Below are positions 1-64,000 of a stretch of 64,000 bases of DNA, one piece after another. Source of the stretch: a virus (taxonomy: Duplodnaviria; Caudoviricetes). Within the stretch, counting starts at the first letter, position 1; the number at the start of each line of letters is the position of its first letter. The position numbers and the translations under genes were made by a program. Where the stretch lies: positions 96,001 through 160,000 of the IMG/VR virus record IMGVR_UViG_3300037424_000485; one strand, 5' to 3'. The notes beneath the pieces were generated by a model. That model worked only from the letters and a program-made list of their open reading frames with translations. It made no database searches and had not been told where the DNA came from.

Positions 1-318
1 ATGCACTGTTTTTGATATGGTATTAGCCCACATCCATAACACATCATTCATTTTTGGAGTTAGTTTATCAACCTGTACAGTCCATTGATTGGAACGCTCT
101 CTAATCCTAGCCCATCCACGTTTTATAATGCGTATCATAATCTCGTTACGTGCCTCTCCTTCCCAATTCATTTTCTCATCACGAGCATCATAATCTCTTT
201 GAATACTCTCTGCTGTTTCACCGAATTTTTTAGGATTTTCTATCACTACTTGTATATGTGTCTTTGAACCTAAATCTAAAACTTCTCCTTTAGGTGACAC
301 CCAATAACCTTTAAACAC
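1..318 (-). CDS. Hypothetical phage protein, truncated by the window edge
   Basis: Open frame from GTG at 318 to position 1 (VFKGYWVSPKGEVLDLGSKTHIQ...RGWARIRERSNQW); absent from the ORF track because it has no stop in the window. Confidence 0.6.
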   Translation of the reverse strand, partial: MFKGYWVSPKGEVLDLGSKTHIQVVIENPKKFGETAESIQRDYDARDEKMNWEGEARNEIMIRIIKRGWARIRERSNQWTVQVDKLTPKMNDVLWMWANTISKTVH

Positions 319-328
319 TACAACCACC

Positions 329-925
329 TCAAACTATATCTACTATGTCTTGCCATCTTTTCTCTGACAAGATATGCAACCCCCATCTACCATTTATAGT
401 AGTTGGTTGCTGGATTATTTCTATTTCTTCAAATGTAAACTTGCGTCCTTTAACCCTAGAAAAAAATTGTTTACCCTTACCTCCTTTAAATCCACCAAGA
501 GATTCTTTTTTGCCAAAATTAGGCCATGCATTAGGGCGTTTTGATGTGCCTAGTAAATATGGACTGCTCCCAGGAGGTATTATTAAAACAGAATCTTGAT
601 CAAATAGATGGCCTAGTTTACTAAGATTTTTTTCTAGGGTATCGATTGTTCCTTTTCTATCAGTTACAATAAAACTGTTTTCACTAACTTCATGTTCTGA
701 TTCACTGCCAAAGTCTTCTATATAGGTTCCTTTTACACTAACAACGTCATATCCTAATGTCAAAAGTTTGGATATTAAGATTTTATTTCTTGCTTTATTC
801 TCTTTAGATGAGAATTCACCTCTAAACGCAGTTATAGCACCAGAAGGAAATTCTTCAAATTTTCTATACAATCTAGACAATGATTTCTCATTTATTATAT
901 TATCATTAAGATAGTCTCTTAGCAT
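329..925 (-). CDS. Conserved-looking hypothetical phage protein (198 aa)
   Basis: Long ORF co-oriented with neighbours; EKSLSRL...GAITAFRG...GYDVVSVKGTYIE pattern resembles proteins of large T4-like phages. Confidence 0.65.
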   Translation of the reverse strand: MLRDYLNDNIINEKSLSRLYRKFEEFPSGAITAFRGEFSSKENKARNKILISKLLTLGYDVVSVKGTYIEDFGSESEHEVSENSFIVTDRKGTIDTLEKNLSKLGHLFDQDSVLIIPPGSSPYLLGTSKRPNAWPNFGKKESLGGFKGGKGKQFFSRVKGRKFTFEEIEIIQQPTTINGRWGLHILSEKRWQDIVDIV

Positions 926-945
926 TTATCATTTTTCCATATAAT

Positions 946-1209
946 TTAATTCCATGCATTATACTTGTTAATATCCAACCCTGCTTCATCAAAGATGTTA
1001 TCCATTATCTCTTCAAGAAAGTCATCCTTACCAACAAAGCTAATCTCTATTCTCTTCCCCTTTACACTATCTGTACAGTTATGACATAAAACAATCATTC
1101 CAACTACTTCATTATGGTCATTTTTCTGTTCTACGGTAAGTAGATCTTCTTTAGCTCTGCATTTTGCACAATAATATTGAATTGTGGTTTTATTATCACG
1201 GCGATTCAA
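946..1209 (-). CDS. Hypothetical protein with CxxC pairs
   Basis: CAKC and CHNC motifs; co-oriented gene run. Confidence 0.5.
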   Translation of the reverse strand: MNRRDNKTTIQYYCAKCRAKEDLLTVEQKNDHNEVVGMIVLCHNCTDSVKGKRIEISFVGKDDFLEEIMDNIFDEAGLDINKYNAWN

Positions 1210-1409
1210 AATAAAATATCTCCATATATTGCTATTGGTAGCAATAACCTTTTATTCAATACTATTTATATATTGTCTCCTATAAAAACTGCATTTAAAA
1301 TATTTATAGCATATATAGTCATGATACACCCAAGCTGGTGACTAGATCCACATTTAGGGTATATACCACAACCCTATTATCATAAGTATATTGGTTAATA
1401 TACCCACAA

Positions 1410-1724
1410 TTAGTTAGTATCCATATATTTTCTATGTACACGATATCCTATTTGAGGGCATTGCATTGGCGTACTCCCCAATGTAGAATCATACTCAAAC
1501 ATCTGAGTCACTGTAAATGATCTCTGTGCTGATTTTTCATTATGAATATTAACAACAGTAATCATAAATTTAAGACCTTCTTTACAGAATACTTCAGATA
1601 CAAATTCATCCTTACCAAGCATAACGGTACTAGCCATGGCAGTACCAGTCAACATACACAATATACATAAAATAATAGTCCACAAACACAATACACCTAA
1701 AATAATAGCTATATTTTTAAACAT
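1410..1724 (-). CDS. Small exported/membrane protein, apparent paralog of 5457..5699
   Basis: Hydrophobic N-terminus; CKEGLKFMITV...VTQM aligns with CEDGRLFMITI...TVQV in the paralog. Confidence 0.55.
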   Translation of the reverse strand: MFKNIAIILGVLCLWTIILCILCMLTGTAMASTVMLGKDEFVSEVFCKEGLKFMITVVNIHNEKSAQRSFTVTQMFEYDSTLGSTPMQCPQIGYRVHRKYMDTN

Positions 1725-2460
1725 TTTTATTTCTCCCTCTTTTAGTTCCAGGGGTTTTCTTAAAGCTCATATCATTAAACCCCCTTTTATGAATCATAAC
1801 TTCATTGCTGATATCTACTGTTTTTGGAGACTGTCCACCAAGAACACCACTGATATACCCTGAAAGCTCTTGAAATGCCGTAAATGTATCTACAACCTTA
1901 TAGAATTGAAAGTCTTCTAGAATTTCATTCCATACTAGTTTCTTATCTAGAATATTAAGAACAAAGGTAGGGATACGCTCTAAGTGGAATAGATCTTCAC
2001 ATTCTTTATCTTTGCCTTTTACATAAGCAAAGAATCCATTCATTTTTTCCTCTGTGAGGTTATTCCATCCACCAGTTTCTTGATATATCTTAATGATTTT
2101 TTTTAGTTTATGAGTAGTAAGGAAATCAATTATATCTGCTGGATCATATACATAAGAAACAAATTTTTCTGTTTTGTGATAAATTGTATGCTCATACTCT
2201 AATTTAACACATGGATACAGTCTCCCACTAAATCCAATTATATACATTTTCCAGTGGAAATCCCCATTACCCCTACCATCACCAAGGAAAGGGAATCTAT
2301 TTTTATTATATGAGATATCGGTATAAAACACACTATTGAAATCAAAATCAATATCTTTGATATCAGCTTCTTCTCTTTTTCTAATATAAACGCAGTTTGG
2401 ATCAATACCAAATGCCCTTACACTATCATAATAATCACGTGTTTTTCCGATAATTCTCAT
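1717..2460 (-). CDS. Hypothetical phage protein (247 aa)
   Basis: Long ORF overlapping the next gene; phage-like composition. Confidence 0.7.
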   Translation of the reverse strand: MRIIGKTRDYYDSVRAFGIDPNCVYIRKREEADIKDIDFDFNSVFYTDISYNKNRFPFLGDGRGNGDFHWKMYIIGFSGRLYPCVKLEYEHTIYHKTEKFVSYVYDPADIIDFLTTHKLKKIIKIYQETGGWNNLTEEKMNGFFAYVKGKDKECEDLFHLERIPTFVLNILDKKLVWNEILEDFQFYKVVDTFTAFQELSGYISGVLGGQSPKTVDISNEVMIHKRGFNDMSFKKTPGTKRGRNKNV

Positions 2461-2463
2461 GAT

Positions 2464-2667
2464 TTATACATCCTGTCTTGTATACTCTCTATTTTCTTCA
2501 TCCAACATATATAGATAGATTCTATCACCATCCTTGTCGAATACATCAATATATTCTGCTCCATCCATAAGAACATCCTCAAGGTCAAAGTAGATCTTTC
2601 GAGGGGCTGTATCTGTAGAATCTTCATTTACAACAAAAAACATGCCTTCTTTTTCCATCGTTGCCAT
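2464..2667 (-). CDS. Small acidic hypothetical protein
   Basis: AGGAG RBS upstream; tight packing. Confidence 0.5.
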   Translation of the reverse strand: MATMEKEGMFFVVNEDSTDTAPRKIYFDLEDVLMDGAEYIDVFDKDGDRIYLYMLDEENREYTRQDV

Positions 2668-2685
2668 CTTTATCTCCTTATTGTT

Positions 2686-2772
2686 TTATAAAATAAAAAA
2701 TTCTTCTGGTATTAAATTTTTTGGTGCGCCCCAATCTTGTTTATTTAATATAATAGACGTTGATATATACAT
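2686..2772 (-). CDS. 28-aa ORF ending in the recurrent C-terminal motif (NLIPEEFFIL)
   Basis: Manual translation MYISTSIILNKQDWGAPKNLIPEEFFIL; below the ORF-track length cutoff. Confidence 0.35.
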   Translation of the reverse strand: MYISTSIILNKQDWGAPKNLIPEEFFIL

Positions 2773-2803
2773 AATACAACTATTATAGGATATATGTAAA
2801 GAA

Positions 2804-3139
2804 TTATTTTACAATCTTAATAAACTCTAAATCAAAGTCATCTATAAATCCTGTTTCCCAATCAGGTACACAGTTCACAAACTGCAATTGGTAGATAGCA
2901 CCATCCTCTATGTTGTTAATCATAGGTGCTTTTTGGCTATATACATCTTCTTGTAGGGTTTCATCAAAAGCACCGCATTTATCACATCCTCTACAGGACA
3001 TACGTTTTAAAGGAACCATTGTTTCTTTATAGGTATATGTGCCATTTTCACTCATATAACATGAAACATGTCCTCTATATACTCTACCCTTACAAGGTTG
3101 TATATCCTCCTGTAAGAACCCATGAAGATCTATGTTCAT
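2804..3139 (-). CDS. Hypothetical protein with CxxCxxC
   Basis: CRGCDKC; directly downstream of the helicase. Confidence 0.6.
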   Translation of the reverse strand: MNIDLHGFLQEDIQPCKGRVYRGHVSCYMSENGTYTYKETMVPLKRMSCRGCDKCGAFDETLQEDVYSQKAPMINNIEDGAIYQLQFVNCVPDWETGFIDDFDLEFIKIVK

Positions 3140-3141
3140 AA

Positions 3142-4488
3142 CTATCCTTTATTGTAAATATTTGTACTACCACCACTTCTTTTAGAGTCTTCTATCCATA
3201 AATCCATTTCAGAAACATCATACAATTTTAGAGATCTGTCATCAAGATACAATCTATTGATAATACCACTATGTCCAAATCTACTTTTACATATTTTATA
3301 AGCAACTTCACTTTCATATACCATGGCATCTTCATCAGATCCTAATATAGCTACAAAATCTGCTGTTGCTCCAAGGCCGGAACTTTCAGATATACTATTC
3401 ATATCAACTTCTTCTAGTGTTAGAAAAGATCCTGATCTGTTTAGCTGAGATACAGAAACAACAGGAATATTAAACTCAAAACCTATTGCTCTTAGTTCTT
3501 CTGATATTTTCTTAACATCTCCATACATTGAATCTTTTGAACCATATTCAGGTTTCATTAGATTAACATAGTCACAATATAATATTTCAGGGGCTTTTCC
3601 TCTCATGGCTAACTCTCTTAGCCATATTCTAAAATTAGCCGTTGATGCTGTACCAGTAGGAAATTCTTTAATATATAAATCTCCTCTCCCTTCCTGTTTT
3701 TTTAAAGTTTTTAATGCAGAATATAAATCTCTCTTCATCTGATTATTGGTATACATTCTGTTAATATCCAACATAGAATATATAGAATCGAATCTTTGGG
3801 CAAATGCTTTTTCTGACATCTCAAGAGTGCATATTCCAACGTTATGACCGTGCATAACCTGCCTGGTTATGATGTTGGCCATTATATTCGATTTTCCAGA
3901 ATGTATCTTCCCAATAAAAGCTGAAAATGTATAGGGGGGAAACCCACCATTTAAATATTCATCTAGTTGGGGTAGATATGTTGGAATTCTAATATCGGTA
4001 GCAGAAAATGTGTCTTTAAGGCGTTCAAATAATTTGCCCCAATAATCAAGCCCTAAATTTATTTTAATATCTTTACATAGAGCTGCCTCTACTAAAGACT
4101 TGATTTCATTGACATTACCACCACTATCGATAATATCAGCCGAATCCATAATAGCGCGTTTTATTGCCCTGTCTTTTAGATATATATTAGTATTCTCTAA
4201 TAGCCATGTATAATTACGAGAAGTGTCATAATCTATAGAATCCATTTCAGTAAAAAAATTTTTACAATCCTCACGAACACTTGAAGATACAGATTGTATT
4301 ACTATGTCTCGTTGAGGGACTTCTTTAAATTCTAGAAGGTGTTCACTAATAGATTTAAAAATTTCAGAATGTGTGGCATCTTCAAAGTATTCTGGTATGA
4401 AAACTGTTGTTATAGTTGTTAAATATTGCCTATCTTCTAGTGCAGTTTTGAACATGCATGATATTAAATAATTTGGATCTATTGTCAT
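3142..4488 (-). CDS. gp41: DnaB-family replicative helicase (T4 gp41-like)
   Basis: Walker A GKIHSGKS, TLEMSE, YCDYVNL, SQLNRSG, ISESSGL..TAD, KSRFG motifs. Confidence 0.93.
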   Translation of the reverse strand: MTIDPNYLISCMFKTALEDRQYLTTITTVFIPEYFEDATHSEIFKSISEHLLEFKEVPQRDIVIQSVSSSVREDCKNFFTEMDSIDYDTSRNYTWLLENTNIYLKDRAIKRAIMDSADIIDSGGNVNEIKSLVEAALCKDIKINLGLDYWGKLFERLKDTFSATDIRIPTYLPQLDEYLNGGFPPYTFSAFIGKIHSGKSNIMANIITRQVMHGHNVGICTLEMSEKAFAQRFDSIYSMLDINRMYTNNQMKRDLYSALKTLKKQEGRGDLYIKEFPTGTASTANFRIWLRELAMRGKAPEILYCDYVNLMKPEYGSKDSMYGDVKKISEELRAIGFEFNIPVVSVSQLNRSGSFLTLEEVDMNSISESSGLGATADFVAILGSDEDAMVYESEVAYKICKSRFGHSGIINRLYLDDRSLKLYDVSEMDLWIEDSKRSGGSTNIYNKG

Positions 4489-4530
4489 TAAAACTCCTTA
4501 TGTTTATCTACCAATAATAACATAGGGAAT

Positions 4531-4779
4531 TTATATTGTAAATAACACCTCTGGTACTATATTGCATTTAATTTCTTTTCCTACCCTATGATCATATACA
4601 TCTTTACTTATAAAACCCTCCAAGCTCCCACACTTTTCACAGCGATAGTTATAATTATCGGTATCTATATCACAATCTAACAATAGCCGATGAGTGCATT
4701 TAAAGCATGATATAATAATTTTAGCTCGGTGTATTTCTATCAATATATCAACAACGTCACAACTCCGACTATTTAACAT
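4531..4779 (-). CDS. Small Zn-ribbon protein with C-terminal IVPEVLFTI motif
   Basis: CFKC and CEKC. Confidence 0.55.
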   Translation of the reverse strand: MLNSRSCDVVDILIEIHRAKIIISCFKCTHRLLLDCDIDTDNYNYRCEKCGSLEGFISKDVYDHRVGKEIKCNIVPEVLFTI

Positions 4780-5233
4780 ATATTTCCACTCCCTCTATAA
4801 TTCTCTTAATACCTGATATATATTTTTTCTCTAATCTTATATGAGTTTTTTCATCGAGAAGATCCATTCTTTCTCTAAGCATGTTATGCTCTATATCTGC
4901 TTTCTTGACCCTCATGGCCGATATGTTCCCAGAGTCAACAATTTCATTTATCCATATAAGATATGGTCTATGATCATCTACATCTCTGGTAACAAGTTTA
5001 AGGATATCAATAACCTCTTCTGTATATCCCATATCATGAAGATTATCATAAGTATATGAAGTATCCTCGACAATATCATGTAAAAGTGCTGCATGTTTCT
5101 CTGTATCTGTTGCATCGACACCAAGAAGACTATAAACAGCAAAAGGATGTAGCCAATAAGGTACTCCGACTTTATCAAACACACCAGCATGTGCTTCTTT
5201 TATAAAATCTATCGTTTTTTCTATACTTCTCAT
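4769..5233 (-). CDS. HD-domain hydrolase of the RelA/SpoT (Mesh1-like, small alarmone hydrolase) type
   Basis: AH.G..DK.G.PY..HP..V, ALLHDIVEDT and VKKADIEHN motifs. Confidence 0.8.
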   Translation of the reverse strand: MRSIEKTIDFIKEAHAGVFDKVGVPYWLHPFAVYSLLGVDATDTEKHAALLHDIVEDTSYTYDNLHDMGYTEEVIDILKLVTRDVDDHRPYLIWINEIVDSGNISAMRVKKADIEHNMLRERMDLLDEKTHIRLEKKYISGIKRIIEGVEIYVK

Positions 5234-5457
5234 AATATGAACATATCCTCTGGTATAATATCATAAATAACTACGAATTCTTTATATACCCCATGTCCTT
5301 TTTTATCCCATAAAATACATTTACCATTATTACACATTTCTATTTTATGGACAGTAAATATTCTCCCCGCTCTCCACCCATACCCACATCTATGTCTAGG
5401 GACACCACGCACCTTAACACATATTACTATACTACCAGCTTGTATATTATTTATCAT
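5230..5457 (-). CDS. Small protein with C-terminal IIPEDMFIL motif
   Basis: Overlapping start/stop with neighbours. Confidence 0.5.
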   Translation of the reverse strand: MINNIQAGSIVICVKVRGVPRHRCGYGWRAGRIFTVHKIEMCNNGKCILWDKKGHGVYKEFVVIYDIIPEDMFIL

Positions 5458-5699
5458 TATTTACATTTCAATGGCTTGCCATTTCCCCTTTCAAATGAAG
5501 TAGATAATACTTGAACAGTTGATACAGAGACAGATCCATGTATCATCGTTTCGGCAATAGTTATCATAAACAGTCTACCGTCTTCACACACCAACATGGT
5601 TTCAACATTATGACCTTTGTTGGTAATGTACGTCTTGGCAGAAGCCGTGCCACATACCAAAAATACAGACATAAATACAACACATATAATCTTTTTCAT
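5457..5699 (-). CDS. Small exported protein
   Basis: Signal peptide MKKIICVVFMSVFLVCGTASA; AGGAG RBS. Confidence 0.6.
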   Translation of the reverse strand: MKKIICVVFMSVFLVCGTASAKTYITNKGHNVETMLVCEDGRLFMITIAETMIHGSVSVSTVQVLSTSFERGNGKPLKCK

Positions 5700-5776
5700 A
5701 CCAATCTCCTTGTTAAGTTTTTACACTATATCATAATATACCATATAGAATGTAGATGTCAAGAAAATTTATTACA

Positions 5777-5805
5777 TTGACATAAAGCAAAATGTAGGAT
5801 ATAGT
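5777..5805 (+). promoter_or_regulatory. Sigma70-type early promoter driving the hu-gp44 operon; a divergent promoter lies in the same gap
   Basis: TTGACA-17 nt-TATAGT. Confidence 0.75.
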
Positions 5806-5852
5806 GAAGAAAATTGTATTATCAAATATAAAACATCAAAAAGGGGTAGAAT

Positions 5853-6131
5853 ATGAACAAATCAGAACTTGTAAAGAAAGTGAGTGATGAGCTGCTTGTT
5901 GATAGCTTAGAGGTGAGGGAAGTAATTGATATAATTTTCGATATGATATCAGATAGTCTTGGTGATGGGGATAATGTCACCATCACTGGCTTTGGATCTT
6001 TCAATCTCGTTCGCAGAGCAGCACGAACAGCACGTAATCCAAAAACAGGAGAAGAGCTTAATGTTCCAGAAAAAACAGTTGTGTCTTTTATTTCTTCAGG
6101 AAAGCTAAAGGGGAGAGTAAATAATGGATAA
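5853..6131 (+). CDS. hup: HU/IHF-family DNA-binding protein
   Basis: MNKSELVKKVS...VTITGFGSF..VRRAARTARNPKTGE signature. Confidence 0.93.
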   Translation: MNKSELVKKVSDELLVDSLEVREVIDIIFDMISDSLGDGDNVTITGFGSFNLVRRAARTARNPKTGEELNVPEKTVVSFISSGKLKGRVNNG

Positions 6132-6738
6132 AGGTAAAAAATGGGAGTTTGCTTACGAACCAACCACTGTTGATGAAATGATACTACATCCTGATGTAAG
6201 GATAAGGCTCATAAAGGCCCTAAAAGAAATTCCAAATATTATGTTGATAGGAAGTCCTGGTATTGGAAAGGGAACATGGGTTAATATTCTACGGAAACAG
6301 ACTGGCTTTAATTGTCGTAAGCTGAATGGATCTGATGAAAGGGGTATAGATGTCTTTAGAGAAAAAATAAAACCATTTTGTTCTGTACCACCCTTAGAAG
6401 GTAGGTATAATATTATGTATTTAAATGAGTGTCTTGAAGAACATGAAAAGGTGAGAATTGGTGATGTTAATAAATGGGAATCTATTGAACTTAGAGATTT
6501 GAAAAATGATACTGAATATCCTATAGTATCCTTTAATATGAAAACAGGTCAATTAGAAAATGATACTTGTACAATAATCACTGATAAGATTGATGATATT
6601 TATGAATTGGAATTAGAAGATGGTCGAAAGATAAAGACAACAAAGAATCATCCTTTTCTTGTGAAAAATAATGATGGTGAAATCGTAGAAAAAGAATTAC
6701 AATATTTGAGTGAAAATGATGAAATAATCACATTGTGA
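6124..6738 (+). CDS. gp44: Clamp loader large subunit N-half (gp44/RFC, aa 1-102) fused to a split-intein N-fragment (102 aa)
   Basis: Walker A GSPGIGKG, LNGSDERGID, Walker B YLNE followed by intein block A CLEEHEKV and block B TTKNHPF; ends ENDEIITL-stop. Confidence 0.88.
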   Translation: MDKGKKWEFAYEPTTVDEMILHPDVRIRLIKALKEIPNIMLIGSPGIGKGTWVNILRKQTGFNCRKLNGSDERGIDVFREKIKPFCSVPPLEGRYNIMYLNECLEEHEKVRIGDVNKWESIELRDLKNDTEYPIVSFNMKTGQLENDTCTIITDKIDDIYELELEDGRKIKTTKNHPFLVKNNDGEIVEKELQYLSENDEIITL

Positions 6739-6804
6739 TTTATAGAATATAATATTTTCACATAAAACACACACTTTACATAAATACTGATAAAGAAATG
6801 TGTT

Positions 6805-7750
6805 ATGAACGAAAGAAAATTAAGAACTCTGAAACGTTACTATAACGAAAGACAGAAACTACTATATAATGAATGGAAAGATGATATATTGATTGATGGT
6901 ATGTATCATTGTCCAGTATGTGATTATACTACTGATAATATAAACGGTTTATGTTGTCATTTAGGTAACAAAGATATAATAAAAATCATATATCATGAGT
7001 ATTTTGGTGACAACACTAAATGTGAAATATGTAATGAAAATACAACATTTTTGAGTCTTTCTAAAGGTCATAGTAGATTTTGTTTGTCGTGTAGTTTAAA
7101 ACGCAATGGTAAAAGATTATCTTCTGATAAGGTTAAACAATTACGTGAATCGGGGTTGTTGAAATATAACACAGATGTTATAAAAAGAAAAAATACAAAT
7201 AAAATAATTGGGGATAAAAATAAAATCAATATGTTGAGATATGTTGAGATATTTTAGAGATAATCCTGAAAAGAAGAAAGAATTATCTGTAAAGGTATCA
7301 AAATCCATGAGGGATAAGATCAAGAATGGTGATTTCACCCCTAATATATCAAACTGCTATAATGGTATTGTTATAAAACATGGTGGTATATCATATAGAA
7401 GTGCATGGGAATTTTCATTTCATCAATTAAATCCACATTTGTTGTATGAAAATATCAGAATACCCTACATATCACCTAAAGATGGTAAATGTAGAAGTTA
7501 TATTGTTGATTTTGTTGATGTTAATAAAAAGATATTGTATGAAGTAAAACCATTTATTAGACAGATGGATGATGTTAATATATCAAAACATAAAAGTGCA
7601 TTGAAGTGGTGTGAAGATAATGACTATATATATGTTTATATATCTGAAATATACTTTCATGATAATCTCAATACGGAGATTATTGAAAATTGGGACAATA
7701 ATATTAAAAAAAGGTTAAAATATTTTGTTAATGAAGACAATAAAAATTAA
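6805..7750 (+). pseudogene. Free-standing homing-endonuclease-like gene (Zn fingers plus PD-(D/E)XK, TnsA-N-like domain) between the split-intein halves, frameshifted by a 10-bp tandem duplication
   Basis: ATGTTGAGAT repeated at 7231-7240 and 7241-7250; removing one copy gives 936 nt = 311 aa; YRSAWE...YE..IPY...Y.VDF...YEVKP motifs; CATAAATA late-promoter-like box at 6779-6786. Confidence 0.75.
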
Positions 7751-8453
7751 AAGAATTACAAATATTGGTACTGGTAGGGTTATTAATCTAAATGTTAAAA
7801 GAAACCACACATTTGTTACTGAGAACGGGATACCAACACATAATTGTGATCATCTAACACCAGATACCCAAGCAGCATTGCGAGATTTCATTGAGACTGT
7901 GCATAATACAACAAGATTTGTTGTATGTGCAAACTATGGTGATAAAATAACACCAGAATTCAAGTCCAGATTTAGAGTGGTTGAGATGCTACCACCACCA
8001 GGAAAAGAGATATTCAAACATCTTGAGTATATCCTTAAATCTGAAGGTATTAGATATAAAAAAGAAACTCTTGTGGATTTGATTAAAAAATGCTACCCTG
8101 ATGTACGTCAAACCATTATATCATTACAGGAGAACGTTATCAATGGCGTACTTCCTGAATATCTTGTCATTACTACAATAAACGATGTATATGATGATAT
8201 TCTCAAAGCTATGCTAACTGGCAATCCAGATAATGTAAGAAAACTATTGCGTAGCCATCATATTGACTATACTGCATTATACAAATACATCTATGATAAA
8301 ATCATGGATAGTGCTGATGATGATTTATTCGCTAATGATGTGGGTGCTATATTGTTGGTTGGTGAGCATTCACATAAGGATAATACAAGCTGTATTAAAG
8401 AAATTAATTTTATGGAAATGTTTTTTAAAATGTTGTCTCAAGGAGTTATTTAA
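7731..8453 (+). CDS. gp44: Split-intein C-fragment (38 aa) plus clamp loader large subunit C-half
   Basis: MKTIKIKRIT...VINLNVKRNHTFVTENGIPTHN then C-extein CDHLTPDTQAALR...TRFVVCANY..KI...KSRF, YPDVRQTI. Confidence 0.88.
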   Translation: MKTIKIKRITNIGTGRVINLNVKRNHTFVTENGIPTHNCDHLTPDTQAALRDFIETVHNTTRFVVCANYGDKITPEFKSRFRVVEMLPPPGKEIFKHLEYILKSEGIRYKKETLVDLIKKCYPDVRQTIISLQENVINGVLPEYLVITTINDVYDDILKAMLTGNPDNVRKLLRSHHIDYTALYKYIYDKIMDSADDDLFANDVGAILLVGEHSHKDNTSCIKEINFMEMFFKMLSQGVI

Positions 8454-8455
8454 TA

Positions 8456-8650
8456 ATGGATAAAACCCTAGAAGAAGAATATCACGAATTCATCGTAAGT
8501 CGTTGTACCAGCGTAATTAATTCTTGTGTTAATCTATCACAACTACGTTATGCTGGTACATATTGTGAGTTGTTTAGAAATGTATACTATACCGATATTT
8601 GGCCTGATATCTGGAACGTGTATAAAATAAAGTTCAATGAATTAAAGTAA
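8456..8650 (+). CDS. Small hypothetical protein
   Basis: Co-oriented and tightly packed. Confidence 0.5.
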   Translation: MDKTLEEEYHEFIVSRCTSVINSCVNLSQLRYAGTYCELFRNVYYTDIWPDIWNVYKIKFNELK

Positions 8651-8662
8651 AGGTTAATTTTA

Positions 8663-9238
8663 ATGGATAATTATTATAGATATAAGTCTACATTAGATGA
8701 AAAAAATCTTATTAGTAGTATAGCATATGATATTAAACATGCTTTTAAAGATATGATTCTTAGGGCTATTAAAATTGGTTATATCCATACTGCCCATATG
8801 ACAACCCATGAATATAATTCCCTTATATATTATTTTGAGAAATGTCTAAGAAATGAAATTCAGCACATTATAGGTAGATCTTTCTATAGCCCATTGAGAT
8901 TTTCTATCAATCCTCCTAATCTTGAATATATCCATTCCATATCCATTAGATTAGAGATAGGAAATGATCCTCTTGTAATTGATACTGTATGGGAATATAA
9001 CAATATAGACCATATTCAAAGATATAACCGTGTGGATAGTTCAGACCATATAAATGCATCTGATCTATACAGTATATTATCTAATCCTGAAGCTAGAAGA
9101 ACTAGATATTATACACATCAGCATGTTGGGGTAGATGGTGAGATAAGATATTGTCCTTTTGAGTATAATATCGATAAACAAAAAAAAGAAAAACCTAAAG
9201 AAATCATTCCATCTAATTTATTTAGTATGGATGAATAA
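8663..9238 (+). CDS. Hypothetical protein with C-terminal IIPSNLFSM motif
   Basis: 191-aa ORF in operon. Confidence 0.6.
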   Translation: MDNYYRYKSTLDEKNLISSIAYDIKHAFKDMILRAIKIGYIHTAHMTTHEYNSLIYYFEKCLRNEIQHIIGRSFYSPLRFSINPPNLEYIHSISIRLEIGNDPLVIDTVWEYNNIDHIQRYNRVDSSDHINASDLYSILSNPEARRTRYYTHQHVGVDGEIRYCPFEYNIDKQKKEKPKEIIPSNLFSMDE

Positions 9239-9254
9239 TAGAAAAAGGAATTAG

Positions 9255-9992
9255 ATGTATATATTAACTGATGAAGAAAGAAAAAATCTGAAGGCTATTA
9301 TAGAACCATCAACCTCTATAATGACCAGATTTAGAGATAAAGCCCCCGGCTCTTATAAACATTGCCAAGCTGTATCTGCATTATGTGAAAATGTTGCCCT
9401 TGAGTTGGGTCTTGATGTAGATTTAATGTCTGCTGCTGGTATGCTCCATGATATTGGTAAGATAGTAAATCCAGGATATTTTACTGAGAATCAAGAGAAT
9501 GTCAATCCTCATGATGAATTAGATCCATTTGTATCATATCAGATTATAACAAGGCATATTAGCGATACTGTTTTAATGCTAACTCAAATGACAGATATTA
9601 CTCGTAAAGTTATCGAGATTGTATCAGAGCATCACGGAGATGCAATTTTAATGCCATTTTATCTAAAACAAAAGGAAAAAACTAAGAATGGTATATTAGA
9701 AGATAGGTTTAGATATAAAAGCAGAAAGCCAACAACTACTGAATCATCAGTGTTGATGATTGTCGATTGTATAGAGGCAACTGCCAAATCTATATATAAC
9801 TCTGGTAAGCAGATCAATGTTAAAGAGATGGTCGATTCTGCATTCATACGACTCGAAGATGATGAACAGCTTGACGAATTAAAGATAGGTATTAAAAGAA
9901 TTATCAAGCAAGTGATATACAAGGAAGTTGAGAGTATATACCATAAGAGAGTTTCTTATGAAGAATTAGAAAAGGAATCTCAAAATGTCTGA
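9255..9992 (+). CDS. Stand-alone HD (HDIG) phosphohydrolase resembling the HD domain of PgpH/YqfF 7TM-HD proteins
   Basis: PGSYKHC..VS.L, LHDIGK..NPGYFTENQ..NPHDEL.P, EHHG, RY..RKPTT.ES..LMI.DCIEA motifs; no TM segments. Confidence 0.8.
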   Translation: MYILTDEERKNLKAIIEPSTSIMTRFRDKAPGSYKHCQAVSALCENVALELGLDVDLMSAAGMLHDIGKIVNPGYFTENQENVNPHDELDPFVSYQIITRHISDTVLMLTQMTDITRKVIEIVSEHHGDAILMPFYLKQKEKTKNGILEDRFRYKSRKPTTTESSVLMIVDCIEATAKSIYNSGKQINVKEMVDSAFIRLEDDEQLDELKIGIKRIIKQVIYKEVESIYHKRVSYEELEKESQNV

Positions 9993-10320
9993 TTTATCTG
10001 ACTGTTTAAATGCAGTAAACGAAAAGACAGCATATACCTATAACAAAAAACATTGCAGCGGTTTTATGCTTGCAATGTGGTTATCTCATGATCCAGGGCT
10101 TATTGGTATTTGCAATAAAATAAACCCATATATATTCAATTTACCAGATGAGTTAATATATAAATATTTTAGAAAGAATGTTCCGAGTAAGAAGAGATAT
10201 TTAAAATGGACTAAAAAAATTGGTATTGGTATAGAAAAAGATTCAGAAATACAAGAGTTTATGGATAAATATGATGTATCTTCGAGAGAGGCCATGTTGT
10301 CTATAAGACGATTAAAGTAG
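9985..10320 (+). CDS. gp62: Clamp loader small subunit (gp62-like)
   Basis: L.AVNEK..Y, FML..WLS, Y.YF...V..KKRYLKW.KK, REA pattern; position between gp44 and gp45. Confidence 0.75.
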   Translation: MSDLSDCLNAVNEKTAYTYNKKHCSGFMLAMWLSHDPGLIGICNKINPYIFNLPDELIYKYFRKNVPSKKRYLKWTKKIGIGIEKDSEIQEFMDKYDVSSREAMLSIRRLK

Positions 10321-10322
10321 TT

Positions 10323-11177
10323 TTAATTGCATTTATTTCTTCTCATATCACAGCCTTTTTGCTTGTGTATTATATTGTGACATGCTTTGCATAATGTAAT
10401 ACAGTTATCAATATCAGCACTTTCAATAGGATTTATTTCTATCCCTTCAAAGTGGTGACAGTGTAATTGGGCATTGATATCACTACATTTTTGACACATC
10501 CAAATGTCTCTTTCTAATACTAATTTTCTTAATTGTGGTTGTACTTCTCTAGACGTGTTAGTTTTAAACCCTTTAGGATATACTTTTTGACCATATGTTC
10601 CACAAGATTTTTTGCAATTGTCAGAGCAATAAAGACTATTATCACTTGTATAATTTCCATTTATTGATAATATTCTACTAGATATGGACATATTAGTAGG
10701 CTTAAAATACTTACCACAATATTTGCATCTTACCTCAAGTGCTACGCCATCATCAGCCAATCTTGGCTCTTCTTCCATTGTTAGCTGATGAGCATATGTT
10801 TCGTATAATGCATGATATTTGTGATATTGTTTACACTTATTCTTTATATAATCAATATTATCAGTACGATATTGTTTACTTTTTTTCTTTATATAATCAA
10901 TATTATCGGTACGATATTGTTTCTTATATAAAGAAATGTCTTTTTTGTTGTCAATATAATATTGTTTTTGATATAACGAAACGTCTTTTTTGTTGTCAAT
11001 ATAATATTGTCTTGACTTCTCTATAATATCTTCTCTATTGTTAATATAGTGCTGTTTTCTACATTGTTTACAATTAAAGTTATGACCATCTTTTGCTGAT
11101 TTAGATATACCAAATTCATCAATAGATTTTATTTCATTACATTTAGTGCATTTTTTGGTATAAATATGGATAGACAT
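10323..11177 (-). CDS. HNH homing endonuclease, antisense insertion between gp62 and gp45; paralog of 26164..26895
   Basis: KKCTKCNE..SIDEF; KQYY.DN repeats; RDIWMCQKC...LHCHH...DNCITLCKACHN. Confidence 0.85.
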   Translation of the reverse strand: MSIHIYTKKCTKCNEIKSIDEFGISKSAKDGHNFNCKQCRKQHYINNREDIIEKSRQYYIDNKKDVSLYQKQYYIDNKKDISLYKKQYRTDNIDYIKKKSKQYRTDNIDYIKNKCKQYHKYHALYETYAHQLTMEEEPRLADDGVALEVRCKYCGKYFKPTNMSISSRILSINGNYTSDNSLYCSDNCKKSCGTYGQKVYPKGFKTNTSREVQPQLRKLVLERDIWMCQKCSDINAQLHCHHFEGIEINPIESADIDNCITLCKACHNIIHKQKGCDMRRNKCN

Positions 11178-11256
11178 GATTTACTCCTTCAAAGTAGATT
11201 GTGGTTAGAAACCCATTAGCTATTAGCGTAGCAATGGGTTTTGTTATTTCTATTAG

Positions 11257-11264
11257 TATTTATA
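11257..11264 (-). promoter_or_regulatory. T4-type late promoter upstream of the HNH gene, followed by a hairpin (11209-11241)
   Basis: TATAAATA on the minus strand; gp55 homolog present in the window. Confidence 0.55.
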
Positions 11265-11332
11265 TAAACTGGTTTACATTTCTGTTATTTTATAGTATTC
11301 TATATATAATATATAAAACAAGGAGAATTATA

Positions 11333-12076
11333 TTGAACGTAAATATTGATAGCTTTAAAAATTTGTTGTTAAAGGGAACTCTTAATTATTCCTCATCGAA
11401 TATTGGCTTTACTGTAGATAAAGAAAGGATAAGAGTTGGTATGCGTGGAGATAATTATGTGGTTATCTTAAAAATGAATAATGATTTAATCCCAGATGTA
11501 AAAGGAGAAGCATCATTTTATTTTGACGAACCAAGTAACCAAATACGAACCCATTTAGATTTATTATCTGACTGTGAGAATGTAGAGATTGGTATTAAAG
11601 ACAATCATATTATTTTAAATGCGGATGGGCAAAAAAGTGTTATTCATTTCTGTTCTCCAAATTTAGTACCAACTTTTAGCGGTTCAGGCCCAAAAACAGA
11701 TGGCGTACATGTGTATGATGTAAAGATAAGTCATGAGTGGATGTATAATCTAGATAAAATTCAAAAAATAGCTAGTAAATTTAAGAAGATATATTTTGTT
11801 GTTAAGAATGGTAAAATATATATTGAAGCAACTGATAAAACAAACAGCTACTCTAATGGTCTGACATTCGAGCTAGGATCTACTGACCTATCAGATACAA
11901 TTATGTGTTTCGATTTTAAACCATTTTCCAATGCATTTAAGGTATTGGGGGATAGATATGAGGAATTCACCATGTCTGTTAATTATATAGAAAAACTGAA
12001 TGCAGGTATTATATCCTTTATTAATGAAGACGGAAGTGAAAAATATTTCATTTTAAGCAAAGATGATATAGATTAA
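11333..12076 (+). CDS. gp45: Sliding clamp (gp45-like); probable TTG start at 11333
   Basis: AGGAG RBS 7 nt before TTG; about 247 aa with clamp-like beta-rich pattern; follows gp44 and gp62 in T4 order. Confidence 0.7.
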   Translation: MNVNIDSFKNLLLKGTLNYSSSNIGFTVDKERIRVGMRGDNYVVILKMNNDLIPDVKGEASFYFDEPSNQIRTHLDLLSDCENVEIGIKDNHIILNADGQKSVIHFCSPNLVPTFSGSGPKTDGVHVYDVKISHEWMYNLDKIQKIASKFKKIYFVVKNGKIYIEATDKTNSYSNGLTFELGSTDLSDTIMCFDFKPFSNAFKVLGDRYEEFTMSVNYIEKLNAGIISFINEDGSEKYFILSKDDID

Positions 12077-12085
12077 AAATAAATG

Positions 12086-12114
12086 TTGACATATTATATC
12101 ACATAGGGTATAGT
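12086..12114 (+). promoter_or_regulatory. Sigma70-type promoter 1 upstream of the Ubl gene
   Basis: TTGACA-17 nt-TATAGT. Confidence 0.7.
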
Positions 12115-12218
12115 ATCTTTCATAATGAAGAGGATATGTTGTTAAAGTAAATAGGTTAGTCTCAATCCACGGATGATGATAGATCCAAAACTTTAACAAC
12201 ATAAACTCAAAAAAGGGG

Positions 12219-12247
12219 TTGACATTATAATTCATAAAGAGTATAGT
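12219..12247 (+). promoter_or_regulatory. Sigma70-type promoter 2 upstream of the Ubl gene
   Basis: TTGACA-17 nt-TATAGT. Confidence 0.75.
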
Positions 12248-12343
12248 GTCTATTAAATAGTAGAGGGATTAATATAGTCCCTAATTAAAGGTGTGTTAGA
12301 ATAATCTAACATGTTAATCAAAATTGTAAAAAGGAGATTTAAA

Positions 12344-12595
12344 ATGGCTTGGAACACTGAAACTACCCATGTTGCAAATGTAACCACTATTACCGTAAAT
12401 GGCTCTCGTCAGTCACTTGATTCATCAGTGGGCGAATCTTTCGGTTCGACTGTTGTAGAAGCAGCAGTCGCCGCAAATATGGGCAAATTCCGCGTATTTC
12501 TTAATGGAGCGGAGATTGATCAGGCAGATGCACCCACCACTATTACAGCTGGCATGGCTATTGAGCTGAAGCCCTACGATGTAGCAGGGATGTAA
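12344..12595 (+). CDS. Ubiquitin-like (beta-grasp, ThiS/MoaD/SAMP-type) protein, 83 aa, ending PYDVAG-M
   Basis: AAGGAG RBS; TITVNG...FRVFLNG.EI...ITAGMAIELKPYDVAG strand pattern; penultimate Gly; E2/E1/JAB genes downstream. Confidence 0.75.
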   Translation: MAWNTETTHVANVTTITVNGSRQSLDSSVGESFGSTVVEAAVAANMGKFRVFLNGAEIDQADAPTTITAGMAIELKPYDVAGM

Positions 12596-12629
12596 TGTCG
12601 TAAAATCAATGACTTATGTTGTTGAACAT

Positions 12630-12856
12630 GAGGACATCCGATATACCATTTTTAGCAAGTTATAATACCAGAGATTTGTACAATCTCGTCCCATGAAAGG
12701 ATACTTTCAGGTTATCATATCTCCCTTGTTAGGTGTATCAAAAATGTCATTTTATTAGCTGTTGACTCTGTGCTGGTTGTCCTATCAATGTACAGATAGA
12801 TTAAGAGGGTAGAAGTAGGACTGATGACCCTTTTGTTAATTTAAAATGATGTCCTC
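12630..12856 (+). ncRNA. Candidate structured RNA between the Ubl stop and a terminator
   Basis: Closing stem GAGGACATC/GATGTCCTC; internal helices GATATACC/GGTGTATC, GAGATT/AATCTC, CTATC/GATAG, AGGGT/ACCCT; no ORF over 30 aa found. Confidence 0.35.
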
Positions 12857-12860
12857 TTTT

Positions 12861-12900
12861 AAGGGATATAGACCAAACGGTTTATATCCCTTATTTTTTT
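12861..12900 (+). terminator. Rho-independent terminator
   Basis: AAGGGATATAGACC-aaac-GGTTTATATCCCTT followed by a T-tract. Confidence 0.8.
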
Positions 12901-13018
12901 GCCTTTTACAATAATAACTCTTGACAGATAATAATTTTTCTTATATATTAGGGGAAATGATTGTATTTTATTAATTATTAAAACTAAGGAAAAAATATGT
13001 GGACAACAGCAAGTAATA

Positions 13019-13414
13019 ATGGGAAAATCTCAAAAAAACATATGCCCTGAGTGTCATTGTGAGATTGGGGCTTTTCCTCTAACTTTTAAGGATGGAAGTC
13101 TGGGATGTGAAGAGTGTGTATTAGAGGATAATAAAAAGATAAAGTTTTCATGGTATCTAGACAATTATCCCTCTCTTGATATTGATGACTGCGAACGTCT
13201 TGATGAATATGGTGATATTACAAAACTAAAAAATAAATGGGTCACTATTATTTTTGGGGATTTTTTAAGTGCCTTGTGGTGTGCTGGATTTGATAATAAA
13301 CAAGATGTTGAAGATTTTCTTAAAGATTCCATCGAAGAAATCAATTCGGATTCAGATATAATCGTGTACCATTTTGGTAAGGTAGTTAATTGGAAATTTT
13401 CTATCGAAGATTGA
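13019..13414 (+). CDS. Zn-ribbon protein within the Ubl locus
   Basis: CPEC and CEEC; TTGACA promoter-like box upstream. Confidence 0.55.
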   Translation: MGKSQKNICPECHCEIGAFPLTFKDGSLGCEECVLEDNKKIKFSWYLDNYPSLDIDDCERLDEYGDITKLKNKWVTIIFGDFLSALWCAGFDNKQDVEDFLKDSIEEINSDSDIIVYHFGKVVNWKFSIED

Positions 13415-13498
13415 AATAATCCTTGACTTTTAATAGTTATGGGATTAAGATAGCCCAGATAGTATAAACAAATATTAATTCTAACTAAGGAAAATAAA

Positions 13499-14380
13499 AT
13501 GGTATCGTCAAAAACAGATGTTGAAAAACTACAAAAAGAGGTGTCTCTAGGAGTAGATGAAATCATCTCTGGTATCGATCTCACAGATATTCGTGCCTCT
13601 GGTATTATCATCACCGTAGGTGGAAAGCGCGTAAGGCTTGAGGTTGCTGAAGAGCAGATAGTTGAAGAAGATGCAATTCGTAAAGAACTGACTGAAAAAT
13701 TCAATGAGAAGCTTCAGTCAATTCGTAGCTTCGTTAATGAGAAGGCTATGAGTATTGAAAATGTACTCTCCACATATCGTAATGATTACGAAAAGAAAGA
13801 AAAAGCTCTTGATATTCGTCTTTCAGAGGCTAATATCATGCCAGACATTACACGCTCTCACTCATACAAGGGACTTTCTGTTGTTAAGGGTGGAGGGCCT
13901 ACTTATGCTGGTAGGGCTGATGTGTTTACATGGATCTATCGCACCACATATAAACCCACTAGGTGGAATGGCATTCCTCTAAATCAAAATTTTGCAAAGA
14001 AGATGATTACACCTATCATTATTGAACTTACAACTGAGAGAGATAAAATTCTTGCAATTCGTGTCAAAACATATATTGGAGATAGGGATTTTAGTCACTA
14101 TCACAACAATTGTTGGGGTGAATGGAAATATAGTGCAGAGATAGTAAAGACACCTGATGATATCCTACGTGTTTGTGAAACAGCATCTGCTGTACTTGAT
14201 AATATCAATGGAAGGTCTTTAGCTCAGAGTGCTCCGAATGGTTTGCCTAGAGCATCTACCGTTGAAAAAAATGTTATCAAAACAAATCCAGGGGCATCAA
14301 CTGTTGTATCGAGTAATAGAGCAGATGAAAGGGCCGGTCTTGATATGACTGTAGAACCTGATTCTGGATGGACAACTTGA
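13499..14380 (+). CDS. Prokaryotic E2-like (UBC-fold) conjugating enzyme with N-terminal coiled coil
   Basis: FSHYHNNCWG resembles the HPH..CWG/CLG catalytic segment of Prok-E2 families; downstream VLDNINGRS resembles the L..PN..S element; context next to ThiF and JAB. Confidence 0.65.
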   Translation: MVSSKTDVEKLQKEVSLGVDEIISGIDLTDIRASGIIITVGGKRVRLEVAEEQIVEEDAIRKELTEKFNEKLQSIRSFVNEKAMSIENVLSTYRNDYEKKEKALDIRLSEANIMPDITRSHSYKGLSVVKGGGPTYAGRADVFTWIYRTTYKPTRWNGIPLNQNFAKKMITPIIIELTTERDKILAIRVKTYIGDRDFSHYHNNCWGEWKYSAEIVKTPDDILRVCETASAVLDNINGRSLAQSAPNGLPRASTVEKNVIKTNPGASTVVSSNRADERAGLDMTVEPDSGWTT

Positions 14381-14555
14381 TTAAAACATAAGGGGTCGAA
14401 ATATACCCCTTATAGTAAGGTATGGATATCTTGTCTAATAATAATAATATTTCTGAAAATAGTTGAGTTCTTTTATTCATTAAAAACTTCTTGACTATAC
14501 CTAAAAATATGGTATATTGTCTTTATAGATTAAATATTAACAAAGAGAGGGATAT

Positions 14556-15167
14556 ATGTCACTAGGTGGAACGCTTTATAATCGTCAAGAAACATTAGGT
14601 CTAAATGTTGATCAATCCGTGGTTTGTATCGGCGCGGGTGGAATTGGATTCCATGTAACCAAAATGCTTGCAATGTCTGGTATTAAAAATCTGTTTGTGT
14701 TTGATACAGACATTTTTGAAGAGCATAATCTTAATCGTATCGACTGTCCTACTGATTGTATTGGTATGAACAAAGCTGATGCTATCAAGATGTTCGTTGA
14801 GCAGATGCGTCCAGATTGCTATATTAAAGCATTCCCATATCAATTCTCTCCATCTTTTGTTAATATGGCAGAAATTGATTGGATTGTTGACTGTACCGAT
14901 GTTTTTGAAGCACAATTGAAACATCAGGGATTTGCAGATCAATACAAAGTAAAGTACCAGAAAGCTGGATATGATGGAGAATCAATGTCCATCAATAGCA
15001 GAGTTGGCACATGGGATACAGGTAATACTCCTGATGGTTATCAAATAACCCCCTCATGGGTTGTTCCTACTATTATTATTGCGGCTTTGGCTGTTGGGAA
15101 AGTTCTGAAATATACAACTGGTGAGATGGGTTGTAATTTAAAAGACTTTTATACATTATCAGATTAA
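14556..15167 (+). CDS. ThiF/MoeB/E1-family adenylating enzyme
   Basis: GAGGIG, D.D.FEEHNLNR, IGMNKA, WIVDCTD motifs. Confidence 0.92.
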   Translation: MSLGGTLYNRQETLGLNVDQSVVCIGAGGIGFHVTKMLAMSGIKNLFVFDTDIFEEHNLNRIDCPTDCIGMNKADAIKMFVEQMRPDCYIKAFPYQFSPSFVNMAEIDWIVDCTDVFEAQLKHQGFADQYKVKYQKAGYDGESMSINSRVGTWDTGNTPDGYQITPSWVVPTIIIAALAVGKVLKYTTGEMGCNLKDFYTLSD

Positions 15168-15185
15168 TACAATAGAGGAATAACC

Positions 15186-15650
15186 ATGGTTAATATTACA
15201 TGCAAGAAAATACAGACATATGTAATCAGTGCTGATGAGATTTACAATCTCATCTTAGATAAATATGATGCTGTTGATGGTAAATTTGGACAATTGTTCC
15301 TATATAAAGAGACTGTATCTACAGTTATTGATAAACAAGATTTATTTGAATTTTCTATTGTTCTTAATGATAATGAAAAGGCGTTTAAATTACCACCATA
15401 TAACACTGGTGGTGAATGTATATCAGTAAATAAGGCGTGGGAAGTTCCAGCAACTCCTTTATCTCTGAACGAACCATGGACAGTTACACCTATTAAACAT
15501 GTACATCCTGAAAGTAAACCATTTATTGGTGACTCATGGACAACAGAAAAACCCAGCGATCTCCCCATTATAGACGATATTTATTCTGTTGTGGATAATG
15601 ATCTTCCTATCGTGGATGATGATTTTGAAGAGGCCGGTGGTTCACAATAA
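15186..15650 (+). CDS. Hypothetical protein between E1 and JAB (PWT repeats, acidic tail)
   Basis: RBS GAGG; operonic position. Confidence 0.6.
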   Translation: MVNITCKKIQTYVISADEIYNLILDKYDAVDGKFGQLFLYKETVSTVIDKQDLFEFSIVLNDNEKAFKLPPYNTGGECISVNKAWEVPATPLSLNEPWTVTPIKHVHPESKPFIGDSWTTEKPSDLPIIDDIYSVVDNDLPIVDDDFEEAGGSQ

Positions 15651-15676
15651 GTTATACAATAATATCAATACTATAG

Positions 15677-17140
15677 GTGGACATGATGGGATTGCGAAGA
15701 CAGAAATATAAAGGGATGATAAAAAATAGAAATGTAAAAAGTATCTTGGATCAATTTAAAGAGAGGGATATCGATAAAGGACGAGATATGTATATCCACT
15801 CAGATTCATGTATTAAAAATGACTGTAATATCCCCCTAAATGTAAGAGGTGGTTTGCTTGGTAGAGTATTTACGCCTAGTGTGGTATATACCCCACCAGC
15901 TCCCGATTACTGGCAAGCACCAGAGCCAAAAGAGATTAAATATCATGCTCTAGCTCCACAACAACATGATGTTATTTTTACTCAATTGGTAAAAGCAAAA
16001 ATCGATACTCTGATGTCTGCATATCCTAACATTGAGTGGCTGGTATATCTGTCTGGAAAGAGAGAGGACAATACAACATATATTAACGATTTGATTGTTC
16101 CTGTTCAGAGTGTTACCAGTGTCCGTGTTGATAAAATTGAACTTGAGAATATGGGATCTCTTCCTATTGTTGGTGTTATGCACTCACATCATGGTATGGG
16201 AAACGGTTTCTCAGGTACTGATGATATGTTTATCAATGCAAACCATCTTCTGTCTTTGTGTATCTCACATGGTGGTATCAACGGTCAATTTCGATGGGGT
16301 ACTCCTGAAGGTGATCAGGTTATGATCAAAGCATCTGTAAAAATTGAATACAGCTTTGGTTTTGATGCTGAAGAATTTAAAAAGCATTGTAGTGAAAATA
16401 TCTCAGAAATTACATACGCTAATCACGGACGTAATTTTGGATATCTCACCAATACACGAAATGCATATTGTAACATTATGAATCCATCACTTGATGATTT
16501 GATGGAAGAATTATCTGATGGAGATACTGATGGAATCGGATTCATGCATCATGGATCTACAGATATTGCCAATATTCCTAACAATTTTATCATACCGCCT
16601 GATAATTGCCCTTCTTGTAATAGTGTAGATATTGTCGATAGCGGGGATGGATGGTTCTGTAGTGTATGTGGTGATGAAGGATATCATTTCGAGGAAGGTA
16701 GCATTGGATTCAATGATGTCCCTGTTGATGAGCATCGATATTTTGATAATATTTCAGAAAGACCCAAAGAAAGCGTCAAATCTAATACATATCCTCTTAA
16801 ATCAGAGGATTTTGAAGAGGCCGAGAGTTTAGGATATATCCAATGTGAGAGGTGTTTATCCCATTTCGATAAAATTGATGTGTATATGGGAAATCATCCA
16901 ACAGATCATATTGACGGAGATCCTGAGTGTTCTCTGTGTAAGGAGTGTTTCGTAATATTGAAATATCATCCTAAAGCATCAACAGTTCCATTTACCTGGA
17001 CTACATCAAAGGAAGTAGAGGTAATTACAGACGGTGTTCAATGTGCTAAGTGTGATTCAATTCATATTGTTGATAACATTGTTAGCACTCCAATAGGTAA
17101 TATCTGTAGAGGATGTTATAATCTTTGGTTAAGAAGGTAA
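15677..17140 (+). CDS. JAB/MPN+ metalloprotease (Prok-JAB) with C-terminal multiple Zn ribbons
   Basis: EWLVYL and GVMHSHHGMGNGFSGTDD (E...HxHx7Sx2D); CPSC..CSVC, CERC..CSLC, CAKC..CRGC. Confidence 0.88.
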   Translation: MDMMGLRRQKYKGMIKNRNVKSILDQFKERDIDKGRDMYIHSDSCIKNDCNIPLNVRGGLLGRVFTPSVVYTPPAPDYWQAPEPKEIKYHALAPQQHDVIFTQLVKAKIDTLMSAYPNIEWLVYLSGKREDNTTYINDLIVPVQSVTSVRVDKIELENMGSLPIVGVMHSHHGMGNGFSGTDDMFINANHLLSLCISHGGINGQFRWGTPEGDQVMIKASVKIEYSFGFDAEEFKKHCSENISEITYANHGRNFGYLTNTRNAYCNIMNPSLDDLMEELSDGDTDGIGFMHHGSTDIANIPNNFIIPPDNCPSCNSVDIVDSGDGWFCSVCGDEGYHFEEGSIGFNDVPVDEHRYFDNISERPKESVKSNTYPLKSEDFEEAESLGYIQCERCLSHFDKIDVYMGNHPTDHIDGDPECSLCKECFVILKYHPKASTVPFTWTTSKEVEVITDGVQCAKCDSIHIVDNIVSTPIGNICRGCYNLWLRR

Positions 17141-17179
17141 TAATGTTTTAAATATAGCAGAAAATGTGAGGAATTATTT

Positions 17180-17593
17180 ATGGTTTATAGGGATTCTGAA
17201 GGGGCCGAATGTAATTTGTTACAGATGGTGAAAAGAGAGCCAGAATGGGCGGCATCCAGGGTGATCGAAGGCGATCAGGCTATTAAAAGAGTGTCAGAAT
17301 TAGAGCACACGCTTAAAGAGATAACAACAGACCTACATGATGTGAGATCAGACCTACATGATGTGAGATCAGATCTACATGATGTGAGATCAGATCTATT
17401 ATTGTTTTGTTTATTCATTATCTTCAATGGAAAAGGAGGATTGATGAACATCATAAGAGTAGGTGGATTTATCGCTTGCTTTACAATTTTAATCTTAGGA
17501 GTTTATGACCACAATCTTGTAGAGGCATTAGGATGGGGAGCTGCTTCCCTTTATATGGGATGGGTAGTTGCGAAAGGGTTTCTTAAAGCATAA
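17180..17593 (+). CDS. Hypothetical ORF, probably a readthrough fusion of a coiled-coil gene and a small membrane-protein gene
   Basis: Internal AGGAGG RBS before MNIIRVGG; 21-bp triple repeat inside. Confidence 0.4.
   Translation: MVYRDSEGAECNLLQMVKREPEWAASRVIEGDQAIKRVSELEHTLKEITTDLHDVRSDLHDVRSDLHDVRSDLLLFCLFIIFNGKGGLMNIIRVGGFIACFTILILGVYDHNLVEALGWGAASLYMGWVVAKGFLKA
17330..17398 (+). repeat. 21-bp tandem repeat x3 (LHDVRSD)
   Basis: GA(C/T)CTACATGATGTGAGATCA repeated with no spacers. Confidence 0.85.
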
Positions 17594-17636
17594 CGATGAA
17601 GCTAAAGCTGTGCGCGTATTAGCTTCATCGTTATAT
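17588..17636. mobile_element. Short attC-like inverted repeat (also a possible terminator)
   Basis: GCATAAC-GATGAAGCTAA...TTAGCTTCATC-GTTATAT; ORF stop TAA lies within the AAC box; 49 bp, shorter than canonical attC. Confidence 0.4.
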
Positions 17637-17678
17637 TGTGAATTAAATAATTATTTTTTCATATTTCTTATTTTTGTG

Positions 17679-17707
17679 TTGACAGGTATCAACTCATGTT
17701 GTATTGT
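17679..17707 (+). promoter_or_regulatory. Sigma70-type promoter just after the attC-like site
   Basis: TTGACA-17 nt-TATTGT with AT-rich UP region. Confidence 0.65.
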
Positions 17708-17740
17708 ATTTATAACAGAGAGGGAATAACCCCAAACTAC

Positions 17741-18037
17741 ATGAGCCAAGGAAATGATATGCCAGAATCAATATGTACCGGGAGACTTAGTTGGGAAGTT
17801 AGCAAGAACAAGTATGGTTCTGGTAGAACAGCTAAACTTGGTAAGTGGGCAGTAGCAGACACATGTTATGATATGATGTTGTCTAGGGATGATACCACTA
17901 CTGGGAGGTTCAAGCTTACCTGCCATCTCCCAGGCATCAAGAAGATTTTGGGAAACTACCAAACAGAAGAAGAAGCTATGAAACGTGGGGAAGAGGTTGT
18001 TTGTTTCTGGATTAATGCATCGGGGGTATCACTATGA
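17741..18037 (+). CDS. Hypothetical protein (start moved to ATG 17741)
   Basis: GAGGG RBS; the ORF-track N-terminus overlaps the promoter. Confidence 0.55.
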   Translation: MSQGNDMPESICTGRLSWEVSKNKYGSGRTAKLGKWAVADTCYDMMLSRDDTTTGRFKLTCHLPGIKKILGNYQTEEEAMKRGEEVVCFWINASGVSL

Positions 18038-18300
18038 GTAGACCACCTGATAACTTGATTAAACTGAAAAGTGAAACGTTAGACTTATGTGAATATAAAT
18101 CCGGTGGTAGTTTGGGTTTCTGGTTGTATGACGAAACAAGAAGCATGAATCTTGCTATGAGGGCAAAGACTAAAGATGATGCATTTGTTGAAGCCTTACA
18201 CTATTACCAAGAACGCTTATTAGAAGTTGAGCAGGAGTATGTGGCTTTACAGACAAAGGTCAACAATTTCGTTTCGCAATTTTGTGAGGAAGTTGATTGA
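18034..18300 (+). CDS. Hypothetical coiled-coil protein
   Basis: ATGA overlap with the previous gene. Confidence 0.6.
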   Translation: MSRPPDNLIKLKSETLDLCEYKSGGSLGFWLYDETRSMNLAMRAKTKDDAFVEALHYYQERLLEVEQEYVALQTKVNNFVSQFCEEVD

Positions 18301-18324
18301 TTATAAAACATAATAGGATATAGA

Positions 18325-18492
18325 ATGAAGATTTTTTGTGTTGCTACTTGGTGTCCGTTAAGTGCCGAGTGTAAAAACTCCCAGGAACAGCGTATGCGTG
18401 GCACTGATTCTGACTATTACGTTGATTACAGCAGTGAAGTTGTGGTGGGAATAGACGGTTATACCTGCCCTCATTTTATAAGGAGGTTTTAA
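18325..18492 (+). CDS. 55-aa Cys-containing hypothetical protein
   Basis: Manual translation MKIFCVATWCPLSAECKNS...YTCPHFIRRF. Confidence 0.45.
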   Translation: MKIFCVATWCPLSAECKNSQEQRMRGTDSDYYVDYSSEVVVGIDGYTCPHFIRRF

Positions 18493-18493
18493 T

Positions 18494-18693
18494 ATGTCGT
18501 TTGAATATAAAATTAAGATAACAAGCTGTCGAGAGTGTCCTTACTCGTCTAATAATCAACAGGAGCATAACGACCCTTTCACCAGCACCCCCCTAAATAC
18601 CTACTGGTATTGTAATCAGGGGATAACACTAGGAGCAGGGTAGATATAAGGGACTGTAACAAAATTGCTTATAACTGCCCATTGAGCACATAA
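18494..18693 (+). pseudogene. Small Cys-rich ORF broken by a 1-nt frameshift in a G run (18619-18622)
   Basis: AGGAGG RBS; CRECPY...YWYCN then, in the shifted frame, DNTRSRVDIRDCNKIAYNCPLST-stop at the attC-like site. Confidence 0.4.
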
Positions 18694-18776
18694 TGCCGAA
18701 CTAGCCAGGCCCGGTCTGGTGGATGGAAATAGTTAACGCCGAATTTGACCTGTTCGCGTTTAGTGTCTTGTTAATT
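18688..18776. mobile_element. Degenerate attC-like site(s), possibly two tandem short sites
   Basis: ACATAAT-GCCGA-ACTAGCC..., internal GTTAAC-GCCGA-ATTTGAC, ending GTTTAGT-GTCTT-GTTAATT; GC-rich island followed by a promoter. Confidence 0.45.
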
Positions 18777-18811
18777 TTTTACATTATTTTAGTTATATGT
18801 TGATATTTTTC

Positions 18812-18840
18812 TTGACAACAATCAACCACAGGGTTAAGAT
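18812..18840 (+). promoter_or_regulatory. Sigma70-type promoter after the attC-like site
   Basis: TTGACA-17 nt-TAAGAT. Confidence 0.7.
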
Positions 18841-18873
18841 AAGCTATAATAAAAATTAACCTAAGGAAACAAC

Positions 18874-19248
18874 ATGGAACTGACGCAAGAGGAAGTGGAA
18901 AAGATGAAAAGGATAAAATCATTCTTCCCATACCGCAAAGTATCGGCAGTGAAAACCAAAGATGCTAAGTGTGAGATATTCGCAAACGCGACATTTGCCC
19001 AAGCTAATAACTACGCTAGGAAGACAGGCGGAACCCTTAACTTCAATACTGAAGAAAGGGAAGTCAATCACTACCGTCTTGATAATATCTATAGTGGAAA
19101 AGCCCTTACATTCCTTGAAGAAATTAGAAACGCCATGAATGTTGGCAATTGGGATAAGTCTGATATTATGACCGATTATTTTAATGTTGGTTGGTATATC
19201 AGTATTAAAATTGGTAAATGGAATAAACCTTACATCTATATAGGATAA
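18874..19248 (+). CDS. Hypothetical phage protein
   Basis: C-terminal VNHY...SDIMTDYFNVGWYISIKIGKWNKPY looks like a conserved phage/MGE domain. Confidence 0.6.
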   Translation: MELTQEEVEKMKRIKSFFPYRKVSAVKTKDAKCEIFANATFAQANNYARKTGGTLNFNTEEREVNHYRLDNIYSGKALTFLEEIRNAMNVGNWDKSDIMTDYFNVGWYISIKIGKWNKPYIYIG

Positions 19249-19253
19249 TTATC

Positions 19254-19709
19254 ATGTTGAAAATATACACTGGTAGTGAGCTTTATGATCATCTTGTTAA
19301 CTATGACCTTATCAATCCATGGGCAGAATTAGAGAGGCTAGAAAATTCTTTTAGATTTTTTGGAGATCTTATCAACCATGATCATAATGCATGTAACTAT
19401 TTCTTCTGTATTATTGTGGATGGTGATATTATAGGGCTTACAAAATTCAAAGTAGGGGGTTCGTTCTCCTGTTACAATCCAGAGTATAACAATTGGATCT
19501 CATATGTATGCGTAGACAAACACCATAAAAGCAAAGGGTATTCAAAGATCATGCTGGAAGGTTTGTTTAAATTCGCAAAAGAGCGGAATCTTAGTATTCT
19601 TTCTAGTGGATATACAAGTGAGGGGTATTTAAGAATAAGACCTCGTATGCATAAATTGGCTAAAGAATTTGGTATTGACTTTAAAGATGCCGATAAAGTA
19701 GAATTTTAA
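19254..19709 (+). CDS. GNAT-family acetyltransferase
   Basis: ISYVCVDKHHKSKGYSKIML motif A. Confidence 0.7.
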   Translation: MLKIYTGSELYDHLVNYDLINPWAELERLENSFRFFGDLINHDHNACNYFFCIIVDGDIIGLTKFKVGGSFSCYNPEYNNWISYVCVDKHHKSKGYSKIMLEGLFKFAKERNLSILSSGYTSEGYLRIRPRMHKLAKEFGIDFKDADKVEF

Positions 19710-19764
19710 AAATAATTATTAGCACATCCTAGAGAAATACACTTCTGAGATTTGGAGACTTAAA

Positions 19765-20103
19765 ATGCGAGAAATACCATGGACTGTAGAAGAGATCAAA
19801 GAGGGGCTTAAAACCAAAGATAAATGGGTTTATAGAGCCATTCTAGCTATCTTCAATCTCCAAACAGATCAAGAGCAGGATAGTGAGGCTACTCTTGATC
19901 ATAATGGCATAGGGTTTAATAGCTTTGATGGACATCTCCTAGGCTCTTATGCAAAACAGATCCAGAGATGGAACAACGATAAGAGTGTTTTGAGATTTCC
20001 AACACCCTTATCAAAGAAGCAAACTTCTATCGCTCGTAATAAGATTATGAAGTATAGTAGTCAACTTGTTAAGATTGCAAATGGAGCTATAATTATTAAT
20101 TAG
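19765..20103 (+). CDS. Conserved-looking hypothetical phage protein
   Basis: RAILAIF..QT..EQ...T...NGIGF...D pattern. Confidence 0.65.
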   Translation: MREIPWTVEEIKEGLKTKDKWVYRAILAIFNLQTDQEQDSEATLDHNGIGFNSFDGHLLGSYAKQIQRWNNDKSVLRFPTPLSKKQTSIARNKIMKYSSQLVKIANGAIIIN

Positions 20104-20668
20104 AAGCATACATTATATTATAAGGTCTAATAATGGTAGTTATAGCAGTATTGACTTTATCAACATAATTATACGGGTCATGATCAAGACCATATTTCAT
20201 AACAGTTCCAGGCCCTCTATTATATGCCAATACAGCATATCTCCAAGGATCTGGATATTTTCTAAATTTATCTAATAGATATGCAAAATAGTCTGCTGAT
20301 AGTTTTATAGCCCATTCATCCATCAACAACAATCTTATGAATATTTTATTATCTGAATATTTTCTATCATCCTTTCGTATGTTTTTAATAACATATCTAG
20401 CTGTTGAGATTTTCATCTGTGCAGTGCCAAAATATCTATTAGAAAAATTATCATCAGCGGGGCCGTATTTATTAATCCCACATGTACTCTCAACAAATTG
20501 AATAGCTTGTATTGTTTCTGGCCATCCAATTTCATCACCGGCCTGTTTAGCAGTATCTAAAATATACTTTTGTTCTTCTGAAGGTTCCCATCCACCCTCT
20601 CCTAATACAATATTAGGAATAATTATCATTAAGATCAATAATATTATTGTTTTCATCATTAACTCCAT
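20096..20668 (-). CDS. Lytic transglycosylase (SLT/lysozyme-like) with signal peptide
   Basis: AIQFVEST, GTAQMK..TA, AVLAYNRGPG, Y..KV motifs. Confidence 0.8.
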   Translation of the reverse strand: MELMMKTIILLILMIIIPNIVLGEGGWEPSEEQKYILDTAKQAGDEIGWPETIQAIQFVESTCGINKYGPADDNFSNRYFGTAQMKISTARYVIKNIRKDDRKYSDNKIFIRLLLMDEWAIKLSADYFAYLLDKFRKYPDPWRYAVLAYNRGPGTVMKYGLDHDPYNYVDKVNTAITTIIRPYNIMYASN

Positions 20669-20733
20669 TCATTATGCATAAACCCATACCTAAAAATATG
20701 GGTTTATTATTTGGTTATAGATATATTTATAAA

Positions 20734-21036
20734 TTATTGTTGATTTATAACTCCTAAATTATATTCAATCGATTTCTCAATATCATCAACAGTTTCGAGT
20801 ATAGTCCTACAATATCCCATATACCCTTCTTTCTCCAATTCTTTTATTTGTCCAGAAGCTTTAACAGTCTCAATTTTTAGAAGATCTTCAACAATAGAAG
20901 ATATACTAGCTGCCATAATTTCAACATCTTTAACATCCACATCTTTTAATGTGAATTCAACTGTTGGTTTTGTTGATTGGTAGTTTCCAGTATTTATGGT
21001 TATAGTTCTGCCAATTGTAATATCTATTTTACTCAT
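20734..21036 (-). CDS. Hypothetical phage protein
   Basis: TINTGNYQS.K pattern; AGGAG RBS. Confidence 0.6.
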   Translation of the reverse strand: MSKIDITIGRTITINTGNYQSTKPTVEFTLKDVDVKDVEIMAASISSIVEDLLKIETVKASGQIKELEKEGYMGYCRTILETVDDIEKSIEYNLGVINQQ

Positions 21037-21046
21037 TCATTTCTCC

Positions 21047-21957
21047 TTAAAAGAAAATATCAAAGCATTTGCTTTGTGTTAGTATTTTTTCACGATTCTG
21101 AGGCTCTAATAAAAATTTTACCTTACCTACGAAAAACTTCTCAATCTGTTTTCCATAATCCAACTGTAGCCCATTTTCAGTGAATTCTTTAGGCCAATCA
21201 TAATAACTAACCACTGTAATCCCAAAGCGATTTCTTTTAAGATATACTACCTTGGCTTTATCCCCTTCTTTTATTCTTTCATATTTGTTCTGAATGTTAA
21301 ATTCTTTTAATAGCATATGATAATTACAAGCACCCTTGACATGATAAGGGGTTCCTTTTATGGCACAGTCATTCTTAATATACTTGCTCATATTATTAAT
21401 ACCTATATTAGCACTCAATTCTTCTGCTGGTGATGCTTCCATACTAATCTTATACTCATCTACATGTTTTCGTATATCATCGTCAGAATGTCCTTTAAGG
21501 ATCATTCCTAGCAGATGTTTTAATGCTTTGCGAAATATTGATGGGCATTCAGACCTAATAATAACAAGACCTTTTACATCTATCTTATCGCATGGCTTTC
21601 CATCATCATCAACTACATTATAACCATACATTTTCTTTTTAATAAAAAGTGCAGTACGACACACAATTTCTTGTTTAAATCCAATAGAAAAATCATCTCT
21701 TTCAACTATAGAGTTATACGTACCTATCTGAGTATTTTCAAACGCCTCATCTTCTACATTTTTTTCTACGATTTTTGATATTCTTTTAACAAAATCAATT
21801 TTATGAACATCGGGTATTTTATCCCAATGCTGTTTTGTAATTCCTTGATCTAAAAGAAAAGCCTCCACCATTATAAATAAACTATCAGTATCGATCTTCT
21901 CTAAATATAGGCGATATAATCAATCATATCGCCTATATTTCTATTCCTTTTTATCAT
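21047..21957 (-). CDS. gp43: Family B DNA polymerase C-terminal subunit (gp43B); motif C interrupted by an 11-nt gap
   Basis: MIKRNRNIGDMIDYIAYI-TAG-AGAAG-ATC then DTDSLFI...KQE...KKKMY...VKGLVIIRS; removing 11 nt gives DYIAYIDTDSLFI and 900 nt in frame. Confidence 0.85.
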
Positions 21958-21973
21958 ATTATTTTTCCTCTTT

Positions 21974-22159
21974 TTAATAATCCAATGGGACTACATTATA
22001 ATTATCCCCGAAACTATGTGTAACAATATATGTATCACCAGTTTTTACATCATACACCATATGTGGCTTATTGTCACCAAACTTTTCTCTCATATCCTTA
22101 TCAGAAGAACATCCAGATAATAATACACCAAGAATGATTATTAGTATTAGTTTATTCAT
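21974..22159 (-). CDS. Small lipoprotein
   Basis: Lipobox LLSGC after a hydrophobic signal. Confidence 0.6.
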   Translation of the reverse strand: MNKLILIIILGVLLSGCSSDKDMREKFGDNKPHMVYDVKTGDTYIVTHSFGDNYNVVPLDY

Positions 22160-22232
22160 AATATCTACCTTTGTGTTTGTTTATTCTCTATAGTGCCTAT
22201 ATTATCCGGTCTAGTTTTCATTATCTCTCCGC

Positions 22233-22454
22233 TCATCGGCCCGAGTTCCAGCCCTCTACATCATCGCTGTAAACCGCGCTCTCGCCGTCTTCTCTCTCGT
22301 CAGCGTAGTTTTCAAACCGGTTCAGGAGCATGTAACCTTTGCCGCATTTTCTCCGCAGGAGGGAGTTTCTGCCGTCATCGGCAACGCTTTCAAAACCCAT
22401 CTTCTTCCAGTCATCGGTTTTGTTGAGTTCGTTTATAATCTGGTCTTTCGTCAT
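22233..22454 (-). CDS. GC-rich small hypothetical protein, probable cassette cargo
   Basis: Visibly higher GC than the genome; GGAG RBS; own promoter. Confidence 0.6.
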   Translation of the reverse strand: MTKDQIINELNKTDDWKKMGFESVADDGRNSLLRRKCGKGYMLLNRFENYADEREDGESAVYSDDVEGWNSGR

Positions 22455-22506
22455 GTTCGTAGTCTCCGGGTTGGGTGGTGGGCTTATTGCCCCTCTCTAT
22501 GATTTA

Positions 22507-22535
22507 AATATATACCTTATTAAACAAGGAGTCAA
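22507..22535 (-). promoter_or_regulatory. Sigma70-type promoter next to attC site A
   Basis: TTGACT-17 nt-TATATT; upstream GTGAATTAAATAA also occurs at about 17638. Confidence 0.65.
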
Positions 22536-22591
22536 TAGAAAAAAGTATATTCTTTTATTTAATTCACTTTTTTTTCTTCGAAGGTCGGCCA

Positions 22592-22654
22592 GACTAACCA
22601 GCGGGTAAACGCGGAACCGCAAAAAGCGCGGAGCCGGTTAACTCCACGTTGGCC
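22592..22654 (+). mobile_element. attC-like site A (63 bp)
   Basis: GACTAAC-CAGCG-GGTAAAC-GCGGAACCGC...GCGGAGCCG-GTTAAC-TCCAC-GTTGGCC imperfect palindrome with bulges. Confidence 0.65.
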
Positions 22655-22656
22655 CG

Positions 22657-22887
22657 CTAGGCGTACTGCACGCCGATATTAAGATGGCAAATTAAATTAA
22701 AAACCTTCCCACATTCACCGCATGTATGGTCAAAAACGCCATCTGTTTTGCCCCGGCCATCGTCAGTACCCCAAATTGTCACAGAAACATCAACATCATC
22801 AATCTCGACATATTCACCACATCCAGGGCATATAACCTCAATAGGATTTTGAAGCCTGTTCATCTCACCCATAATAATTGTCCTCAT
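22657..22887 (-). CDS. GC-rich Zn-ribbon protein between attC sites A and B (inverted cassette ORF)
   Basis: CPGC and CGEC; bounded by GTTGGCC and GCCCAAC. Confidence 0.6.
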   Translation of the reverse strand: MRTIIMGEMNRLQNPIEVICPGCGEYVEIDDVDVSVTIWGTDDGRGKTDGVFDHTCGECGKVFNLICHLNIGVQYA

Positions 22888-22911
22888 AAATAGTAGTTAA
22901 TCGTTGCCGCT

Positions 22912-23005
22912 GCCCAACAAGTCGCTCCACACGGAACGCGGGAAGCTCCGTTTTTGGTTTATCTGCTACTCCCCGGGCCGCGTCCGGTGAGCTAAAACGG
23001 TGTGT
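22912..23005 (+). mobile_element. attC-like site B (94 bp), outer R box degenerate (GGT instead of GTT)
   Basis: GCCCAAC-AAGTC-GCTC(C)AC-A-CGGA(A)CGCGG...CCGCGTCCG-GTGAGC-TAAAAC-GGTGTGT with two extrahelical bases. Confidence 0.7.
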
Positions 23006-23043
23006 CCTATGTGTTCGTCAGATGTAAAGTAGTACATAATATC

Positions 23044-23304
23044 CTACATAGTGAAAAGTTCAGGTGGAGCTATATCATACAGTGATAATGTGTCTTCTCT
23101 ATACCACCACCCTGTAGTGTCATATGGCGATCTATAGACCTCTCTTAGTATATTATTATCTGTTTGTACTAGATAGCCTCTATCCCTCCTAATACTCTTA
23201 ACCACACCAACTTTACCATTGGCATGTGCTATCATATAATCATTCCAATTAGATACATCCCCTAAATTATTTATAGCTACCCTATCACCAACTTTAAATT
23301 TCAT
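23044..23304 (-). CDS. Small SH3/KOW-like protein with C-terminal IAPPELFTM motif
   Basis: MKFKVGDRV...GKVGVV. Confidence 0.55.
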   Translation of the reverse strand: MKFKVGDRVAINNLGDVSNWNDYMIAHANGKVGVVKSIRRDRGYLVQTDNNILREVYRSPYDTTGWWYREDTLSLYDIAPPELFTM

Positions 23305-23627
23305 ACCATCTCCATATCGAAAAGATTTTCTGGAACTATATTAATAAGTAGTATCTCAAGACCTTTCTCATGTATAACAATATCATGTCCATCTTCAAGA
23401 GACACACCAACAATTTCTTGATATGTGTCATTGGTGTGATATGTGTCATCGGAGTGTGATCTAACATCAACAACAATACCTACCTCTCCATTAGATCCAC
23501 GATATCCAATTTTATAATTATGAAGACCCATCATCTCAGCCATGATTTTACATCCAGTGAATATCATCCATCTATTAATAATCTTGACTTTACATCCAGG
23601 TAGTAACTCTATACCATTAATCTTCAT
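23301..23627 (-). CDS. Hypothetical protein with C-terminal IVPENLFDM motif
   Basis: Overlapping operon. Confidence 0.55.
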   Translation of the reverse strand: MKINGIELLPGCKVKIINRWMIFTGCKIMAEMMGLHNYKIGYRGSNGEVGIVVDVRSHSDDTYHTNDTYQEIVGVSLEDGHDIVIHEKGLEILLINIVPENLFDMEMV

Positions 23628-23943
23628 ATAATAAATCCCGTACTGATTTTATAATATTTCCATCTTGGTTATAATAATTATAATACTCATAATCATCATA
23701 TAAATGCAAGAGAGCTGGACACCTAGCAGACTCACCAAACATCTGTACTATCTGCTCAATTCCCTCTGGTGTATGTCTTACTGTACGATGTTTATACCCA
23801 AGTTTGACATATAGTGCATCCAACCATTGATGTACCTCAGTATAAGGTTTACCAAAAAACTCTATACATCTAGCTTCATGCTCTTCTCTCCACATTATAG
23901 ATAAGGCCCAAATAAGAAAATCATTAAACAGATATGGATACAT
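23617..23943 (-). CDS. His-rich hypothetical protein
   Basis: H...C...FG....VH.WLD, HR..RH..EG, H..DD pattern; the true start is probably internal. Confidence 0.55.
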   Translation of the reverse strand: MYPYLFNDFLIWALSIMWREEHEARCIEFFGKPYTEVHQWLDALYVKLGYKHRTVRHTPEGIEQIVQMFGESARCPALLHLYDDYEYYNYYNQDGNIIKSVRDLLYED

Positions 23944-24278
23944 TGATCTAATGCTAATGTATTCCAGAATTTATCATCTTTTGTATGGAGATTATATTTT
24001 ACATAATCCTCGATATCTTCTCTTTTATAAGCATATTTTTTAAAATATGTCCATAGATACTTATCTTGAATACCATGACATAAAACATAAAGCACGACAA
24101 TCCACTGAGGCATATCAATAAAAAATGCGAACACGGCGAATATGATATATATGATACCCATATGGATACCCATACTCACCCAATCATTAGATTTAGTTTC
24201 GGCTACTTCTCTTGATTGTAAATAAAAATCACTAAAAAAGTGTAGAAATACAGCTACATAAATCATCTGACCACCCAA
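23895..24278 (-). CDS. DUF3307-like membrane protein
   Basis: LHF.SDF.LQ, H..., HG..D, DQ..H motifs. Confidence 0.7.
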   Translation of the reverse strand: MGGQMIYVAVFLHFFSDFYLQSREVAETKSNDWVSMGIHMGIIYIIFAVFAFFIDMPQWIVVLYVLCHGIQDKYLWTYFKKYAYKREDIEDYVKYNLHTKDDKFWNTLALDQCIHICLMIFLFGPYL

Positions 24279-24466
24279 AAAAGTAATACTTATTTATTCT
24301 ACTATAAATTATAGTAAAATCCTCTGTTGTTTTTAATATTACATCATCTATACAGAAATAGCAACAAAAATGATTGCCAATGTGCTCATCACTACTATTT
24401 CTTTTCCAAAGATCATACCAGTCGCAGTATTCGCTATGGGATATTTGGTTTCTATCGCCCATTATT

Positions 24467-24940
24467 TCAAAATATCTTTTTTCCATCAAATAACCCCAAA
24501 TTAACACCCTCAAGCAACAATACCTGTTGTGTTTCATTTAAATATTTAAAGGCTGTCTTGTAGTGTACCCATCTCCATCTATCAATTTCTGGCCTTCTTT
24601 GCTCTGTAATCATACAGTAGAATGTACTATCACAAACAGGTGTTTTTTTAATTATACCATCAAACTCATATGCAAAGGCAACTAGTTGTTTTGGGATGTC
24701 AGAATATTTAGAGCATCCAAGCAAGGATCTCCTATACTTAAAACCACCTCTTATGATATCATCACGAAGGATTCCTGTTTCTTCTGTTACTTCCCTCCAT
24801 GCAGCTCTTAATTCGCTCTCACAGGACTCTTTAATTCCTTTTGGAATGCTCCACATTCTAACTGGTATGCCTGTTGGATGCCCTATTAGAATTTGCTTGT
24901 ATTTGTTTATGAGGAAGATCCCACATGTAGTCTTGATCAT
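24467..24940 (-). CDS. NUDIX hydrolase
   Basis: WSIPKG...ESELRAAWREVTEETG Nudix box; PEID..RW. Confidence 0.9.
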   Translation of the reverse strand: MIKTTCGIFLINKYKQILIGHPTGIPVRMWSIPKGIKESCESELRAAWREVTEETGILRDDIIRGGFKYRRSLLGCSKYSDIPKQLVAFAYEFDGIIKKTPVCDSTFYCMITEQRRPEIDRWRWVHYKTAFKYLNETQQVLLLEGVNLGLFDGKKIF

Positions 24941-25173
24941 TTAAGTCTCCACCCATATTTACCATCCTCTGATAAAACTAGTACAAGTGCAAGACCAACT
25001 ATTCCACACAAACCACTACAGAAAGCTATGACTAAAGACACGAAAATATCATATTTATACTGTTTGTCTTTAAGACTCTCGTATTCTCCTTGCCAGAATG
25101 CGAACATAAGACCATATGATATAAAAGACACAATAGGTATAGTAATTAAATATAATATAATTAGATATTTCAT
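24937..25173 (-). CDS. Small two-TM membrane protein
   Basis: Two hydrophobic stretches. Confidence 0.55.
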   Translation of the reverse strand: MKYLIILYLITIPIVSFISYGLMFAFWQGEYESLKDKQYKYDIFVSLVIAFCSGLCGIVGLALVLVLSEDGKYGWRLK

Positions 25174-25544
25174 TCTGAAATATCCTCATCTATATGTTTA
25201 TTTAAATCTTTAAAACTATGGAAAGATTCTGGATTAAAAGAATCAGCAAGTTCTGTTTTATGTAATGGATTTTTCTCATATAGCTCTGATATATTTGAGT
25301 ATCTTTCTAGAGCATACATATATATCATATCCATATAGGAATCATCTCTTAGCTTAAAAATGGTTCTCTGATATACAATATGTCCTAAGAAACTCCACCA
25401 TGCTAACATCCACCCAGCGGCTTTATATATATCACCACTGCTTGAATATACATACACGCCAATTACAGCAGACATTAAAGATAATATAATAGTAAAAATT
25501 TCTACCCCGCCTGTGTAAATATTAAACTTGTTTAACAGATTCAT
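25170..25544 (-). CDS. Membrane protein
   Basis: Two N-terminal TM segments. Confidence 0.55.
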   Translation of the reverse strand: MNLLNKFNIYTGGVEIFTIILSLMSAVIGVYVYSSSGDIYKAAGWMLAWWSFLGHIVYQRTIFKLRDDSYMDMIYMYALERYSNISELYEKNPLHKTELADSFNPESFHSFKDLNKHIDEDISE

Positions 25545-25603
25545 AATGTTTTATCTCATTGATGATATTTAATAACTCTTCATTAGGATTATTTAACAGC
25601 TTG

Positions 25604-25924
25604 TTAAACACCGTATTTAGCCTTGAGCTTTTCCAACTGACAAAGCTCTTGATTCTCAATAAATTTTCGGTGGTTATCTTCGTTATTCAGCCGTGCGGCT
25701 TCCTCGGCATCGGTTTCCAACCGCTTATAGCTTATTTTCACCTCAAACTGACTGCCATCGTAATAGGTTGACGTACTGCAATCTATATTTATGGTCGCCT
25801 TGTACTCATCAGGCACAAGGGCAAATTTATCAGACCACCATTTCAAAAACTCTTCCGGGCTACTCGGCAGGTCATAGGCACAAGACTCGGCTTCAAAAAC
25901 AATAACTTTAATTTCCTTTTTCAT
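25604..25924 (-). CDS. Hypothetical protein carried by the inserted cassette
   Basis: GGAGG RBS; stop lies at the GTTAAAC junction; GC-richer. Confidence 0.65.
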   Translation of the reverse strand: MKKEIKVIVFEAESCAYDLPSSPEEFLKWWSDKFALVPDEYKATINIDCSTSTYYDGSQFEVKISYKRLETDAEEAARLNNEDNHRKFIENQELCQLEKLKAKYGV

Positions 25925-25979
25925 AACTTCCTCCGTACATATGTGTTTATCCAGACATCAACTGAGCTTGGTGTTAGCA
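25921..25979 (+). mobile_element. Degenerate attC-like site closing the inserted cassette
   Basis: ...CTGAGC-TTGGT-GTTAGCA right arm; left arm TCATAAC-TT-CCTCCGT eroded into the ORF RBS. Confidence 0.5.
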
Positions 25980-26069
25980 TATCTCTGACCATTAAGAATG
26001 GTATGTCTACACATGATGTTATAGCCTCTGCCATAATACCATAAAATTTTCTAATAATCAATAACTTTA

Positions 26070-26077
26070 TATAAATA
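26070..26077 (+). promoter_or_regulatory. T4-type late promoter upstream of the HNH gene, followed by a hairpin (26094-26126)
   Basis: TATAAATA. Confidence 0.55.
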
Positions 26078-26163
26078 ATATTATATAAAAACAAACCCAC
26101 TAACCGTTGGTAGCGGATAATGGGTTCTAATCATAACATTTACTTATAAGGAAGTAAACAAAT

Positions 26164-26895
26164 ATGACTATATTTATTTATACACAAAAAACCAAGAAAT
26201 GTATTCAATGTAAAGAAATAAAATCTATAGATAATTTTAACAAAAGAATGACTGGAAAATATAGAGGTCAGTGTAGAATTTGTCAAAATAAAGCGAATAG
26301 AGATAGATATCACAATCACAGTAAAAACACATTGAAAAAATCCTCATTAGACTACTATAATAACAATAAAAAACATTACATGGCGGTACATAAAATATAT
26401 AGGACATCACTTGCATCATATGAAACATATGCACATCAGCTAACAGTAGAAGAAGATCCAATATTATCTGATGATGGTGTTTCTCTTGAGGTTAGATGTA
26501 AATATTGCGGTAAATATTTTAAGCCTACTAATAAAGAGGTATCATGTAGAGTTAGTGTAATAAAAGGACTATCAATAGGTGAATTAAGTCTTTATTGTTC
26601 TGATAATTGTAAAAAATCATGTGGGACATATAGACAAAGAAAAAATCCAAAAGGTTTTAAAATATGTACATCGAGAGAAGTACAGCCAGAACTTAGGAAA
26701 TTGGTTCTTGAAAGAGATAATTATCAATGTCAGTCATGTGATAATATTGATATCAAGCCATTACACTGTCATCACTACGAAGGTATTGAGATCAACCCTA
26801 TTGAAAGTGCTGATATTGATAATTGTATTACATTATGTAAAAAATGTCACAATGCTGTTCATAAGCATTGTGACATGAGAAGAAAAAAATGTTAA
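26164..26895 (+). CDS. HNH homing endonuclease, antisense, abutting the gp43A stop; paralog of 10323..11177
   Basis: Shares YETYAHQLT.EE, LEVRCKYCGKYFKPT, TSREVQP.LRKLVLERD, EGIEINPIESADIDNCITLCK. Confidence 0.85.
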   Translation: MTIFIYTQKTKKCIQCKEIKSIDNFNKRMTGKYRGQCRICQNKANRDRYHNHSKNTLKKSSLDYYNNNKKHYMAVHKIYRTSLASYETYAHQLTVEEDPILSDDGVSLEVRCKYCGKYFKPTNKEVSCRVSVIKGLSIGELSLYCSDNCKKSCGTYRQRKNPKGFKICTSREVQPELRKLVLERDNYQCQSCDNIDIKPLHCHHYEGIEINPIESADIDNCITLCKKCHNAVHKHCDMRRKKC

Positions 26896-28752
26896 TTATT
26901 TATCATATATCTTAATCTCATTGATGATATTTAATAACTCTTCATTAGGATTATTTAACAGCTTGTTAGCATATCTCTGACCATCAAGAATGGTATGCCT
27001 ACCACATGATGTTATAGCCTCTGCCATGTTAATATTAAAATATCTACTATATGGTACTGCCATAATACCATAGATAGAGTTAATGAGAATCTTAAAAGCC
27101 CATTGTAGATCATATTTTTGTTTTGCTTTATCTAATATTTTCTTCTTAGATTTCCCATCTTTTATAGATAACGATTTTTCGTAAAGAAGTGACATTTTGT
27201 TCTTCTCTTCTTTACGCTTAATAAATACCATTTTCTCTATTGTAGGTATAACACCTCTTTTCCCATTTTTAAACATACTACCACATGGTGCTATAGATAA
27301 CAATTTCTTTTCTATAGATTTATTAAATATATCTAATTTTTGACCATCGATATATTGAACCATCCCATCTTTTAATAAATAAAAAGGTGGAAATTTTTTA
27401 TTCCTTGCATGATCAACTACTATATCATAAAATGGCCTAGTTTCATCGTCTTTATTATGAATCCCTATACCAGCATTATAATCTACTACATGGTTTTCAT
27501 TAAAACCAATAATTCTACCATAATATGTTTCATTTGATATATTTAATATAATAATATGACTTGGGTATGAGCTTGTTATATCAAGATCCACTACCCAAGG
27601 ATGCAGTCCTTTATATGGTTCTTTAACAAAAGCGGCTGGAAACCATTCTTTATCTCCCCCCATCAATCTAGGAGCTGCTAGATTATTTCTACGATAGTAT
27701 ACTAACATAAGACCTTCAACAAGACCAACAGTTGTGTTATACATATCCATAGGGACACGACAAAGAAGTGTGAGTGATTGTATTAACGATAAATAACCGC
27801 ACTTCTTCTCTATATTTTGTATTAGAAGAGCATCGTTTATGTTATATTCACAATACAGCTGCCAATTTTTCATATACAACTCTTGTAGTGTGCCGTATTC
27901 TCCATAGTCTATCTTACCACCAAGATTTTCTACTTCAGCAACATGGTCTAGTTTATTACTTTCAAGGTTGTTTGTGGTATACCATCTATAAACACTCATA
28001 TAATCGAGTAGTGTTACACCAGCAATATTAATATGCTGAACCCCAACTCTATCAACATAAGAATTTACATTATTAATGGGCGATAACTTCTTATAAAGCT
28101 TGGTATCATCCCCAAATAATACTTTGGTGCGATTTATGATATAAGGGAGATCGAAACCCCCTCTGACTTTTGCTTTTCTATCATCACAATAAAACCATCC
28201 GGTTACAACATCACACATATTTGTGTGTTTCCAGTTAAAATATTGTGTCAGTAGGTCATATTCATCTTTACAGTGATGATAAGTGAGATTTTCTATACCT
28301 TTGTCATTAACAAAAGGATGCAGTCCAAATGATTGGATGCCTCTGTTATGAGCTATGGTAATAATTGTGATAGGCCATTTAGCCTCGTCTGGTTTTGGAA
28401 ACTCGTCAGCACTATGAACTTCTATATCTTCAAAATGAATGACAAGATGCGGCACTTCCATATCATCATCAGATATACCGCTATATCTTTCAGATAAAAA
28501 TTGGATAACAGGGTTAACTTCGTTCTCATAACATTGTTTATTTTTATCTATAAAAGACTTATATTGGGCGTAATTACTAAATGATTTCCTTCCTACTGAA
28601 ACTCCATCAATAGTTTTAACATCTTCATCTTCATAGTGTTTTAAAAAAACAAAAGGTGAAAAATCTATACAATCATAGAATCTTTCACCTTTTATCGACT
28701 CCCATAAATGGAGTCTTGACTGTCTGGTATCATAATGTGCATTTGTAAACAT
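26896..28752 (-). CDS. gp43: Family B DNA polymerase N-terminal subunit (gp43A: exonuclease, motifs A and B)
   Basis: EDIEV, FDLPYI.NR, YN..D exonuclease motifs; DLDITSSYPS (A); KILINSIYG (B); ends before motif C. Confidence 0.93.
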   Translation of the reverse strand: MFTNAHYDTRQSRLHLWESIKGERFYDCIDFSPFVFLKHYEDEDVKTIDGVSVGRKSFSNYAQYKSFIDKNKQCYENEVNPVIQFLSERYSGISDDDMEVPHLVIHFEDIEVHSADEFPKPDEAKWPITIITIAHNRGIQSFGLHPFVNDKGIENLTYHHCKDEYDLLTQYFNWKHTNMCDVVTGWFYCDDRKAKVRGGFDLPYIINRTKVLFGDDTKLYKKLSPINNVNSYVDRVGVQHINIAGVTLLDYMSVYRWYTTNNLESNKLDHVAEVENLGGKIDYGEYGTLQELYMKNWQLYCEYNINDALLIQNIEKKCGYLSLIQSLTLLCRVPMDMYNTTVGLVEGLMLVYYRRNNLAAPRLMGGDKEWFPAAFVKEPYKGLHPWVVDLDITSSYPSHIIILNISNETYYGRIIGFNENHVVDYNAGIGIHNKDDETRPFYDIVVDHARNKKFPPFYLLKDGMVQYIDGQKLDIFNKSIEKKLLSIAPCGSMFKNGKRGVIPTIEKMVFIKRKEEKNKMSLLYEKSLSIKDGKSKKKILDKAKQKYDLQWAFKILINSIYGIMAVPYSRYFNINMAEAITSCGRHTILDGQRYANKLLNNPNEELLNIINEIKIYDK

Positions 28753-28867
28753 TTATAACATCTCCTTGTAAAGGGATAGTATAACATTATACATAATAGA
28801 TGTAAATTATCATATCTTAAATAAATCTGATGGTAATATACCTTTTTTACCTAGACTTATAAATCCC

Positions 28868-29107
28868 TTATTTTCTGATCAGTATCAGACCAATAATTTT
28901 ACTATATAGATCTATAATTTCTCTCTGATTTTTGATAATTCTCTCATCCATCTCTGTATTTTGATCTGATATATGATGTGACCATATAATATACAATGCA
29001 AATATACAAAGAAATGAAGCACTATCACCTTTAAGGGCATATGAAACACCTAATAAAAACAGTATGAGGCATGTAATAATATATACCAACCTAATAAAAT
29101 TTTTCAT
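28868..29107 (-). CDS. Small membrane protein
   Basis: Two hydrophobic segments. Confidence 0.5.
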   Translation of the reverse strand: MKNFIRLVYIITCLILFLLGVSYALKGDSASFLCIFALYIIWSHHISDQNTEMDERIIKNQREIIDLYSKIIGLILIRK

Positions 29108-29216
29108 ATTCTTTCCTTTCTTTTTATTGAGTTATCCTTATCAAACCCAGGGTTTTTTACTATTGTTATTGTTTATAAAAGATTGTCGTTTTATTACGAT
29201 ATTAATATTCTTCCTA

Positions 29217-30400
29217 TCAGCCTTTTAAAGCAGCGATTGGTGAAAGTTTGTATACTACTTTCACCAAATCCAGTTGGGATGAAATAACTTTTTCTATATC
29301 CTTATACGCACCAGCGGCCTCATCCAAATCAGCTTGATTTCGGATACCATGAACCACACCGATATCATCAAGACGCTTGATCTCATCCCCAATACCAATC
29401 TACGTTGAGCATCCTTGCGCCCCATTGCACGACCCGCTCCATGGGAGCAAGACATGAATGAATCTGGATTGCCTAAACCCTCGACAATATATGAGTTAGA
29501 CCCCTGAGATCCAGGAATTATACCAACTTCTCCTTTCTTAGCAGAAGTAGCCCCTTTTCGATGAACCCATACATTCTTACCAAAGTGATTTTCCGATATG
29601 CAAAAGTTGTGATGGATGTTGATCATCTCGTTAGGGAAAGATACATATTCCCCTTCATACTTATCAACACAATTGTTAACAACTTCCATGACACGGAACA
29701 TCATCTTCTTACGAGATAAGAAAGCAAATTCAGTACAATAATTCATATCAGTAATATAATCACGTCCCTCATCCGTATCCCCTGGCAGCCAAGCCAGATC
29801 TTTAGGAGCACCAGTATGCCATTTATCATTAAATTTTTGAGCTAAATTATTGTAATGCTTGGCAACTTTACCACCCAAGTTACGAGATCCAGAATGTACC
29901 ATGATCCATAAAAACCCATCTTTATCACGCTGTAACTCGATAAAATGGTTGCCACCTCCCAGAGAAGAAAGCTGATATCTTGCTGACTCATATTCAACAG
30001 CTACAGGGTAATTAAAATCTAAATCAGGCATGTCCATATCTTCTACAGGTTCTTTATTATTCCAACCTAGACCCATAGGAACAACTTGACGAACAGCGTT
30101 CATAATGGATTTTAAGATGTCTTTGGAAATAGGGCCTGAATATTCTGATTTAACAGCACACATACCACAGCCAATATCCATACCCACTGCATTAGGAATT
30201 ATCACATCCTCACATGCTATAACACCACCAATCGGCATACCATATCCCATGTGAGTATCCGGCATTAATGCTATATGGCGGTGCATAAATGGAAGGTTTG
30301 CTAAAACAGTCGCTTGGTCTATTGCTCCTTGCTCTGGCTCATTACACCAAGATTTTATAGGCACTCTATTTCCGGTTATTACTCGCATTTTATTTACCAT
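29217..30400 (-). CDS. rtcB: RtcB RNA ligase; a 1-nt frameshift at the G run 29387-29390 separates the C-terminal DEA.GAYK motif
   Basis: MPDTH.GYG.PIG, VG.DIGCG, GGGNHFIE, HSGSR, HRKGAT, SHGAGR; the shifted frame continues DEIKRLDDIGVVHGIRNQADLDEAAGAYKDIEKV...PIAALKG. Confidence 0.9.
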
Positions 30401-30451
30401 CCTTATAATTTATGATTTAATTTAAGATATATATCCATTTTTAATTCTTCT

Positions 30452-30733
30452 TTACATCTTAAATAAGTTCTCAGGCAGTATTGAAAAACAAAGATCTTTT
30501 CTTCCTTCAACACCATAATTTGCTTCAGCATGGTGTAGTCTATCCCATCCACAATATCCCTCCTCATAGGTATAATACAATGCAGCTGGTTGAAAATTCT
30601 GTATAGTATCCCATAATAATGAACATTCACGTCTATTTGTGGTATTTTCTATAAAAAACCTTTTAATTTCATTAAAACCATCTTCACTATAAACGGTTGT
30701 ATAGTTTTTCATGGTATATGTCTTTGCTAACAT
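30452..30733 (-). CDS. Hypothetical protein with C-terminal ILPENLFKM motif
   Basis: Co-oriented ORF. Confidence 0.55.
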   Translation of the reverse strand: MLAKTYTMKNYTTVYSEDGFNEIKRFFIENTTNRRECSLLWDTIQNFQPAALYYTYEEGYCGWDRLHHAEANYGVEGRKDLCFSILPENLFKM

Positions 30734-30804
30734 GGTAGATGTCTTTGTTAATGTTTAATTGATATATACAACATACTACTTTTACAGGATATGTCAAGAA
30801 AATA

Positions 30805-31521
30805 TTATATTAACTTTACAAACCAATTAGTTAGATTGCATCTGTTTAATAATGTCCAATGACATCCTTTATTAAATCCAGTAGTGAAGGAATGGAAATG
30901 ACCTAAAACCCACAATTTAGGGTGGTGATGCTCCAAAATCCATTCAAGATATCCATTAGCAGAATCATTTTTCTTATCCCACATACCAACAGGATTTTTA
31001 GCCCATATACCACCAATAAAGCTTTCAGGGCATGTATGACTGATAACTATATCAATATCGCCTATCTCATCAAGAGAATCGAGATCATGTGGTCTTATAT
31101 CTTCACCTGAGAACCAGTCATATCCAGGCGTTCTCCATTTCTTATCAATAGAGGATGCCCCGCCAAAGAACATCATTTTACGACCATCTTCAAGGGTTAT
31201 TACTGTACCTCTAGGACAATAGAAAATGTTAGGAGCTACTTCAATAGGGCTATTGCTTTTAATGGCATCTGGATGTTCATTTCTAATACGCTCAAGATCG
31301 TCATGATTTTCATGATTTCCATCACACCAAAATATTTTTGTCTTACCATTCTTAATGATATCTATTTCAAAGCCTTTATGTCCAGGCCACCAACCAAAAT
31401 CACCTGTTTGATATATAGCATAAGGTTTCTTTTTGTTAATAAATTCATTCAACTTACCCCATTCACCATGAACATCACCAAGTATGTAGGAGTTACTATA
31501 TGGTATTATTTTTGTATTCAT
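30805..31521 (-). CDS. Calcineurin-like metallophosphoesterase (start at ATG 31521)
   Basis: GDVHG, GDFG, DGNHEN, SHTCP, GHFH motifs. Confidence 0.88.
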   Translation of the reverse strand: MNTKIIPYSNSYILGDVHGEWGKLNEFINKKKPYAIYQTGDFGWWPGHKGFEIDIIKNGKTKIFWCDGNHENHDDLERIRNEHPDAIKSNSPIEVAPNIFYCPRGTVITLEDGRKMMFFGGASSIDKKWRTPGYDWFSGEDIRPHDLDSLDEIGDIDIVISHTCPESFIGGIWAKNPVGMWDKKNDSANGYLEWILEHHHPKLWVLGHFHSFTTGFNKGCHWTLLNRCNLTNWFVKLI

Positions 31522-31604
31522 ATTATTTCCGTATTTTAAATTATCTTCGTATTTTTCATGATTGTCTATATAAATAAACATGAAAAATACGAAGGACATC
31601 AGAC

Positions 31605-32327
31605 ATGAATTATAGAAAACATTATAACAGACTGATATTAAAAAGTCAAGTACGAACATTAGACACTTGCAAATATACAGAAAAACACCACATTATACCT
31701 AAATGTATTGGTGGATCTGACGAATGTACAAACATAACAGTGCTTTTACCAGAAGAACATATTGTTGCACATATGTTACTATCGAAGATATATCCAAAAA
31801 ACAAAAAACTAATATATGCTGTGTTTTGTATGATCAGCGGTTTTAATAGATGTGCCGTAAAAGTAAAAAATAATAAACAATATAAACACATTAAAGAAAG
31901 ATATGCTAAAATTAATGGTGAAAGAATGAGAAAAATATTCAAAAAACATAACCCTTTTTTGAATATGAGCACAGAAAAAAGAAAAAACAGGAGTGTAAAA
32001 TCATCAGAAACCACTAAACTGTTAGGAATGAAATCAGGCAAAAACCATCATTATTATGGAAAATGTCGCACTGAAGGAGATAGAAGAAAGATAGCAGAAA
32101 ACCATGCTGATGTGTCAGGAAAAAACAACCCTAGATCAAAAAGCTGGTCTATAATATCACCTGTTGGTGATATTATTGGTATTGAAGGGACTTTAAAATA
32201 TTTTTGTGAAGAACATAATATAAGTTTAAGTATCCTAAAAAGAAACAGAGGACATATTATCAAAACTACCCGATACAATACAGAAATATGTAAAAATACT
32301 ATAGGGTGGAAACTTATTGAAATTTAA
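31605..32327 (+). CDS. HNH homing endonuclease with NUMOD-like C-terminal repeats
   Basis: Y.KHY..LI, EKHHIIPKCIGG, L.PEEH..AH.LL; NHHYYGK, GKNNP; TATAAATA at 31569-31576. Confidence 0.85.
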   Translation: MNYRKHYNRLILKSQVRTLDTCKYTEKHHIIPKCIGGSDECTNITVLLPEEHIVAHMLLSKIYPKNKKLIYAVFCMISGFNRCAVKVKNNKQYKHIKERYAKINGERMRKIFKKHNPFLNMSTEKRKNRSVKSSETTKLLGMKSGKNHHYYGKCRTEGDRRKIAENHADVSGKNNPRSKSWSIISPVGDIIGIEGTLKYFCEEHNISLSILKRNRGHIIKTTRYNTEICKNTIGWKLIEI

Positions 32328-32344
32328 AATTGATTCAATATTAC

Positions 32345-32407
32345 TCATTCTCCATGAGTATCACCAATCACATAGTCTTGTGTATATGGGGTTGTTTTTT
32401 CTTTCAT
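32345..32407 (-). pseudogene. Stranded 20-aa N-terminal fragment of the metallophosphoesterase
   Basis: MKEKTTPYTQDYVIGDTHGE-stop parallels MNTKIIPYSNSYILGDVHGEW. Confidence 0.7.
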
Positions 32408-32451
32408 ATTGTTATAATACCTTTCGTTGTAATTATTTTTGTATATATAGC

Positions 32452-32802
32452 TTACATCCTAAATAAACTATCTGGTATTGTGGATACATATTCAAGTTCA
32501 GTATTATAATACAACCACCCATGGAATCCAACCAATTCCTCATGTAGTAGTGGATCTCCAATATACACACGACAATACATATCACTAAGTGCTGACCCGA
32601 TGGCTGTTACAGTTCCTATTTTACCAATAGCGTGATTCTCCATATGAACATTCCAATAAGAGCTATGAAAGCCATGATCGGCATGAGGAACATGAGAAAC
32701 TATCCTAACTTTATCACCAGTTTTAAAACGTCCCATATAGTATCTCCAATTTACTTTTTTAGGCTGATCCTTTCGGTATAAACATGACTTATTATACACC
32801 AT
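32452..32802 (-). CDS. SH3-like small protein with C-terminal IPDSLFRM motif; the true start is probably MGRFKTGDKV
   Basis: FKTGDKVRI...GKIGTV, like 23044..23304. Confidence 0.55.
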   Translation of the reverse strand: MVYNKSCLYRKDQPKKVNWRYYMGRFKTGDKVRIVSHVPHADHGFHSSYWNVHMENHAIGKIGTVTAIGSALSDMYCRVYIGDPLLHEELVGFHGWLYYNTELEYVSTIPDSLFRM

Positions 32803-32817
32803 CTATATTATAAGTCA

Positions 32818-32858
32818 ATAAAAAACCCCTATCTCATAAAGAAATAGGGGTTTTTTAT
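32818..32858. terminator. Bidirectional-type terminator
   Basis: ATAAAAAACCCCTAT...ATAGGGGTTTTTTAT. Confidence 0.75.
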
Positions 32859-32859
32859 T

Positions 32860-33142
32860 AGATAAATGTTTTCTGTGTTAGGGGTAAGATAACCCTATCG
32901 TAGATTCATAACAACCATCTAAGCTTGTATACTATGGATATTATGCCCTCCACACATTGGAGGGCGCGGGATCATCACTGCCCATTCCACCCATCATCTT
33001 TTATATGGTCGAGGATAGACACACTACCGTCTGGATTCTTCAAGGCTACAGATCCTGTCTGTATATCATATACAACACCCTACACTTTTCGGCACAACTT
33101 ATTCATCATGCTATTCATACTATTACCAACTTCTACATTCAT
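32860..33142 (-). pseudogene. Decayed phage gene with in-frame stops
   Basis: GGAG RBS; MMNKLCRKV-stop-GVVYDIQTGSVALKNPDG continues in frame; more stops follow. Confidence 0.4.
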
Positions 33143-33227
33143 TTTAAATCTCCTCTACATTTTTGATTAATAAAAACACATATTGTTTATACGTGTATGG
33201 TGTTATATTTTACTCTTTGTAAACAAC

Positions 33228-33494
33228 TCATTTATTAAGATCGGAGAGTTGATATTCTCCACTAGCAATCTTAGCGGCAGTTTCTTTCTTATTCTCACCA
33301 AGAAAGTAATTGCGATACTTGCCAGTGGTGACAGAATATCCCCAATATCTCTCATCAAGGGTAATAAGGCCCATATGACGCTTTGCAATGATGCTTTCAT
33401 AGCTCTGGAAATACTCAGCACCATCATCATCAATAATGATAAACTGGTTGGGTATTTTATTTCCCCTATTGCTAGTCATGTTGGTTACTTTCAT
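33228..33494 (-). CDS. Conserved-looking small phage protein
   Basis: NQF.I......FQSY.S.IA....YS.TTGKYRN.FL pattern; AGGAGG RBS. Confidence 0.7.
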   Translation of the reverse strand: MKVTNMTSNRGNKIPNQFIIIDDDGAEYFQSYESIIAKRHMGLITLDERYWGYSVTTGKYRNYFLGENKKETAAKIASGEYQLSDLNK

Positions 33495-33559
33495 TTTGAT
33501 ACCTCCTTTTAAAATAATGATTAATATAGCAGTATGTATATATTATATTGACCAGTATG

Positions 33560-34063
33560 TCAAGGATTATTTCGCATCCCTTGGATGATTTTACTTACAA
33601 CTTGACCATCAACGGCCTTACCAAAATGTTTAGTAACCATACCAACAGCTTGCATCTTGTTTTTCAGAGCACCAAAATCAATATTATCTTTAATGAACTT
33701 GATAACATCTTCTTCAGATACTTTTTCAGGTAAAAGACCATCAAGAATATTAACATATTCAGATGTTGAAGGATCTTCCCCTTTAGCAGTTAGCAATTCA
33801 ATCTCAGATTTCATTAATTTCTCAATAATACTAAGCATTTGAATGTCAGTTGGATGTTCATTTGCTTTGAGATTCAAGCGAGGAATTTCACCAAGGATCA
33901 TTCTTAACGTATCTTTCATAACAACATCTTTTTCTTTCATAGCATTTGTAAGAGATGTTCTTAGCTTCACTTCTAGCTTATTCATTTTTAAATCCTTTTT
34001 ATCATTGTTATGTCTTATCATATCTAAGGGTATAACCCCTTCGTTAATTCTAAAATATATCAA
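33560..34063 (-). CDS. GatB/YqeY-domain protein
   Basis: AMKEKD....LRM.LGEI, E..IL..LLPE.VSEE, MG.VTKHFG..VDG..VS. Confidence 0.85.
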   Translation of the reverse strand: MIYFRINEGVIPLDMIRHNNDKKDLKMNKLEVKLRTSLTNAMKEKDVVMKDTLRMILGEIPRLNLKANEHPTDIQMLSIIEKLMKSEIELLTAKGEDPSTSEYVNILDGLLPEKVSEEDVIKFIKDNIDFGALKNKMQAVGMVTKHFGKAVDGQVVSKIIQGMRNNP

Positions 34064-34086
34064 TGATTATTTTTGTAATTAAAATT

Positions 34087-34161
34087 TGGTATCCCTACCA
34101 AGAATCGAACTTGGATCACAGCCTTATAAGGACTACGCACTAACCGTTGTGCTATAGGGAT
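34087..34161 (-). tRNA. tRNA-Ile(UAU)
   Basis: Cloverleaf, loop CT-TAT-AA, T arm CCAAG-TTCGATT-CTTGG, encoded CCA. Confidence 0.85.
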
Positions 34162-34225
34162 ATTAAGTTGAATGGATCATATATGACCCTTAACACTATG
34201 TTAGTGGTTTTTATATGAACTAAAA

Positions 34226-34304
34226 TGGTAGGGGCAAAGGGGGTCGAACCCTCACTGGATGGATTTTAAATCCACTATCTCTGCCACAATTGGATTATAC
34301 CCCC
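34226..34304 (-). tRNA. tRNA-Leu(UAA) with short variable region
   Basis: GTGGA-TTTAAAA-TCCAT anticodon arm, GAGGG-TTCGACC-CCCTT T arm, CCA. Confidence 0.75.
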
Positions 34305-34312
34305 ATATTATT

Positions 34313-34606
34313 TTACAGCTTTGAAGCTGTCTTTAATGTGCGTGTCCTAAAAAACCCATCAAATTCAGGTACTTCCAATACAAGCAATCTAGCATATCTA
34401 CTAGTGTAGTTATTATTCAATTTAAAACCATCTTCACTAATAGTTTCAAAACTAATATGCCATCTAACCCTTTCAAATATTGCCTTTGCAGAGTATGTAT
34501 CAAAACCTCTTCTTTTTACTTCTTCTGCAAATCGTTTGAATGCTTTAAAAACAATAGGATTGTTTTTATGATATTCCCAAAATTTAGCATCAATCACATC
34601 CGACAT
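34313..34606 (-). CDS. Conserved-looking small protein
   Basis: F..YH..NP.V...F, YSAKAIFERVRWH, FKLNNN....YARL pattern. Confidence 0.7.
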   Translation of the reverse strand: MSDVIDAKFWEYHKNNPIVFKAFKRFAEEVKRRGFDTYSAKAIFERVRWHISFETISEDGFKLNNNYTSRYARLLVLEVPEFDGFFRTRTLKTASKL

Positions 34607-34632
34607 ATTTTCCTCATCTGTTATTGTTTTAA

Positions 34633-34707
34633 TGGTGCGCCTACTAGGAATCGAACCTAGATAGTCTATTTAGAAGACAGATGCACTATCCATTGTACTA
34701 TAGACGC
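34633..34707 (-). tRNA. tRNA-Arg(UCU)
   Basis: Cloverleaf, CT-TCT-AA, CTAGG-TTCGATT-CCTAG, CCA. Confidence 0.9.
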
Positions 34708-34716
34708 ATATAATTT

Positions 34717-34795
34717 TGAGCACCAGAAGGTAATCGAAACTTCGTATTCTGTATGTAAAACAGACATTCTTCCATTGAACTAAGGGAGCATATAC
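34717..34795 (-). pseudogene. Degenerate tRNA-Val(UAC)
   Basis: Intact anticodon arm TCTGT-TTTACAT-ACAGA; acceptor stem and T arm mismatched; no CCA. Confidence 0.5.
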
Positions 34796-34994
34796 TACTT
34801 ATCTGTTTTGGATTTGAACCAAAACCCCCACGTTGCGGATTTACGCTTACCATAATTAAGTCAGAATCGAACTGACAACTACCCAAGACATGGTGTACTA
34901 ACCAATTATACGACCAGAATATTTATTTTATTATACCTCTTATAAAACAGCCAGTATACCAAAAGCTAAGAACCATAATACCCCAACTTTCTGT

Positions 34995-35112
34995 TTGAGA
35001 GGATGCTAGGATATCCTCAAAGCCCATCGGGTTACGGCAAATGACACCGGGAGACTTCAGTTCTGTCTTGATTAAAGTGAGTGAACTAAGCGTTTCCTAC
35101 AATGCTCACTAT
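34995..35112 (-). ncRNA. Candidate pseudoknotted structured RNA
   Basis: GTGAG/CTCAC, AGCATT/AACGCT, AGAC/GTCT, TTAGTTC/GAACTGA loop pairing, TTTGAGGAT/ATCC-TC-TCAAA. Confidence 0.4.
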
Positions 35113-35116
35113 ATTT

Positions 35117-35192
35117 TGGAAGCGGGTATCGGAACTGCCCCGATCTTATACTTGGTTATGAGCCAAGGAAGACACTATGCCTACCACCCGCA
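35117..35192 (-). tRNA. tRNA-Met(CAU), initiator-like, atypical T loop
   Basis: CTTGG-CTCATAA-CCAAG; TGCGGGT/ACCCGCT with 1:72 mismatch; CCA. Confidence 0.7.
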
Positions 35193-35445
35193 ATACCTTC
35201 TTATTTATCTACAATATCTTCAAGAGGTTTGTAACATTCATAACATACCATAACTACCTTGGATGCGTCAAGCTGCTTTTGAATATCTTTTTCTTCATCA
35301 GAAGACATACTAAGATCGATATCTTTACCACATGAATAGCACTTCATTTTACACACCCCATAGATTCATCATTGCCAACAGTTCAAAATGAACCATCTAC
35401 CCTAATTAAAATATATATTAATCCTTTCATATCATGATATTAAAA

Positions 35446-35524
35446 TGGAGCGGATAGGAGGTAACGATCCCCTTGTGTATGGTTGGAAACCACATGTCCC
35501 ACCTAGGAACTCAACTCTATCCGC
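35446..35524 (-). tRNA. tRNA-Gly(UCC), atypical T loop
   Basis: GCGGATA/TATCCGC acceptor, TT-TCC-AA, CCA. Confidence 0.75.
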
Positions 35525-35527
35525 GCA

Positions 35528-35758
35528 TTATTCATCTACAGTAAAAAACTCACAGCAAGGATATTTTCTCCCCTGCTCATCAAATGGTTCTGTTCCGTCT
35601 TCTTCTTGATTACAGGAACAACCCCTTGGCACACAATAATCACAATAGTAATCATTATGTTGTATACCGCCATAACTTGGCATATATAACCAAGTTCCTT
35701 TATTACCACAATTACAATACCCTACAAGCTCACCAGTAGCTATTTCCATACCTGCCAT
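35528..35758 (-). CDS. Cys-rich small protein
   Basis: CNCG, YCDYCVPRGCSC, PCCE. Confidence 0.6.
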   Translation of the reverse strand: MAGMEIATGELVGYCNCGNKGTWLYMPSYGGIQHNDYYCDYCVPRGCSCNQEEDGTEPFDEQGRKYPCCEFFTVDE

Positions 35759-35774
35759 ACAATAACCTTATAAG

Positions 35775-35980
35775 ATATTAAAACGCGCCCAACTCATGTT
35801 AATTATACAGTCGGTATGCCTACCAAAGACTGATCCGCTATACATTTAGGGAGCAGGGTACAGCAATGAGCTAGATCAAATTTAAGGGGATTTTCACCCC
35901 CACTCTCTTTACATAGGCTTACAGATGGTTATGCATCCCCATTACTTCCCTATGCCGTGATCTAAGAGTAAGACCATGTT
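35775..35980 (-). ncRNA. Candidate multi-domain structured RNA directly 3' of tRNA-Asp
   Basis: TAGATCA/TGATCTA, CATAGG/CCTATG, GGGG/CCCC, AGCTCAT/ATGAGTT, GCTGTAC/GTATAGC, CAGTC/GACTG, GGTA/TACC helices. Confidence 0.5.
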
Positions 35981-35981
35981 T

Positions 35982-36056
35982 TGGCGACCTAGAAGGGATG
36001 TGCGCCCTCACTGTACACGCTGACAACGTGCTGCACTACTATTATGCTACTAGGCC
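35982..36056 (-). tRNA. tRNA-Asp(GUC), atypical T loop
   Basis: GGCCTAG/CTAGGTC, GCACG-TTGTCAG-CGTGT, G73, CCA. Confidence 0.8.
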
Positions 36057-36064
36057 ATATTCTT

Positions 36065-36745
36065 TTATACTTTAGATATCATCAGTTCTGCTTTTTCAAT
36101 AACAGCATTAACAACATCATATGCAGCATTATATTTAATACTATTCTTACGTCCAGCCTGTTTTGCCAGAATTTCCAGCATAATAGATCGTCCGTTTCCA
36201 TAGGGAAGTTTACCTTCCCTTAATCCTTTTGCTACTGAGGAACGAAAACCTCCATTCCCATCTTCAAGTGTATCAGCGATAGACCCCAACAGAGAAATAA
36301 CGGGAGCTAATGCTTCTTGTTTGATCTTCTGATCATCAGCCCATTTCTTCTCAGTAAGCTCATAGTCAGTCAGGCCATCATTTTTTTCTCTCTGAGCTTG
36401 TAACTTTTCTTCACGTTCTTTATTACGCTTCTCTTCACGAAGCTTTCTATCTCTAGCAAGCTTTATTTCATGCACAACACTGGTAAGACCATCATCACCA
36501 GATTTCTTAACACACTCAGATCCAACGGTAAAGAGCTTTCCATTGGCATCTTTAATAATATAATGAATACTCAAAGCAGTATAACAATACTTACATGAAC
36601 CAACGGTAAAGGGAAGATTTTTAAGCATTTCATTCCAGTTTTCTGGATAATTAGCCATCCATTCTCTTGAAGGCATTTCCCAAATCCCATTAACTTTAAA
36701 GGGTGCTTTGCCAAGTCCTTCTACTTCCCATTTATGAATGCTCAT
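36065..36745 (-). CDS. Conserved-looking hypothetical phage protein with Zn motif
   Basis: GLGKAPF, SCKYC, VGSECV. Confidence 0.7.
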   Translation of the reverse strand: MSIHKWEVEGLGKAPFKVNGIWEMPSREWMANYPENWNEMLKNLPFTVGSCKYCYTALSIHYIIKDANGKLFTVGSECVKKSGDDGLTSVVHEIKLARDRKLREEKRNKEREEKLQAQREKNDGLTDYELTEKKWADDQKIKQEALAPVISLLGSIADTLEDGNGGFRSSVAKGLREGKLPYGNGRSIMLEILAKQAGRKNSIKYNAAYDVVNAVIEKAELMISKV

Positions 36746-36828
36746 ATCATAACCTCTGGTTAATTTTGATTATGATATATATTACAACTTTTCTTTAACC
36801 TTGTCAAGAAAATAATATTAATTAATTT

Positions 36829-36903
36829 TGGCATACCGTAAAGGTGACGCTCCCTTGTTTTCTGGTTTGGAATAAGATGTTCTACTGTTGAACTAACGAT
36901 CTG
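36829..36903 (-). pseudogene. Degenerate tRNA-Trp(CCA)
   Basis: TT-CCA-AA loop but mismatched anticodon and acceptor stems; ends CCA. Confidence 0.45.
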
Positions 36904-36911
36904 TACATTTT

Positions 36912-36985
36912 TGGTAGTGGTAAGTGGAATCGAACCACTATCTCAACCTTATCAGGATTGCCCTTTACCGTTAAGGCATACCACT
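36912..36985 (-). tRNA. tRNA-Ile(GAU)
   Basis: AGTGGTA/TACCACT, CT-GAT-AA, TTCGATT, CCA. Confidence 0.88.
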
Positions 36986-36995
36986 ATTTAATTTT

Positions 36996-37081
36996 TGGTG
37001 GGCCAGGTAGGATTCGAACCTACACACCATCGAAGATAAGAGCTTCTAAGACTCCCGTGTCTACCGTTACACCACTGGCCC
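36996..37081 (-). tRNA. tRNA-Leu(UAG)
   Basis: CT-TAG-AA, long variable arm, GTAGG-TTCGAAT-CCTAC, CCA. Confidence 0.88.
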
Positions 37082-37130
37082 ATAATTATTTCATATCCCA
37101 CGTGGGATAAACCGCCATATTTTATTAAAA

Positions 37131-37291
37131 GATTGAACAGGCAGGAGTCGAACCTGCATATCAGGATTACGTTAGGCTGTTACCTGAAAAGTGGTTTGGC
37201 CCATGAGCCTAGAAGATGTCGTTTCCGTTTCATCCCCATCCATATTGGTTTGCCCCACACTCCCCTATACCAGTTCGGGTACAATTCAATC
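37131..37291 (-). ncRNA. tRNA-like RNA 1 with greatly extended central arm (161 nt)
   Basis: GATTGAAT/GTTCAATC closing stem, TACC/GGTA D-like hairpin, TCAGG/CCTGA variable-like arm, GCAGG-TTCGACT-CCTGC T arm. Confidence 0.55.
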
Positions 37292-37456
37292 TTTATTTCT
37301 TTTATCTTATCCATAACCTACGGACAATGTTTCTTCCAATCCATTTATTCATACTACGTTTGAATATAGGAATTAATGACCCTTTCATTAGAGATCTAAC
37401 AATAGCTCTAATGTCATTGTTTATAATATTTAGTTTAAAAAGAGTCATTTTATTCC

Positions 37457-37660
37457 TTATGCCTCATGGTAAATTTCTAGTTTCCGTTGGATAGTTTCGT
37501 AAGACTCAGAACAGTAAAAAGGCTCATCTGAACCAGCTACAAAAACGGAACACTTTTCAACATCTAGCTCATGGATGGCAACTATATAGGATGTTAAAAT
37601 GGATAATTTCTTGCCATTATGGTTTGTAAATAGTTGTTTCTGCATAACAATACACTCCAT
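37457..37660 (-). CDS. Small hypothetical protein
   Basis: Co-oriented ORF. Confidence 0.5.
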   Translation of the reverse strand: MECIVMQKQLFTNHNGKKLSILTSYIVAIHELDVEKCSVFVAGSDEPFYCSESYETIQRKLEIYHEA

Positions 37661-37746
37661 ATCCCTTTACCAATTTGGACAATATTAAATCAATTAACAC
37701 TATCTATGCACTGTAACATAACCTATGTTTAAAAGCAATAGTTATG

Positions 37747-38820
37747 TTACAGATTTATATATTTATCAAAGAACCATTTCCTACCCTTATTAGAGATAGC
37801 ACTTGTGACATCTTTAACAATAAGGCCACTAGCAATTAGAGTATCTACCTCTTCTTTCATTACATCTGTAACAACCCATTTCAGAAACTTACCCGTATTG
37901 GATACATCAGGAGTAATGTTATTGGCTTCAAATATATCTCTTATCCCCTGCTCAAGCCTGTTCTCTGTTACTGCGTAATCAACAAACTCTTTAACGGATG
38001 CCAATTTCTCAGGATCGATAGGAGCGAGGCACTTTACCTTAGATCCTGAATGCTTTTCGCCCTTAACTTTAAAACGAAACATATTGCCATTGATATTAGA
38101 AGACCAAACTGCACCCTCACCAATAATAGAACCATTTTCCGAGGTGGCCCCTAACTTTTTAGCAACAGGACATTCTCTTTCTATCTCATTGGTGATATCA
38201 ATTAACTCATTCTGAGATAATTTGGGATCGTTAAGATCTACCTCTATATTATATGTCCCAAAATAATCAATATGGAACATTCTGATATCATGGTATTTCT
38301 CTACATAAAAATCAAACCAATTTGTTTCTTTTTCATTCTCATCAAGTGGGTTAATTGTATGTTTAACACCAAAGATAACAAACATCTTTTCTAATTGGGA
38401 TACACCAACACCACCTGTAATGCCTTTTCCACACCATTCGCCATATATAGAAACAACACCTTCAGTAAGATCATACGCTTTAACGAGCAGGCTGAACAAT
38501 TCTTTAAAAACAACCTTGTTTTTCTCAACGTAACATGCAAAGCCTTTGTTATCATCGGGAATAGTTATAATCCTTTCTCTGGATTGTACCCACATATCAC
38601 CAGTGGTAATATCAAAACATACCCCTGCATTTGTGCCATGGATTTTTACTCTACCTGTGAAATTAATTACAGGGAGTATTTTGTTGTAATCATATATGAC
38701 TTTTCCTTTATCATCCTTGCCATTATATCTAAGGTGATCTACAAGACCCCTTACAGCAGACCCATACACACTTATGGATGGAAATTTAATACAATTCATT
38801 ACAATACCTCGTCTATACAA
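37747..38820 (-). CDS. ATP-dependent RNA ligase, Rnl2-like
   Basis: Motif I KIHGTN, IYGEWCG, F.IF.V, GEGAVW, FKVKG.K. Confidence 0.82.
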   Translation of the reverse strand: MYRRGIVMNCIKFPSISVYGSAVRGLVDHLRYNGKDDKGKVIYDYNKILPVINFTGRVKIHGTNAGVCFDITTGDMWVQSRERIITIPDDNKGFACYVEKNKVVFKELFSLLVKAYDLTEGVVSIYGEWCGKGITGGVGVSQLEKMFVIFGVKHTINPLDENEKETNWFDFYVEKYHDIRMFHIDYFGTYNIEVDLNDPKLSQNELIDITNEIERECPVAKKLGATSENGSIIGEGAVWSSNINGNMFRFKVKGEKHSGSKVKCLAPIDPEKLASVKEFVDYAVTENRLEQGIRDIFEANNITPDVSNTGKFLKWVVTDVMKEEVDTLIASGLIVKDVTSAISNKGRKWFFDKYINL

Positions 38821-39011
38821 TTATGGCTCATGTCATCTTGATGCCAAGCTCTACATTTTGAACATTTTATGCATCTACCAACCGCAACATCCATTTGCTT
38901 ATTATATTTTACAGATAATCCTATATATATCGCAAATAGTATGAATAAAATAGATACTGCCCATACTATAATACCTGTCACTGTACAGATGTCGGTTAGA
39001 ATTGTCAACAT
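38799..39011 (-). CDS. Small membrane-anchored protein
   Basis: N-terminal TM plus CxxCxxC. Confidence 0.45.
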   Translation of the reverse strand: MLTILTDICTVTGIIVWAVSILFILFAIYIGLSVKYNKQMDVAVGRCIKCSKCRAWHQDDMSHNCIDEVL

Positions 39012-39019
39012 TTAATTAC

Positions 39020-39235
39020 CTATTTTACAAGTTTCTTACCATCAACAGCCAGGATATCTACATTGCCTGTATAGGTATCAATTTCTACATCAAATTTTAC
39101 TTCATATAATGCATACGAGAATTCTCTTTTTACATCATTTGAGAGCGAAAGACCATATTCGTCTTCAATACTATTAATAAAACTATAATTCTCATCTTTA
39201 CTGCTATGACAATACATAACTGATTTAATTTTCAT
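39020..39235 (-). CDS. Small hypothetical protein
   Basis: Co-oriented ORF. Confidence 0.55.
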   Translation of the reverse strand: MKIKSVMYCHSSKDENYSFINSIEDEYGLSLSNDVKREFSYALYEVKFDVEIDTYTGNVDILAVDGKKLVK

Positions 39236-39328
39236 TTCGAATTCACATTTTCCTTAATTAACATTTAGCCGATCTTAATAGATCGTTACCAACATACGCT
39301 ACGTGGAAGCAGTTAATTATTATATGTT

Positions 39329-39400
39329 TCGGAATGAGAGGGGTCGAACCTCTGATCTCTAGTTCCCAAAACTAGCGGCATACCACTTGCCTACACCCCG
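39329..39400 (-). tRNA. tRNA-Pro(UGG), CCA not encoded
   Basis: CGGGGTG/CATTCCG, CTAGT-TTTGGGA-ACTAG, AGAGG-TTCGACC-CCTCT. Confidence 0.85.
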
Positions 39401-39409
39401 GTATAATTT

Positions 39410-39748
39410 TTACCAGTAGAACCAACCAGCATCTTTAATCCATTTATCAAATGAATAACCATCATAATCCATATGACGTAAGACACGTGAAGTCTCTACT
39501 TTATCTTTTGCACGTCTTTCACGATTTAACATCCGTGTATAGGACTTTGGCGCATGGCCATCCCATCCATAACCACTTTTAGTTTCTCTATGGTACTTTG
39601 AAACAGTGTATTTATCATCTCTAATTGAACAATTTCTTGAACAATGAATACCAAAACACCGATCATTAACACATTGCTCTATGCGATAACAATATGTTTC
39701 TAAAATTTGGTCGTTAGTGACCTTTTTTCTTCTGTATGTTCTTGACAT
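39410..39748 (-). CDS. Basic hypothetical protein
   Basis: MSRTYRR start; AGGAG RBS. Confidence 0.6.
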   Translation of the reverse strand: MSRTYRRKKVTNDQILETYCYRIEQCVNDRCFGIHCSRNCSIRDDKYTVSKYHRETKSGYGWDGHAPKSYTRMLNRERRAKDKVETSRVLRHMDYDGYSFDKWIKDAGWFYW

Positions 39749-39839
39749 TTTGAATCTCCTATATATGTATAATTACATATTCGAGTATCAAAATTATTAT
39801 AAATTGTTTTCATTATATTTTTCCTTACATTTTAAAAAT

Positions 39840-39913
39840 TGGGAGGCCCGGATGGTTACGCTCCATCGTTGATCGGTTAAAAGCCGAATATTCTACTATT
39901 AAATTACGAACCC
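39840..39913 (-). tRNA. tRNA-Lys(UUU), atypical T loop
   Basis: TCGG-CTTTTAA-CCGA, GATGG-AGCGTAA-CCATC, CCA. Confidence 0.75.
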
Positions 39914-40189
39914 ATACATTTCTTACTAGCATGGATTCATAATTCATCCATACTTTATTATTTACCTTGACCTCTTGACTTCTTTTTCTTAGCACTCTTG
40001 CTCTTGAGGTTGGTATTTTCACTATTACCGATTGAAGTTTTCTTCTTACGGCTAATATCTGATTTTTTTGTTGTTGATGCTGTCTTCGTCTTTGCCATTT
40101 TAATTCCCTTATTATAACGTTAAATTAATAGTATATTTTACTTCTGACTTTGTGTCAACTTATATTTACCATATATATAATATACCACA

Positions 40190-40500
40190 CTGTTAGCCTT
40201 CGCTATTGAGCAGGGTATCAGCTTCATCCCGCTCGTCAACCGACAAATGGCTGTAATGGTTCCAGCCGGAGTAGGTATTAAACCAATGACACATCCAGGT
40301 TTTCCCTTGGCACCGCATACAGGATCTTGCATCAACTCCGTCACAGGTCGGACAGCCTTTTTCCAGATATGGAATACAACTATAATTTCTTAGCTACTTT
40401 ATCAACACTTCTCAGGAACCACCCTGTCAGTTTATATCAATTTTGCCAACGGTAACTTACTAGATTCAACTGGTTAGGTGTCCTCTCTCAGTAACCTTAA
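40190..40500 (-). ncRNA. Candidate GC-rich structured RNA (about 300 nt)
   Basis: CCGAC/GTCGG, GGAGT/ACTCC, GGCTG/CAGCC, GAGC/GCTC, TAGC-GAAG-GCTA helices. Confidence 0.4.
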
Positions 40501-40597
40501 ATTTGTGAATAGGGTTGGAGTCTAACCAACTAACCTAATTACGGATTTAGGTAAATCTACATGTTATCCTAAGGTTCATGTAATCACTATATTCTTT

Positions 40598-40684
40598 TGG
40601 AAGAAGATGGAGGTATCGCGCCCCTACGTTTTACCGTACCCTAGGGTTCAAGCCTAGTTTGTAATAACTTTTACGGCACCTTCC
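40598..40684 (-). tRNA. tRNA-Ser(UGA)
   Basis: CTAGG-CTTGAAC-CCTAG, long variable arm, CCA; atypical T loop. Confidence 0.75.
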
Positions 40685-40769
40685 TAACAATCAATTAAAG
40701 GACACGAATATTATCTACCCTTCGTTATTTAAGATTAGTCGGTTGGCAGACTAATCTCCTAAAAACTTC

Positions 40770-40847
40770 TGGTGCGCCTGATAGGAATCGAACCCATGCA
40801 AATCCCAACTCTTCAGGATGGTGCTCTTCCAACTGAGCTACAGACGC
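40770..40847 (-). tRNA. tRNA-Phe(GAA)
   Basis: GCGTCTG/CAGGCGC, CT-GAA-GA, TTCGATT, CCA. Confidence 0.82.
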
Positions 40848-40858
40848 ATATACTTTAA

Positions 40859-41008
40859 AAACAGAATGTAGGAATCGAACCTACCAATTCGGGATCATAC
40901 CCCGATATAAACCAATAATCCAACTTATTTAAAATATTAACTAGTATCAATATTAAATGTTGGTGGTCACTAGTGTACTAGCATGTTACCATAACATCTT
41001 TTCTGCTT
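40859..41008 (-). ncRNA. tRNA-like RNA 2 with extended central arm (150 nt)
   Basis: AGCAGAA/TTCTGTT, TGTT/AACA, ACCA-CCAAC...GTTGG...TGGT long arm, TCGGG/CCCGA, GTAGG-TTCGATT-CCTAC. Confidence 0.55.
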
Positions 41009-41014
41009 TAATTC

Positions 41015-41104
41015 TGGTGGGGGCGCATAGAATCGAACTATCCCGGCAGCCACCTACTTTGTTTTACCGAATGGTTTTACAGACCACTTGTAGGAAACGA
41101 CCCC
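41015..41104 (-). tRNA. Non-canonical tRNA-Tyr(GUA) lacking a D arm, with long variable region
   Basis: GGGG/CCCC acceptor, GTGGT-CTGTAAA-ACCAT, TAG-TTCGATT-CTA, A73-CCA; CCTAC can pair with GTAGG in the variable region. Confidence 0.6.
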
Positions 41105-41118
41105 ATAATCTTTAAAAA

Positions 41119-41236
41119 TGGAATAATAAGAAGTCCATAGAGTCTCCCAACTCTAATTCGCACCTGGGAGAAGATACCGATCTAACCGACTAAGCCCTAT
41201 TCGTAGGGAATTATCTTCAGACCTCTTCTTATATCC
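41119..41236 (-). ncRNA. Candidate structured RNA ending in CCA (118 nt)
   Basis: TAAGAAG/CTTCTTA, GAAGATA/TATCTTC, CCCTA-CGAA-TAGGG, TCGGT/ATCGG, TCCCAG/TTGGGA. Confidence 0.5.
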
Positions 41237-41436
41237 AAAAAGCTATATAGTGGTATAGCCAATTGATGAAATTGTTCACCTCACTATACAATTTAATTCA
41301 AAATTATTTGGCTTTTGTTCTCAGAAGTACCATAACTCCTACAACTGGATTATCCAGAAGATTTTAATTAGTTATTCCGTCAACTACCATGTATCATTAA
41401 ATTCTTTATCTACTATACTTTAACTATTTTATAATG

Positions 41437-41703
41437 TCAAGCTATAATTTTACATTTATCATCAGGATATATATAAATTATATGATCCTTATTAACCATC
41501 AATATCTCAGCAGTTATATCATCATTTTTTACATTTGTCAGTATAATAAATTGTTTATTATACGAGTTGAGCCAATCACTTAACCTAGCTCCTTTTTTTA
41601 CATTAACACAGGCACAAAACTCATTCTCTATATTAGTAATCTTAACAGATACTGATATCATATCGACTGTATTTTTCTCATAATCTATAATATTAGCCAT
41701 CAT
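41437..41703 (-). CDS. Small hypothetical protein
   Basis: RLSD.LN....FI.LTNV pattern. Confidence 0.55.
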   Translation of the reverse strand: MMANIIDYEKNTVDMISVSVKITNIENEFCACVNVKKGARLSDWLNSYNKQFIILTNVKNDDITAEILMVNKDHIIYIYPDDKCKIIA

Positions 41704-41754
41704 CTACCTATTTTGTTAATGATATCAACTTTTTTTAAAAAAATTTAAAATAAA

Positions 41755-41792
41755 TAAGATGCCCATTCTAATCGTCATCAAAATGGGCATCT
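41755..41792. terminator. Hairpin/terminator
   Basis: AAGATGCCCATT...AATGGGCATCTT. Confidence 0.55.
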
Positions 41793-42191
41793 TTTGTGTA
41801 TAATCCAGGATACAAAAATCTATTGTTTTATATCCAACACCATGCCTTGATGCACCGTCCTCTAACGCTGTGAGGTATTATGCGGTATCATCACTTTTAT
41901 GTCTAGAAGCCTTCTATATCGTGTGATCATCACTCACACATGGGGAATACCCATAATTTTGGCGACCACCTAGTTTCCCGATATGAATATAGTTTCTATG
42001 ACATTTTTACTACTAGTATAGTACATTATTTGTTTATTCTCTTATTATATTATATTATATAATAAGTAGTCAGAGGTGTCTAGACATAATCTACTCCTTA
42101 TTGGTTGAATATGGATTTAGGGTTTCTTCTCAACATCTTCTGCAACTCTATAATTACATCTTACTCTATTTGATTTAGGATGTCAACTTTT

Positions 42192-42614
42192 TTATAGTTT
42201 AGATCCGCAAATCTTACAAAAACCTTTTCCATTATCCGCAATCGGTCTTTTGCACTTGACACAGTTAGTCTTAATCACTCGTTCTGGTGTCTTTTTTACC
42301 TTCTCAACAACTACAGGCTCGACTACAGGCTCAACTACAGGCTCGACTACAGGCTCAACTACAGGCTCGACTACAGGCTCAACTACAGGCTCGACTACAG
42401 GCTCGACTACAGGCTCAACTACAGGCTCAACTACAGGCTCAACTACAGGCTCGATATATTTCTTCTTAGAAGATTTCTTTTTCTTCTTAGAAGATTTATC
42501 AACATCCATTTCTTCTACTCTACCAACAACAATATCCATTTCTTCAATATCAACTGTTGTGTTATTCTCAAGGCCGAGATTATTCTCATCCTCTTCTTTT
42601 TTATACCATGTCAT
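42192..42614 (-). CDS. Protein with (EPVV)n repeat and C-terminal Zn ribbon
   Basis: GGAGG RBS; CVKC..CKIC; late-promoter-like TATAAATA upstream. Confidence 0.6.
   Translation of the reverse strand: MTWYKKEEDENNLGLENNTTVDIEEMDIVVGRVEEMDVDKSSKKKKKSSKKKYIEPVVEPVVEPVVEPVVEPVVEPVVEPVVEPVVEPVVEPVVEPVVEPVVVEKVKKTPERVIKTNCVKCKRPIADNGKGFCKICGSKL
42310..42453. repeat. 12-bp tandem repeat x12 (ACTACAGGCTC[A/G])
   Basis: Direct reading; encodes EPVV on the minus strand. Confidence 0.9.
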
Positions 42615-42768
42615 AATTTTTTCCTCCTATAGATAAAATACTACTATTATTTATAAGAGAGTGAAAATTATTATATCAACTTTTCTTTAAATCTTTCATG
42701 ATCCCAATGTCTATATATCTACATAATCAAGAAAAAGAACTTCAATAACAATCACCTTTATTTTTAAC

Positions 42769-42844
42769 TGGAAGCCGGGGAGGGGATAGAACCCTCAACA
42801 CTCAGGTTCAAAACCTGATGCTCTACCAATTGAACTACCCGGCT
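42769..42844 (-). tRNA. tRNA-Gln(UUG)
   Basis: AGCCGGG/CCCGGCT, TCAGG-TTTTGAA-CCTGA, CCA. Confidence 0.85.
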
Positions 42845-43028
42845 ATTTTTTATACTTCTCCACTAAACTATCAGCATGGTCTAAAGAAGCATATTCACCA
42901 CAAAGACATATACCAACTGAGTGATCACATCCTTCACCAGATCCCTCATGGTATAATTTTATAATTTCCATAAGATCTTCAATACACTCCACAAGCTCAT
43001 GCTGTATTTTATTCTTATTCATATTCAT
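42843..43028 (-). CDS. Small hypothetical protein
   Basis: GAGGTG RBS; CDHSVGICLC. Confidence 0.5.
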   Translation of the reverse strand: MNMNKNKIQHELVECIEDLMEIIKLYHEGSGEGCDHSVGICLCGEYASLDHADSLVEKYKK

Positions 43029-43039
43029 AACACCTCACA

Positions 43040-43343
43040 TTACATTTTAAATAAGTCTTCCGGCACTATGGATATGCCCATATAAGCCATAACTTCTGAT
43101 ATATTATTTACTATATGGTATTTAATATCATATTCAATCATGCCATCCAACACCCTACACCCTACCATAATATCTACAATATATTAATTTTTTATCCAAA
43201 CTTAATATCAGATAAGGTGAATCTGAGGTATGTGATATATTAGTATCCTCGAACCGCCATCTAAAACCAATCTTAAACAATTCTTTTTGAATATATACAG
43301 ACTGCATTTCACAGTGTATAGGTATAGCTAAATTATTTATCAT
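43040..43343 (-). pseudogene. Small gene frameshifted by a 7-bp tandem duplication; the restored product ends IVPEDLFKM
   Basis: CACCCTA x2 at 43151-43164; removing one copy gives 297 nt in frame. Confidence 0.6.
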
Positions 43344-43447
43344 ATCTGATAATATACAACTATTTTAAATATAGTCAAGAAAAAAATAAAAGGGTTGGAA
43401 GAAAACTCCATAACCCTTTTAAACAACATAATTAAAACAATAAGATA

Positions 43448-44428
43448 TTATCCAAGCATTTTATCTAGCTCATCAAGAATATCATCATCATCACCAGCAT
43501 CACCAGCATCACCAGCATCACCAGCATCATCATCTTCCTTAATCTCTGCTTTCTTCTCTGCTTTCTTTTTCTCTTGTTTAGGAGGATCAAAATTTACATC
43601 ATCCTTCTCTTCTTTTTCTACCTTAGCTGAAAATCTTTTATTAAATTCATTTTCAACATCATCCCATACCATCTCTTCTCTGAGAAGTTTTTTATGCTCA
43701 TCTGGTGAAAGCTCAAGACTCTTAATATATTCCTCAAGAGATATACGAGATGCCATAAGCTCTTCAAGCTCTTTGTCAGAACCTGCAATAGAAGACGGTT
43801 TACGTGCAAACATAGAAGGAGTATAGTCAGGCCATACCTTTTGATTTGCATCTGGTTTCTTAGCTTCTATTTTTAACAAGAAGTTAAAACCATCTTCTTC
43901 TGGACTAAAAATTAACTGACCGTATCCGTTTTTCTTATCTGTAATTTCAGATTTGAACATCTTCTCAACTGTGGGTGGAAATTCATATAGTCTAACAGTT
44001 TTATTTACTTTACGGGCATCATCTGTCTGTTCTGTATCTCTGGGATCATTAAGAATGAATACGTTAGATACATACTTTTGCTTGCGTTTGTAATCGTTTC
44101 CTTTTTTCTTATCAGAGGCGGTTCCTTTATACAGAATCTGTGCAATCTGACACCATGGGCAATAACAATCTAAACCATGTGTTTTTGGACAAAGAAAGAA
44201 CATCCATTTTTCCCCAACTAGGAACATATGATAGAAATAGCCTTTATAACCACTACCGTCTGTATCAGGAAGAAGTCTGAATTCATACTCTTTTGGTTTT
44301 CCTACACTACCCATTGTAGGTGAGATCCACTTCTTATAAAAGGTTTGGTTCTCGGTGCTTGAATCTTGTTCTGTTGATTTTTGTTCATCCCATTGTTTAA
44401 ATTTTTTGTTGTCTAGCCATTTACTCAT
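43448..44428 (-). CDS. gp32: Single-stranded DNA-binding protein (gp32-like)
   Basis: Y.FRLLP, FYH, CPKTHG...CPWC, KY.SNV..L.DP, R.YEF....K, GFNF.LK, acidic tail. Confidence 0.88.
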   Translation of the reverse strand: MSKWLDNKKFKQWDEQKSTEQDSSTENQTFYKKWISPTMGSVGKPKEYEFRLLPDTDGSGYKGYFYHMFLVGEKWMFFLCPKTHGLDCYCPWCQIAQILYKGTASDKKKGNDYKRKQKYVSNVFILNDPRDTEQTDDARKVNKTVRLYEFPPTVEKMFKSEITDKKNGYGQLIFSPEEDGFNFLLKIEAKKPDANQKVWPDYTPSMFARKPSSIAGSDKELEELMASRISLEEYIKSLELSPDEHKKLLREEMVWDDVENEFNKRFSAKVEKEEKDDVNFDPPKQEKKKAEKKAEIKEDDDAGDAGDAGDAGDDDDILDELDKMLG

Positions 44429-44711
44429 TTTTACTACCTCTAATGTCTTTACTGTTGTTCTACTGTATTATACTGTAGGTTTGCTATCTAATCACAATAC
44501 TATTAATGCAATCAATAACATATATATTATAACCTATTATAGTATGGATGTAAATCAACCCATACTACATAGATCATTTATTTCTTGTGGGTATTTGTCT
44601 TTATCAGGATCTTCTATAAAAGGAATATCATACCTCTCACCAGATTCATAACATTGAAGAATTCTAATGCTATCTCTTCTAATCCATCTGAATTATGTCT
44701 GTTATGCCCTC

Positions 44712-44909
44712 TTAAACTTCCGCATGGTTTCGGCAAGTATCGTTATCATACTCATTTAATTCTTTATCCTGATATTCTTCTTTCTTCTTCTCTTTCTCAA
44801 GAAGCGATTCGCCATCACCATACAACATTTGTTCTCTAACTTTCTCTTTCTTACCGTTAGGCTTCTCTAAATAATCGCCTTTACTAATTTTAGTAGCTTG
44901 TTCGTTCAT
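44712..44909 (-). CDS. Small charged hypothetical protein
   Basis: AAGG RBS; packed. Confidence 0.5.
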   Translation of the reverse strand: MNEQATKISKGDYLEKPNGKKEKVREQMLYGDGESLLEKEKKKEEYQDKELNEYDNDTCRNHAEV

Positions 44910-44919
44910 GGTATTTTCC

Positions 44920-45372
44920 TTAATCTTTAATTCCTGCTTCTTTTTCCATTTTTATAAGTCTAGTATAATAGTCAGGAATCTCACAGAGATGGTCAGTAGC
45001 AATTCTTTCAGATAATATTTTACTTGAAGTATGCTCCATCTCTACTTTTATACCCATAGCTAATTCTTTTTGATCAACATCTTTACTTGTTTTGTTCTTC
45101 TCATTCGCTCTACCATATCCCAAAAAAGATCCAAGCAAAAAGTATATTTGCTCTTCAAATTCATGAGTATTATATTTTAAATTATCGGCAAGGGCATGAA
45201 TATCTTTTTCATCTGATGGATTTGGGTTTTTTTTAAAAAGATCTATTATCTTAGGAACCACACTCATATCTTGCTTTTCTTCTCTATCTTCAAGCAAATA
45301 TTTAATAAATTTATTTTCACTCATAGTTATATTCTCCTGCTGGCATTCAAATAACTGTACAGTATTCGCCAA
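44920..45372 (-). CDS. DUF5661-like protein
   Basis: LAMGIKVEMEHT, IATDHL.E.PDYYTRL..ME. Confidence 0.75.
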   Translation of the reverse strand: MANTVQLFECQQENITMSENKFIKYLLEDREEKQDMSVVPKIIDLFKKNPNPSDEKDIHALADNLKYNTHEFEEQIYFLLGSFLGYGRANEKNKTSKDVDQKELAMGIKVEMEHTSSKILSERIATDHLCEIPDYYTRLIKMEKEAGIKD

Positions 45373-45574
45373 GTTTTTCTTTCATACAGTGTTGGCAAAT
45401 ATCTATGTATATTTCGGAACCATCTCCAAATACAGATGAGTACCCACCGACCTGGGAAAAGCTAAAAGCCTCTTGTGCTTCCATCTCGTCTTCCATTAGG
45501 TCACGCTTACACACAGAGCAAGTCCATTCTGTAAGTTTCCGTTCTTTAACTTTTACAATCCCATATTTTCTCAT
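45347..45574 (-). CDS. Zn-ribbon small protein
   Basis: CSVC, GGYSSVFGDG, DICQHC. Confidence 0.65.
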   Translation of the reverse strand: MRKYGIVKVKERKLTEWTCSVCKRDLMEDEMEAQEAFSFSQVGGYSSVFGDGSEIYIDICQHCMKEKLGEYCTVI

Positions 45575-45817
45575 TTTAGTTTTCCTTTATCGGGTCGTAT
45601 TACCGCTCCGTTATTAAGACTTCAACTATATTTATATAAATTTACTATTTTTCCCACCTCTTAACATACCAATAGATGTAGTTTTCAAAACCAGAGAAAC
45701 ACCATTTAAATATCTTATATCTTCTGGTATTGAAATTTGTTGACCATGACTTAGGAACATAATCTAGTAAAACCCATCCTAACCACCAAAAAAATATATC
45801 TAATATAGTTGGTTCTT

Positions 45818-46072
45818 TCATAGGTCAAATAACTCCCTCTTAAATTCTTGTATATATCCTGTATCATACGATCCACACAACCCCCAATGGACACAGTTTT
45901 TACCAATTTTAGAGTGTACCGCTAAAACCTTGAACATCACATCACCAATCATCCTCAATTCTCCCGATTTAATACCATTTTCATATGATATTATAATGGT
46001 TCCTATATATCCATACCAGTTATATTCAACATCATCAACAGATGCTTTAAGATTGGTCGCATGTATTCTCAT
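45818..46072 (-). CDS. Small hypothetical protein
   Basis: GGAG RBS. Confidence 0.5.
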   Translation of the reverse strand: MRIHATNLKASVDDVEYNWYGYIGTIIISYENGIKSGELRMIGDVMFKVLAVHSKIGKNCVHWGLCGSYDTGYIQEFKRELFDL

Positions 46073-46271
46073 ATCTCTCCAACATCAATTTAACACCATC
46101 TGTAATAATCTCGCCTACTTCTTTTTCAATATCATCGATAGTAATATCCGTATCTTTTATATCTTCTTCATTATGGAGTATATTTAAAGTAATGCCATTA
46201 TCTGTACATTCAATATCTGACAGTTCCACATAAATTCCACATTTTTCTAAATACACTTTTGTTTTATTCAT
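46047..46271 (-). CDS. Small acidic hypothetical protein
   Basis: Overlapping operon. Confidence 0.5.
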   Translation of the reverse strand: MNKTKVYLEKCGIYVELSDIECTDNGITLNILHNEEDIKDTDITIDDIEKEVGEIITDGVKLMLERYENTCDQS

Positions 46272-46888
46272 ATCATACTCTCTGCTTTCTCAATGAATTT
46301 TTTAATATCGAGCATCTCATCTACCAACTCTCTATAGTTCTGTATAAATACAGTGATATTACCACGTTCAGTATCTGTCAATTTTAGATATCTCTTAACC
46401 ATCAAGAAAGCCATTGTTAGGTTATCTAGCTTGCCTTTAATATAATCCTGATATGCTATATGACTATTACCATCTTTAAGCTTGCAATATGTCTCTAGTT
46501 TGTTATACCCGTTGATAGTTGACCTATCTTCCATATATTTTTTTATATGTTTCATAGATTCAATAACGGTTTCTTTAGATATCCTCATTTTTCTCATATG
46601 GACGGTGGCTTTTCTTTTATACATCTCCATAACGCGAGGATCTTGAAATTGATGATATGAAAAGTTCTTCCATAACTCAAAACCAGTCTGCATATATTTG
46701 TTTAGATCTATATTATGCCACTTGGTATTGAAATTGTTAACTATAGCATCTAAATATACCCTATTACTGGCAGACATTTTAGTTTCCTTAAATGTCTGCC
46801 AGTCCTTTGGTGGTCGGAATCCTTTACCTTTTGCTATAGATTGAGCGTTTCTAAATGCAATATAGACGTTCCAATCGTCCAATGTCAA
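46268..46888 (-). CDS. Hypothetical protein, possibly a gp59-like helicase loader
   Basis: About 206 aa, basic and helical, near gp32; no diagnostic motif confirmed. Confidence 0.35.
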   Translation of the reverse strand: MTLDDWNVYIAFRNAQSIAKGKGFRPPKDWQTFKETKMSASNRVYLDAIVNNFNTKWHNIDLNKYMQTGFELWKNFSYHQFQDPRVMEMYKRKATVHMRKMRISKETVIESMKHIKKYMEDRSTINGYNKLETYCKLKDGNSHIAYQDYIKGKLDNLTMAFLMVKRYLKLTDTERGNITVFIQNYRELVDEMLDIKKFIEKAESMI

Positions 46889-47085
46889 TACCCACTAATT
46901 TTTCGATAGGTTTTATTACACCACCTAATCTCTTTTACATCTGTTTTGAACTTCTTATTAATGTCCTTTCTAACCTCTGACATCTTACCATAGAACTGCG
47001 ACCTATACTGTTTACCATCAACAATAAGCCAATCAAAAACTCTTACGTAATGATCATCAGTTAATACTATTTCCCCTGCATACAT
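46885..47085 (-). CDS. Small hypothetical protein
   Basis: Overlapping operon. Confidence 0.5.
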   Translation of the reverse strand: MYAGEIVLTDDHYVRVFDWLIVDGKQYRSQFYGKMSEVRKDINKKFKTDVKEIRWCNKTYRKISGY

Positions 47086-47113
47086 GTTTTATTACCTTTT
47101 TTAAGGTTTAATC

Positions 47114-49348
47114 TTATGGAACAAGTCTCTTCCCAAACAATGACAAATATGTATTGATATAATGGGTTAGGTTATCATATTCCTCCCAAAACAACTGTTT
47201 TCTAACACTTTCAAAATCTTTGGTATATACTTTATGCCTTAAATCAATATCACCAATTAATTTTTCTATATTACTAACTATATCACCCGATGTATCACAT
47301 GTCAATGTGGCATCTTTATAAGGCTCTACATTTGAGTATACACCTGGACACCCTAGAATGGCGTACTCTAATTTTTTGATATTGCTATTATGAGAAACTA
47401 TCCCATTAGCTAGATAATAACTACCATCTGGAACTTGTATATCATAAACATCATTATTAGATTTTTGTATATCAACTATCTCATCATTCATTTCAAATTC
47501 TTTAAAAGCATTTGATCTTTTATGTGATAACCTTTCTTCTAATATAGATTTCTTTCTATTTGATATAAATCCAATATCCTTATGGAATATTTCAGATGCT
47601 TGTCTTCCTAAATACAGAGTATAGTAATCTTTATCATATGTCTTATTTCTATACACTTGTATACGAGATACTATACCAAAACCTAATAACAGAAATTGAA
47701 CATCTCTAACCAAATCTTTATCCTTACTTACAAAAGAAACAGAAGTTGATTTTTTACATGTAGTTCCATCGGTTTCAAACAAACCTGATAAAAATTCTCT
47801 AATTACTGATTTTGGAGATTTTAATATAACATCAGGAACCCTTAAAATCTTACCATATCTTCCTTTAAACCCAATTTTATCACCTAAAAATACTTTTAGG
47901 TTTCTACTTGATATTTTTATATCAAGGCCCTTGCCAGAATATCCATCATCTCTTTTCTTTTCAACAAAATGATAGTTTAATCCTATATTAGAAGCAAATT
48001 CAGTAATATCATAAATAACATCAATATCGTTCTTATTACAAGAAATAGATATACAATTAGATGTTGCGAGATGTCCATCACCTAATACATAACCAATAAA
48101 TCTACCCCATTGCTCATTAATTCTAACTCTTGGCATAACATCATCATCTAAGCTACTATAATCTATGCTATCTAATTTCTTAGTAATAAACATAGGAAAT
48201 GTTAGCTCTTGATATGGAACATCTGGAAAATCGTAAGTTCCTATATCTACACTATCACCTATTTTAAACTCATCCATTCTTTTATATAGATTAAGACCCC
48301 TAAGTTTATGATTCAATGTGCCTTCAATTTCAAAGCCTTTTTTGGTAATAAATTTTAAAGTATCTCTATTACTATATTTTATATTACTGGCTACATTCTT
48401 ATATGAATTCTCCTGCCATATAGTATTTTTAATATTAACGCTATCTATAGCACAAATACCTTTATCAGTTACCACTCTTGTGTCCTTTACTAGACATTTA
48501 CAACTATTAAATAGATTATCCTCCAATGGTGCTATTGCAATATCAACATCGAGCTTCTTAACATACTGAGGAAACTTCCAAATTGATTGCCATTGATGAA
48601 ATTCTATTTTATCTTTAATATCATGAAGCTCTCTTGGTAATGCTCCCATAATAACCCATTGGATATCATCAACAGTCTTTCTAATATAATCAAGAAGATC
48701 CTTTCCAAAGTCGCCACCTTTCCTATCAGCCTTCATAGCAAAATGATTACTCGATCCAGCCCAATATACACGTGGCTTTCTGCTAATCTCTTCTTTGAAT
48801 GGTAGAGGCTCGCCCCATAGAAATTTTGGTAAATGGTTTGGTATTACCCTGATATTCTTATTAAATTTGCTATATACTTCTTTGAGTTTGTTGGTACTAC
48901 AAATCATACCATCCATCAACCCCATGATCTGAGGAATGAATTCTTGTTGCGGCTTATACCAATCAGCAGCAAAATTCCAATCTGGGATCTCTGTTAGTAG
49001 ATCGTCTATCTCATATATAATTGGTGTGTTTGTTTGTCTGCTTATATTAGATTTAAAATATTGCAGCATCTCAAGTTGTGGTTTTGTAGCACTTCTTTGA
49101 AATTGACAGAATAACAAGTCTTTGTAAAAATTAGGATCTGGAATGAATTTATTTCCATAGTTTGCTAAAATTTTTACCTTTGCTATCTCTTCATAATGAT
49201 TTAGTAATAATGTGGGGAAGATAACTCTTATATGTCCACATCCTTGATTATCAGCAGCATATGAATACATGTTTAACTGGATAGGAGGTTTTATTAAATC
49301 CACCTTTGGTTTATTGCCTTTTCTTTTTATATTTCTTAAATTTCCCAT
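47114..49348 (-). CDS. GT-B glycosyltransferase containing a 370-aa LAGLIDADG intein (47387..48496)
   Basis: GCGHIR.IFP, YEIDD, WAGS.NH, DIAIAPL..N.FNSCK | CLVKDT...GYVLGDG...SGLFETDG...SHN | SNIKKLEY. Confidence 0.88.
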   Translation of the reverse strand: MGNLRNIKRKGNKPKVDLIKPPIQLNMYSYAADNQGCGHIRVIFPTLLLNHYEEIAKVKILANYGNKFIPDPNFYKDLLFCQFQRSATKPQLEMLQYFKSNISRQTNTPIIYEIDDLLTEIPDWNFAADWYKPQQEFIPQIMGLMDGMICSTNKLKEVYSKFNKNIRVIPNHLPKFLWGEPLPFKEEISRKPRVYWAGSSNHFAMKADRKGGDFGKDLLDYIRKTVDDIQWVIMGALPRELHDIKDKIEFHQWQSIWKFPQYVKKLDVDIAIAPLEDNLFNSCKCLVKDTRVVTDKGICAIDSVNIKNTIWQENSYKNVASNIKYSNRDTLKFITKKGFEIEGTLNHKLRGLNLYKRMDEFKIGDSVDIGTYDFPDVPYQELTFPMFITKKLDSIDYSSLDDDVMPRVRINEQWGRFIGYVLGDGHLATSNCISISCNKNDIDVIYDITEFASNIGLNYHFVEKKRDDGYSGKGLDIKISSRNLKVFLGDKIGFKGRYGKILRVPDVILKSPKSVIREFLSGLFETDGTTCKKSTSVSFVSKDKDLVRDVQFLLLGFGIVSRIQVYRNKTYDKDYYTLYLGRQASEIFHKDIGFISNRKKSILEERLSHKRSNAFKEFEMNDEIVDIQKSNNDVYDIQVPDGSYYLANGIVSHNSNIKKLEYAILGCPGVYSNVEPYKDATLTCDTSGDIVSNIEKLIGDIDLRHKVYTKDFESVRKQLFWEEYDNLTHYINTYLSLFGKRLVP

Positions 49349-49457
49349 TTAACCCACAAATTAATTAAAAATAGGGGTTTAGGAGTTATAACGCACTCTT
49401 AACAATGCATATCATATTATTTCTAATATGATCTCCATACCCCTCTACCTTTACTAC

Positions 49458-49982
49458 CTACACAAGATTTTCAAGTATCTCATTGATATACTTGTCAATT
49501 CCTAATGTTTCGACTTTTAACAATAAAAATTCATTGATGGTCGGCGTATATGGAGATCTCTTCAGATACATATTAATATCTCTTAAAGATTTATCTCCTT
49601 TATTATGATTACATTTTTGACATGCACATACACAGTTATCCCATTCTGATTTACCACCTATAGAACTTGGTACAACATGGTCTAGAGTGCATTCATCAAC
49701 TTTCAGTTTAACATCACAATACTGACATGTAAACTTGTCACGTGTAAAAATATTTCTTTTTGAATAGGGAACTCTATTTTTGTAAATTTTCCTAACCATT
49801 TTAACAAGACGAATTATCTTAGGTATAAGCATCTCAAACGATTTAGAGCTGTTAGAAATGACATCATCTGACCATGACAATACATCAACTTTTGCTTGAA
49901 AAACAAGAGTGATTGCCTTCTGCCATGATATAGTATTCAAATATTGATAGTTTGCATTTAATACAACTACTGATCTTACCAT
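49458..49982 (-). CDS. HNH endonuclease (McrA-like family)
   Basis: VLNANY, RD..TCQYC, TLDHVVP...GG...WDN...C..CN..KG. Confidence 0.85.
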   Translation of the reverse strand: MVRSVVVLNANYQYLNTISWQKAITLVFQAKVDVLSWSDDVISNSSKSFEMLIPKIIRLVKMVRKIYKNRVPYSKRNIFTRDKFTCQYCDVKLKVDECTLDHVVPSSIGGKSEWDNCVCACQKCNHNKGDKSLRDINMYLKRSPYTPTINEFLLLKVETLGIDKYINEILENLV

Positions 49983-50009
49983 CTCAATATACCTTTTGTT
50001 TGTATTAGT

Positions 50010-50276
50010 CTATTTCACTCCCTTGTTTCCTTGTGTGACTAATAGTTTTGATATACCCTCATCCTCCGAGAGTTCCTTTAGATATCTAATATAATTCTTT
50101 TTTGCTTCTTCTTTAGTAACCTTATCTTTAAAATTTCCATTGCTATCTTTAAGTGTTACCTCATCTTTCAATGTTTGGCAGAAAATACATTTACAAATAT
50201 CTCCTGTCGCTGTGGTGTCTACCACAATCATCCAATCTGGATGAAATAAAAATTTACAAACCGCACACTCTGGCAT
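50010..50276 (-). CDS. Zn-finger small protein
   Basis: MPECAVC, CKCIFC; GGAGAG RBS. Confidence 0.65.
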   Translation of the reverse strand: MPECAVCKFLFHPDWMIVVDTTATGDICKCIFCQTLKDEVTLKDSNGNFKDKVTKEEAKKNYIRYLKELSEDEGISKLLVTQGNKGVK

Positions 50277-50351
50277 TATTCTCTCCTTGTTTAAGTATTA
50301 ACATTACTATATTTTATAAATTTTGTCAATGTTATTGTATATGTAGCTTAT

Positions 50352-51290
50352 TTATAAGATATAAGATTCTTTTGCTATAATATCCAGCAATTTTTCAACT
50401 TTTTTACTATAATTTGATTCAACTATATAAAAGGAATTGCTTGTATCTTCTCTCATCATAAGGACACGACAAATACAATTATCATTAGTCTCCCCATTAC
50501 CACTCTCAATCCACTCACATATATTTTCTATGTATTTTAAAGCTTTTGATAATGGTAATTTAGGTAGTGTAATTTTTACTTCATTAGTACCAAAAGATGT
50601 AATTTCACATTCATCTATAAAAGATAATCCACTAAAATCAATACTTTTTATCTCTTCATATGGATCTTTAATAAGAGGCTCTTGCATAAATTCAGCATTA
50701 CCGCCTTCTAATACCCATAATATAGGATTGAACTGTTGTTCTCCCATATATTTTATATAAGGATTGAGATCTACCTCCGCAATTTTTACATTCTTATATT
50801 TTATTTCTGTGTCTTCATATAGTTCACGAAGGATGTTAATAGCTTCCTTACATTTCTTTATATCTTCCCTTAATGTATTAGTTTTTCTTGCTATTGTCAT
50901 TGGCACTAAATCTATATCTGATCTAATATCTAACAACGCTGCGTGTGTTTGTTTGATCTTATCTTTTTCTTTGTCTATATCAATTTCTATATCAAGAAGT
51001 TCTTTTAAAGTGTTCTCATACTCATATCTAAAAGAGTTAACAGCTTTCTTATAGGCACTCCATGATTCATAAGCCTCTTTATATCCCATATCATCATAAG
51101 ATATACGATCATAAGACATATATTCAAATTCACATTGTAATATTATTTTGTCATTATTTAATGATTCTTTTATTTTATTTATATTCATATTCTCAGTCAA
51201 TATATTATATTTCTGTAGTCTGCTCATATAAATCTCCTTACTAGTATTTATATTAACAGCACTGGTCAAAATAGTAATCCTCCAAATCAA
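50352..51290 (-). CDS. Coiled-coil hypothetical protein; the true start is probably MSRLQKY
   Basis: Long ORF; AGGAG before the internal ATG. Confidence 0.6.
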   Translation of the reverse strand: MIWRITILTSAVNINTSKEIYMSRLQKYNILTENMNINKIKESLNNDKIILQCEFEYMSYDRISYDDMGYKEAYESWSAYKKAVNSFRYEYENTLKELLDIEIDIDKEKDKIKQTHAALLDIRSDIDLVPMTIARKTNTLREDIKKCKEAINILRELYEDTEIKYKNVKIAEVDLNPYIKYMGEQQFNPILWVLEGGNAEFMQEPLIKDPYEEIKSIDFSGLSFIDECEITSFGTNEVKITLPKLPLSKALKYIENICEWIESGNGETNDNCICRVLMMREDTSNSFYIVESNYSKKVEKLLDIIAKESYIL

Positions 51291-51492
51291 GACTATTTAT
51301 TTCATCCCATGTTTTTTCATTAGTTACTTTATATACGTTTTTTTTACGTACTAGATGTATATCTACAATATCTATATCATATTGATCTTCTTCGTTATCA
51401 TCATCATAGTAAGACTCGCCCCTAGTAACTTCTACATTCACTTCCACTTGGTAATCAAGGCCATTTAATTCAATCTCTAGTATCTCTATCAT
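51253..51492 (-). CDS. Small acidic hypothetical protein
   Basis: Co-oriented ORF. Confidence 0.5.
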   Translation of the reverse strand: MIEILEIELNGLDYQVEVNVEVTRGESYYDDDNEEDQYDIDIVDIHLVRKKNVYKVTNEKTWDEINSLDLEDYYFDQCC

Positions 51493-51621
51493 AGTGTTGT
51501 TATTGTTTAATTTTTCTAGGAAATATATACTTTTTTCCTATATTTTAATATCCCTAAAGCCTATGGTGTATATAGACCCAAAGTCTCTTTTGGATTTAGA
51601 CTATTTGCTTATCCCTATTTA

Positions 51622-51813
51622 CTAAAAATAATGGTAACACTCCCACTCTGTTAAATCAGAAAATCTTTTTACTAAGGCCATTCCAGTACGTTTTATTTCT
51701 CTTTCTATAGTTTTATCTTCCAACCCATATATGCTATTAGGATTGTTTGGTACTATAGGTGGACTGGATATTATATCGCCTGTATCTGTTTTTAGTTTAA
51801 GTATAAAAGGCAT
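51622..51813 (-). CDS. Small hypothetical protein
   Basis: Overlap with the upstream gene. Confidence 0.45.
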   Translation of the reverse strand: MPFILKLKTDTGDIISSPPIVPNNPNSIYGLEDKTIEREIKRTGMALVKRFSDLTEWECYHYF

Positions 51814-52169
51814 TAATCCTCACCTAACTGGATTACTGGTAATCTCTCAAGTTCTGTTATGATAGCATCTATAGTGCTATCTGTCAATTCACCATAAATA
51901 AATAAATCATAACTATAATCCATTTGTTTATAAAATGGTTTTGAATGATCTACCATGTCTGTCTTACTAATATATAGATGATTTATTCTACCACCATTGA
52001 TACCATAGATGCTTGGGCTATCAGCGACATTTGCCCTTACCCATCTACCATTAATAATAGCAGTAATCCATCCAGTTATAGAATGTGGATCTACTATTAT
52101 TATGTTTCCTGTTTTTACTATTTTACTTTCTTCCATATTGTTATTCTGGGTATCGTATAATCCTTCCAA
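51813..52169 (-). CDS. Hypothetical protein
   Basis: W..A.V.D.PS.YGIN.GRI..L.I pattern. Confidence 0.6.
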   Translation of the reverse strand: MEGLYDTQNNNMEESKIVKTGNIIIVDPHSITGWITAIINGRWVRANVADSPSIYGINGGRINHLYISKTDMVDHSKPFYKQMDYSYDLFIYGELTDSTIDAIITELERLPVIQLGED

Positions 52170-53798
52170 TTTTGGCTTCTATCATATCAATTTGATACTC
52201 ATATATATGGGAACCAGAGCTATAATAATACATCTTACCTACTTTTTTACCTATATATTCAGCGACCATTTCTTGTAGTCTAGCCATACCACCCATATTA
52301 ACAGGGAAGCCAGCCCATAAATCATTACTGCGCCAATAAGTGGTAAGAGTCAGAGAATCACCAACTACTTTGAAATCAATTTCTCTAAGACAGCTTGGGT
52401 CATTAATTAATACATCTTCTTTCCTTCCTATAGCAATACATGTCTGATTAGTATTTGGTGTGTTTAGAAGAGTTTCCATTACGGTGGGTAGCTGTTCGCC
52501 AATTCTTTCTGCATAGGTATTACCAGACCAACATGCCTTTCCATTTCTTCTAACATATAATATATGATTTTTTGGTAATCTTGAACAGTAAACAGCGCAT
52601 GATTTATCATTATCAATTACTTTAACATTTTTATCTTTTAACACATGAGGCATATTAAAAATATCGTTTTTATAAATATAATTTATATATATATTATTAT
52701 CCACTCTTTTAGTTAATGTAGAACTATACCCTATTTTTAAACACAACTCTTGTACATTATCAGCAAGCTGTTTTGATAATGTAGAATATGAACAGTTTCT
52801 TGTTGTGCCATCACATCTATACATCCAGTAAAACAATATTTTTAATTGTTCTTTTGATAGATTCATAAAATCTCTATCAATATATTTATCTCTTGACTTG
52901 CCAAATTTTTCAAGATAACAATATAACTGCTTATCGCTTATTAATATATCTTTATCATAAACTCTGACATTATCAAATATCTTAGAGAATACTTTTATAA
53001 AAATATCTTGTTCTTTTTTATTTTGTTTTGTAATAGTTACAACATATTGATTTTTATCTTTATATCTCCTTAATGACCCATCTGCTAACCAAGCACCATA
53101 GAACATTAACCATATATTCATTTTTATCTGTCTTTGTTCGCCATAGCCATTATATCTATGATTATTATATTCTATAGAAGGAAGAATAAAGTTTTCTTCT
53201 TTATTACCTTTCCATATACCATTCTTTTTAAACCTAAATCTATAATATGGTATATCATCAACAGGCGATAGATTAAATAATTCTCTATTTTCTTTTGATA
53301 TATATAGTGAATGTCCTGATGATACTAACTGATCTATATACTTGGATTTAACATGATATAGAGGTTTTATAGTATCAAATTTAACATTTTCTATAGGCTT
53401 TATATATTCTATTTCATTATTTATAGGGTTTAAGGAACATATCTTTTCATCACCTTTTAGATCTTTAAAAAAAACCATCCTATATCAGTGAGGACTTCAG
53501 TATCTTCCGAATAACAGTATTCCTCATTCTTCTCTGGCTTCTTACCACCTAAAATATAATTACAATAGTATTCTTCAATAAACTCTTGAGTAGATGGTGG
53601 GGCTACCCCAACTGGAACACTAGGAACCATATCTACTAAAGGATTTTCAATTTCTACTGATAGAAAGGGGTACTGTAGACGGTATGACTCATTTTCAAAT
53701 GAGCCTCTATCTATAACTTGTTTATATACTTCTGGAAGGTCTAAATGATATAACACTTGAAACCATGCATCACTTATAGTTTTTCCAATAATTTCCAT
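52141..53798 (-). CDS. thyA: Thymidylate synthase-family (ThyA-like) enzyme with a 333-aa LAGLIDADG intein (52519..53516) and a -1 frame break at a T8 run (53467-53474)
   Basis: N-extein ...EEY | CYSEDTEVLT..GW; intein GAWLADG, YRCDG, ends WSGN | TYAERI; DPSCLR, RSNDLWAGFPVN (Asn suggests dUMP), SGSHIY. Confidence 0.82.
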
Positions 53799-54074
53799 TA
53801 CTTATATATTCCCTATATTCCTTTGCCCATCTAATAAAATCTATTTGACCACTGGTTTTTATATATTTCTGATATGTCAAACTACAACAGGTCATACAGA
53901 GTGCATAATCATCCTAGATCATCTCCACAATTAGAGCAATGCATGTCTGGTTCATCACCATAGACATTATACCAAACAACCCTAGTATGGCCTTTAGACC
54001 TACAAACAAAAGCCCTTATGGAAAAAGGATCTTGACATAAATATTTCCACCACTCTTTAGTAAGCCAATGCATA

Positions 54075-54257
54075 TTATTTATCCTTTAGACGATCAGTAT
54101 TTAATATATTATCTACTTGTTCTTTTAAATCCATGTTTTTTTCATTAAGATATCTATGATAAGATCTGGATATAATAGAAGACATATCATCCACGTGATA
54201 TATACCTACACCATTAAACTTTCTAGTAAGCATATTATCACCCCAGCTCAAACTCAT
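54075..54257 (-). CDS. Small hypothetical protein
   Basis: H.DDMS.II..SYHR.LN pattern. Confidence 0.45.
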   Translation of the reverse strand: MSLSWGDNMLTRKFNGVGIYHVDDMSSIISRSYHRYLNEKNMDLKEQVDNILNTDRLKDK

Positions 54258-54450
54258 TCCGTATAACTCTACCTAATGAATGATGGCCTGTAGTTACAGC
54301 GTCTTCTTCATTCATAAGCATATACTGCTCAATGGTTATATCATCGAAGTCATTAGCTATGATTTCGCTTATACGCTCAAAATTATACAATATGGTTAAT
54401 GACAGTCCTATTAGCATTTATTTATCCTCAAATGATACCTATTCTAATCA

Positions 54451-54657
54451 TTAAGAAATTTTCCTAGATTTATATGCTGAACCAAGGCCCCTACTAAATT
54501 TAGAAGCTTGTCTTGTTGTTGCTGGAATACCAGCATTTTGACATGCTTTAATAAAAGCGTCTGATTTTACGATATTTCTGTTTCTCTCTGCTGCTGCTGA
54601 TGTATCATAAATCGGCGCACCACCTCTAACACGTTCCCACTGTCTAGCTTTACTCAT
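54451..54657 (-). CDS. Small basic protein
   Basis: AGGAG RBS; F..AC..AG...T.RQASKF..G.G.AY pattern. Confidence 0.65.
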   Translation of the reverse strand: MSKARQWERVRGGAPIYDTSAAAERNRNIVKSDAFIKACQNAGIPATTRQASKFSRGLGSAYKSRKIS

Positions 54658-54784
54658 TTACATCTCCTTGTTTAATTTTAACTTTTTTTTCTTCTTTATT
54701 GATATAAAGAAAACATATTTTATTTAACACTGCCTATACAGGCAGTGGAAGTGATGTTCTTATATTCAATACATATCCTCTTCT

Positions 54785-55018
54785 TTATAAACGTTTAACA
54801 TCTATTTTTTTATTATATATATCAGACATCATAATGTAAACAAACAGATCTGTTAGATCGTGTTTTACTTTATCCCCTTTTACAAGATCTTCAAAAGCCG
54901 TTGGAATGAAAACACTGTCATCTTCTCTATAAACTTTTTTATTTTGATCTCTAACACCCCAACATCCATCCAACATATTATCAGTAATCATTATTATTTT
55001 TACCATAGTAATAGTCAA
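54785..55018 (-). CDS. Small hypothetical protein
   Basis: Co-oriented ORF. Confidence 0.4.
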   Translation of the reverse strand: MTITMVKIIMITDNMLDGCWGVRDQNKKVYREDDSVFIPTAFEDLVKGDKVKHDLTDLFVYIMMSDIYNKKIDVKRL

Positions 55019-55694
55019 TCACATGCTGAAAACCCATTCCCAAAACAAACCATATAGGCGATACTAATCCGTTGGCTGGTGTCTTCAAAAGAAAGCATAG
55101 CATATGCCCAATAATAGCAAACAATATAAGAATATAAAGAACTTTAAATCCAACCCACATTAATAGTTCCTCATGTTCTTGTGTTTCTTGTTACGTACAT
55201 AAGAACCCTTGCCTTTTATAGGACGATGTACAATAACACCTATCTTTGAAACAGGTTTACGAATACTTCTTTGTATTGCTATCATATCTATTTTCATATT
55301 CGTTATCATTTTCATTGTCCTACCTCCTATTGATTTATTTCATAGCAATATACTACTATCTTTATCTACCGTCAATCTATTTTATACATTTTTCTTAAAT
55401 TGGGTATATTCATATAGAACATGATAGTATGAGCTACGTGCTGCGATATACTCATTCTTCAGCCCTTCCTGACCAGAGACACAAGAATAAATTTTATCAT
55501 TTAAACTGCTGATTTCGTTGGATATTTTACTCTCAAAAGCGTCCATATGTTAGTTTTCCTATATTTATTTTAAAATACCTATTGACAAACCTTATTCTTT
55601 ATGTTATAATAAAACCTGTTAAGGGGGGAAATATAATATTTGAATTTTAGAAGCAACAGATTCAAATTTGAATTAGAAATTTGAATTAGAAATT

Positions 55695-55943
55695 TTAAAC
55701 AAATGTTTCCTTTATCCAATCCTTAATAGAAGAAATAGTTTTACAATTATCAAGAGACTCTAATTGAGAAGAAGACAATTTAAAATTAACATTCTTTATT
55801 ATCATATTACCCAATGAAGTTAAAGGATGATTACCTTTCTTTAACCACTTTATATAAAGACTCCAACCAACAGAACCCTTTTTAACCATCTTATTAGTCT
55901 CTATATTAAAAACAGTATTACTTTTATTTGTTATTTGATACAT
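55695..55943 (-). CDS. Small tail-associated hypothetical protein
   Basis: AGGAG RBS; Y..WL..GN.P pattern; last gene of the tail-fibre cluster. Confidence 0.55.
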   Translation of the reverse strand: MYQITNKSNTVFNIETNKMVKKGSVGWSLYIKWLKKGNHPLTSLGNMIIKNVNFKLSSSQLESLDNCKTISSIKDWIKETFV

Positions 55944-55955
55944 TTAATATCTCCT

Positions 55956-57311
55956 TTATACCTTATAAATGTAAGCTTTACCACTTGATAAACCACCTGC
56001 ATCGTCTTCCAGATAAGCACCAACAATTGCATAGTTGTCTGATATAGCTATAGAGTATCCAAAGCTATCACCATCACTAGTGTTATAAGCATTAGGGTTG
56101 TCTAATGTACTAAGCAAAGCACCTGTAGCTGGATTGTAAATATAAGCTTTACCACTTGTCAAGCCACCTGCATCATCTTCATAAGGAGCACCAACAATAG
56201 CATAGCTGTCTGATATAGAAACATAATATCCAAAATAATCGCCTGTTGTTGAGCTATAAGCATTAGGATTGTCTAGTGTATGAAGCAAAGCACCTGTAAC
56301 GCTGTTGTAAATATAAGCTATACCACTACCTAACCCACTAATATCATCTTCTTGATAAGCACCAACAATAGCATAAATATCTGAAATAGAAACAGAGTAT
56401 CCAAAGCTATCACCAGCACTAGTGTCATATGCATTAGGGTTGTCTAATGTCCATAGCAAAGTACCTGTAGCATTATCGAAAATATAAGCTTTACCGCTAC
56501 TTAAACCACCAGCATCATCTTCCAAATAAGCACCAATAATAGCATAGCTATTTGATATAGAAACAGAGTATCCAAAATAATCACCATCAGTAGTGCCATA
56601 TGCATTAGGGTTGTCAAGTGTCCATAATAGAGCACCTGTAGAAGAATTGTAAATATAAGCTTTACCACTACCTGTGCCACCTGCATCATCTTCATAAGGA
56701 GCACCAACAATAGCATAGCTATCTGATATAGCTATAGAGTATCCAAAACCATCAACAGCACTAGTGTCATAAGCATTAGGGTTATCTAGTGTCCATAATA
56801 GAACACCAGTAGCATTATCATAAATATAAGCTTTACCACTGTCCAATCCACCTGCATCATCTTCCAGCATAGCACCTACAATTGCATAGCTTTCTGAAAT
56901 AGAAACAGCTCTACCAAAGTTATCATTAAGGCTAGTGTCATAAGCATTAGGGTTATCTAGTGTCCATAATAGAACACCAGTAGCATTATCGAAAATATAA
57001 GCTTTACCACTACCTGTTCCGCCTATATCATCTTCAGCATAAGCACCTACAATTGCATAGCTATTTGATATAGATACAGCTCTACCAAAATAGTCATTAA
57101 GGCTAGTGTCATAAGCATTAGGGTTGTCTAGTGTGCGAAGAAAACTTATAAGTGCCTTACCATAGCCATCAGAAAGACTAATAGCACCTGTATAAACACC
57201 AAACAAATGTCTCAAATTAGCCTGTCCAAGGCTAATTAGTGTTGTTGATATTTCACTAAGCTCAGTATTTACTTGTGATAATGATATGCTTCCGCTTGCT
57301 GGTAATGTCAT
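55956..57311 (-). CDS. Tail-fibre-associated protein: TLPASG.IS N-domain plus 7 FG-GAP (integrin-alpha-like) beta-propeller repeats
   Basis: 7 x TLDNPNAY...FG.SV.IS..YAIVGA..EDD...SGKAYI. Confidence 0.85.
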   Translation of the reverse strand: MTLPASGSISLSQVNTELSEISTTLISLGQANLRHLFGVYTGAISLSDGYGKALISFLRTLDNPNAYDTSLNDYFGRAVSISNSYAIVGAYAEDDIGGTGSGKAYIFDNATGVLLWTLDNPNAYDTSLNDNFGRAVSISESYAIVGAMLEDDAGGLDSGKAYIYDNATGVLLWTLDNPNAYDTSAVDGFGYSIAISDSYAIVGAPYEDDAGGTGSGKAYIYNSSTGALLWTLDNPNAYGTTDGDYFGYSVSISNSYAIIGAYLEDDAGGLSSGKAYIFDNATGTLLWTLDNPNAYDTSAGDSFGYSVSISDIYAIVGAYQEDDISGLGSGIAYIYNSVTGALLHTLDNPNAYSSTTGDYFGYYVSISDSYAIVGAPYEDDAGGLTSGKAYIYNPATGALLSTLDNPNAYNTSDGDSFGYSIAISDNYAIVGAYLEDDAGGLSSGKAYIYKV

Positions 57312-57317
57312 TAAATA

Positions 57318-59837
57318 TTACCCTAGTTTAGATTCTAATATTTTAATTTTATTATTAAGTTCTTTTATAGCCTCTATTAATAGAGGGACTAATTTTTCAT
57401 ATTGAACAGTCATATAATTTTCACCTGATTTAGATGATATATATCCTAACTCTGCATCTCTATTAATATCAAATGGAGCTGGTTTTACTACTTGAGGGAG
57501 AATTAATTTTACCTCTTGAGCACTGATACCAACCTCTATATCATCACTCATATATCCATATGATTTTGCTATACTATTAGCAGTATAATAAAAGCCATTT
57601 AGGGTACTGATCATATCAAGAGCGTTTTCAATATTACCGATCTTATTTTTAAGTCTCATATCAGAAAAATAAGCAGTTATATTTCCAGTAGCTGTAATAT
57701 CCCCTGTAGTAGCAAAACCTGCACTGGCTGATTCTACTGTTATGTCATGAGATCCATCAAATTGAATACCACCTATAGTACGAGCTGTTTCAAGGGTTGT
57801 AGCAGTTGATGAATTACCTACAAGATCGCCGGTAAATGTTGTAGTTGTAAGTATACCGGCAGCAGAGTTAAAAGTTAAATTTGTACCTGTATGTATTTGC
57901 TGTATTCCCTCAGGACTATTAAAATATGCTACATAACAGCTAGTATCTGCACTCTCATCAAATGATGTAATAGTGATAGCATTCCCAGATAAAGATTGTA
58001 CATCTAACAGTTCTGACTGTGTTAAGTGATAATACTCACCAGGGCCTCCTCCTTGTATGCTACCAAGGCCATTATGGAGAACAGGTGTTGATGATTGCAG
58101 TAATTGGGAAAAAGGACTTTGAATTTCAGTTATATTTGAAGCACCTTGTAAATAAATTACCTTCCCTACTAATTGAGATCCTACACCTGTTGCTTCTGGT
58201 GGTAAAATTCCTGGTATCTCTGCCACTTGAGCATCTGTTAGTGTTGCGTACTGATCTTGTCCATATACAGAATATAAAGAAGATGAAGTACCTATAATTA
58301 AATAAATCCAATGAACACCGTAATATCCGGCTGTCATTGCTGAAAGTGTCCCTGTCCCGACATCAAAATAATTAACATCTATATCTGTTTGAGATGGCGT
58401 TCTTACCCAATCACCTCCCGACATATACAATGTAGTGAATGTATCCGCTGCACTAGTATCAAATGATGGATGGGTTCTTTTAATATTAGCTAAGTAAAAA
58501 ATACCAGCTGTTAGGTTCAATCTAAGAGCACTAGTACCTTCTGTTAGAACTGTACCTCCTGGTTGATGTTCATACCCATTAACAAAGAAGTCTTTTCTTG
58601 AGTTATTTGCCTGATAATTAAGACCATATTCTCTCATATCAACAATATGTAGAGTATTTTCTATTCTATTAACAATCCATATAGGAACTTTTGTATATCC
58701 AGCCTCTACAGGCACTGAAGTTTCACATGTAATTCTGGTAGTACCCATATTCCAATCAGCAAATAAATAGTTAGGTATATTATCTACCAATGATGATATA
58801 CCACCAATACCTGTAGTTCCAGATGGTACACTGAATTCTTCAAGTGATGTTGTGTATATATCAAGTCCTGTTCTTAATAATGCATTACCAGCGGATATAG
58901 TTACAGTTCCATTTCCATTATCAATAAGATCAAATCCACTAAGTGGTGTTGATGACATTACATGATCAAAATATGCCTGAACACTTGAAAGACTAGGTGT
59001 TTCTGAATGTGTTGGATAATCTATAGCTGATGTTGGCCATGTATAATATAGTATATTATCTACATTAACCTGTACACTTTCAATTTCATTTTGTAATATA
59101 ATAGCAGATACACTAAGTACATTTATATCATAATTATTAGCATCTATAGCTGCTGATAGAAAATCTGTATTTAACTCTAAAGAATATACGCTTGATGATA
59201 GAGGCATCATATCAATAATTGATTGTGTATTAGCATCTATAGCTGCTGATAGAAATGCTGTATATGCTGTTAAATAACTACCATCTACAGTTAAATTATC
59301 AATAGATGCTGATAGAAATTCAGTATTTAAATTAAGAGTATTTAGATGATTATCACTTACCAGTTTATTCCTAATAGTATCTATACTACCATCTACAATA
59401 CTATATATATTATGAGCACCTTCATTATAGCTAGTTCCTGTTACATGCTCAGTCCAAATATTTGCATAGTAGTTACTAACCACCCTATCTTTGGTTTGAC
59501 TATTATCTTTAACATCAACAGGATAATAATCAAGACTCTCATCAAAAACATCTACGTAATCTATATGACCTTTTGATATCCCTGCTTTATCCCATGCTAT
59601 TTTTATTTTTTGAGATGAATCATATCCGCCATCTTCTTGTAAATCTGCAATCCAGAATTCAAAAAATCCATTAGATAATGTTACTACTTGACCAACAGCA
59701 TCAGGCGATCCGCCATCTTCTTGATGATATATAGTAGCTTGTGTTTCACTACCTGCAAGATACACCTGTACAGTAGCACCTTCAATTGGTTGTCCTTCTC
59801 TGTTTATCAAATACTGCCATACATGTGCTCTAGCCAT
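57318..59837 (-). CDS. Tail fibre with C-terminal intramolecular chaperone (peptidase S74)
   Basis: TARTIGG..FDGS.DIT, SDMRLKNKI..I.NAL, G.SAQEV...LP..V, V.YEKLVPLLIEAIKEL. Confidence 0.85.
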   Translation of the reverse strand: MARAHVWQYLINREGQPIEGATVQVYLAGSETQATIYHQEDGGSPDAVGQVVTLSNGFFEFWIADLQEDGGYDSSQKIKIAWDKAGISKGHIDYVDVFDESLDYYPVDVKDNSQTKDRVVSNYYANIWTEHVTGTSYNEGAHNIYSIVDGSIDTIRNKLVSDNHLNTLNLNTEFLSASIDNLTVDGSYLTAYTAFLSAAIDANTQSIIDMMPLSSSVYSLELNTDFLSAAIDANNYDINVLSVSAIILQNEIESVQVNVDNILYYTWPTSAIDYPTHSETPSLSSVQAYFDHVMSSTPLSGFDLIDNGNGTVTISAGNALLRTGLDIYTTSLEEFSVPSGTTGIGGISSLVDNIPNYLFADWNMGTTRITCETSVPVEAGYTKVPIWIVNRIENTLHIVDMREYGLNYQANNSRKDFFVNGYEHQPGGTVLTEGTSALRLNLTAGIFYLANIKRTHPSFDTSAADTFTTLYMSGGDWVRTPSQTDIDVNYFDVGTGTLSAMTAGYYGVHWIYLIIGTSSSLYSVYGQDQYATLTDAQVAEIPGILPPEATGVGSQLVGKVIYLQGASNITEIQSPFSQLLQSSTPVLHNGLGSIQGGGPGEYYHLTQSELLDVQSLSGNAITITSFDESADTSCYVAYFNSPEGIQQIHTGTNLTFNSAAGILTTTTFTGDLVGNSSTATTLETARTIGGIQFDGSHDITVESASAGFATTGDITATGNITAYFSDMRLKNKIGNIENALDMISTLNGFYYTANSIAKSYGYMSDDIEVGISAQEVKLILPQVVKPAPFDINRDAELGYISSKSGENYMTVQYEKLVPLLIEAIKELNNKIKILESKLG

Positions 59838-59864
59838 TATAAACCTCTTTTTATTTCCTTATAA

Positions 59865-61142
59865 TTAATATGCTTCATTCCATTTTTCTATCTGAGCATA
59901 ACTTCCAGATCCTGTTACTTTATAAGTGGCTCCTGGCGGTACATAGAATATTAAATGTGATGTATACTCCCACTGACATCCCCAGTTGACTGCTAAATTA
60001 TTATCTACTAATGTTAGACCAGATCCTCTATTTACATAAGCATACATGTATGCATAAAATGGAGAACATGCCGCATCATGGAAGCTTACATGAACTGCCA
60101 TTACCTTTCCAGTATTATTAGTATACAAAACATCTTTTGATTTAGAAACCTCGCCTTGCCATGTACTGAAAGGAGATGATGTAGATACTTTACTGTCAAT
60201 ATATGCTTTAATACTTTGCTGAGTAGCAAGATGAACATCAGAATTAGATGCCATGTTGTCTTCATCTTTAATAGCAGTTCCAGTTATCTGTGTATTTATA
60301 ACAGGACTTGTTAAAGTCTTATTAGTCATTGTTATAGTGCCAGAGTCAACATATGCTTTAATACTTTGCTGAGTAGCAAGATGAACATCAGAATTAGATA
60401 TCATATCATCTTCATCTAATACGGCAGTTCCCGACACACTTGTATTAAGAATTGAAGATGTTAAAGTCTTATTAGTCATATTGATAGTACCACTATCAAC
60501 ATATGCTTTAATACTTTGCTGAGTAGCAAGATGAACATCAGAATTAGATATCATATCATCTTCATCTTTTATAGCAGTTCCAGTTATCCCTAATGCATTT
60601 AACTGTACATCGGTTCCATCAATACCATTATCCAACACTTTGAATGTATTATCAGAAGCATATATATCACCTCTTAACTTACCAGCAATTTGAGCATCAC
60701 CAATAACTGTTAATCCATTATAAACAGTTAAATCACCCATAGTGGCAGATACAGCTGATAGCCCTACAGTTCCAGTATAATTTGCATATAAATTATTTAG
60801 TATGTTTACATCATGATATATAGTTATTATACTACCATTATTAGCTGATAATGAATCTGTACTTACTCCATCACCATATAACTTCATCAATGTCCATCTT
60901 TGGAAACCTGTTTCATCATTAGGTTTAATATAGTATGGCAGGTCATCACCGACTGTGATTTCAAAGGGATATGTAACCGCATTGTAAAAATACATACCGC
61001 CTTCATGTTCTGTCATTACAATATCATTATCATTGATAACATCTGTTGAGATTTTATCAACAGAATATGCCGTATCAGAAGCACCAACAATATCATTAAT
61101 TAATGTATATGCCCCCATTATTTTAATAGGTGTTACTGCCAT
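59865..61142 (-). CDS. Tail fibre/structural protein with three internal repeats
   Basis: 3 x TA.(K/L)DED.M.SNSDVHLATQQSIKAY.DS; C-terminal VPPGATY.V. Confidence 0.75.
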   Translation of the reverse strand: MAVTPIKIMGAYTLINDIVGASDTAYSVDKISTDVINDNDIVMTEHEGGMYFYNAVTYPFEITVGDDLPYYIKPNDETGFQRWTLMKLYGDGVSTDSLSANNGSIITIYHDVNILNNLYANYTGTVGLSAVSATMGDLTVYNGLTVIGDAQIAGKLRGDIYASDNTFKVLDNGIDGTDVQLNALGITGTAIKDEDDMISNSDVHLATQQSIKAYVDSGTINMTNKTLTSSILNTSVSGTAVLDEDDMISNSDVHLATQQSIKAYVDSGTITMTNKTLTSPVINTQITGTAIKDEDNMASNSDVHLATQQSIKAYIDSKVSTSSPFSTWQGEVSKSKDVLYTNNTGKVMAVHVSFHDAACSPFYAYMYAYVNRGSGLTLVDNNLAVNWGCQWEYTSHLIFYVPPGATYKVTGSGSYAQIEKWNEAY

Positions 61143-61164
61143 ATATCCACTCCATTTAGCTAGA

Positions 61165-61602
61165 TCATCTCATAAGGGTATAATCAATTGATTTTTGAGA
61201 ATATGAATCTTCCTCTTCTCTTATGAATAAATCCTTTTGTTGATAGCACATGTCCTTTATTGTACTGTGCTTCTTTTGTTTTTCAATATACGCTACAAAA
61301 GCATTATAACATATCATAGTGATATAGTTGAAGATAGTACCTTTCTCTGGTTTGTAATTATGAAAATACTTAATTGTATTATGCAAACCTTCCATGATAA
61401 AATCTTCTTTGTATGTATACTGATTAAAATTTCCCTTGTTTGATAAATTTTTTGATATTTTAAATATCATCGTACCAAATTCTTCTGTAGTCTTTGCCGA
61501 TCCATATATATATTTACCTGCTGATGTGTATTGTGCAGTAAGTGTATATATATCAGCTTGCTTTTTTAAATCTTCAGGCTCTATATAATAATTATCTTCC
61601 AT
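61165..61602 (-). CDS. gp55: Late-transcription sigma factor (gp55-like)
   Basis: G.MI.KI...LS...NF..YTYK...I..G....KY..NY.PEK...F.Y.T.I.YNAF...I..QKK. Confidence 0.85.
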   Translation of the reverse strand: MEDNYYIEPEDLKKQADIYTLTAQYTSAGKYIYGSAKTTEEFGTMIFKISKNLSNKGNFNQYTYKEDFIMEGLHNTIKYFHNYKPEKGTIFNYITMICYNAFVAYIEKQKKHSTIKDMCYQQKDLFIREEEDSYSQKSIDYTLMR

Positions 61603-61651
61603 AAATTAAACTACCTCCTATAATAGTAATAATTATAATTATTATATCATT

Positions 61652-62014
61652 TTAGGTATCGTTATGTAAATTAGATCTCTGTAGAGTTCTTTCAAACTCT
61701 TTTTGTATAATTGCAAGATCATTATTAAACTCATCAATCTTACGAAAAATTCTTTCTCTCTTTTTAGTATTTATATCAAGATGATTTATATTTTCTTCTT
61801 CCTTGATATAAAATCCAAATTTATATTTTCCTTTTAATATATTTTTAAATTGTTTATTACATTTTTCAATGGTTTCAAGAATATCTATATGTTGATATTT
61901 TTTAATCACATCAACATATAGATCATCTTTTTCAACAATTCCTATATTTAAGGAGCGAAATGTTAGTTCATCTGGTGTTTTAGAAGATAGTGTTATATAT
62001 TTAAGAAATTTCAT
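61652..62014 (-). CDS. Hypothetical protein
   Basis: MKFLKYI start typical of these phage genes. Confidence 0.5.
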   Translation of the reverse strand: MKFLKYITLSSKTPDELTFRSLNIGIVEKDDLYVDVIKKYQHIDILETIEKCNKQFKNILKGKYKFGFYIKEEENINHLDINTKKRERIFRKIDEFNNDLAIIQKEFERTLQRSNLHNDT

Positions 62015-63999
62015 AATGTATCTATCTTATATATATATGTTTTACCACTGTATGTTCCGCCATCATCAGACTCGCTATAAGCACCTACGATTGCATGAGT
62101 ATTAGATATTCCTACAGAATATCCGAATCTATCACCAGCAGTAGTGTCATATGCATTAGGGTTGTCAAGTGTGTGAAGCAAAGCACCTGTAGCATTATCG
62201 AAAATATAAGCTTTACCACTATTTGTCCCATCAATACTATCTTCTCTATAAGCACCTACAATAGCATAGCTATCTGATATAGATACAGAATATCCAAACT
62301 GATCATCAGCACTAGTGCCATATGCATTAGGGTTGTCTAATGTCCATAGCAAAGCACCAGTAGCATTATCATAAATATATGCTTTACCACTACCTAATCC
62401 ACCAGCATCACCCTCTTGATAAGCACCTACAATAGAATAAGTATCTGATATAGAAACAGATATACCAAAATAATCAACAGCACTAGTGTCATAAGCATTA
62501 GGGTTGTCTAGTGTCCATAATAGAGCACCAGTAGCATTATCATAAATATAAGCTTTACCACTGTCCAATCCACCTGCATCATCTTCAGCATAAGCACCTA
62601 CAATAGAATAAGTATCTGATATAGAAACATTATTTCCAAACTGATCACCAGCACTAGTGTCATAAGCATTAGGGTTGTCTAGTGTATGAAGCAAAGTGCC
62701 TGTGATAGTATTATAAATATAAGCTTTACCACTATTTACACCTCCTATATCGTTTACTTCATAGGCACCTATAATGGTATAAGTATCATTAATTGATATA
62801 GAAGATGCAAATCCACCAGATAATGATGGATTTGTTAATGTATGTAATAAGGAACCTGTAGATGTAGTATATATATATACAACACCATTTCCAATAATAC
62901 CCCCTTCATAAGGTGTTGCAACAGCTGTATAAGTATCTGATATAGCTACAGAATATCCAAAGCTATCACCAGCACTAGTGTCATAAGCATTAGGGTTGTC
63001 TAATGTATGAAGTAAAACACCTGTTGCATTATCAAATATATAAGCTTTACCACTATCTATACCACCACCAACACCATCCTCCTCAGGAGCACCAATAATA
63101 GCATAAGTATCTGATATAGCTATAGAGTATCCAAATTTATCCCAATCTGATGTTCCATATGCATTAGGGTTGTCTAATGTTAATATAGATACCTCAGGAA
63201 CTGCTTCTATATATTCATTTGTTATCAACCATGTATCACTATAAATACAACCCTCTACAGTTACAGTAACATCATTTCTAGCAGCACCAGTAGCACTTAC
63301 TATATGAGAGAAGCCTTGACTGTAATATCCCATATCTCCGACAAATACATATGCAGGATCGGATAATGTCCATGTTAGATCACCAGAAGCTGCATCTGTT
63401 TTTACATATACAATAGCTGTTTCATAAGGATTAATAGTAAAATTAGATATAGATGTATTTATATCAATATAGGATATTCCCTCATACACTGTAGTTAATG
63501 TATTTTCTATATATACACCTGTTCCAGAGCTAACAGATATAGTCACATCTTCCCCATCAGACCCGGAACAAGATATACCTAGAGTCACAACATATAAATC
63601 TGGATTTAAAGGATCTATATAATATGAATCTGTTAAAGGGTGATATCCTGTATGAGTTTTAGTTCCAGTATCAGACCATACAACCCCCGGTAGTGTTGAT
63701 GTAATATCCCATGTCAAAACAGAAGGATGTGCATTTGTGCTTATACTTATTAATGACTCAGACCCACATTGATTTATAGGAATTGTTGTTGATGTAGCAC
63801 CATCTCCATCAACAACATCATTCCATGCTATAGTTTCACCCATAGCTGTTTTAATAACCCTGTAATGCATTAAAAAATCTACATATGGTGGTTTGTATAA
63901 ATCAGAAATGGTAGTTCTAAATTGTACTTTATCTCTACTAATGATCTCTATTGTAGCAATATCCTCATACTCAGAAGCATAATCAAGACCCCAATTCAT
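62011..63999 (-). CDS. Structural protein with Ig-like N-region and 7 FG-GAP repeats; paralog of 55956..57311
   Basis: TLDNPNAY repeats nearly identical at DNA level to the paralog. Confidence 0.82.
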   Translation of the reverse strand: MNWGLDYASEYEDIATIEIISRDKVQFRTTISDLYKPPYVDFLMHYRVIKTAMGETIAWNDVVDGDGATSTTIPINQCGSESLISISTNAHPSVLTWDITSTLPGVVWSDTGTKTHTGYHPLTDSYYIDPLNPDLYVVTLGISCSGSDGEDVTISVSSGTGVYIENTLTTVYEGISYIDINTSISNFTINPYETAIVYVKTDAASGDLTWTLSDPAYVFVGDMGYYSQGFSHIVSATGAARNDVTVTVEGCIYSDTWLITNEYIEAVPEVSILTLDNPNAYGTSDWDKFGYSIAISDTYAIIGAPEEDGVGGGIDSGKAYIFDNATGVLLHTLDNPNAYDTSAGDSFGYSVAISDTYTAVATPYEGGIIGNGVVYIYTTSTGSLLHTLTNPSLSGGFASSISINDTYTIIGAYEVNDIGGVNSGKAYIYNTITGTLLHTLDNPNAYDTSAGDQFGNNVSISDTYSIVGAYAEDDAGGLDSGKAYIYDNATGALLWTLDNPNAYDTSAVDYFGISVSISDTYSIVGAYQEGDAGGLGSGKAYIYDNATGALLWTLDNPNAYGTSADDQFGYSVSISDSYAIVGAYREDSIDGTNSGKAYIFDNATGALLHTLDNPNAYDTTAGDRFGYSVGISNTHAIVGAYSESDDGGTYSGKTYIYKIDTL

Positions 64000-64000
64000 A

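Follow-up and report, generated by a model that had tools for sequence, protein, structure and literature searches.

A putative integron-type cassette in a decayed duplicate of a phage DNA polymerase gene end, with the empty site preserved in the intact copy

How did a unit resembling an integron cassette come to lie in a polymerase gene end of a large T4-like phage, and did an integron integrase put it there? Integron cassettes are usually thought to move within bacterial arrays. The window, i.e. the whole stretch of 64,000 nt that was analysed, comprises positions 96001-160000 of a 204-kb virus sequence from a sediment metagenome and has a GC content of 0.33. In it, a family B DNA polymerase is carried by two genes ~5 kb apart (21146-28752); between them lie a Nudix gene, genes for small membrane proteins and an HNH gene, together with cassettes and a duplicated gene end. 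The PolB N-part gene encodes the exonuclease domain and the first part of the polymerase domain as judged by Pfam, and the polymerase is ~28% identical to those of T4-like cyanophages and rhizobiophages. Beyond this gene, an RtcB-like ligase ORF (29294-30400, minus strand) has an odd tail, and a 46-aa ORF in another frame (29217-29357) looks like its true C-terminus; a frameshift, a sequencing error or recoding could be the cause. The coordinates of the features are collected in Table 1.

Table 1. Features of the locus and attC-like sites on related metagenomic contigs (L numbers). Window positions are given unless a contig is named; a slash marks the crossover.
Feature	Position	Strand	Evidence
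Putative integron-type gene cassette, 370 nt, TTAAACACC to ...GGTG	25604..25973	+ (attC top strand)	Junctions; GC; start common with L015, L016, L017
Cassette ORF, 106 aa, intact	25604..25924	-	ORF list; 15 homologue clusters
Left piece of decayed PolB N-part (gp43A-like) 3'-end duplicate	25541..25603	-	Local alignment to 26903-26965
Right piece of decayed PolB 3'-end duplicate	25974..26043	-	Alignment to 26966-27073
Intact PolB N-part gene, 618 aa	26896..28752	-	Pfam DNA_pol_B and DNA_pol_B_exo1
Empty-site control ATTTAAC-AGCTT-G/TTAGCA, G26965/T26966	26953..26971	+	Sequence; pair of inverted core-like boxes
R''-like box GTTTATC (GTTTAAC in relatives)	25945..25951	+	Alignment with L015, L017
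Rest of vestigial attC: L''-like CATCAAC (25956-62), 6-nt loop, TTGGTG	25956..25973	+	Fold; CATCAAC resembles L'' of true attCs
PolB C-part, at far island edge	21146..21679	-	Pfam match only: PF00136 positions 266-438, inside 290-aa open frame
HNH endonuclease gene, between intact gene end and displaced duplicate	26164..26895	+	Pfam HNH E 0.003, below curated cut-off
Second attC-like site, GC 0.6	22592..22654	+	R2 18.9 bits, E 0.1 in 137 kb, 0.006 in 8 kb
Third attC-like site, R' degenerate (GGT)	22912..23005	+	R1 13.8 bits; R2 19.1 bits, E 0.005 in 8 kb, filters off
attC-like site	L017 5839-5926	Antisense to ORFs	R1 25.5 bits, E 4e-4
attC-like site	L018 1985-2047	Antisense to ORFs	R1 23.1 bits
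attC-like site	L017 3369-3455	Antisense to ORFs	R1 17.5 bits
attC-like site, cassette's own	L017 5011-5099	Antisense to ORFs	R1 16.4 bits
attC-like site, cassette's own	L015 624-713	Antisense to ORFs	R1 15.9 bits
attC-like site	L035 6630-6693	Antisense to ORFs	R1 30.3 bits

The final ~170 nt of the PolB N-part gene are present twice, as an intact copy (26903-27073) and as a decayed copy (25541-26043). Around 26965/26966 the intact copy reads ...ATTTAACAGCTTG/TTAGCATATC. The left piece of the decayed copy terminates CAGCTTG/TTAAAC at its junction with the insert. When 25541-25606 was aligned locally with 26903-26968, the last 57 nt were identical (57/57), and a DNA search against the phage's own genome gave 98% identity for this piece. 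The right piece begins at 25974, where the junction reads GGTG/TTAGCATATC, and extends to about 26043. It is ~87% identical to the intact gene end and carries deletions of 1 nt and 36 nt, the latter between CTGCCAT repeats. The duplicate is split at G25603/T25604 with no target base lost, and compared with the intact copy both target halves are kept, contiguous and in register across the insert.

The sequence is thus as the earlier note on this DNA had described it: a duplicate split after CAGCTTG by a 370-bp insert, as the junctions and the alignment bear out; an insert opening with a perfect GTTRRRY, read here as G/TTAAAC; and an intact gene end that serves, at G26965/T26966, as a built-in empty-site control. 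The claim that the target was not duplicated holds in so far as nothing beyond a 5-nt core is duplicated or lost, but TGTTA stands at both the left and the right junction. The crossover can therefore be placed anywhere within those five bases, G/TT being one of the allowed placements.

It could still be argued that nothing was inserted at all, the matches to the polymerase end being chance or independent fragments and the ORF a resident phage gene. The flanking matches are short (about 60 and 70 nt), and nothing else speaks for this reading. The perfect identity on the left, the similarity on the right in register across the junction, and a GC step at each end of the insert speak against it. 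It is left with practically no probability, and is refuted by the flank alignments together with the DNA relatives of the ORF, which stop exactly at the junction. A transposon, insertion sequence or MITE was also considered and rejected, since TTAAACACC... and ...GCTTGGTG at the ends do not form inverted repeats, a transposase is lacking and only the 5-nt core is common.

The far end of the decayed duplicate reaches the start codon of the next gene (25544). For this reason the remnant looks like the original gene end, which would have been displaced when the HNH gene came with a new one. The insertion point lies 70 nt from the polymerase stop codon and adjoins the HNH gene. Over the 3' part of that gene (26700-26900) many diverged contigs from three sediment runs were recovered, at a depth up to 10 times that of the phage; a family of related HNH genes is abundant in the sediment samples. 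When the three sediment runs were compared with 24500-28000, no contig spanned 25604-25973; as the assemblies break at the duplicated segment, this carries no weight for or against an empty allele of the remnant. In one run a ~90% relative of the cassette ORF was present, with the likeness ending at 25949. Neither DNA searches nor PolB peptide patterns retrieved related phages with the same locus, and metagenome scans added almost nothing.

The insert itself has a GC content of 0.42, above that of the window, and the stop codon of its single ORF is formed by the first three cassette bases (TTA on the plus strand). The earlier note had called this ORF inverted. It is antisense to attC, but with respect to PolB it is not inverted: both are on the minus strand, and the ORF is oriented like the phage genes. 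A promoter-like site is located directly upstream of it (26061-26033, minus strand). GC3 is 0.47 for the cassette ORF and 0.23 for the polymerase, a foreign composition that speaks for the cassette reading, and on the window branch 16 changes from G or C to A or T were counted, the reverse being seen 6 times. Compared with its homologue on contig L015, the ORF shows 17 synonymous and 17 non-synonymous codon differences, corresponding by a crude count to a dN/dS of roughly 0.3. Taken together, GC3, the AT-biased changes and the codon differences indicate that the cassette gene has spent some time in DNA rich in A and T and remains constrained.

The 106-aa protein is predicted to fold (pLDDT 88) into a small beta-alpha-alpha-beta-beta unit followed by a long C-terminal helix. 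No Pfam or NCBIfam family and no PDB fold was matched by it; a marginal PHROG was found, and its AlphaFold cluster matches are to uncharacterised proteins only. Its 15 homologue clusters are all metagenomic, and a language-model search placed the family in viruses. Most homologues are found in tight phage operons with RecT, YqaJ, YopX, DnaB, RNA ligase, PolA or lysis genes, and these show no flanking palindromes or attC.

The closest DNA relatives are organised in a different manner. The window matches L015 and L016 (86%) and L017-L022 (78%) over 25603-25949 only. L015 and L016 are 100% identical across exactly 435 nt (L015 622-1056) and unrelated on either side, and along the same span L015 and L017 are 80.6% identical. 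The unit so defined consists of the gene and a ~90-nt imperfect palindrome 5' of it. Read on the strand opposite to the ORF, it opens G/TTAAACACC in L015, L016 and L017 as well as in the window, TTA being the ORF stop, so that the left junction CAGCTTG/TTAAACACC falls on exactly the base at which the cassette begins in three other contexts. At its other end the unit reads ...GCAAAGCG/TTAGCG in L015 and ...TTAAAGCG/TTGTGC in L017. Both the identity block of L015 and L016 and the homology block of L015 and L017 end at a GTT, or at most 7 nt from one, on both sides. In L015 and L016 the unit is flanked on both sides by CGTTA, and the cassette that follows opens with TTAGCG, which closely resembles the phage target TTAGCA. 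The start TTAAACACC is complementary to GGTGTTTAA at the inner edge of the palindrome, and the R' and R'' boxes of a cassette must be complementary in just this way. The standard orientation, an ORF followed by its own attC, was rejected for the relatives' unit because L015 and L016 diverge right past the stop codon and stay identical through the upstream palindrome. Thus, the insert is a discrete unit bounded by G/TT core sites with a TTRRRY start, as expected of a cassette; its single ORF is antisense to attC, where a cassette would have one ORF, usually promoterless, in the attC top-strand orientation.

The palindromes were examined with attC covariance models. Eleven true attC sites from plasmid-borne class 1 and class 2 integrons were gathered, and since RNAalifold predicted no structure for the eleven, the R and L box pairs of model R1, built from six class 1 attCs, were assigned manually after the catB3/aadA pairing. 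The model is narrow, with arr-3, dfrA27, dfrA14 and catB11 all missed, and true attCs held out of it scored 15.6 bits or were missed. A broader model, R2, whose seed includes metagenomic sites, gave 29 bits for held-out arr-3 and 16 bits for held-out catB11. On the metagenomic loci R1 matched only the strand antisense to the ORFs. The relatives' sites scored 15.9-25.5 bits (E 4e-4 to 0.17), a weak detection, and the sites at L017 5011-5099 and L015 624-713 coincide with the independently mapped unit. As held-out true attCs score no better or are missed, scores of this size are also those that real sites reach with the narrow model. L017 and L018 carry at least four successive attC-like sites. 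The strong R1 match on L035 and a second, partial attC-like match there (6889-6974, likewise antisense to the ORFs) are on a phage-like contig, beyond a metallo-beta-lactamase-fold gene with a faint match to the anti-Pycsar protein Apyc1.

Compared box by box with class 1 attCs taken from plasmid records (catB3, aadA2, aadB, aacA4, blaOXA-1 and arr-3), the relatives' site, GTTTAAC-AATTG-CATTAAG...GGCTTATG-GCAAAGC-GTTAGCG, resembles that of catB3, GTCTAAC-AATTC-AATCAAG...GGCTTATT-TCAGGC-GTTATGC. Like catB3 or aadA2, the L015 site has its boxes in this order, a spacer of 5 nt and an additional base in L''. It differs in that the relatives score 16-25 bits whereas class 1 sites score 52-84, in that the canonical extra base is T on the top and A on the bottom strand, not C and G, and in that all of the relatives' ORFs are on the bottom strand.

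An integron-integrase gene fragment is associated with one of these arrays. The end of L015 encodes the first 111 residues of a recombinase (3753-4085), located 2.7 kb from the cassette. This N-terminus matches TIGR02249 (E 5.8e-24), and its sole NCBIfam matches are two integron-integrase models. Among the 40 matches listed for a tblastn search against plasmids (of at least 5000 records), all are integron-integrase loci, annotated or unannotated, and these include a cyanobacterial IntI (52% identity) and IntI1 (44%). The eight longest near relatives of the fragment were then scanned with TIGR02249 (cut-off 265 bits), which was the best match for all eight. The complete ones, P0016 and P0032 (~460 aa, whole model covered), pass with 496 and 467 bits, as do three others of partial coverage (315-366 bits); the remaining three, just below the cut-off at 230-248 bits, cover only the N-terminal half to two-thirds of the model. 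Association of an array with an integron integrase is therefore found for the relatives only. The strand of intI with respect to the attC sites in L015 is as in class 1 and in a cyanobacterial integron. ORFs are antisense to attC in the window, in L015-L022 and in L035, whereas ORF and attC are on one strand in class 1 integrons and the Kovacikia array. In L015 (1-4086) the intI fragment lies downstream of, and on the same strand as, genes for a tRNA-nucleotidyltransferase HD domain, a DNA ligase, a NikA-like protein and a C5 methylase; the attC-like sites are on the strand opposite to intI and these phage-type genes, in the standard intI-attC geometry. Phage-type genes (ligase, C5 methylase, RecT, HNH and radical SAM) form the neighbourhood in L015 and L017. 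No DNA match to the L015 cassette was found in plasmids. These results support the assignment of the insert to an integron-type cassette family.

The earlier note had named a complete lack of association between homologues and attC as evidence against its interpretation. The two closest groups of homologues do lie in attC arrays, one of them beside the intI fragment, but most homologues are plain phage genes, and for the wider protein family such a lack is nearly the case. Two further likenesses on these contigs may be mentioned. A 425-nt block, 99.8% identical between two otherwise unrelated phage contigs (L004:5908-6332 and L005:2567-2991), holds a 71%-identical homologue of the ORF. The block does not end at GTT on either side, and it contains a compensated inverted repeat, GTTACACGCC ... 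GGCGTGTAGC, that matches the L015-type cassette start and R''; the block may once have been a cassette. The integrase-linked contig (L015:2979-3011) and a T4-like phage contig (L005:2280-2312) also have in common a 33-nt intergenic stretch (97% identity), which may be a common regulatory element.

At the right end of the insert, the attC-like arm described in the earlier note turned out to be half a site. An R''-like box, a spacer and an L''-like box, the only parts that the eye can recognise, are followed by only 11 nt, TGAGCTTGGTG, up to the junction. The spacer, CAGA, has 4 nt where the relatives have 5, and CATCAAC stands for their CATTAAG. In the circular form of the cassette, GTGTTTA at the R''-like box would pair with the cassette start TAAACAC, and this form folds into a 39-nt hairpin whose R stem and inner stem (CATCAA with TTGGTG) have 7 bp each, at -5.8 kcal/mol (z -2.7). 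Of the hairpin with extrahelical bases that the note had asked for, the hairpin is thus present in the circular form, but the fold has no bulged or extrahelical base; the 3' spacer is lacking and the R'' box has a mismatch. Neither R1 nor R2 matched over 25943-25979, even with filters off, so the window copy is not recognised as an attC by either of the models. The 24-nt interior of the stump does not significantly resemble the attC of L015 or L017 (p 0.4-0.7), the phage's two other sites or the target. Past 25949 the homology with the relatives continues in weak form, and the remnant around the stump has suffered deletions too. The stump is either an internally deleted attC or one that was never complete. 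Given half a site and no detection by the models, the right junction is not demonstrable as a true R' end, although it is compatible with one.

Three explanations of the insertion were weighed against these observations. At G26965/T26966 the crossover is at 5'-GWT-3' and the product is a simple insertion, as at an attG site. Insertion of a cassette by IntI at an attG-like secondary site is the best reading and, in our judgement, somewhat better than an even bet. It is favoured because it explains the exact insertion, the canonical left end, the rare paired-box site and the cassette units nearby. When both strands of the 204 kb are counted, RYYYAAC-N5-GTTRR is found at three places, GTT at 6475 and GTTRR at 1674, and the three are the two copies of the target site and one hybrid made by the insertion. 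Such a paired-box target would be unexpected for a random GTT or for random microhomology; it is suggestive only, as it was spotted after the fact, following a model match.

The main rival is illegitimate recombination by copy choice, in which synthesis would have switched from phage to donor at TGTTA, copied one cassette and returned at the next GTTA, the donor being a cell with a cassette array or another phage with one. As GTT cores flank every cassette, this would mimic the product of the integrase with no integrase involved. TGTTA at both junctions, and AGCTTG near both, also fit it. L015 and L016 represent an array of the donor type, with their CGTTA flanks and target-like next cassette, and the incomplete attC fits as well. 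The right end of the insert, AAC-TG-AGCTTG-GTG-TTAGCA, can also be read as the target AACAGCTTGTTAGCA with two small insertions, but this likeness is not significant (AGCTTG match, p 0.2). Illegitimate recombination at GTTRRRY-like repeats has been proposed for phage CALINs by Qi et al. (PMC9892861). Yet a microhomology of 4-5 nt is weak, copying would have had to begin precisely on a cassette boundary and end on or close to the following one while leaving the target complete, and the target is the rare paired-box site, not just any of the GTTs. This explanation is judged rather unlikely, at something like one chance in four.

According to the third explanation the G/TT position is coincidental: a stray fragment was captured at a double-strand break made by the HNH endonuclease, or the whole region, remnant and insert, was imported by mosaic recombination. 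The position of the insertion near the polymerase stop and beside the HNH gene, in a segment duplicated on arrival of that gene, fits this, as does the abundance and variability of related HNH genes in the same samples; the gene family also moves in blocks that do not end at GTT, such as the one common to L004 and L005. A break has two different ends, however, and here the core is the same at both junctions and the target is complete, which makes this explanation the less likely one. In addition, the left end is the cassette boundary of three integron-type contexts, and no related phage with the region was found by DNA search or PolB peptide patterns. It is given a low probability, well below that of copy choice.

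In the integrase reading, the sequence of events would be as follows. A circular cassette consisting of one ORF and an attC, with the ORF antisense and the attC reading ...G/TTAAAC in the circle, would have been recombined by the integron integrase of a host cell with a GTT of the phage (G/TTAGCA) in the secondary-site or attG manner. An attG-type reaction would give a simple insertion with no loss or duplication of the target beyond the common core. The target would have been the displaced, non-functional 3' end of the PolB N-part, left behind when the HNH gene and a fresh gene end entered; as this copy was non-functional, the insertion would have cost nothing. The attC, presumed complete at that time, would later have decayed to the stump, locking the cassette in place. 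The earlier note had proposed that a host IntI acted on the phage DNA. The cassette family and the G/TT geometry agree with this, but the phage lacks such an integrase and TGTTA fits copy choice too, so that the interpretation of that note is, overall, partly supported.

The surroundings of the insert may also be of the cassette type. Two more attC-like sites are located in the polymerase-splitting island, 2.6-3.4 kb from the cassette and on the same strand. Only the one at 22592-22654 passes the default R2 filters, and the narrow R1 gave no match in a scan of the whole genome. These sites flank GC-rich minus-strand ORFs, one of which has weak zinc-ribbon matches. With these sites and ORFs, 22233-23005 may be regarded as a mini cassette array, and the island would hold three cassette-type units in one orientation. 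The phage genome contains no gene for an IntI-like recombinase; a CALIN is defined by at least two attC sites within ~4 kb and no intI.

A wider and more speculative proposal can be put forward. The relatives might constitute a phage-linked integron lineage with standard intI-attC geometry and every cassette ORF on the attC bottom strand, whose cassettes carry phage genes (DNA ligase, methyltransferases, radical SAM and the 106-aa protein) beside RecT and HNH modules. Such a lineage would trade accessory genes among unrelated phages, including large lytic T4-like ones, and the PolB island with its three units would be a landing pad. We consider this doubtful. The part that may be new is the consistently antisense ORFs and phage-type cargo of arrays beside an integron integrase, on the basis of short metagenomic contigs.

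The presence of a filled and an empty site in one phage genome provides a concrete case of cassette entry into a lytic-type phage, as well as defined sequences for a recombination assay. The same small gene can be fixed in a phage genome, can be an integron-type cassette, or can have returned to a phage as such a cassette; these three states bear on the sharing of accessory, possibly anti-defence, genes between phages and integrons. To our knowledge, surveys of attC in phages and experiments in which integrases place cassettes off-site, at any GTT, have so far not been linked by a base-resolved natural event.

Several known systems can be compared with this locus. Split gp43 polymerases of T4-related phages with inserted homing-endonuclease genes were reportedly described by Petrov, Ratnayaka and Karam in 2010. 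As in those phages, two genes encode the family B polymerase, and mobile DNA that includes an HNH gene separates them; here, however, the gap of ~5 kb also holds integron-type cassettes, and the endonuclease left a duplicated gene end. A lone aadB cassette at a secondary site in the RSF1010-derived pIE723 is said to have been found by Recchia and Hall in 1995. IntI inserts cassettes at GWT sites of genomes (attG), with a double-stranded target and a single cleavage (Loot et al., bioRxiv 10.1101/2022.09.11.507474), and off-target activity of integron integrases has also been studied (Souque et al., PMC10127599). The present insertion resembles such events in being a lone cassette outside an array that is placed between G and TT of a GWT, neither duplicates nor deletes target sequence and is hard to excise afterwards. 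It differs in its recipient, which is the genome of a large T4-like phage where those events involve a chromosome or plasmid, in an ORF that runs antisense to attC, in an attC reduced to a stump, and in a dependence on integrase that is only probable. Integrons, CALINs and functional attC sites occur in temperate and virulent phages (Qi et al. 2023, PMC9892861). That work and this locus agree in that a phage genome lacking an integrase carries cassette-type units and attC-like sites, in that the type of the accessory genes is unknown or anti-defence, and in that illegitimate recombination is raised as an entry route. The sites of Qi et al. were found with IntegronFinder and shown to recombine, with no empty-site comparison, whereas at this locus an internal duplicate allows one insertion to be placed to the base, but its site is not detected by the attC models. 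The locus is thus not a new mechanism but a natural instance that joins cassettes in phages with off-site insertion, both already published, and a clean example, since the intact duplicate shows the empty site.

Follow-up and report, generated by a model that had tools for sequence, protein, structure and literature searches.

A conserved tRNA-Leu-framed phage RNA with a pseudoknotted module in place of the anticodon loop, and a second tRNA-framed RNA in the same gene cluster

Two elements within the tRNA gene cluster

The window analysed here, a 64,000-nt stretch of phage DNA, contains a tRNA gene cluster in which two tRNA-like elements are found, both on the minus strand and co-oriented with the phage tRNAs. 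Element 1 is located 49 nt upstream of the phage tRNA-Leu(UAG). The phage also encodes RtcB (29294-30400) and an Rnl2-type ligase (37747-38820), both of which had been listed in an earlier note on this DNA, as well as a CCA-adding-type enzyme and Ro60. As that note had also observed, CCA is encoded in neither element, although it is encoded in 12 of the 14 decoding tRNAs of the phage. Element 1 comprises the following parts.

37130-37292, minus strand: element 1, whole tRNA-Leu-framed RNA (model R1: 151.5 bits, E 3e-40)
37282-37288, minus strand: acceptor 5' strand TGAATTG; all 7 acceptor pairs covary in the family
37134-37140, minus strand: acceptor 3' strand CTGTTCA, pairing with 37282-37288
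37263-37279, minus strand: D arm of tRNA-Leu type, 3-bp stem CCC/GGG and 11-nt loop GAACTGGTATA
37258-37262, minus strand: anticodon-position stem 5' strand GAGTG, pairing with 37189-37193
37189-37193, minus strand: anticodon-position stem 3' strand CACTT, pairing with 37258-37262
37238-37249, minus strand: helix a 5' strand (37247-37249), then the conserved junction AAUAUGGAU (37238-37246)
37212-37237, minus strand: hairpin H, 7-bp stem GGGGATG/CATCTTC with a variable A-rich loop
37206-37211, minus strand: pseudoknot 5' strand UAGGCU, pairing with 37173-37178 (6 bp)
37161-37187, minus strand: variable-arm hairpin TCAGG/CCTGA with 17-nt loop UAACAGCCUAACGUAAU
37173-37178, minus strand: pseudoknot 3' strand AGCCUA, in the variable-arm loop
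37141-37157, minus strand: T arm GCAGG-TTCGACT-CCTGC

The frame of element 1 is that of a leucine-type class II tRNA, recognisable from its acceptor, its 3-bp D stem with a Leu-like D loop and its T arm. In common with class II tRNA-Leu it has a 7-bp acceptor, U8, a 3-bp D stem with an 11-nt GAAYUGGUAKA loop, a variable-arm hairpin and a T arm. It differs from tRNA-Leu in having neither a 7-nt anticodon loop nor U33, and in a variable-arm loop that is 17 nt long and pseudoknotted. Since the acceptor, D and T arms are retained, the tRNA elbow is kept. Six of the 7 acceptor pairs are formed in element 1 itself, and the helix is extended by 6 bp between the leader (37289-37294) and the trailer ATCTTT (37128-37133). 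In place of the anticodon loop, the 5-bp GAGTG/CACTT stem closes a 65-nt insert that forms a three-way-junction module, in which helix a is completed by 37200-37202, and a 6-bp pseudoknot connects this module with the variable arm, at its 17-nt loop. The note had described a long irregular central arm and no anticodon loop, and for element 1 both descriptions hold (an insert of ~65 nt on a 5-bp stem).

Element 2 comprises the following parts.

40859-41008, minus strand: element 2, tRNA-framed RNA with an unrelated ~75-nt insert (MFE -41.2 kcal/mol, z = -4.0)
41000-41006 with 40861-40867, minus strand: acceptor, 6 of 7 pairs
40983-40997, minus strand: D arm ATGT-TATGGTA-ACAT, 4-bp stem and 7-nt loop
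40970-40981, minus strand: small hairpin
40911-40967, minus strand: long hairpin
40889-40905, minus strand: hairpin TCGGG-GTATGAT-CCCGA before the T arm
40868-40884, minus strand: T arm GTAGG-TTCGATT-CCTAC

The D and T arms of element 2 are perfect, and none of 200 shuffles is as stable as its predicted fold (-41.2 kcal/mol, z = -4.0). Its insert folds into two hairpins rather than one arm, and is unlike that of element 1 in sequence, in agreement with the note on the latter point only. The architecture that the two elements had been thought to share is not borne out, as element 1 is a Leu-like class II frame whereas the D arm of element 2 consists of a 4-bp stem and a 7-nt loop. Acceptor, D and T arms with a G18G19/T-loop elbow are covarying in element 1 and can be recognised in the sequence of element 2. 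A third, weaker case had also been proposed.

40505-40595, minus strand: tRNA-like but degenerate stretch, without support as an element of this kind (z = -1.2; non-canonical T loop TTAGACT; no Rfam match)

The element 1 RNA family

Element 1 can be aligned with 16 homologs elsewhere (alignments A2 and A4), yielding a family of 17 distinct members from cyanophage S-CRM01 and from uncultured phage and metagenome contigs. Every helix of element 1 is kept in the 16 homologs via compensatory changes. Over the 17 members, pairing holds in 98.1% of 690 cells, with changes on both sides at 31 of 41 pairs; none of 500 shuffles matches these values, and slid controls pair in only 38-50%. Covariation is seen in the D stem (CG/GC, CG/UA, GC/CG) and in helix a (GYC/GRC), while the 5-bp anticodon-position stem is paired in 100% of cells with 3 pairs changed on both sides. 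Changes on both sides are also found at 6 of the 7 pairs of hairpin H and at all 5 pairs of the variable-arm stem; in hairpin H, 16 of 17 members have G.U as the second pair. The 6-bp pseudoknot is 100% paired in the 17 sequences, and 3 of its pairs covary (CG/UA; UA/GC/AU; AU/CG/GC/UA); alignment A4 was built with a model that did not contain the pseudoknot. Among the first 15 members, the variable-arm loop flanks UAACAGC and ACGUAAU are invariant, as are several positions of the junction AAUAUGGAU; one later member has AAACAGC.

An Rfam search gave no match to element 1, and the tRNA model RF00005 scores it at 15.1 bits, below the 29-bit Rfam gathering threshold. Element 1 is a member of a conserved, well-supported new RNA family that is uncatalogued in Rfam, and the copy in the S-CRM01 genome carries no annotation there. 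All members lie within or beside tRNA arrays and on the tRNA strand, with no protein gene among their neighbours that the family has in common. The analysis establishes the gene family with its secondary structure and pseudoknot, its Leu-type frame, the missing anticodon loop and the lack of an encoded CCA. Of the two tRNA-like RNAs put forward in the note, the first stands far beyond chance, with the homologs and compensatory changes that the note had sought. The second is present, and a search for its homologs found none in any collection searched, so that element 2 is represented by one sequence.

Decoding capacity of the two elements

It had been suggested that the elements are class II tRNAs containing short introns, the insert being excised and the halves religated by RtcB or Rnl2 to give a decoding tRNA. 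Both ligases are encoded by the phage, and ARAGORN in intron mode does report element 1 as tRNA-Val(AAC) with an 83-nt intron. However, element 1 is called only by means of this invented intron, which is placed at position 32 and draws its 'anticodon' from the invariant pseudoknotted loop. No contiguous excision gives a 7-nt loop with U33 and a consistent anticodon in any of the 17 members. The borders of the insert are conserved in the family (GGUG^U-GGAU... and ...RAAAC^YACC, the caret marking the border) and form a 9-nt/6-nt internal loop adjoining a 3-bp helix. Neither a bulge-helix-bulge nor a group I core is found at these borders, Rfam returns no intron family, and the insert is too small for a group I intron. 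Moreover, the insert is structurally conserved and pairs with a loop that would belong to an 'exon', and RtcB is absent from the complete S-CRM01 genome and from four other carrier contigs. For element 1, an intron was rejected on the grounds of the conserved pseudoknotted insert, the lack of a restorable loop and an S-CRM01 genome without RtcB; taken for the elements generally, excision and religation is very improbable. The suggestion of a tRNA mimic, on the other hand, fits element 1 well, as a conserved tRNA-framed RNA unable to present an anticodon.

In the case of element 2, the absence of an anticodon loop is ambiguous. In the hairpin preceding the T arm, the loop is 7 nt long (G-U-AUG-A-U) and could formally be an anticodon loop, with U in position 33 and A in position 37; it lies 75 nt away from the D arm. 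Element 2 might therefore be a decoder with a UCGGG-GUAUGAU-CCCGA anticodon arm, its anticodon AUG reading the His codon CAU and its extra arm sitting at the D/anticodon junction, or else a decaying tRNA with an AT-rich palindromic insertion. Either would be consistent with a sequence that has no homolog in the collections searched. Indeed, low-stringency ARAGORN calls tRNA-His(AUG) on the 3' part, and A34 tRNAs are called by ARAGORN in related material (tRNA-Asn(AUU) in L017 and L030). However, in the His call the 5' half is poor, with 4 of 7 acceptor pairs and without a D stem, the Rfam tRNA model scores only the 3' part at 20 bits against a threshold of 29, and the CCA common to the decoding tRNAs is absent. 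Both the D and T arms and six of the 7 acceptor pairs are intact, unlike in a decaying gene; this genome holds no repeats of the insert, and the fold is far more stable than the shuffles. Decay or decoding is hence a possible but doubtful explanation; most probably, element 2 is of the same general type as element 1 and carries an unrelated cargo.

Related phage RNAs and a possible role

The closest known relatives are T5 RNA1 and RNA2 and T4 species 1 RNA. T5 RNA1 (NC_005859.1, 30501-30644) and RNA2 (32959-33083) are annotated as 'tRNA-like stable RNA with unknown functions' and, like the elements described here, lie inside a tRNA gene cluster on the tRNA strand. RNA1 shares with element 1 a Leu-type frame (D arm UG-CCG-GAAUUGGUAGA-CGG, T arm and acceptor), an anticodon-position stem, here closing an insert of ~47 nt, and a hairpin before the T arm; element 2 does not have the Leu-type D arm. 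R1 scores highest on tRNA-Leu in T4 (38.2 bits) and on RNA1 in T5 (38.8 bits), the score of RNA1 being at the level of a true tRNA-Leu and arising from the frame alone. In contrast to element 1, RNA1 has an insert of unrelated sequence and fold, and no equivalent of the 6-bp variable-arm-loop pseudoknot beyond a 3-bp possibility; it is also annotated as a stable RNA, whereas the RNAs here are predicted from sequence.

T4 species 1 RNA (rnaC, NC_000866.4, 70908-71046; species 2 RNA is rnaD) is likewise located within a phage tRNA gene cluster on the tRNA strand. The T4 species 1 RNA, the T5 RNAs and the elements here all keep an acceptor and a T arm and carry another structure where the anticodon loop would be. 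In T4 species 1 RNA, base pairing is possible between a hairpin loop (CGUCAA) and UUGACG of the central domain, which is the same design principle as the element 1 pseudoknot. The counterpart in Yersinia phage fHe-Yen9-01 (CAUCAA and UUGAUG) contributes one compensatory pair, and it is on this single covarying pair that the T4 pseudoknot rests. Unlike element 1, rnaC has no Leu-type D arm, and there is no detectable sequence homology between the two (a 24-bit partial frame match to R1). Insert homology to RNA1 or rnaC is thus not seen, R1 matching the frame only of the former and, partially, that of the latter. To our knowledge, T5 RNA1 and T4 species 1 RNA have gone for decades without an assigned function, a puzzle now some 50 years old.

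tmRNA and YrlA resemble the elements in being non-decoding RNAs that join a tRNA-like elbow to other structured domains, and the earlier note had raised both tmRNA-like and Y-RNA-like adaptors. Neither proposal was supported by the searches. ARAGORN reports no tmRNA, G3.U70 is absent, and the family has no conserved open frame, with stop positions and frames differing between members. The sole YrlA hit in Rfam (15.8 bits, threshold 69) lies at 40823-40886, mostly over tRNA-Phe, and matches neither element; Ro60 is absent from S-CRM01 and from four other carriers of the element 1 RNA. YrlA also ends at a Ro-binding stem, not at an acceptor.

We propose, with moderate confidence, that the elements are non-decoding RNAs, each with an effector module for a putative partner mounted on a tRNA chassis. 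Element 1 would then be the gene for a structured RNA on a leucine-type class II chassis, its three-way-junction module standing in the place of the anticodon loop and locked by the pseudoknot to the enlarged variable-arm loop. Both RNAs would be transcribed together with the tRNA array. The chassis could provide autonomous folding, recognition by tRNA-handling enzymes and metabolic stability, and the insert would be the working part, binding a host or phage partner that may be a protein or a small ligand. This effector role is an inference, the T5 RNA1 and T4 species 1 analogues being without an assigned function. The elements may thus be a natural counterpart of engineered 'tRNA scaffold' RNAs, whose anticodon arm bears a grafted aptamer (PMC3753655) and whose tRNA body lends folding, processing and stability to its cargo. 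While those scaffolds are man-made, the cargo of element 1 also recruits the variable arm via the pseudoknot, and the ends of the family RNAs are, unlike those of the scaffolds, often closed by an extended helix. This terminal helix is 3-14 bp longer than an acceptor in 6 of 13 family members, compared with 0 of 74 canonical tRNAs, which argues against ordinary RNase P/RNase Z maturation and a free NCCA end.

Alternatively, the tRNA frame itself could be the effector. It would then be a decoy or competitor directed at a factor whose recognition of class II tRNAs depends on the body or elbow and not on the anticodon, such as LeuRS, a modification enzyme, RNase P or a tRNA-targeting defence nuclease, and the knotted insert would merely block decoding and stiffen the RNA. 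The most conserved features of the frame are indeed the Leu-type D arm, the G18G19-containing D loop and the T loop, and most members have A as the discriminator, a base (A73) of importance to bacterial LeuRS. The large RNA-repair toolkit of this phage (RtcB, Rnl2-type ligase, CCA-adding-type enzyme and Ro60) would also fit a conflict over tRNAs. However, ~35 nucleotides of the insert and loop show stronger conservation than the frame stems, something one would not expect of a mere plug. The discriminator can also be C, G or U and is base-paired within the extended helix in 6 of 13 members, and CCA is not encoded. Furthermore, three Leu-frame RNAs in other phage loci carrying the family have frames that are 70-83% alike and inserts that are unrelated (12-29%). 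Such different inserts on near-identical frames suggest that specificity lies in the insert, and a frame acting alone appears unlikely.

Returning to the insert as the working part, the ~35 conserved nucleotides, the G.U pair in 16 of 17 members and the three-way junction tentatively raise the possibility that the pseudoknotted module of element 1 is a true aptamer or catalytic core, delivered by phages on a tRNA-Leu chassis. Should this prove correct, phages would possess a general platform for expressing small effector RNAs in the form of tRNA frames with interchangeable inserts, and T4 species 1 RNA and T5 RNA1 would be part of the same system. The family defined by element 1 is new and is distinguished by a pseudoknot that links the variable arm to an anticodon-position module. 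tRNA finders, by which phage tRNA clusters are usually annotated, skip such genes; the S-CRM01 copy is unannotated, and an Rfam model is lacking. The existence of this family, together with RNAs of the same frame and different insert at other loci, suggests that tRNA-framed phage RNAs form a broad class, of which the stable RNAs known from T4 and T5 are only the most visible part. As one member is found in a cultivable pair, S-CRM01 and Synechococcus LC16, function is directly testable, and identifying the partners of the inserts would open a new aspect of phage-host RNA biology.

Structure and conservation of element 1

Element 1 is read on the minus strand, from 37292 to 37130. Its acceptor stem (TGAATTG/CTGTTCA, 7 bp including one U-U mismatch) is followed by U8 and A9 and by a D arm with a 3-bp CCC/GGG stem and the loop GAACUGGUAUA. 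A 65-nt insert, closed by a 5-bp stem (GAGUG/CACUU), stands at the anticodon position, and a UCAGG/CCUGA hairpin has a loop of 17 nt. As the earlier note had described, the T arm is canonical and the sequence encodes no CCA. Judged by sequence, the frame of the element 1 family is of leucine type, the D arm (U8-R9, 3-bp stem, loop GAAYUGGUAKA) being that of bacterial tRNA-Leu. The best match in T4 of R1, the covariance model of the family, is the tRNA-Leu gene (38.2 bits).

A blastn search of 50,697 phage records returned a single match, in cyanophage S-CRM01 (140 nt, 76.8% identity, E 2e-17), which is unannotated and lies between tRNA-Ala and tRNA-Val. Motif scans with the conserved blocks yielded more members in IMG/VR contigs, metagenome contigs and one 1.2-kb MAG contig; the latter is the one true member from the bacterial-genome search, the other nine pattern matches there being chance. 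The family comprises 17 distinct sequences, with R1 scores of 128-177 bits. When the proposed structure was counted on the alignment of all 17, standard pairs occupied 98.1% of 690 cells (96.7% in an earlier MAFFT alignment of the first 15 sequences), and both partners had changed in 31 of the 41 pairs. The score for covariation was 0.84 compared with 0.23 for shuffled alignments, and was reached by 0 of 500 shuffles; as a control, sliding the 3' partner by 1-3 columns left only 38-50% paired. Homologs with compensatory changes, which the earlier note had proposed to seek with a covariance model, exist for element 1, and every helix covaries: acceptor, D stem, anticodon-position stem, helix 'a' (3 bp) and hairpin H (7 bp) of the insert, variable-arm hairpin and T stem. 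Hairpin H has G.U as its second pair in 16 of 17 members. Most of the junction AAUAUGGAU is conserved as well, as are most positions of the segments UGGAUnAAG and RAAAC.

The insert also pairs with the variable arm in a pseudoknot. Its 5' strand is the six bases after hairpin H (consensus CUAGCU; UAGGCU at 37206-37211), and its 3' strand is central in the 17-nt loop of the variable arm (consensus AGCUAG; AGCCUA at 37173-37178). All six positions are paired in 17/17 sequences and three covary, the variants being CUAGC/GCUAG, UAGGC/GCCUA, UUAGC/GCUAA, UUGCGC/GCGCAA, CUUGC/GCAAG and CGCGC/GCGCG. The pseudoknot was absent from the model that made the family alignment, so the pairing is not a product of model-guided alignment. 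The loop flanks, UAACAGC and ACGUAAU, do not vary among the first 15 members; a later one has AAACAGC.

Decoding, splicing and ends of element 1

Element 1 fits neither a decoder nor an intron-bearing tRNA. The insert borders are conserved (GGUG followed by U-GGAU... at one, ...RAAAC followed by YACC at the other), and across the family members no contiguous excision restores a loop of 7 nt containing U33, or an anticodon that is consistent among them. Whether run in default, intron or low-stringency mode, ARAGORN made no credible tRNA or tmRNA call for the elements, and Rfam, run on the window and on each element at gathering and permissive thresholds, found weak tRNA matches only. In intron mode, element 1 was called as tRNA-Val(AAC) interrupted at position 32 by an intron of 83 nt, the 'anticodon' being drawn from the invariant pseudoknotted loop. 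With its ~65 nt the insert falls short of the size of a group I intron, and it lacks a bulge-helix-bulge motif; Rfam finds no intron family. The suggestion of a class II tRNA with a short intron was thus not borne out. RtcB and an Rnl2-type ligase, put forward as religating enzymes, are indeed both encoded in the window; however, RtcB and Ro60, both of which the source phage has, are missing from S-CRM01 (a complete genome) and from four further contigs that carry the family, so that neither protein co-occurs with the family and religation by RtcB does not hold up. We consider splicing of the insert very improbable. No neighbouring protein gene is conserved across the family.

Other readings of the insert were also discarded. 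As a coding sequence or tag peptide, it conserves neither frames nor stop positions. Hammerhead, HDV, pistol, twister and K-turn readings gave no topological match by eye or with Rfam, and an 11-nt tetraloop-receptor (UAUGG/UAAG) has the wrong strand order.

In 6 of 13 family members (those of the window and of the fetched loci L009, L019, L029, L013 and L030) the terminal helix runs 3-14 bp beyond the acceptor into leader and trailer; none of the 74 canonical tRNAs examined, which come from the loci of the family, from T4 and T5 and from the source genome, shows this. The 'discriminator' is therefore paired, which speaks against a free NCCA end in these members. Such RNAs may have closed ends or follow a different processing route.

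The tRNA island and element 2

The window covers bases 96001-160000 of an uncultured virus record of 204 kb and contains T4-type markers (gp32, RtcB, an RNA ligase of Rnl2 type and a long-tail-fibre-like protein). The tRNA genes are all on the minus strand, at ~34.0-42.9 kb (8 by ARAGORN, 11 above threshold by Rfam, plus several weaker), and both elements share this strand; tRNA-Leu(UAG) is located 49 nt downstream of element 1 and tRNA-Phe ~11 nt downstream of element 2. CCA is encoded in 12 of the phage's 14 decoding tRNAs, all but a Val-like gene and a tRNA-Pro that abuts an HDV-like ribozyme, and is absent from both elements. The RNA-handling toolkit of the phage is large.

RNA-handling genes and unusual RNA features of the source phage
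29294-30400: RtcB
33560-34063: YqeY-like protein
37747-38820: Rnl2-type ligase
13520-14257 and 34403-34765 of the whole record (G000:C1), outside the window: Ro60/TROVE protein and CCA-adding-type nucleotidyltransferase
39257-39328, minus: HDV-like ribozyme; Rfam HDV-F-prausnitzii, 40.8 bits against a 44-bit threshold, E 1e-6 (short stretch searched)
40598-40684, minus: Ser(UGA)-like class II tRNA-like gene; odd T loop GCGAUAC, CCA encoded
41015-41108, minus: Tyr(GUA)-like class II tRNA-like gene; 4-bp T stem, long acceptor, CCA encoded; Rfam tRNA-Sec, 25 bits

The first base of the HDV-like ribozyme directly follows the discriminator of tRNA-Pro (39329-39400, minus), which is the published layout of tRNA-linked 'theta' ribozymes. 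After cleavage the tRNA would end in a 2',3'-cyclic phosphate, and end repair would be needed before CCA addition. The two divergent class II genes were called by neither default ARAGORN nor thresholded Rfam. On the same strand, a perfect palindromic hairpin, AUCCCACGUGGGAU, is present at 37090-37115 between element 1 and tRNA-Leu(UAG), and long-range complementarity (AAGAAG...CUUCUU) at ~41110-41260, upstream of the Tyr-like gene.

Element 2, read from 41008 to 40859, pairs 6 of 7 acceptor positions and has a perfect D arm (AUGU-UAUGGUA-ACAU), followed by a 5-bp hairpin, an irregular hairpin of ~57 nt, a UCGGG-GUAUGAU-CCCGA hairpin and a perfect T arm. The canonical T arm and the lack of an encoded CCA had been noted correctly. 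The claim of one architecture in both elements does not extend to the type of frame; that of element 1 is of Leu type, whereas the 4-bp D stem and 7-nt D loop of element 2 are not, and R1 matches only its 3' part (15 bits). Likewise, the reported lack of an anticodon loop is true of element 1, where none can be restored, but element 2 has the 7-nt loop GUAUGAU. With this loop, element 2 may decode through an anticodon AUG and carry an additional arm; it may also be a decayed gene. Its minimum-energy fold (-41.2 kcal/mol, z = -4.0) was equalled by 0 of 200 dinucleotide shuffles, and given this strong fold and the intact stems a functional RNA appears likeliest. No homologs of element 2 turned up in isolate phages (blastn), in any of the fetched loci (blastn and nhmmer) or in contigs of relatives that were found through the gp32 protein (47-73% identity) and in which the tRNA island is not syntenic. 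Its hairpin and T-arm pattern gave chance matches only in IMG/VR viral contigs, its insert is not repeated within the source genome, and Rnl2 or gp32 peptides retrieved no close relatives of the phage from IMG/VR. The weaker third case (40505-40595) was not upheld, as its fold is no better than chance (z = -1.2) and its T loop is non-canonical.

A shared frame with different inserts

At loci with a family member, R1 identified further long Leu-frame RNAs lacking an anticodon loop.

Anticodon-less tRNA-framed RNAs in fetched loci
L014:3378-3489, minus: Leu-frame RNA, found with R1
L014:3980-4130, minus: Leu-frame RNA, found with R1
L017:7115-7248, plus: Leu-frame RNA, found with R1
L030:6300-6488, plus: tRNA-framed RNA of 189 nt with an encoded CCA at its end

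The L014 pair and the L017 RNA have one acceptor, UAGUCAGG, and a D arm of Leu type in common; identity is 70-83% between their frames but 12-29% between their inserts, which are unrelated. ARAGORN also reports a tRNA-Asn with anticodon AUU in two unrelated phage contigs (L017:2405-2478 and L030:349-424); an A at position 34 is unusual in bacterial-type tRNAs.

In T5, the best R1 match is RNA1 (38.8 bits), which has the Leu frame of element 1 but a different insert; like RNA2 and RNA3, RNA1 is listed in the T5 record as a tRNA-like stable RNA whose function is unknown. The tRNA region of T4 gives rise to RNA C and RNA D, for which no role is known (PMC3014915). The T4 rnaC has the same layout as the element 1 family, although homology is not detectable. 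A possible pseudoknot joins the loop of the pre-T-arm hairpin of rnaC (species 1 RNA, L003:2409-2547) to an upstream segment (CGUCAA/UUGACG), and the homolog in Yersinia phage fHe-Yen9-01 has CAUCAA/UUGAUG, one compensatory change. The papers searched on tRNA mimics and viral structured RNAs contained nothing resembling the element 1 family. Phage RNAs of this general kind have long been known without an explanation, and element 1 is a conserved variant that had not been catalogued.

The main rival account of its role, that the class II tRNA body is itself a decoy, seems to us unlikely. We think it somewhat probable that element 1 is a non-decoding RNA whose putative effector is the pseudoknotted insert, which would bind a partner, with the tRNA chassis providing fold, stability and handling. 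The family is open to experiment through S-CRM01.
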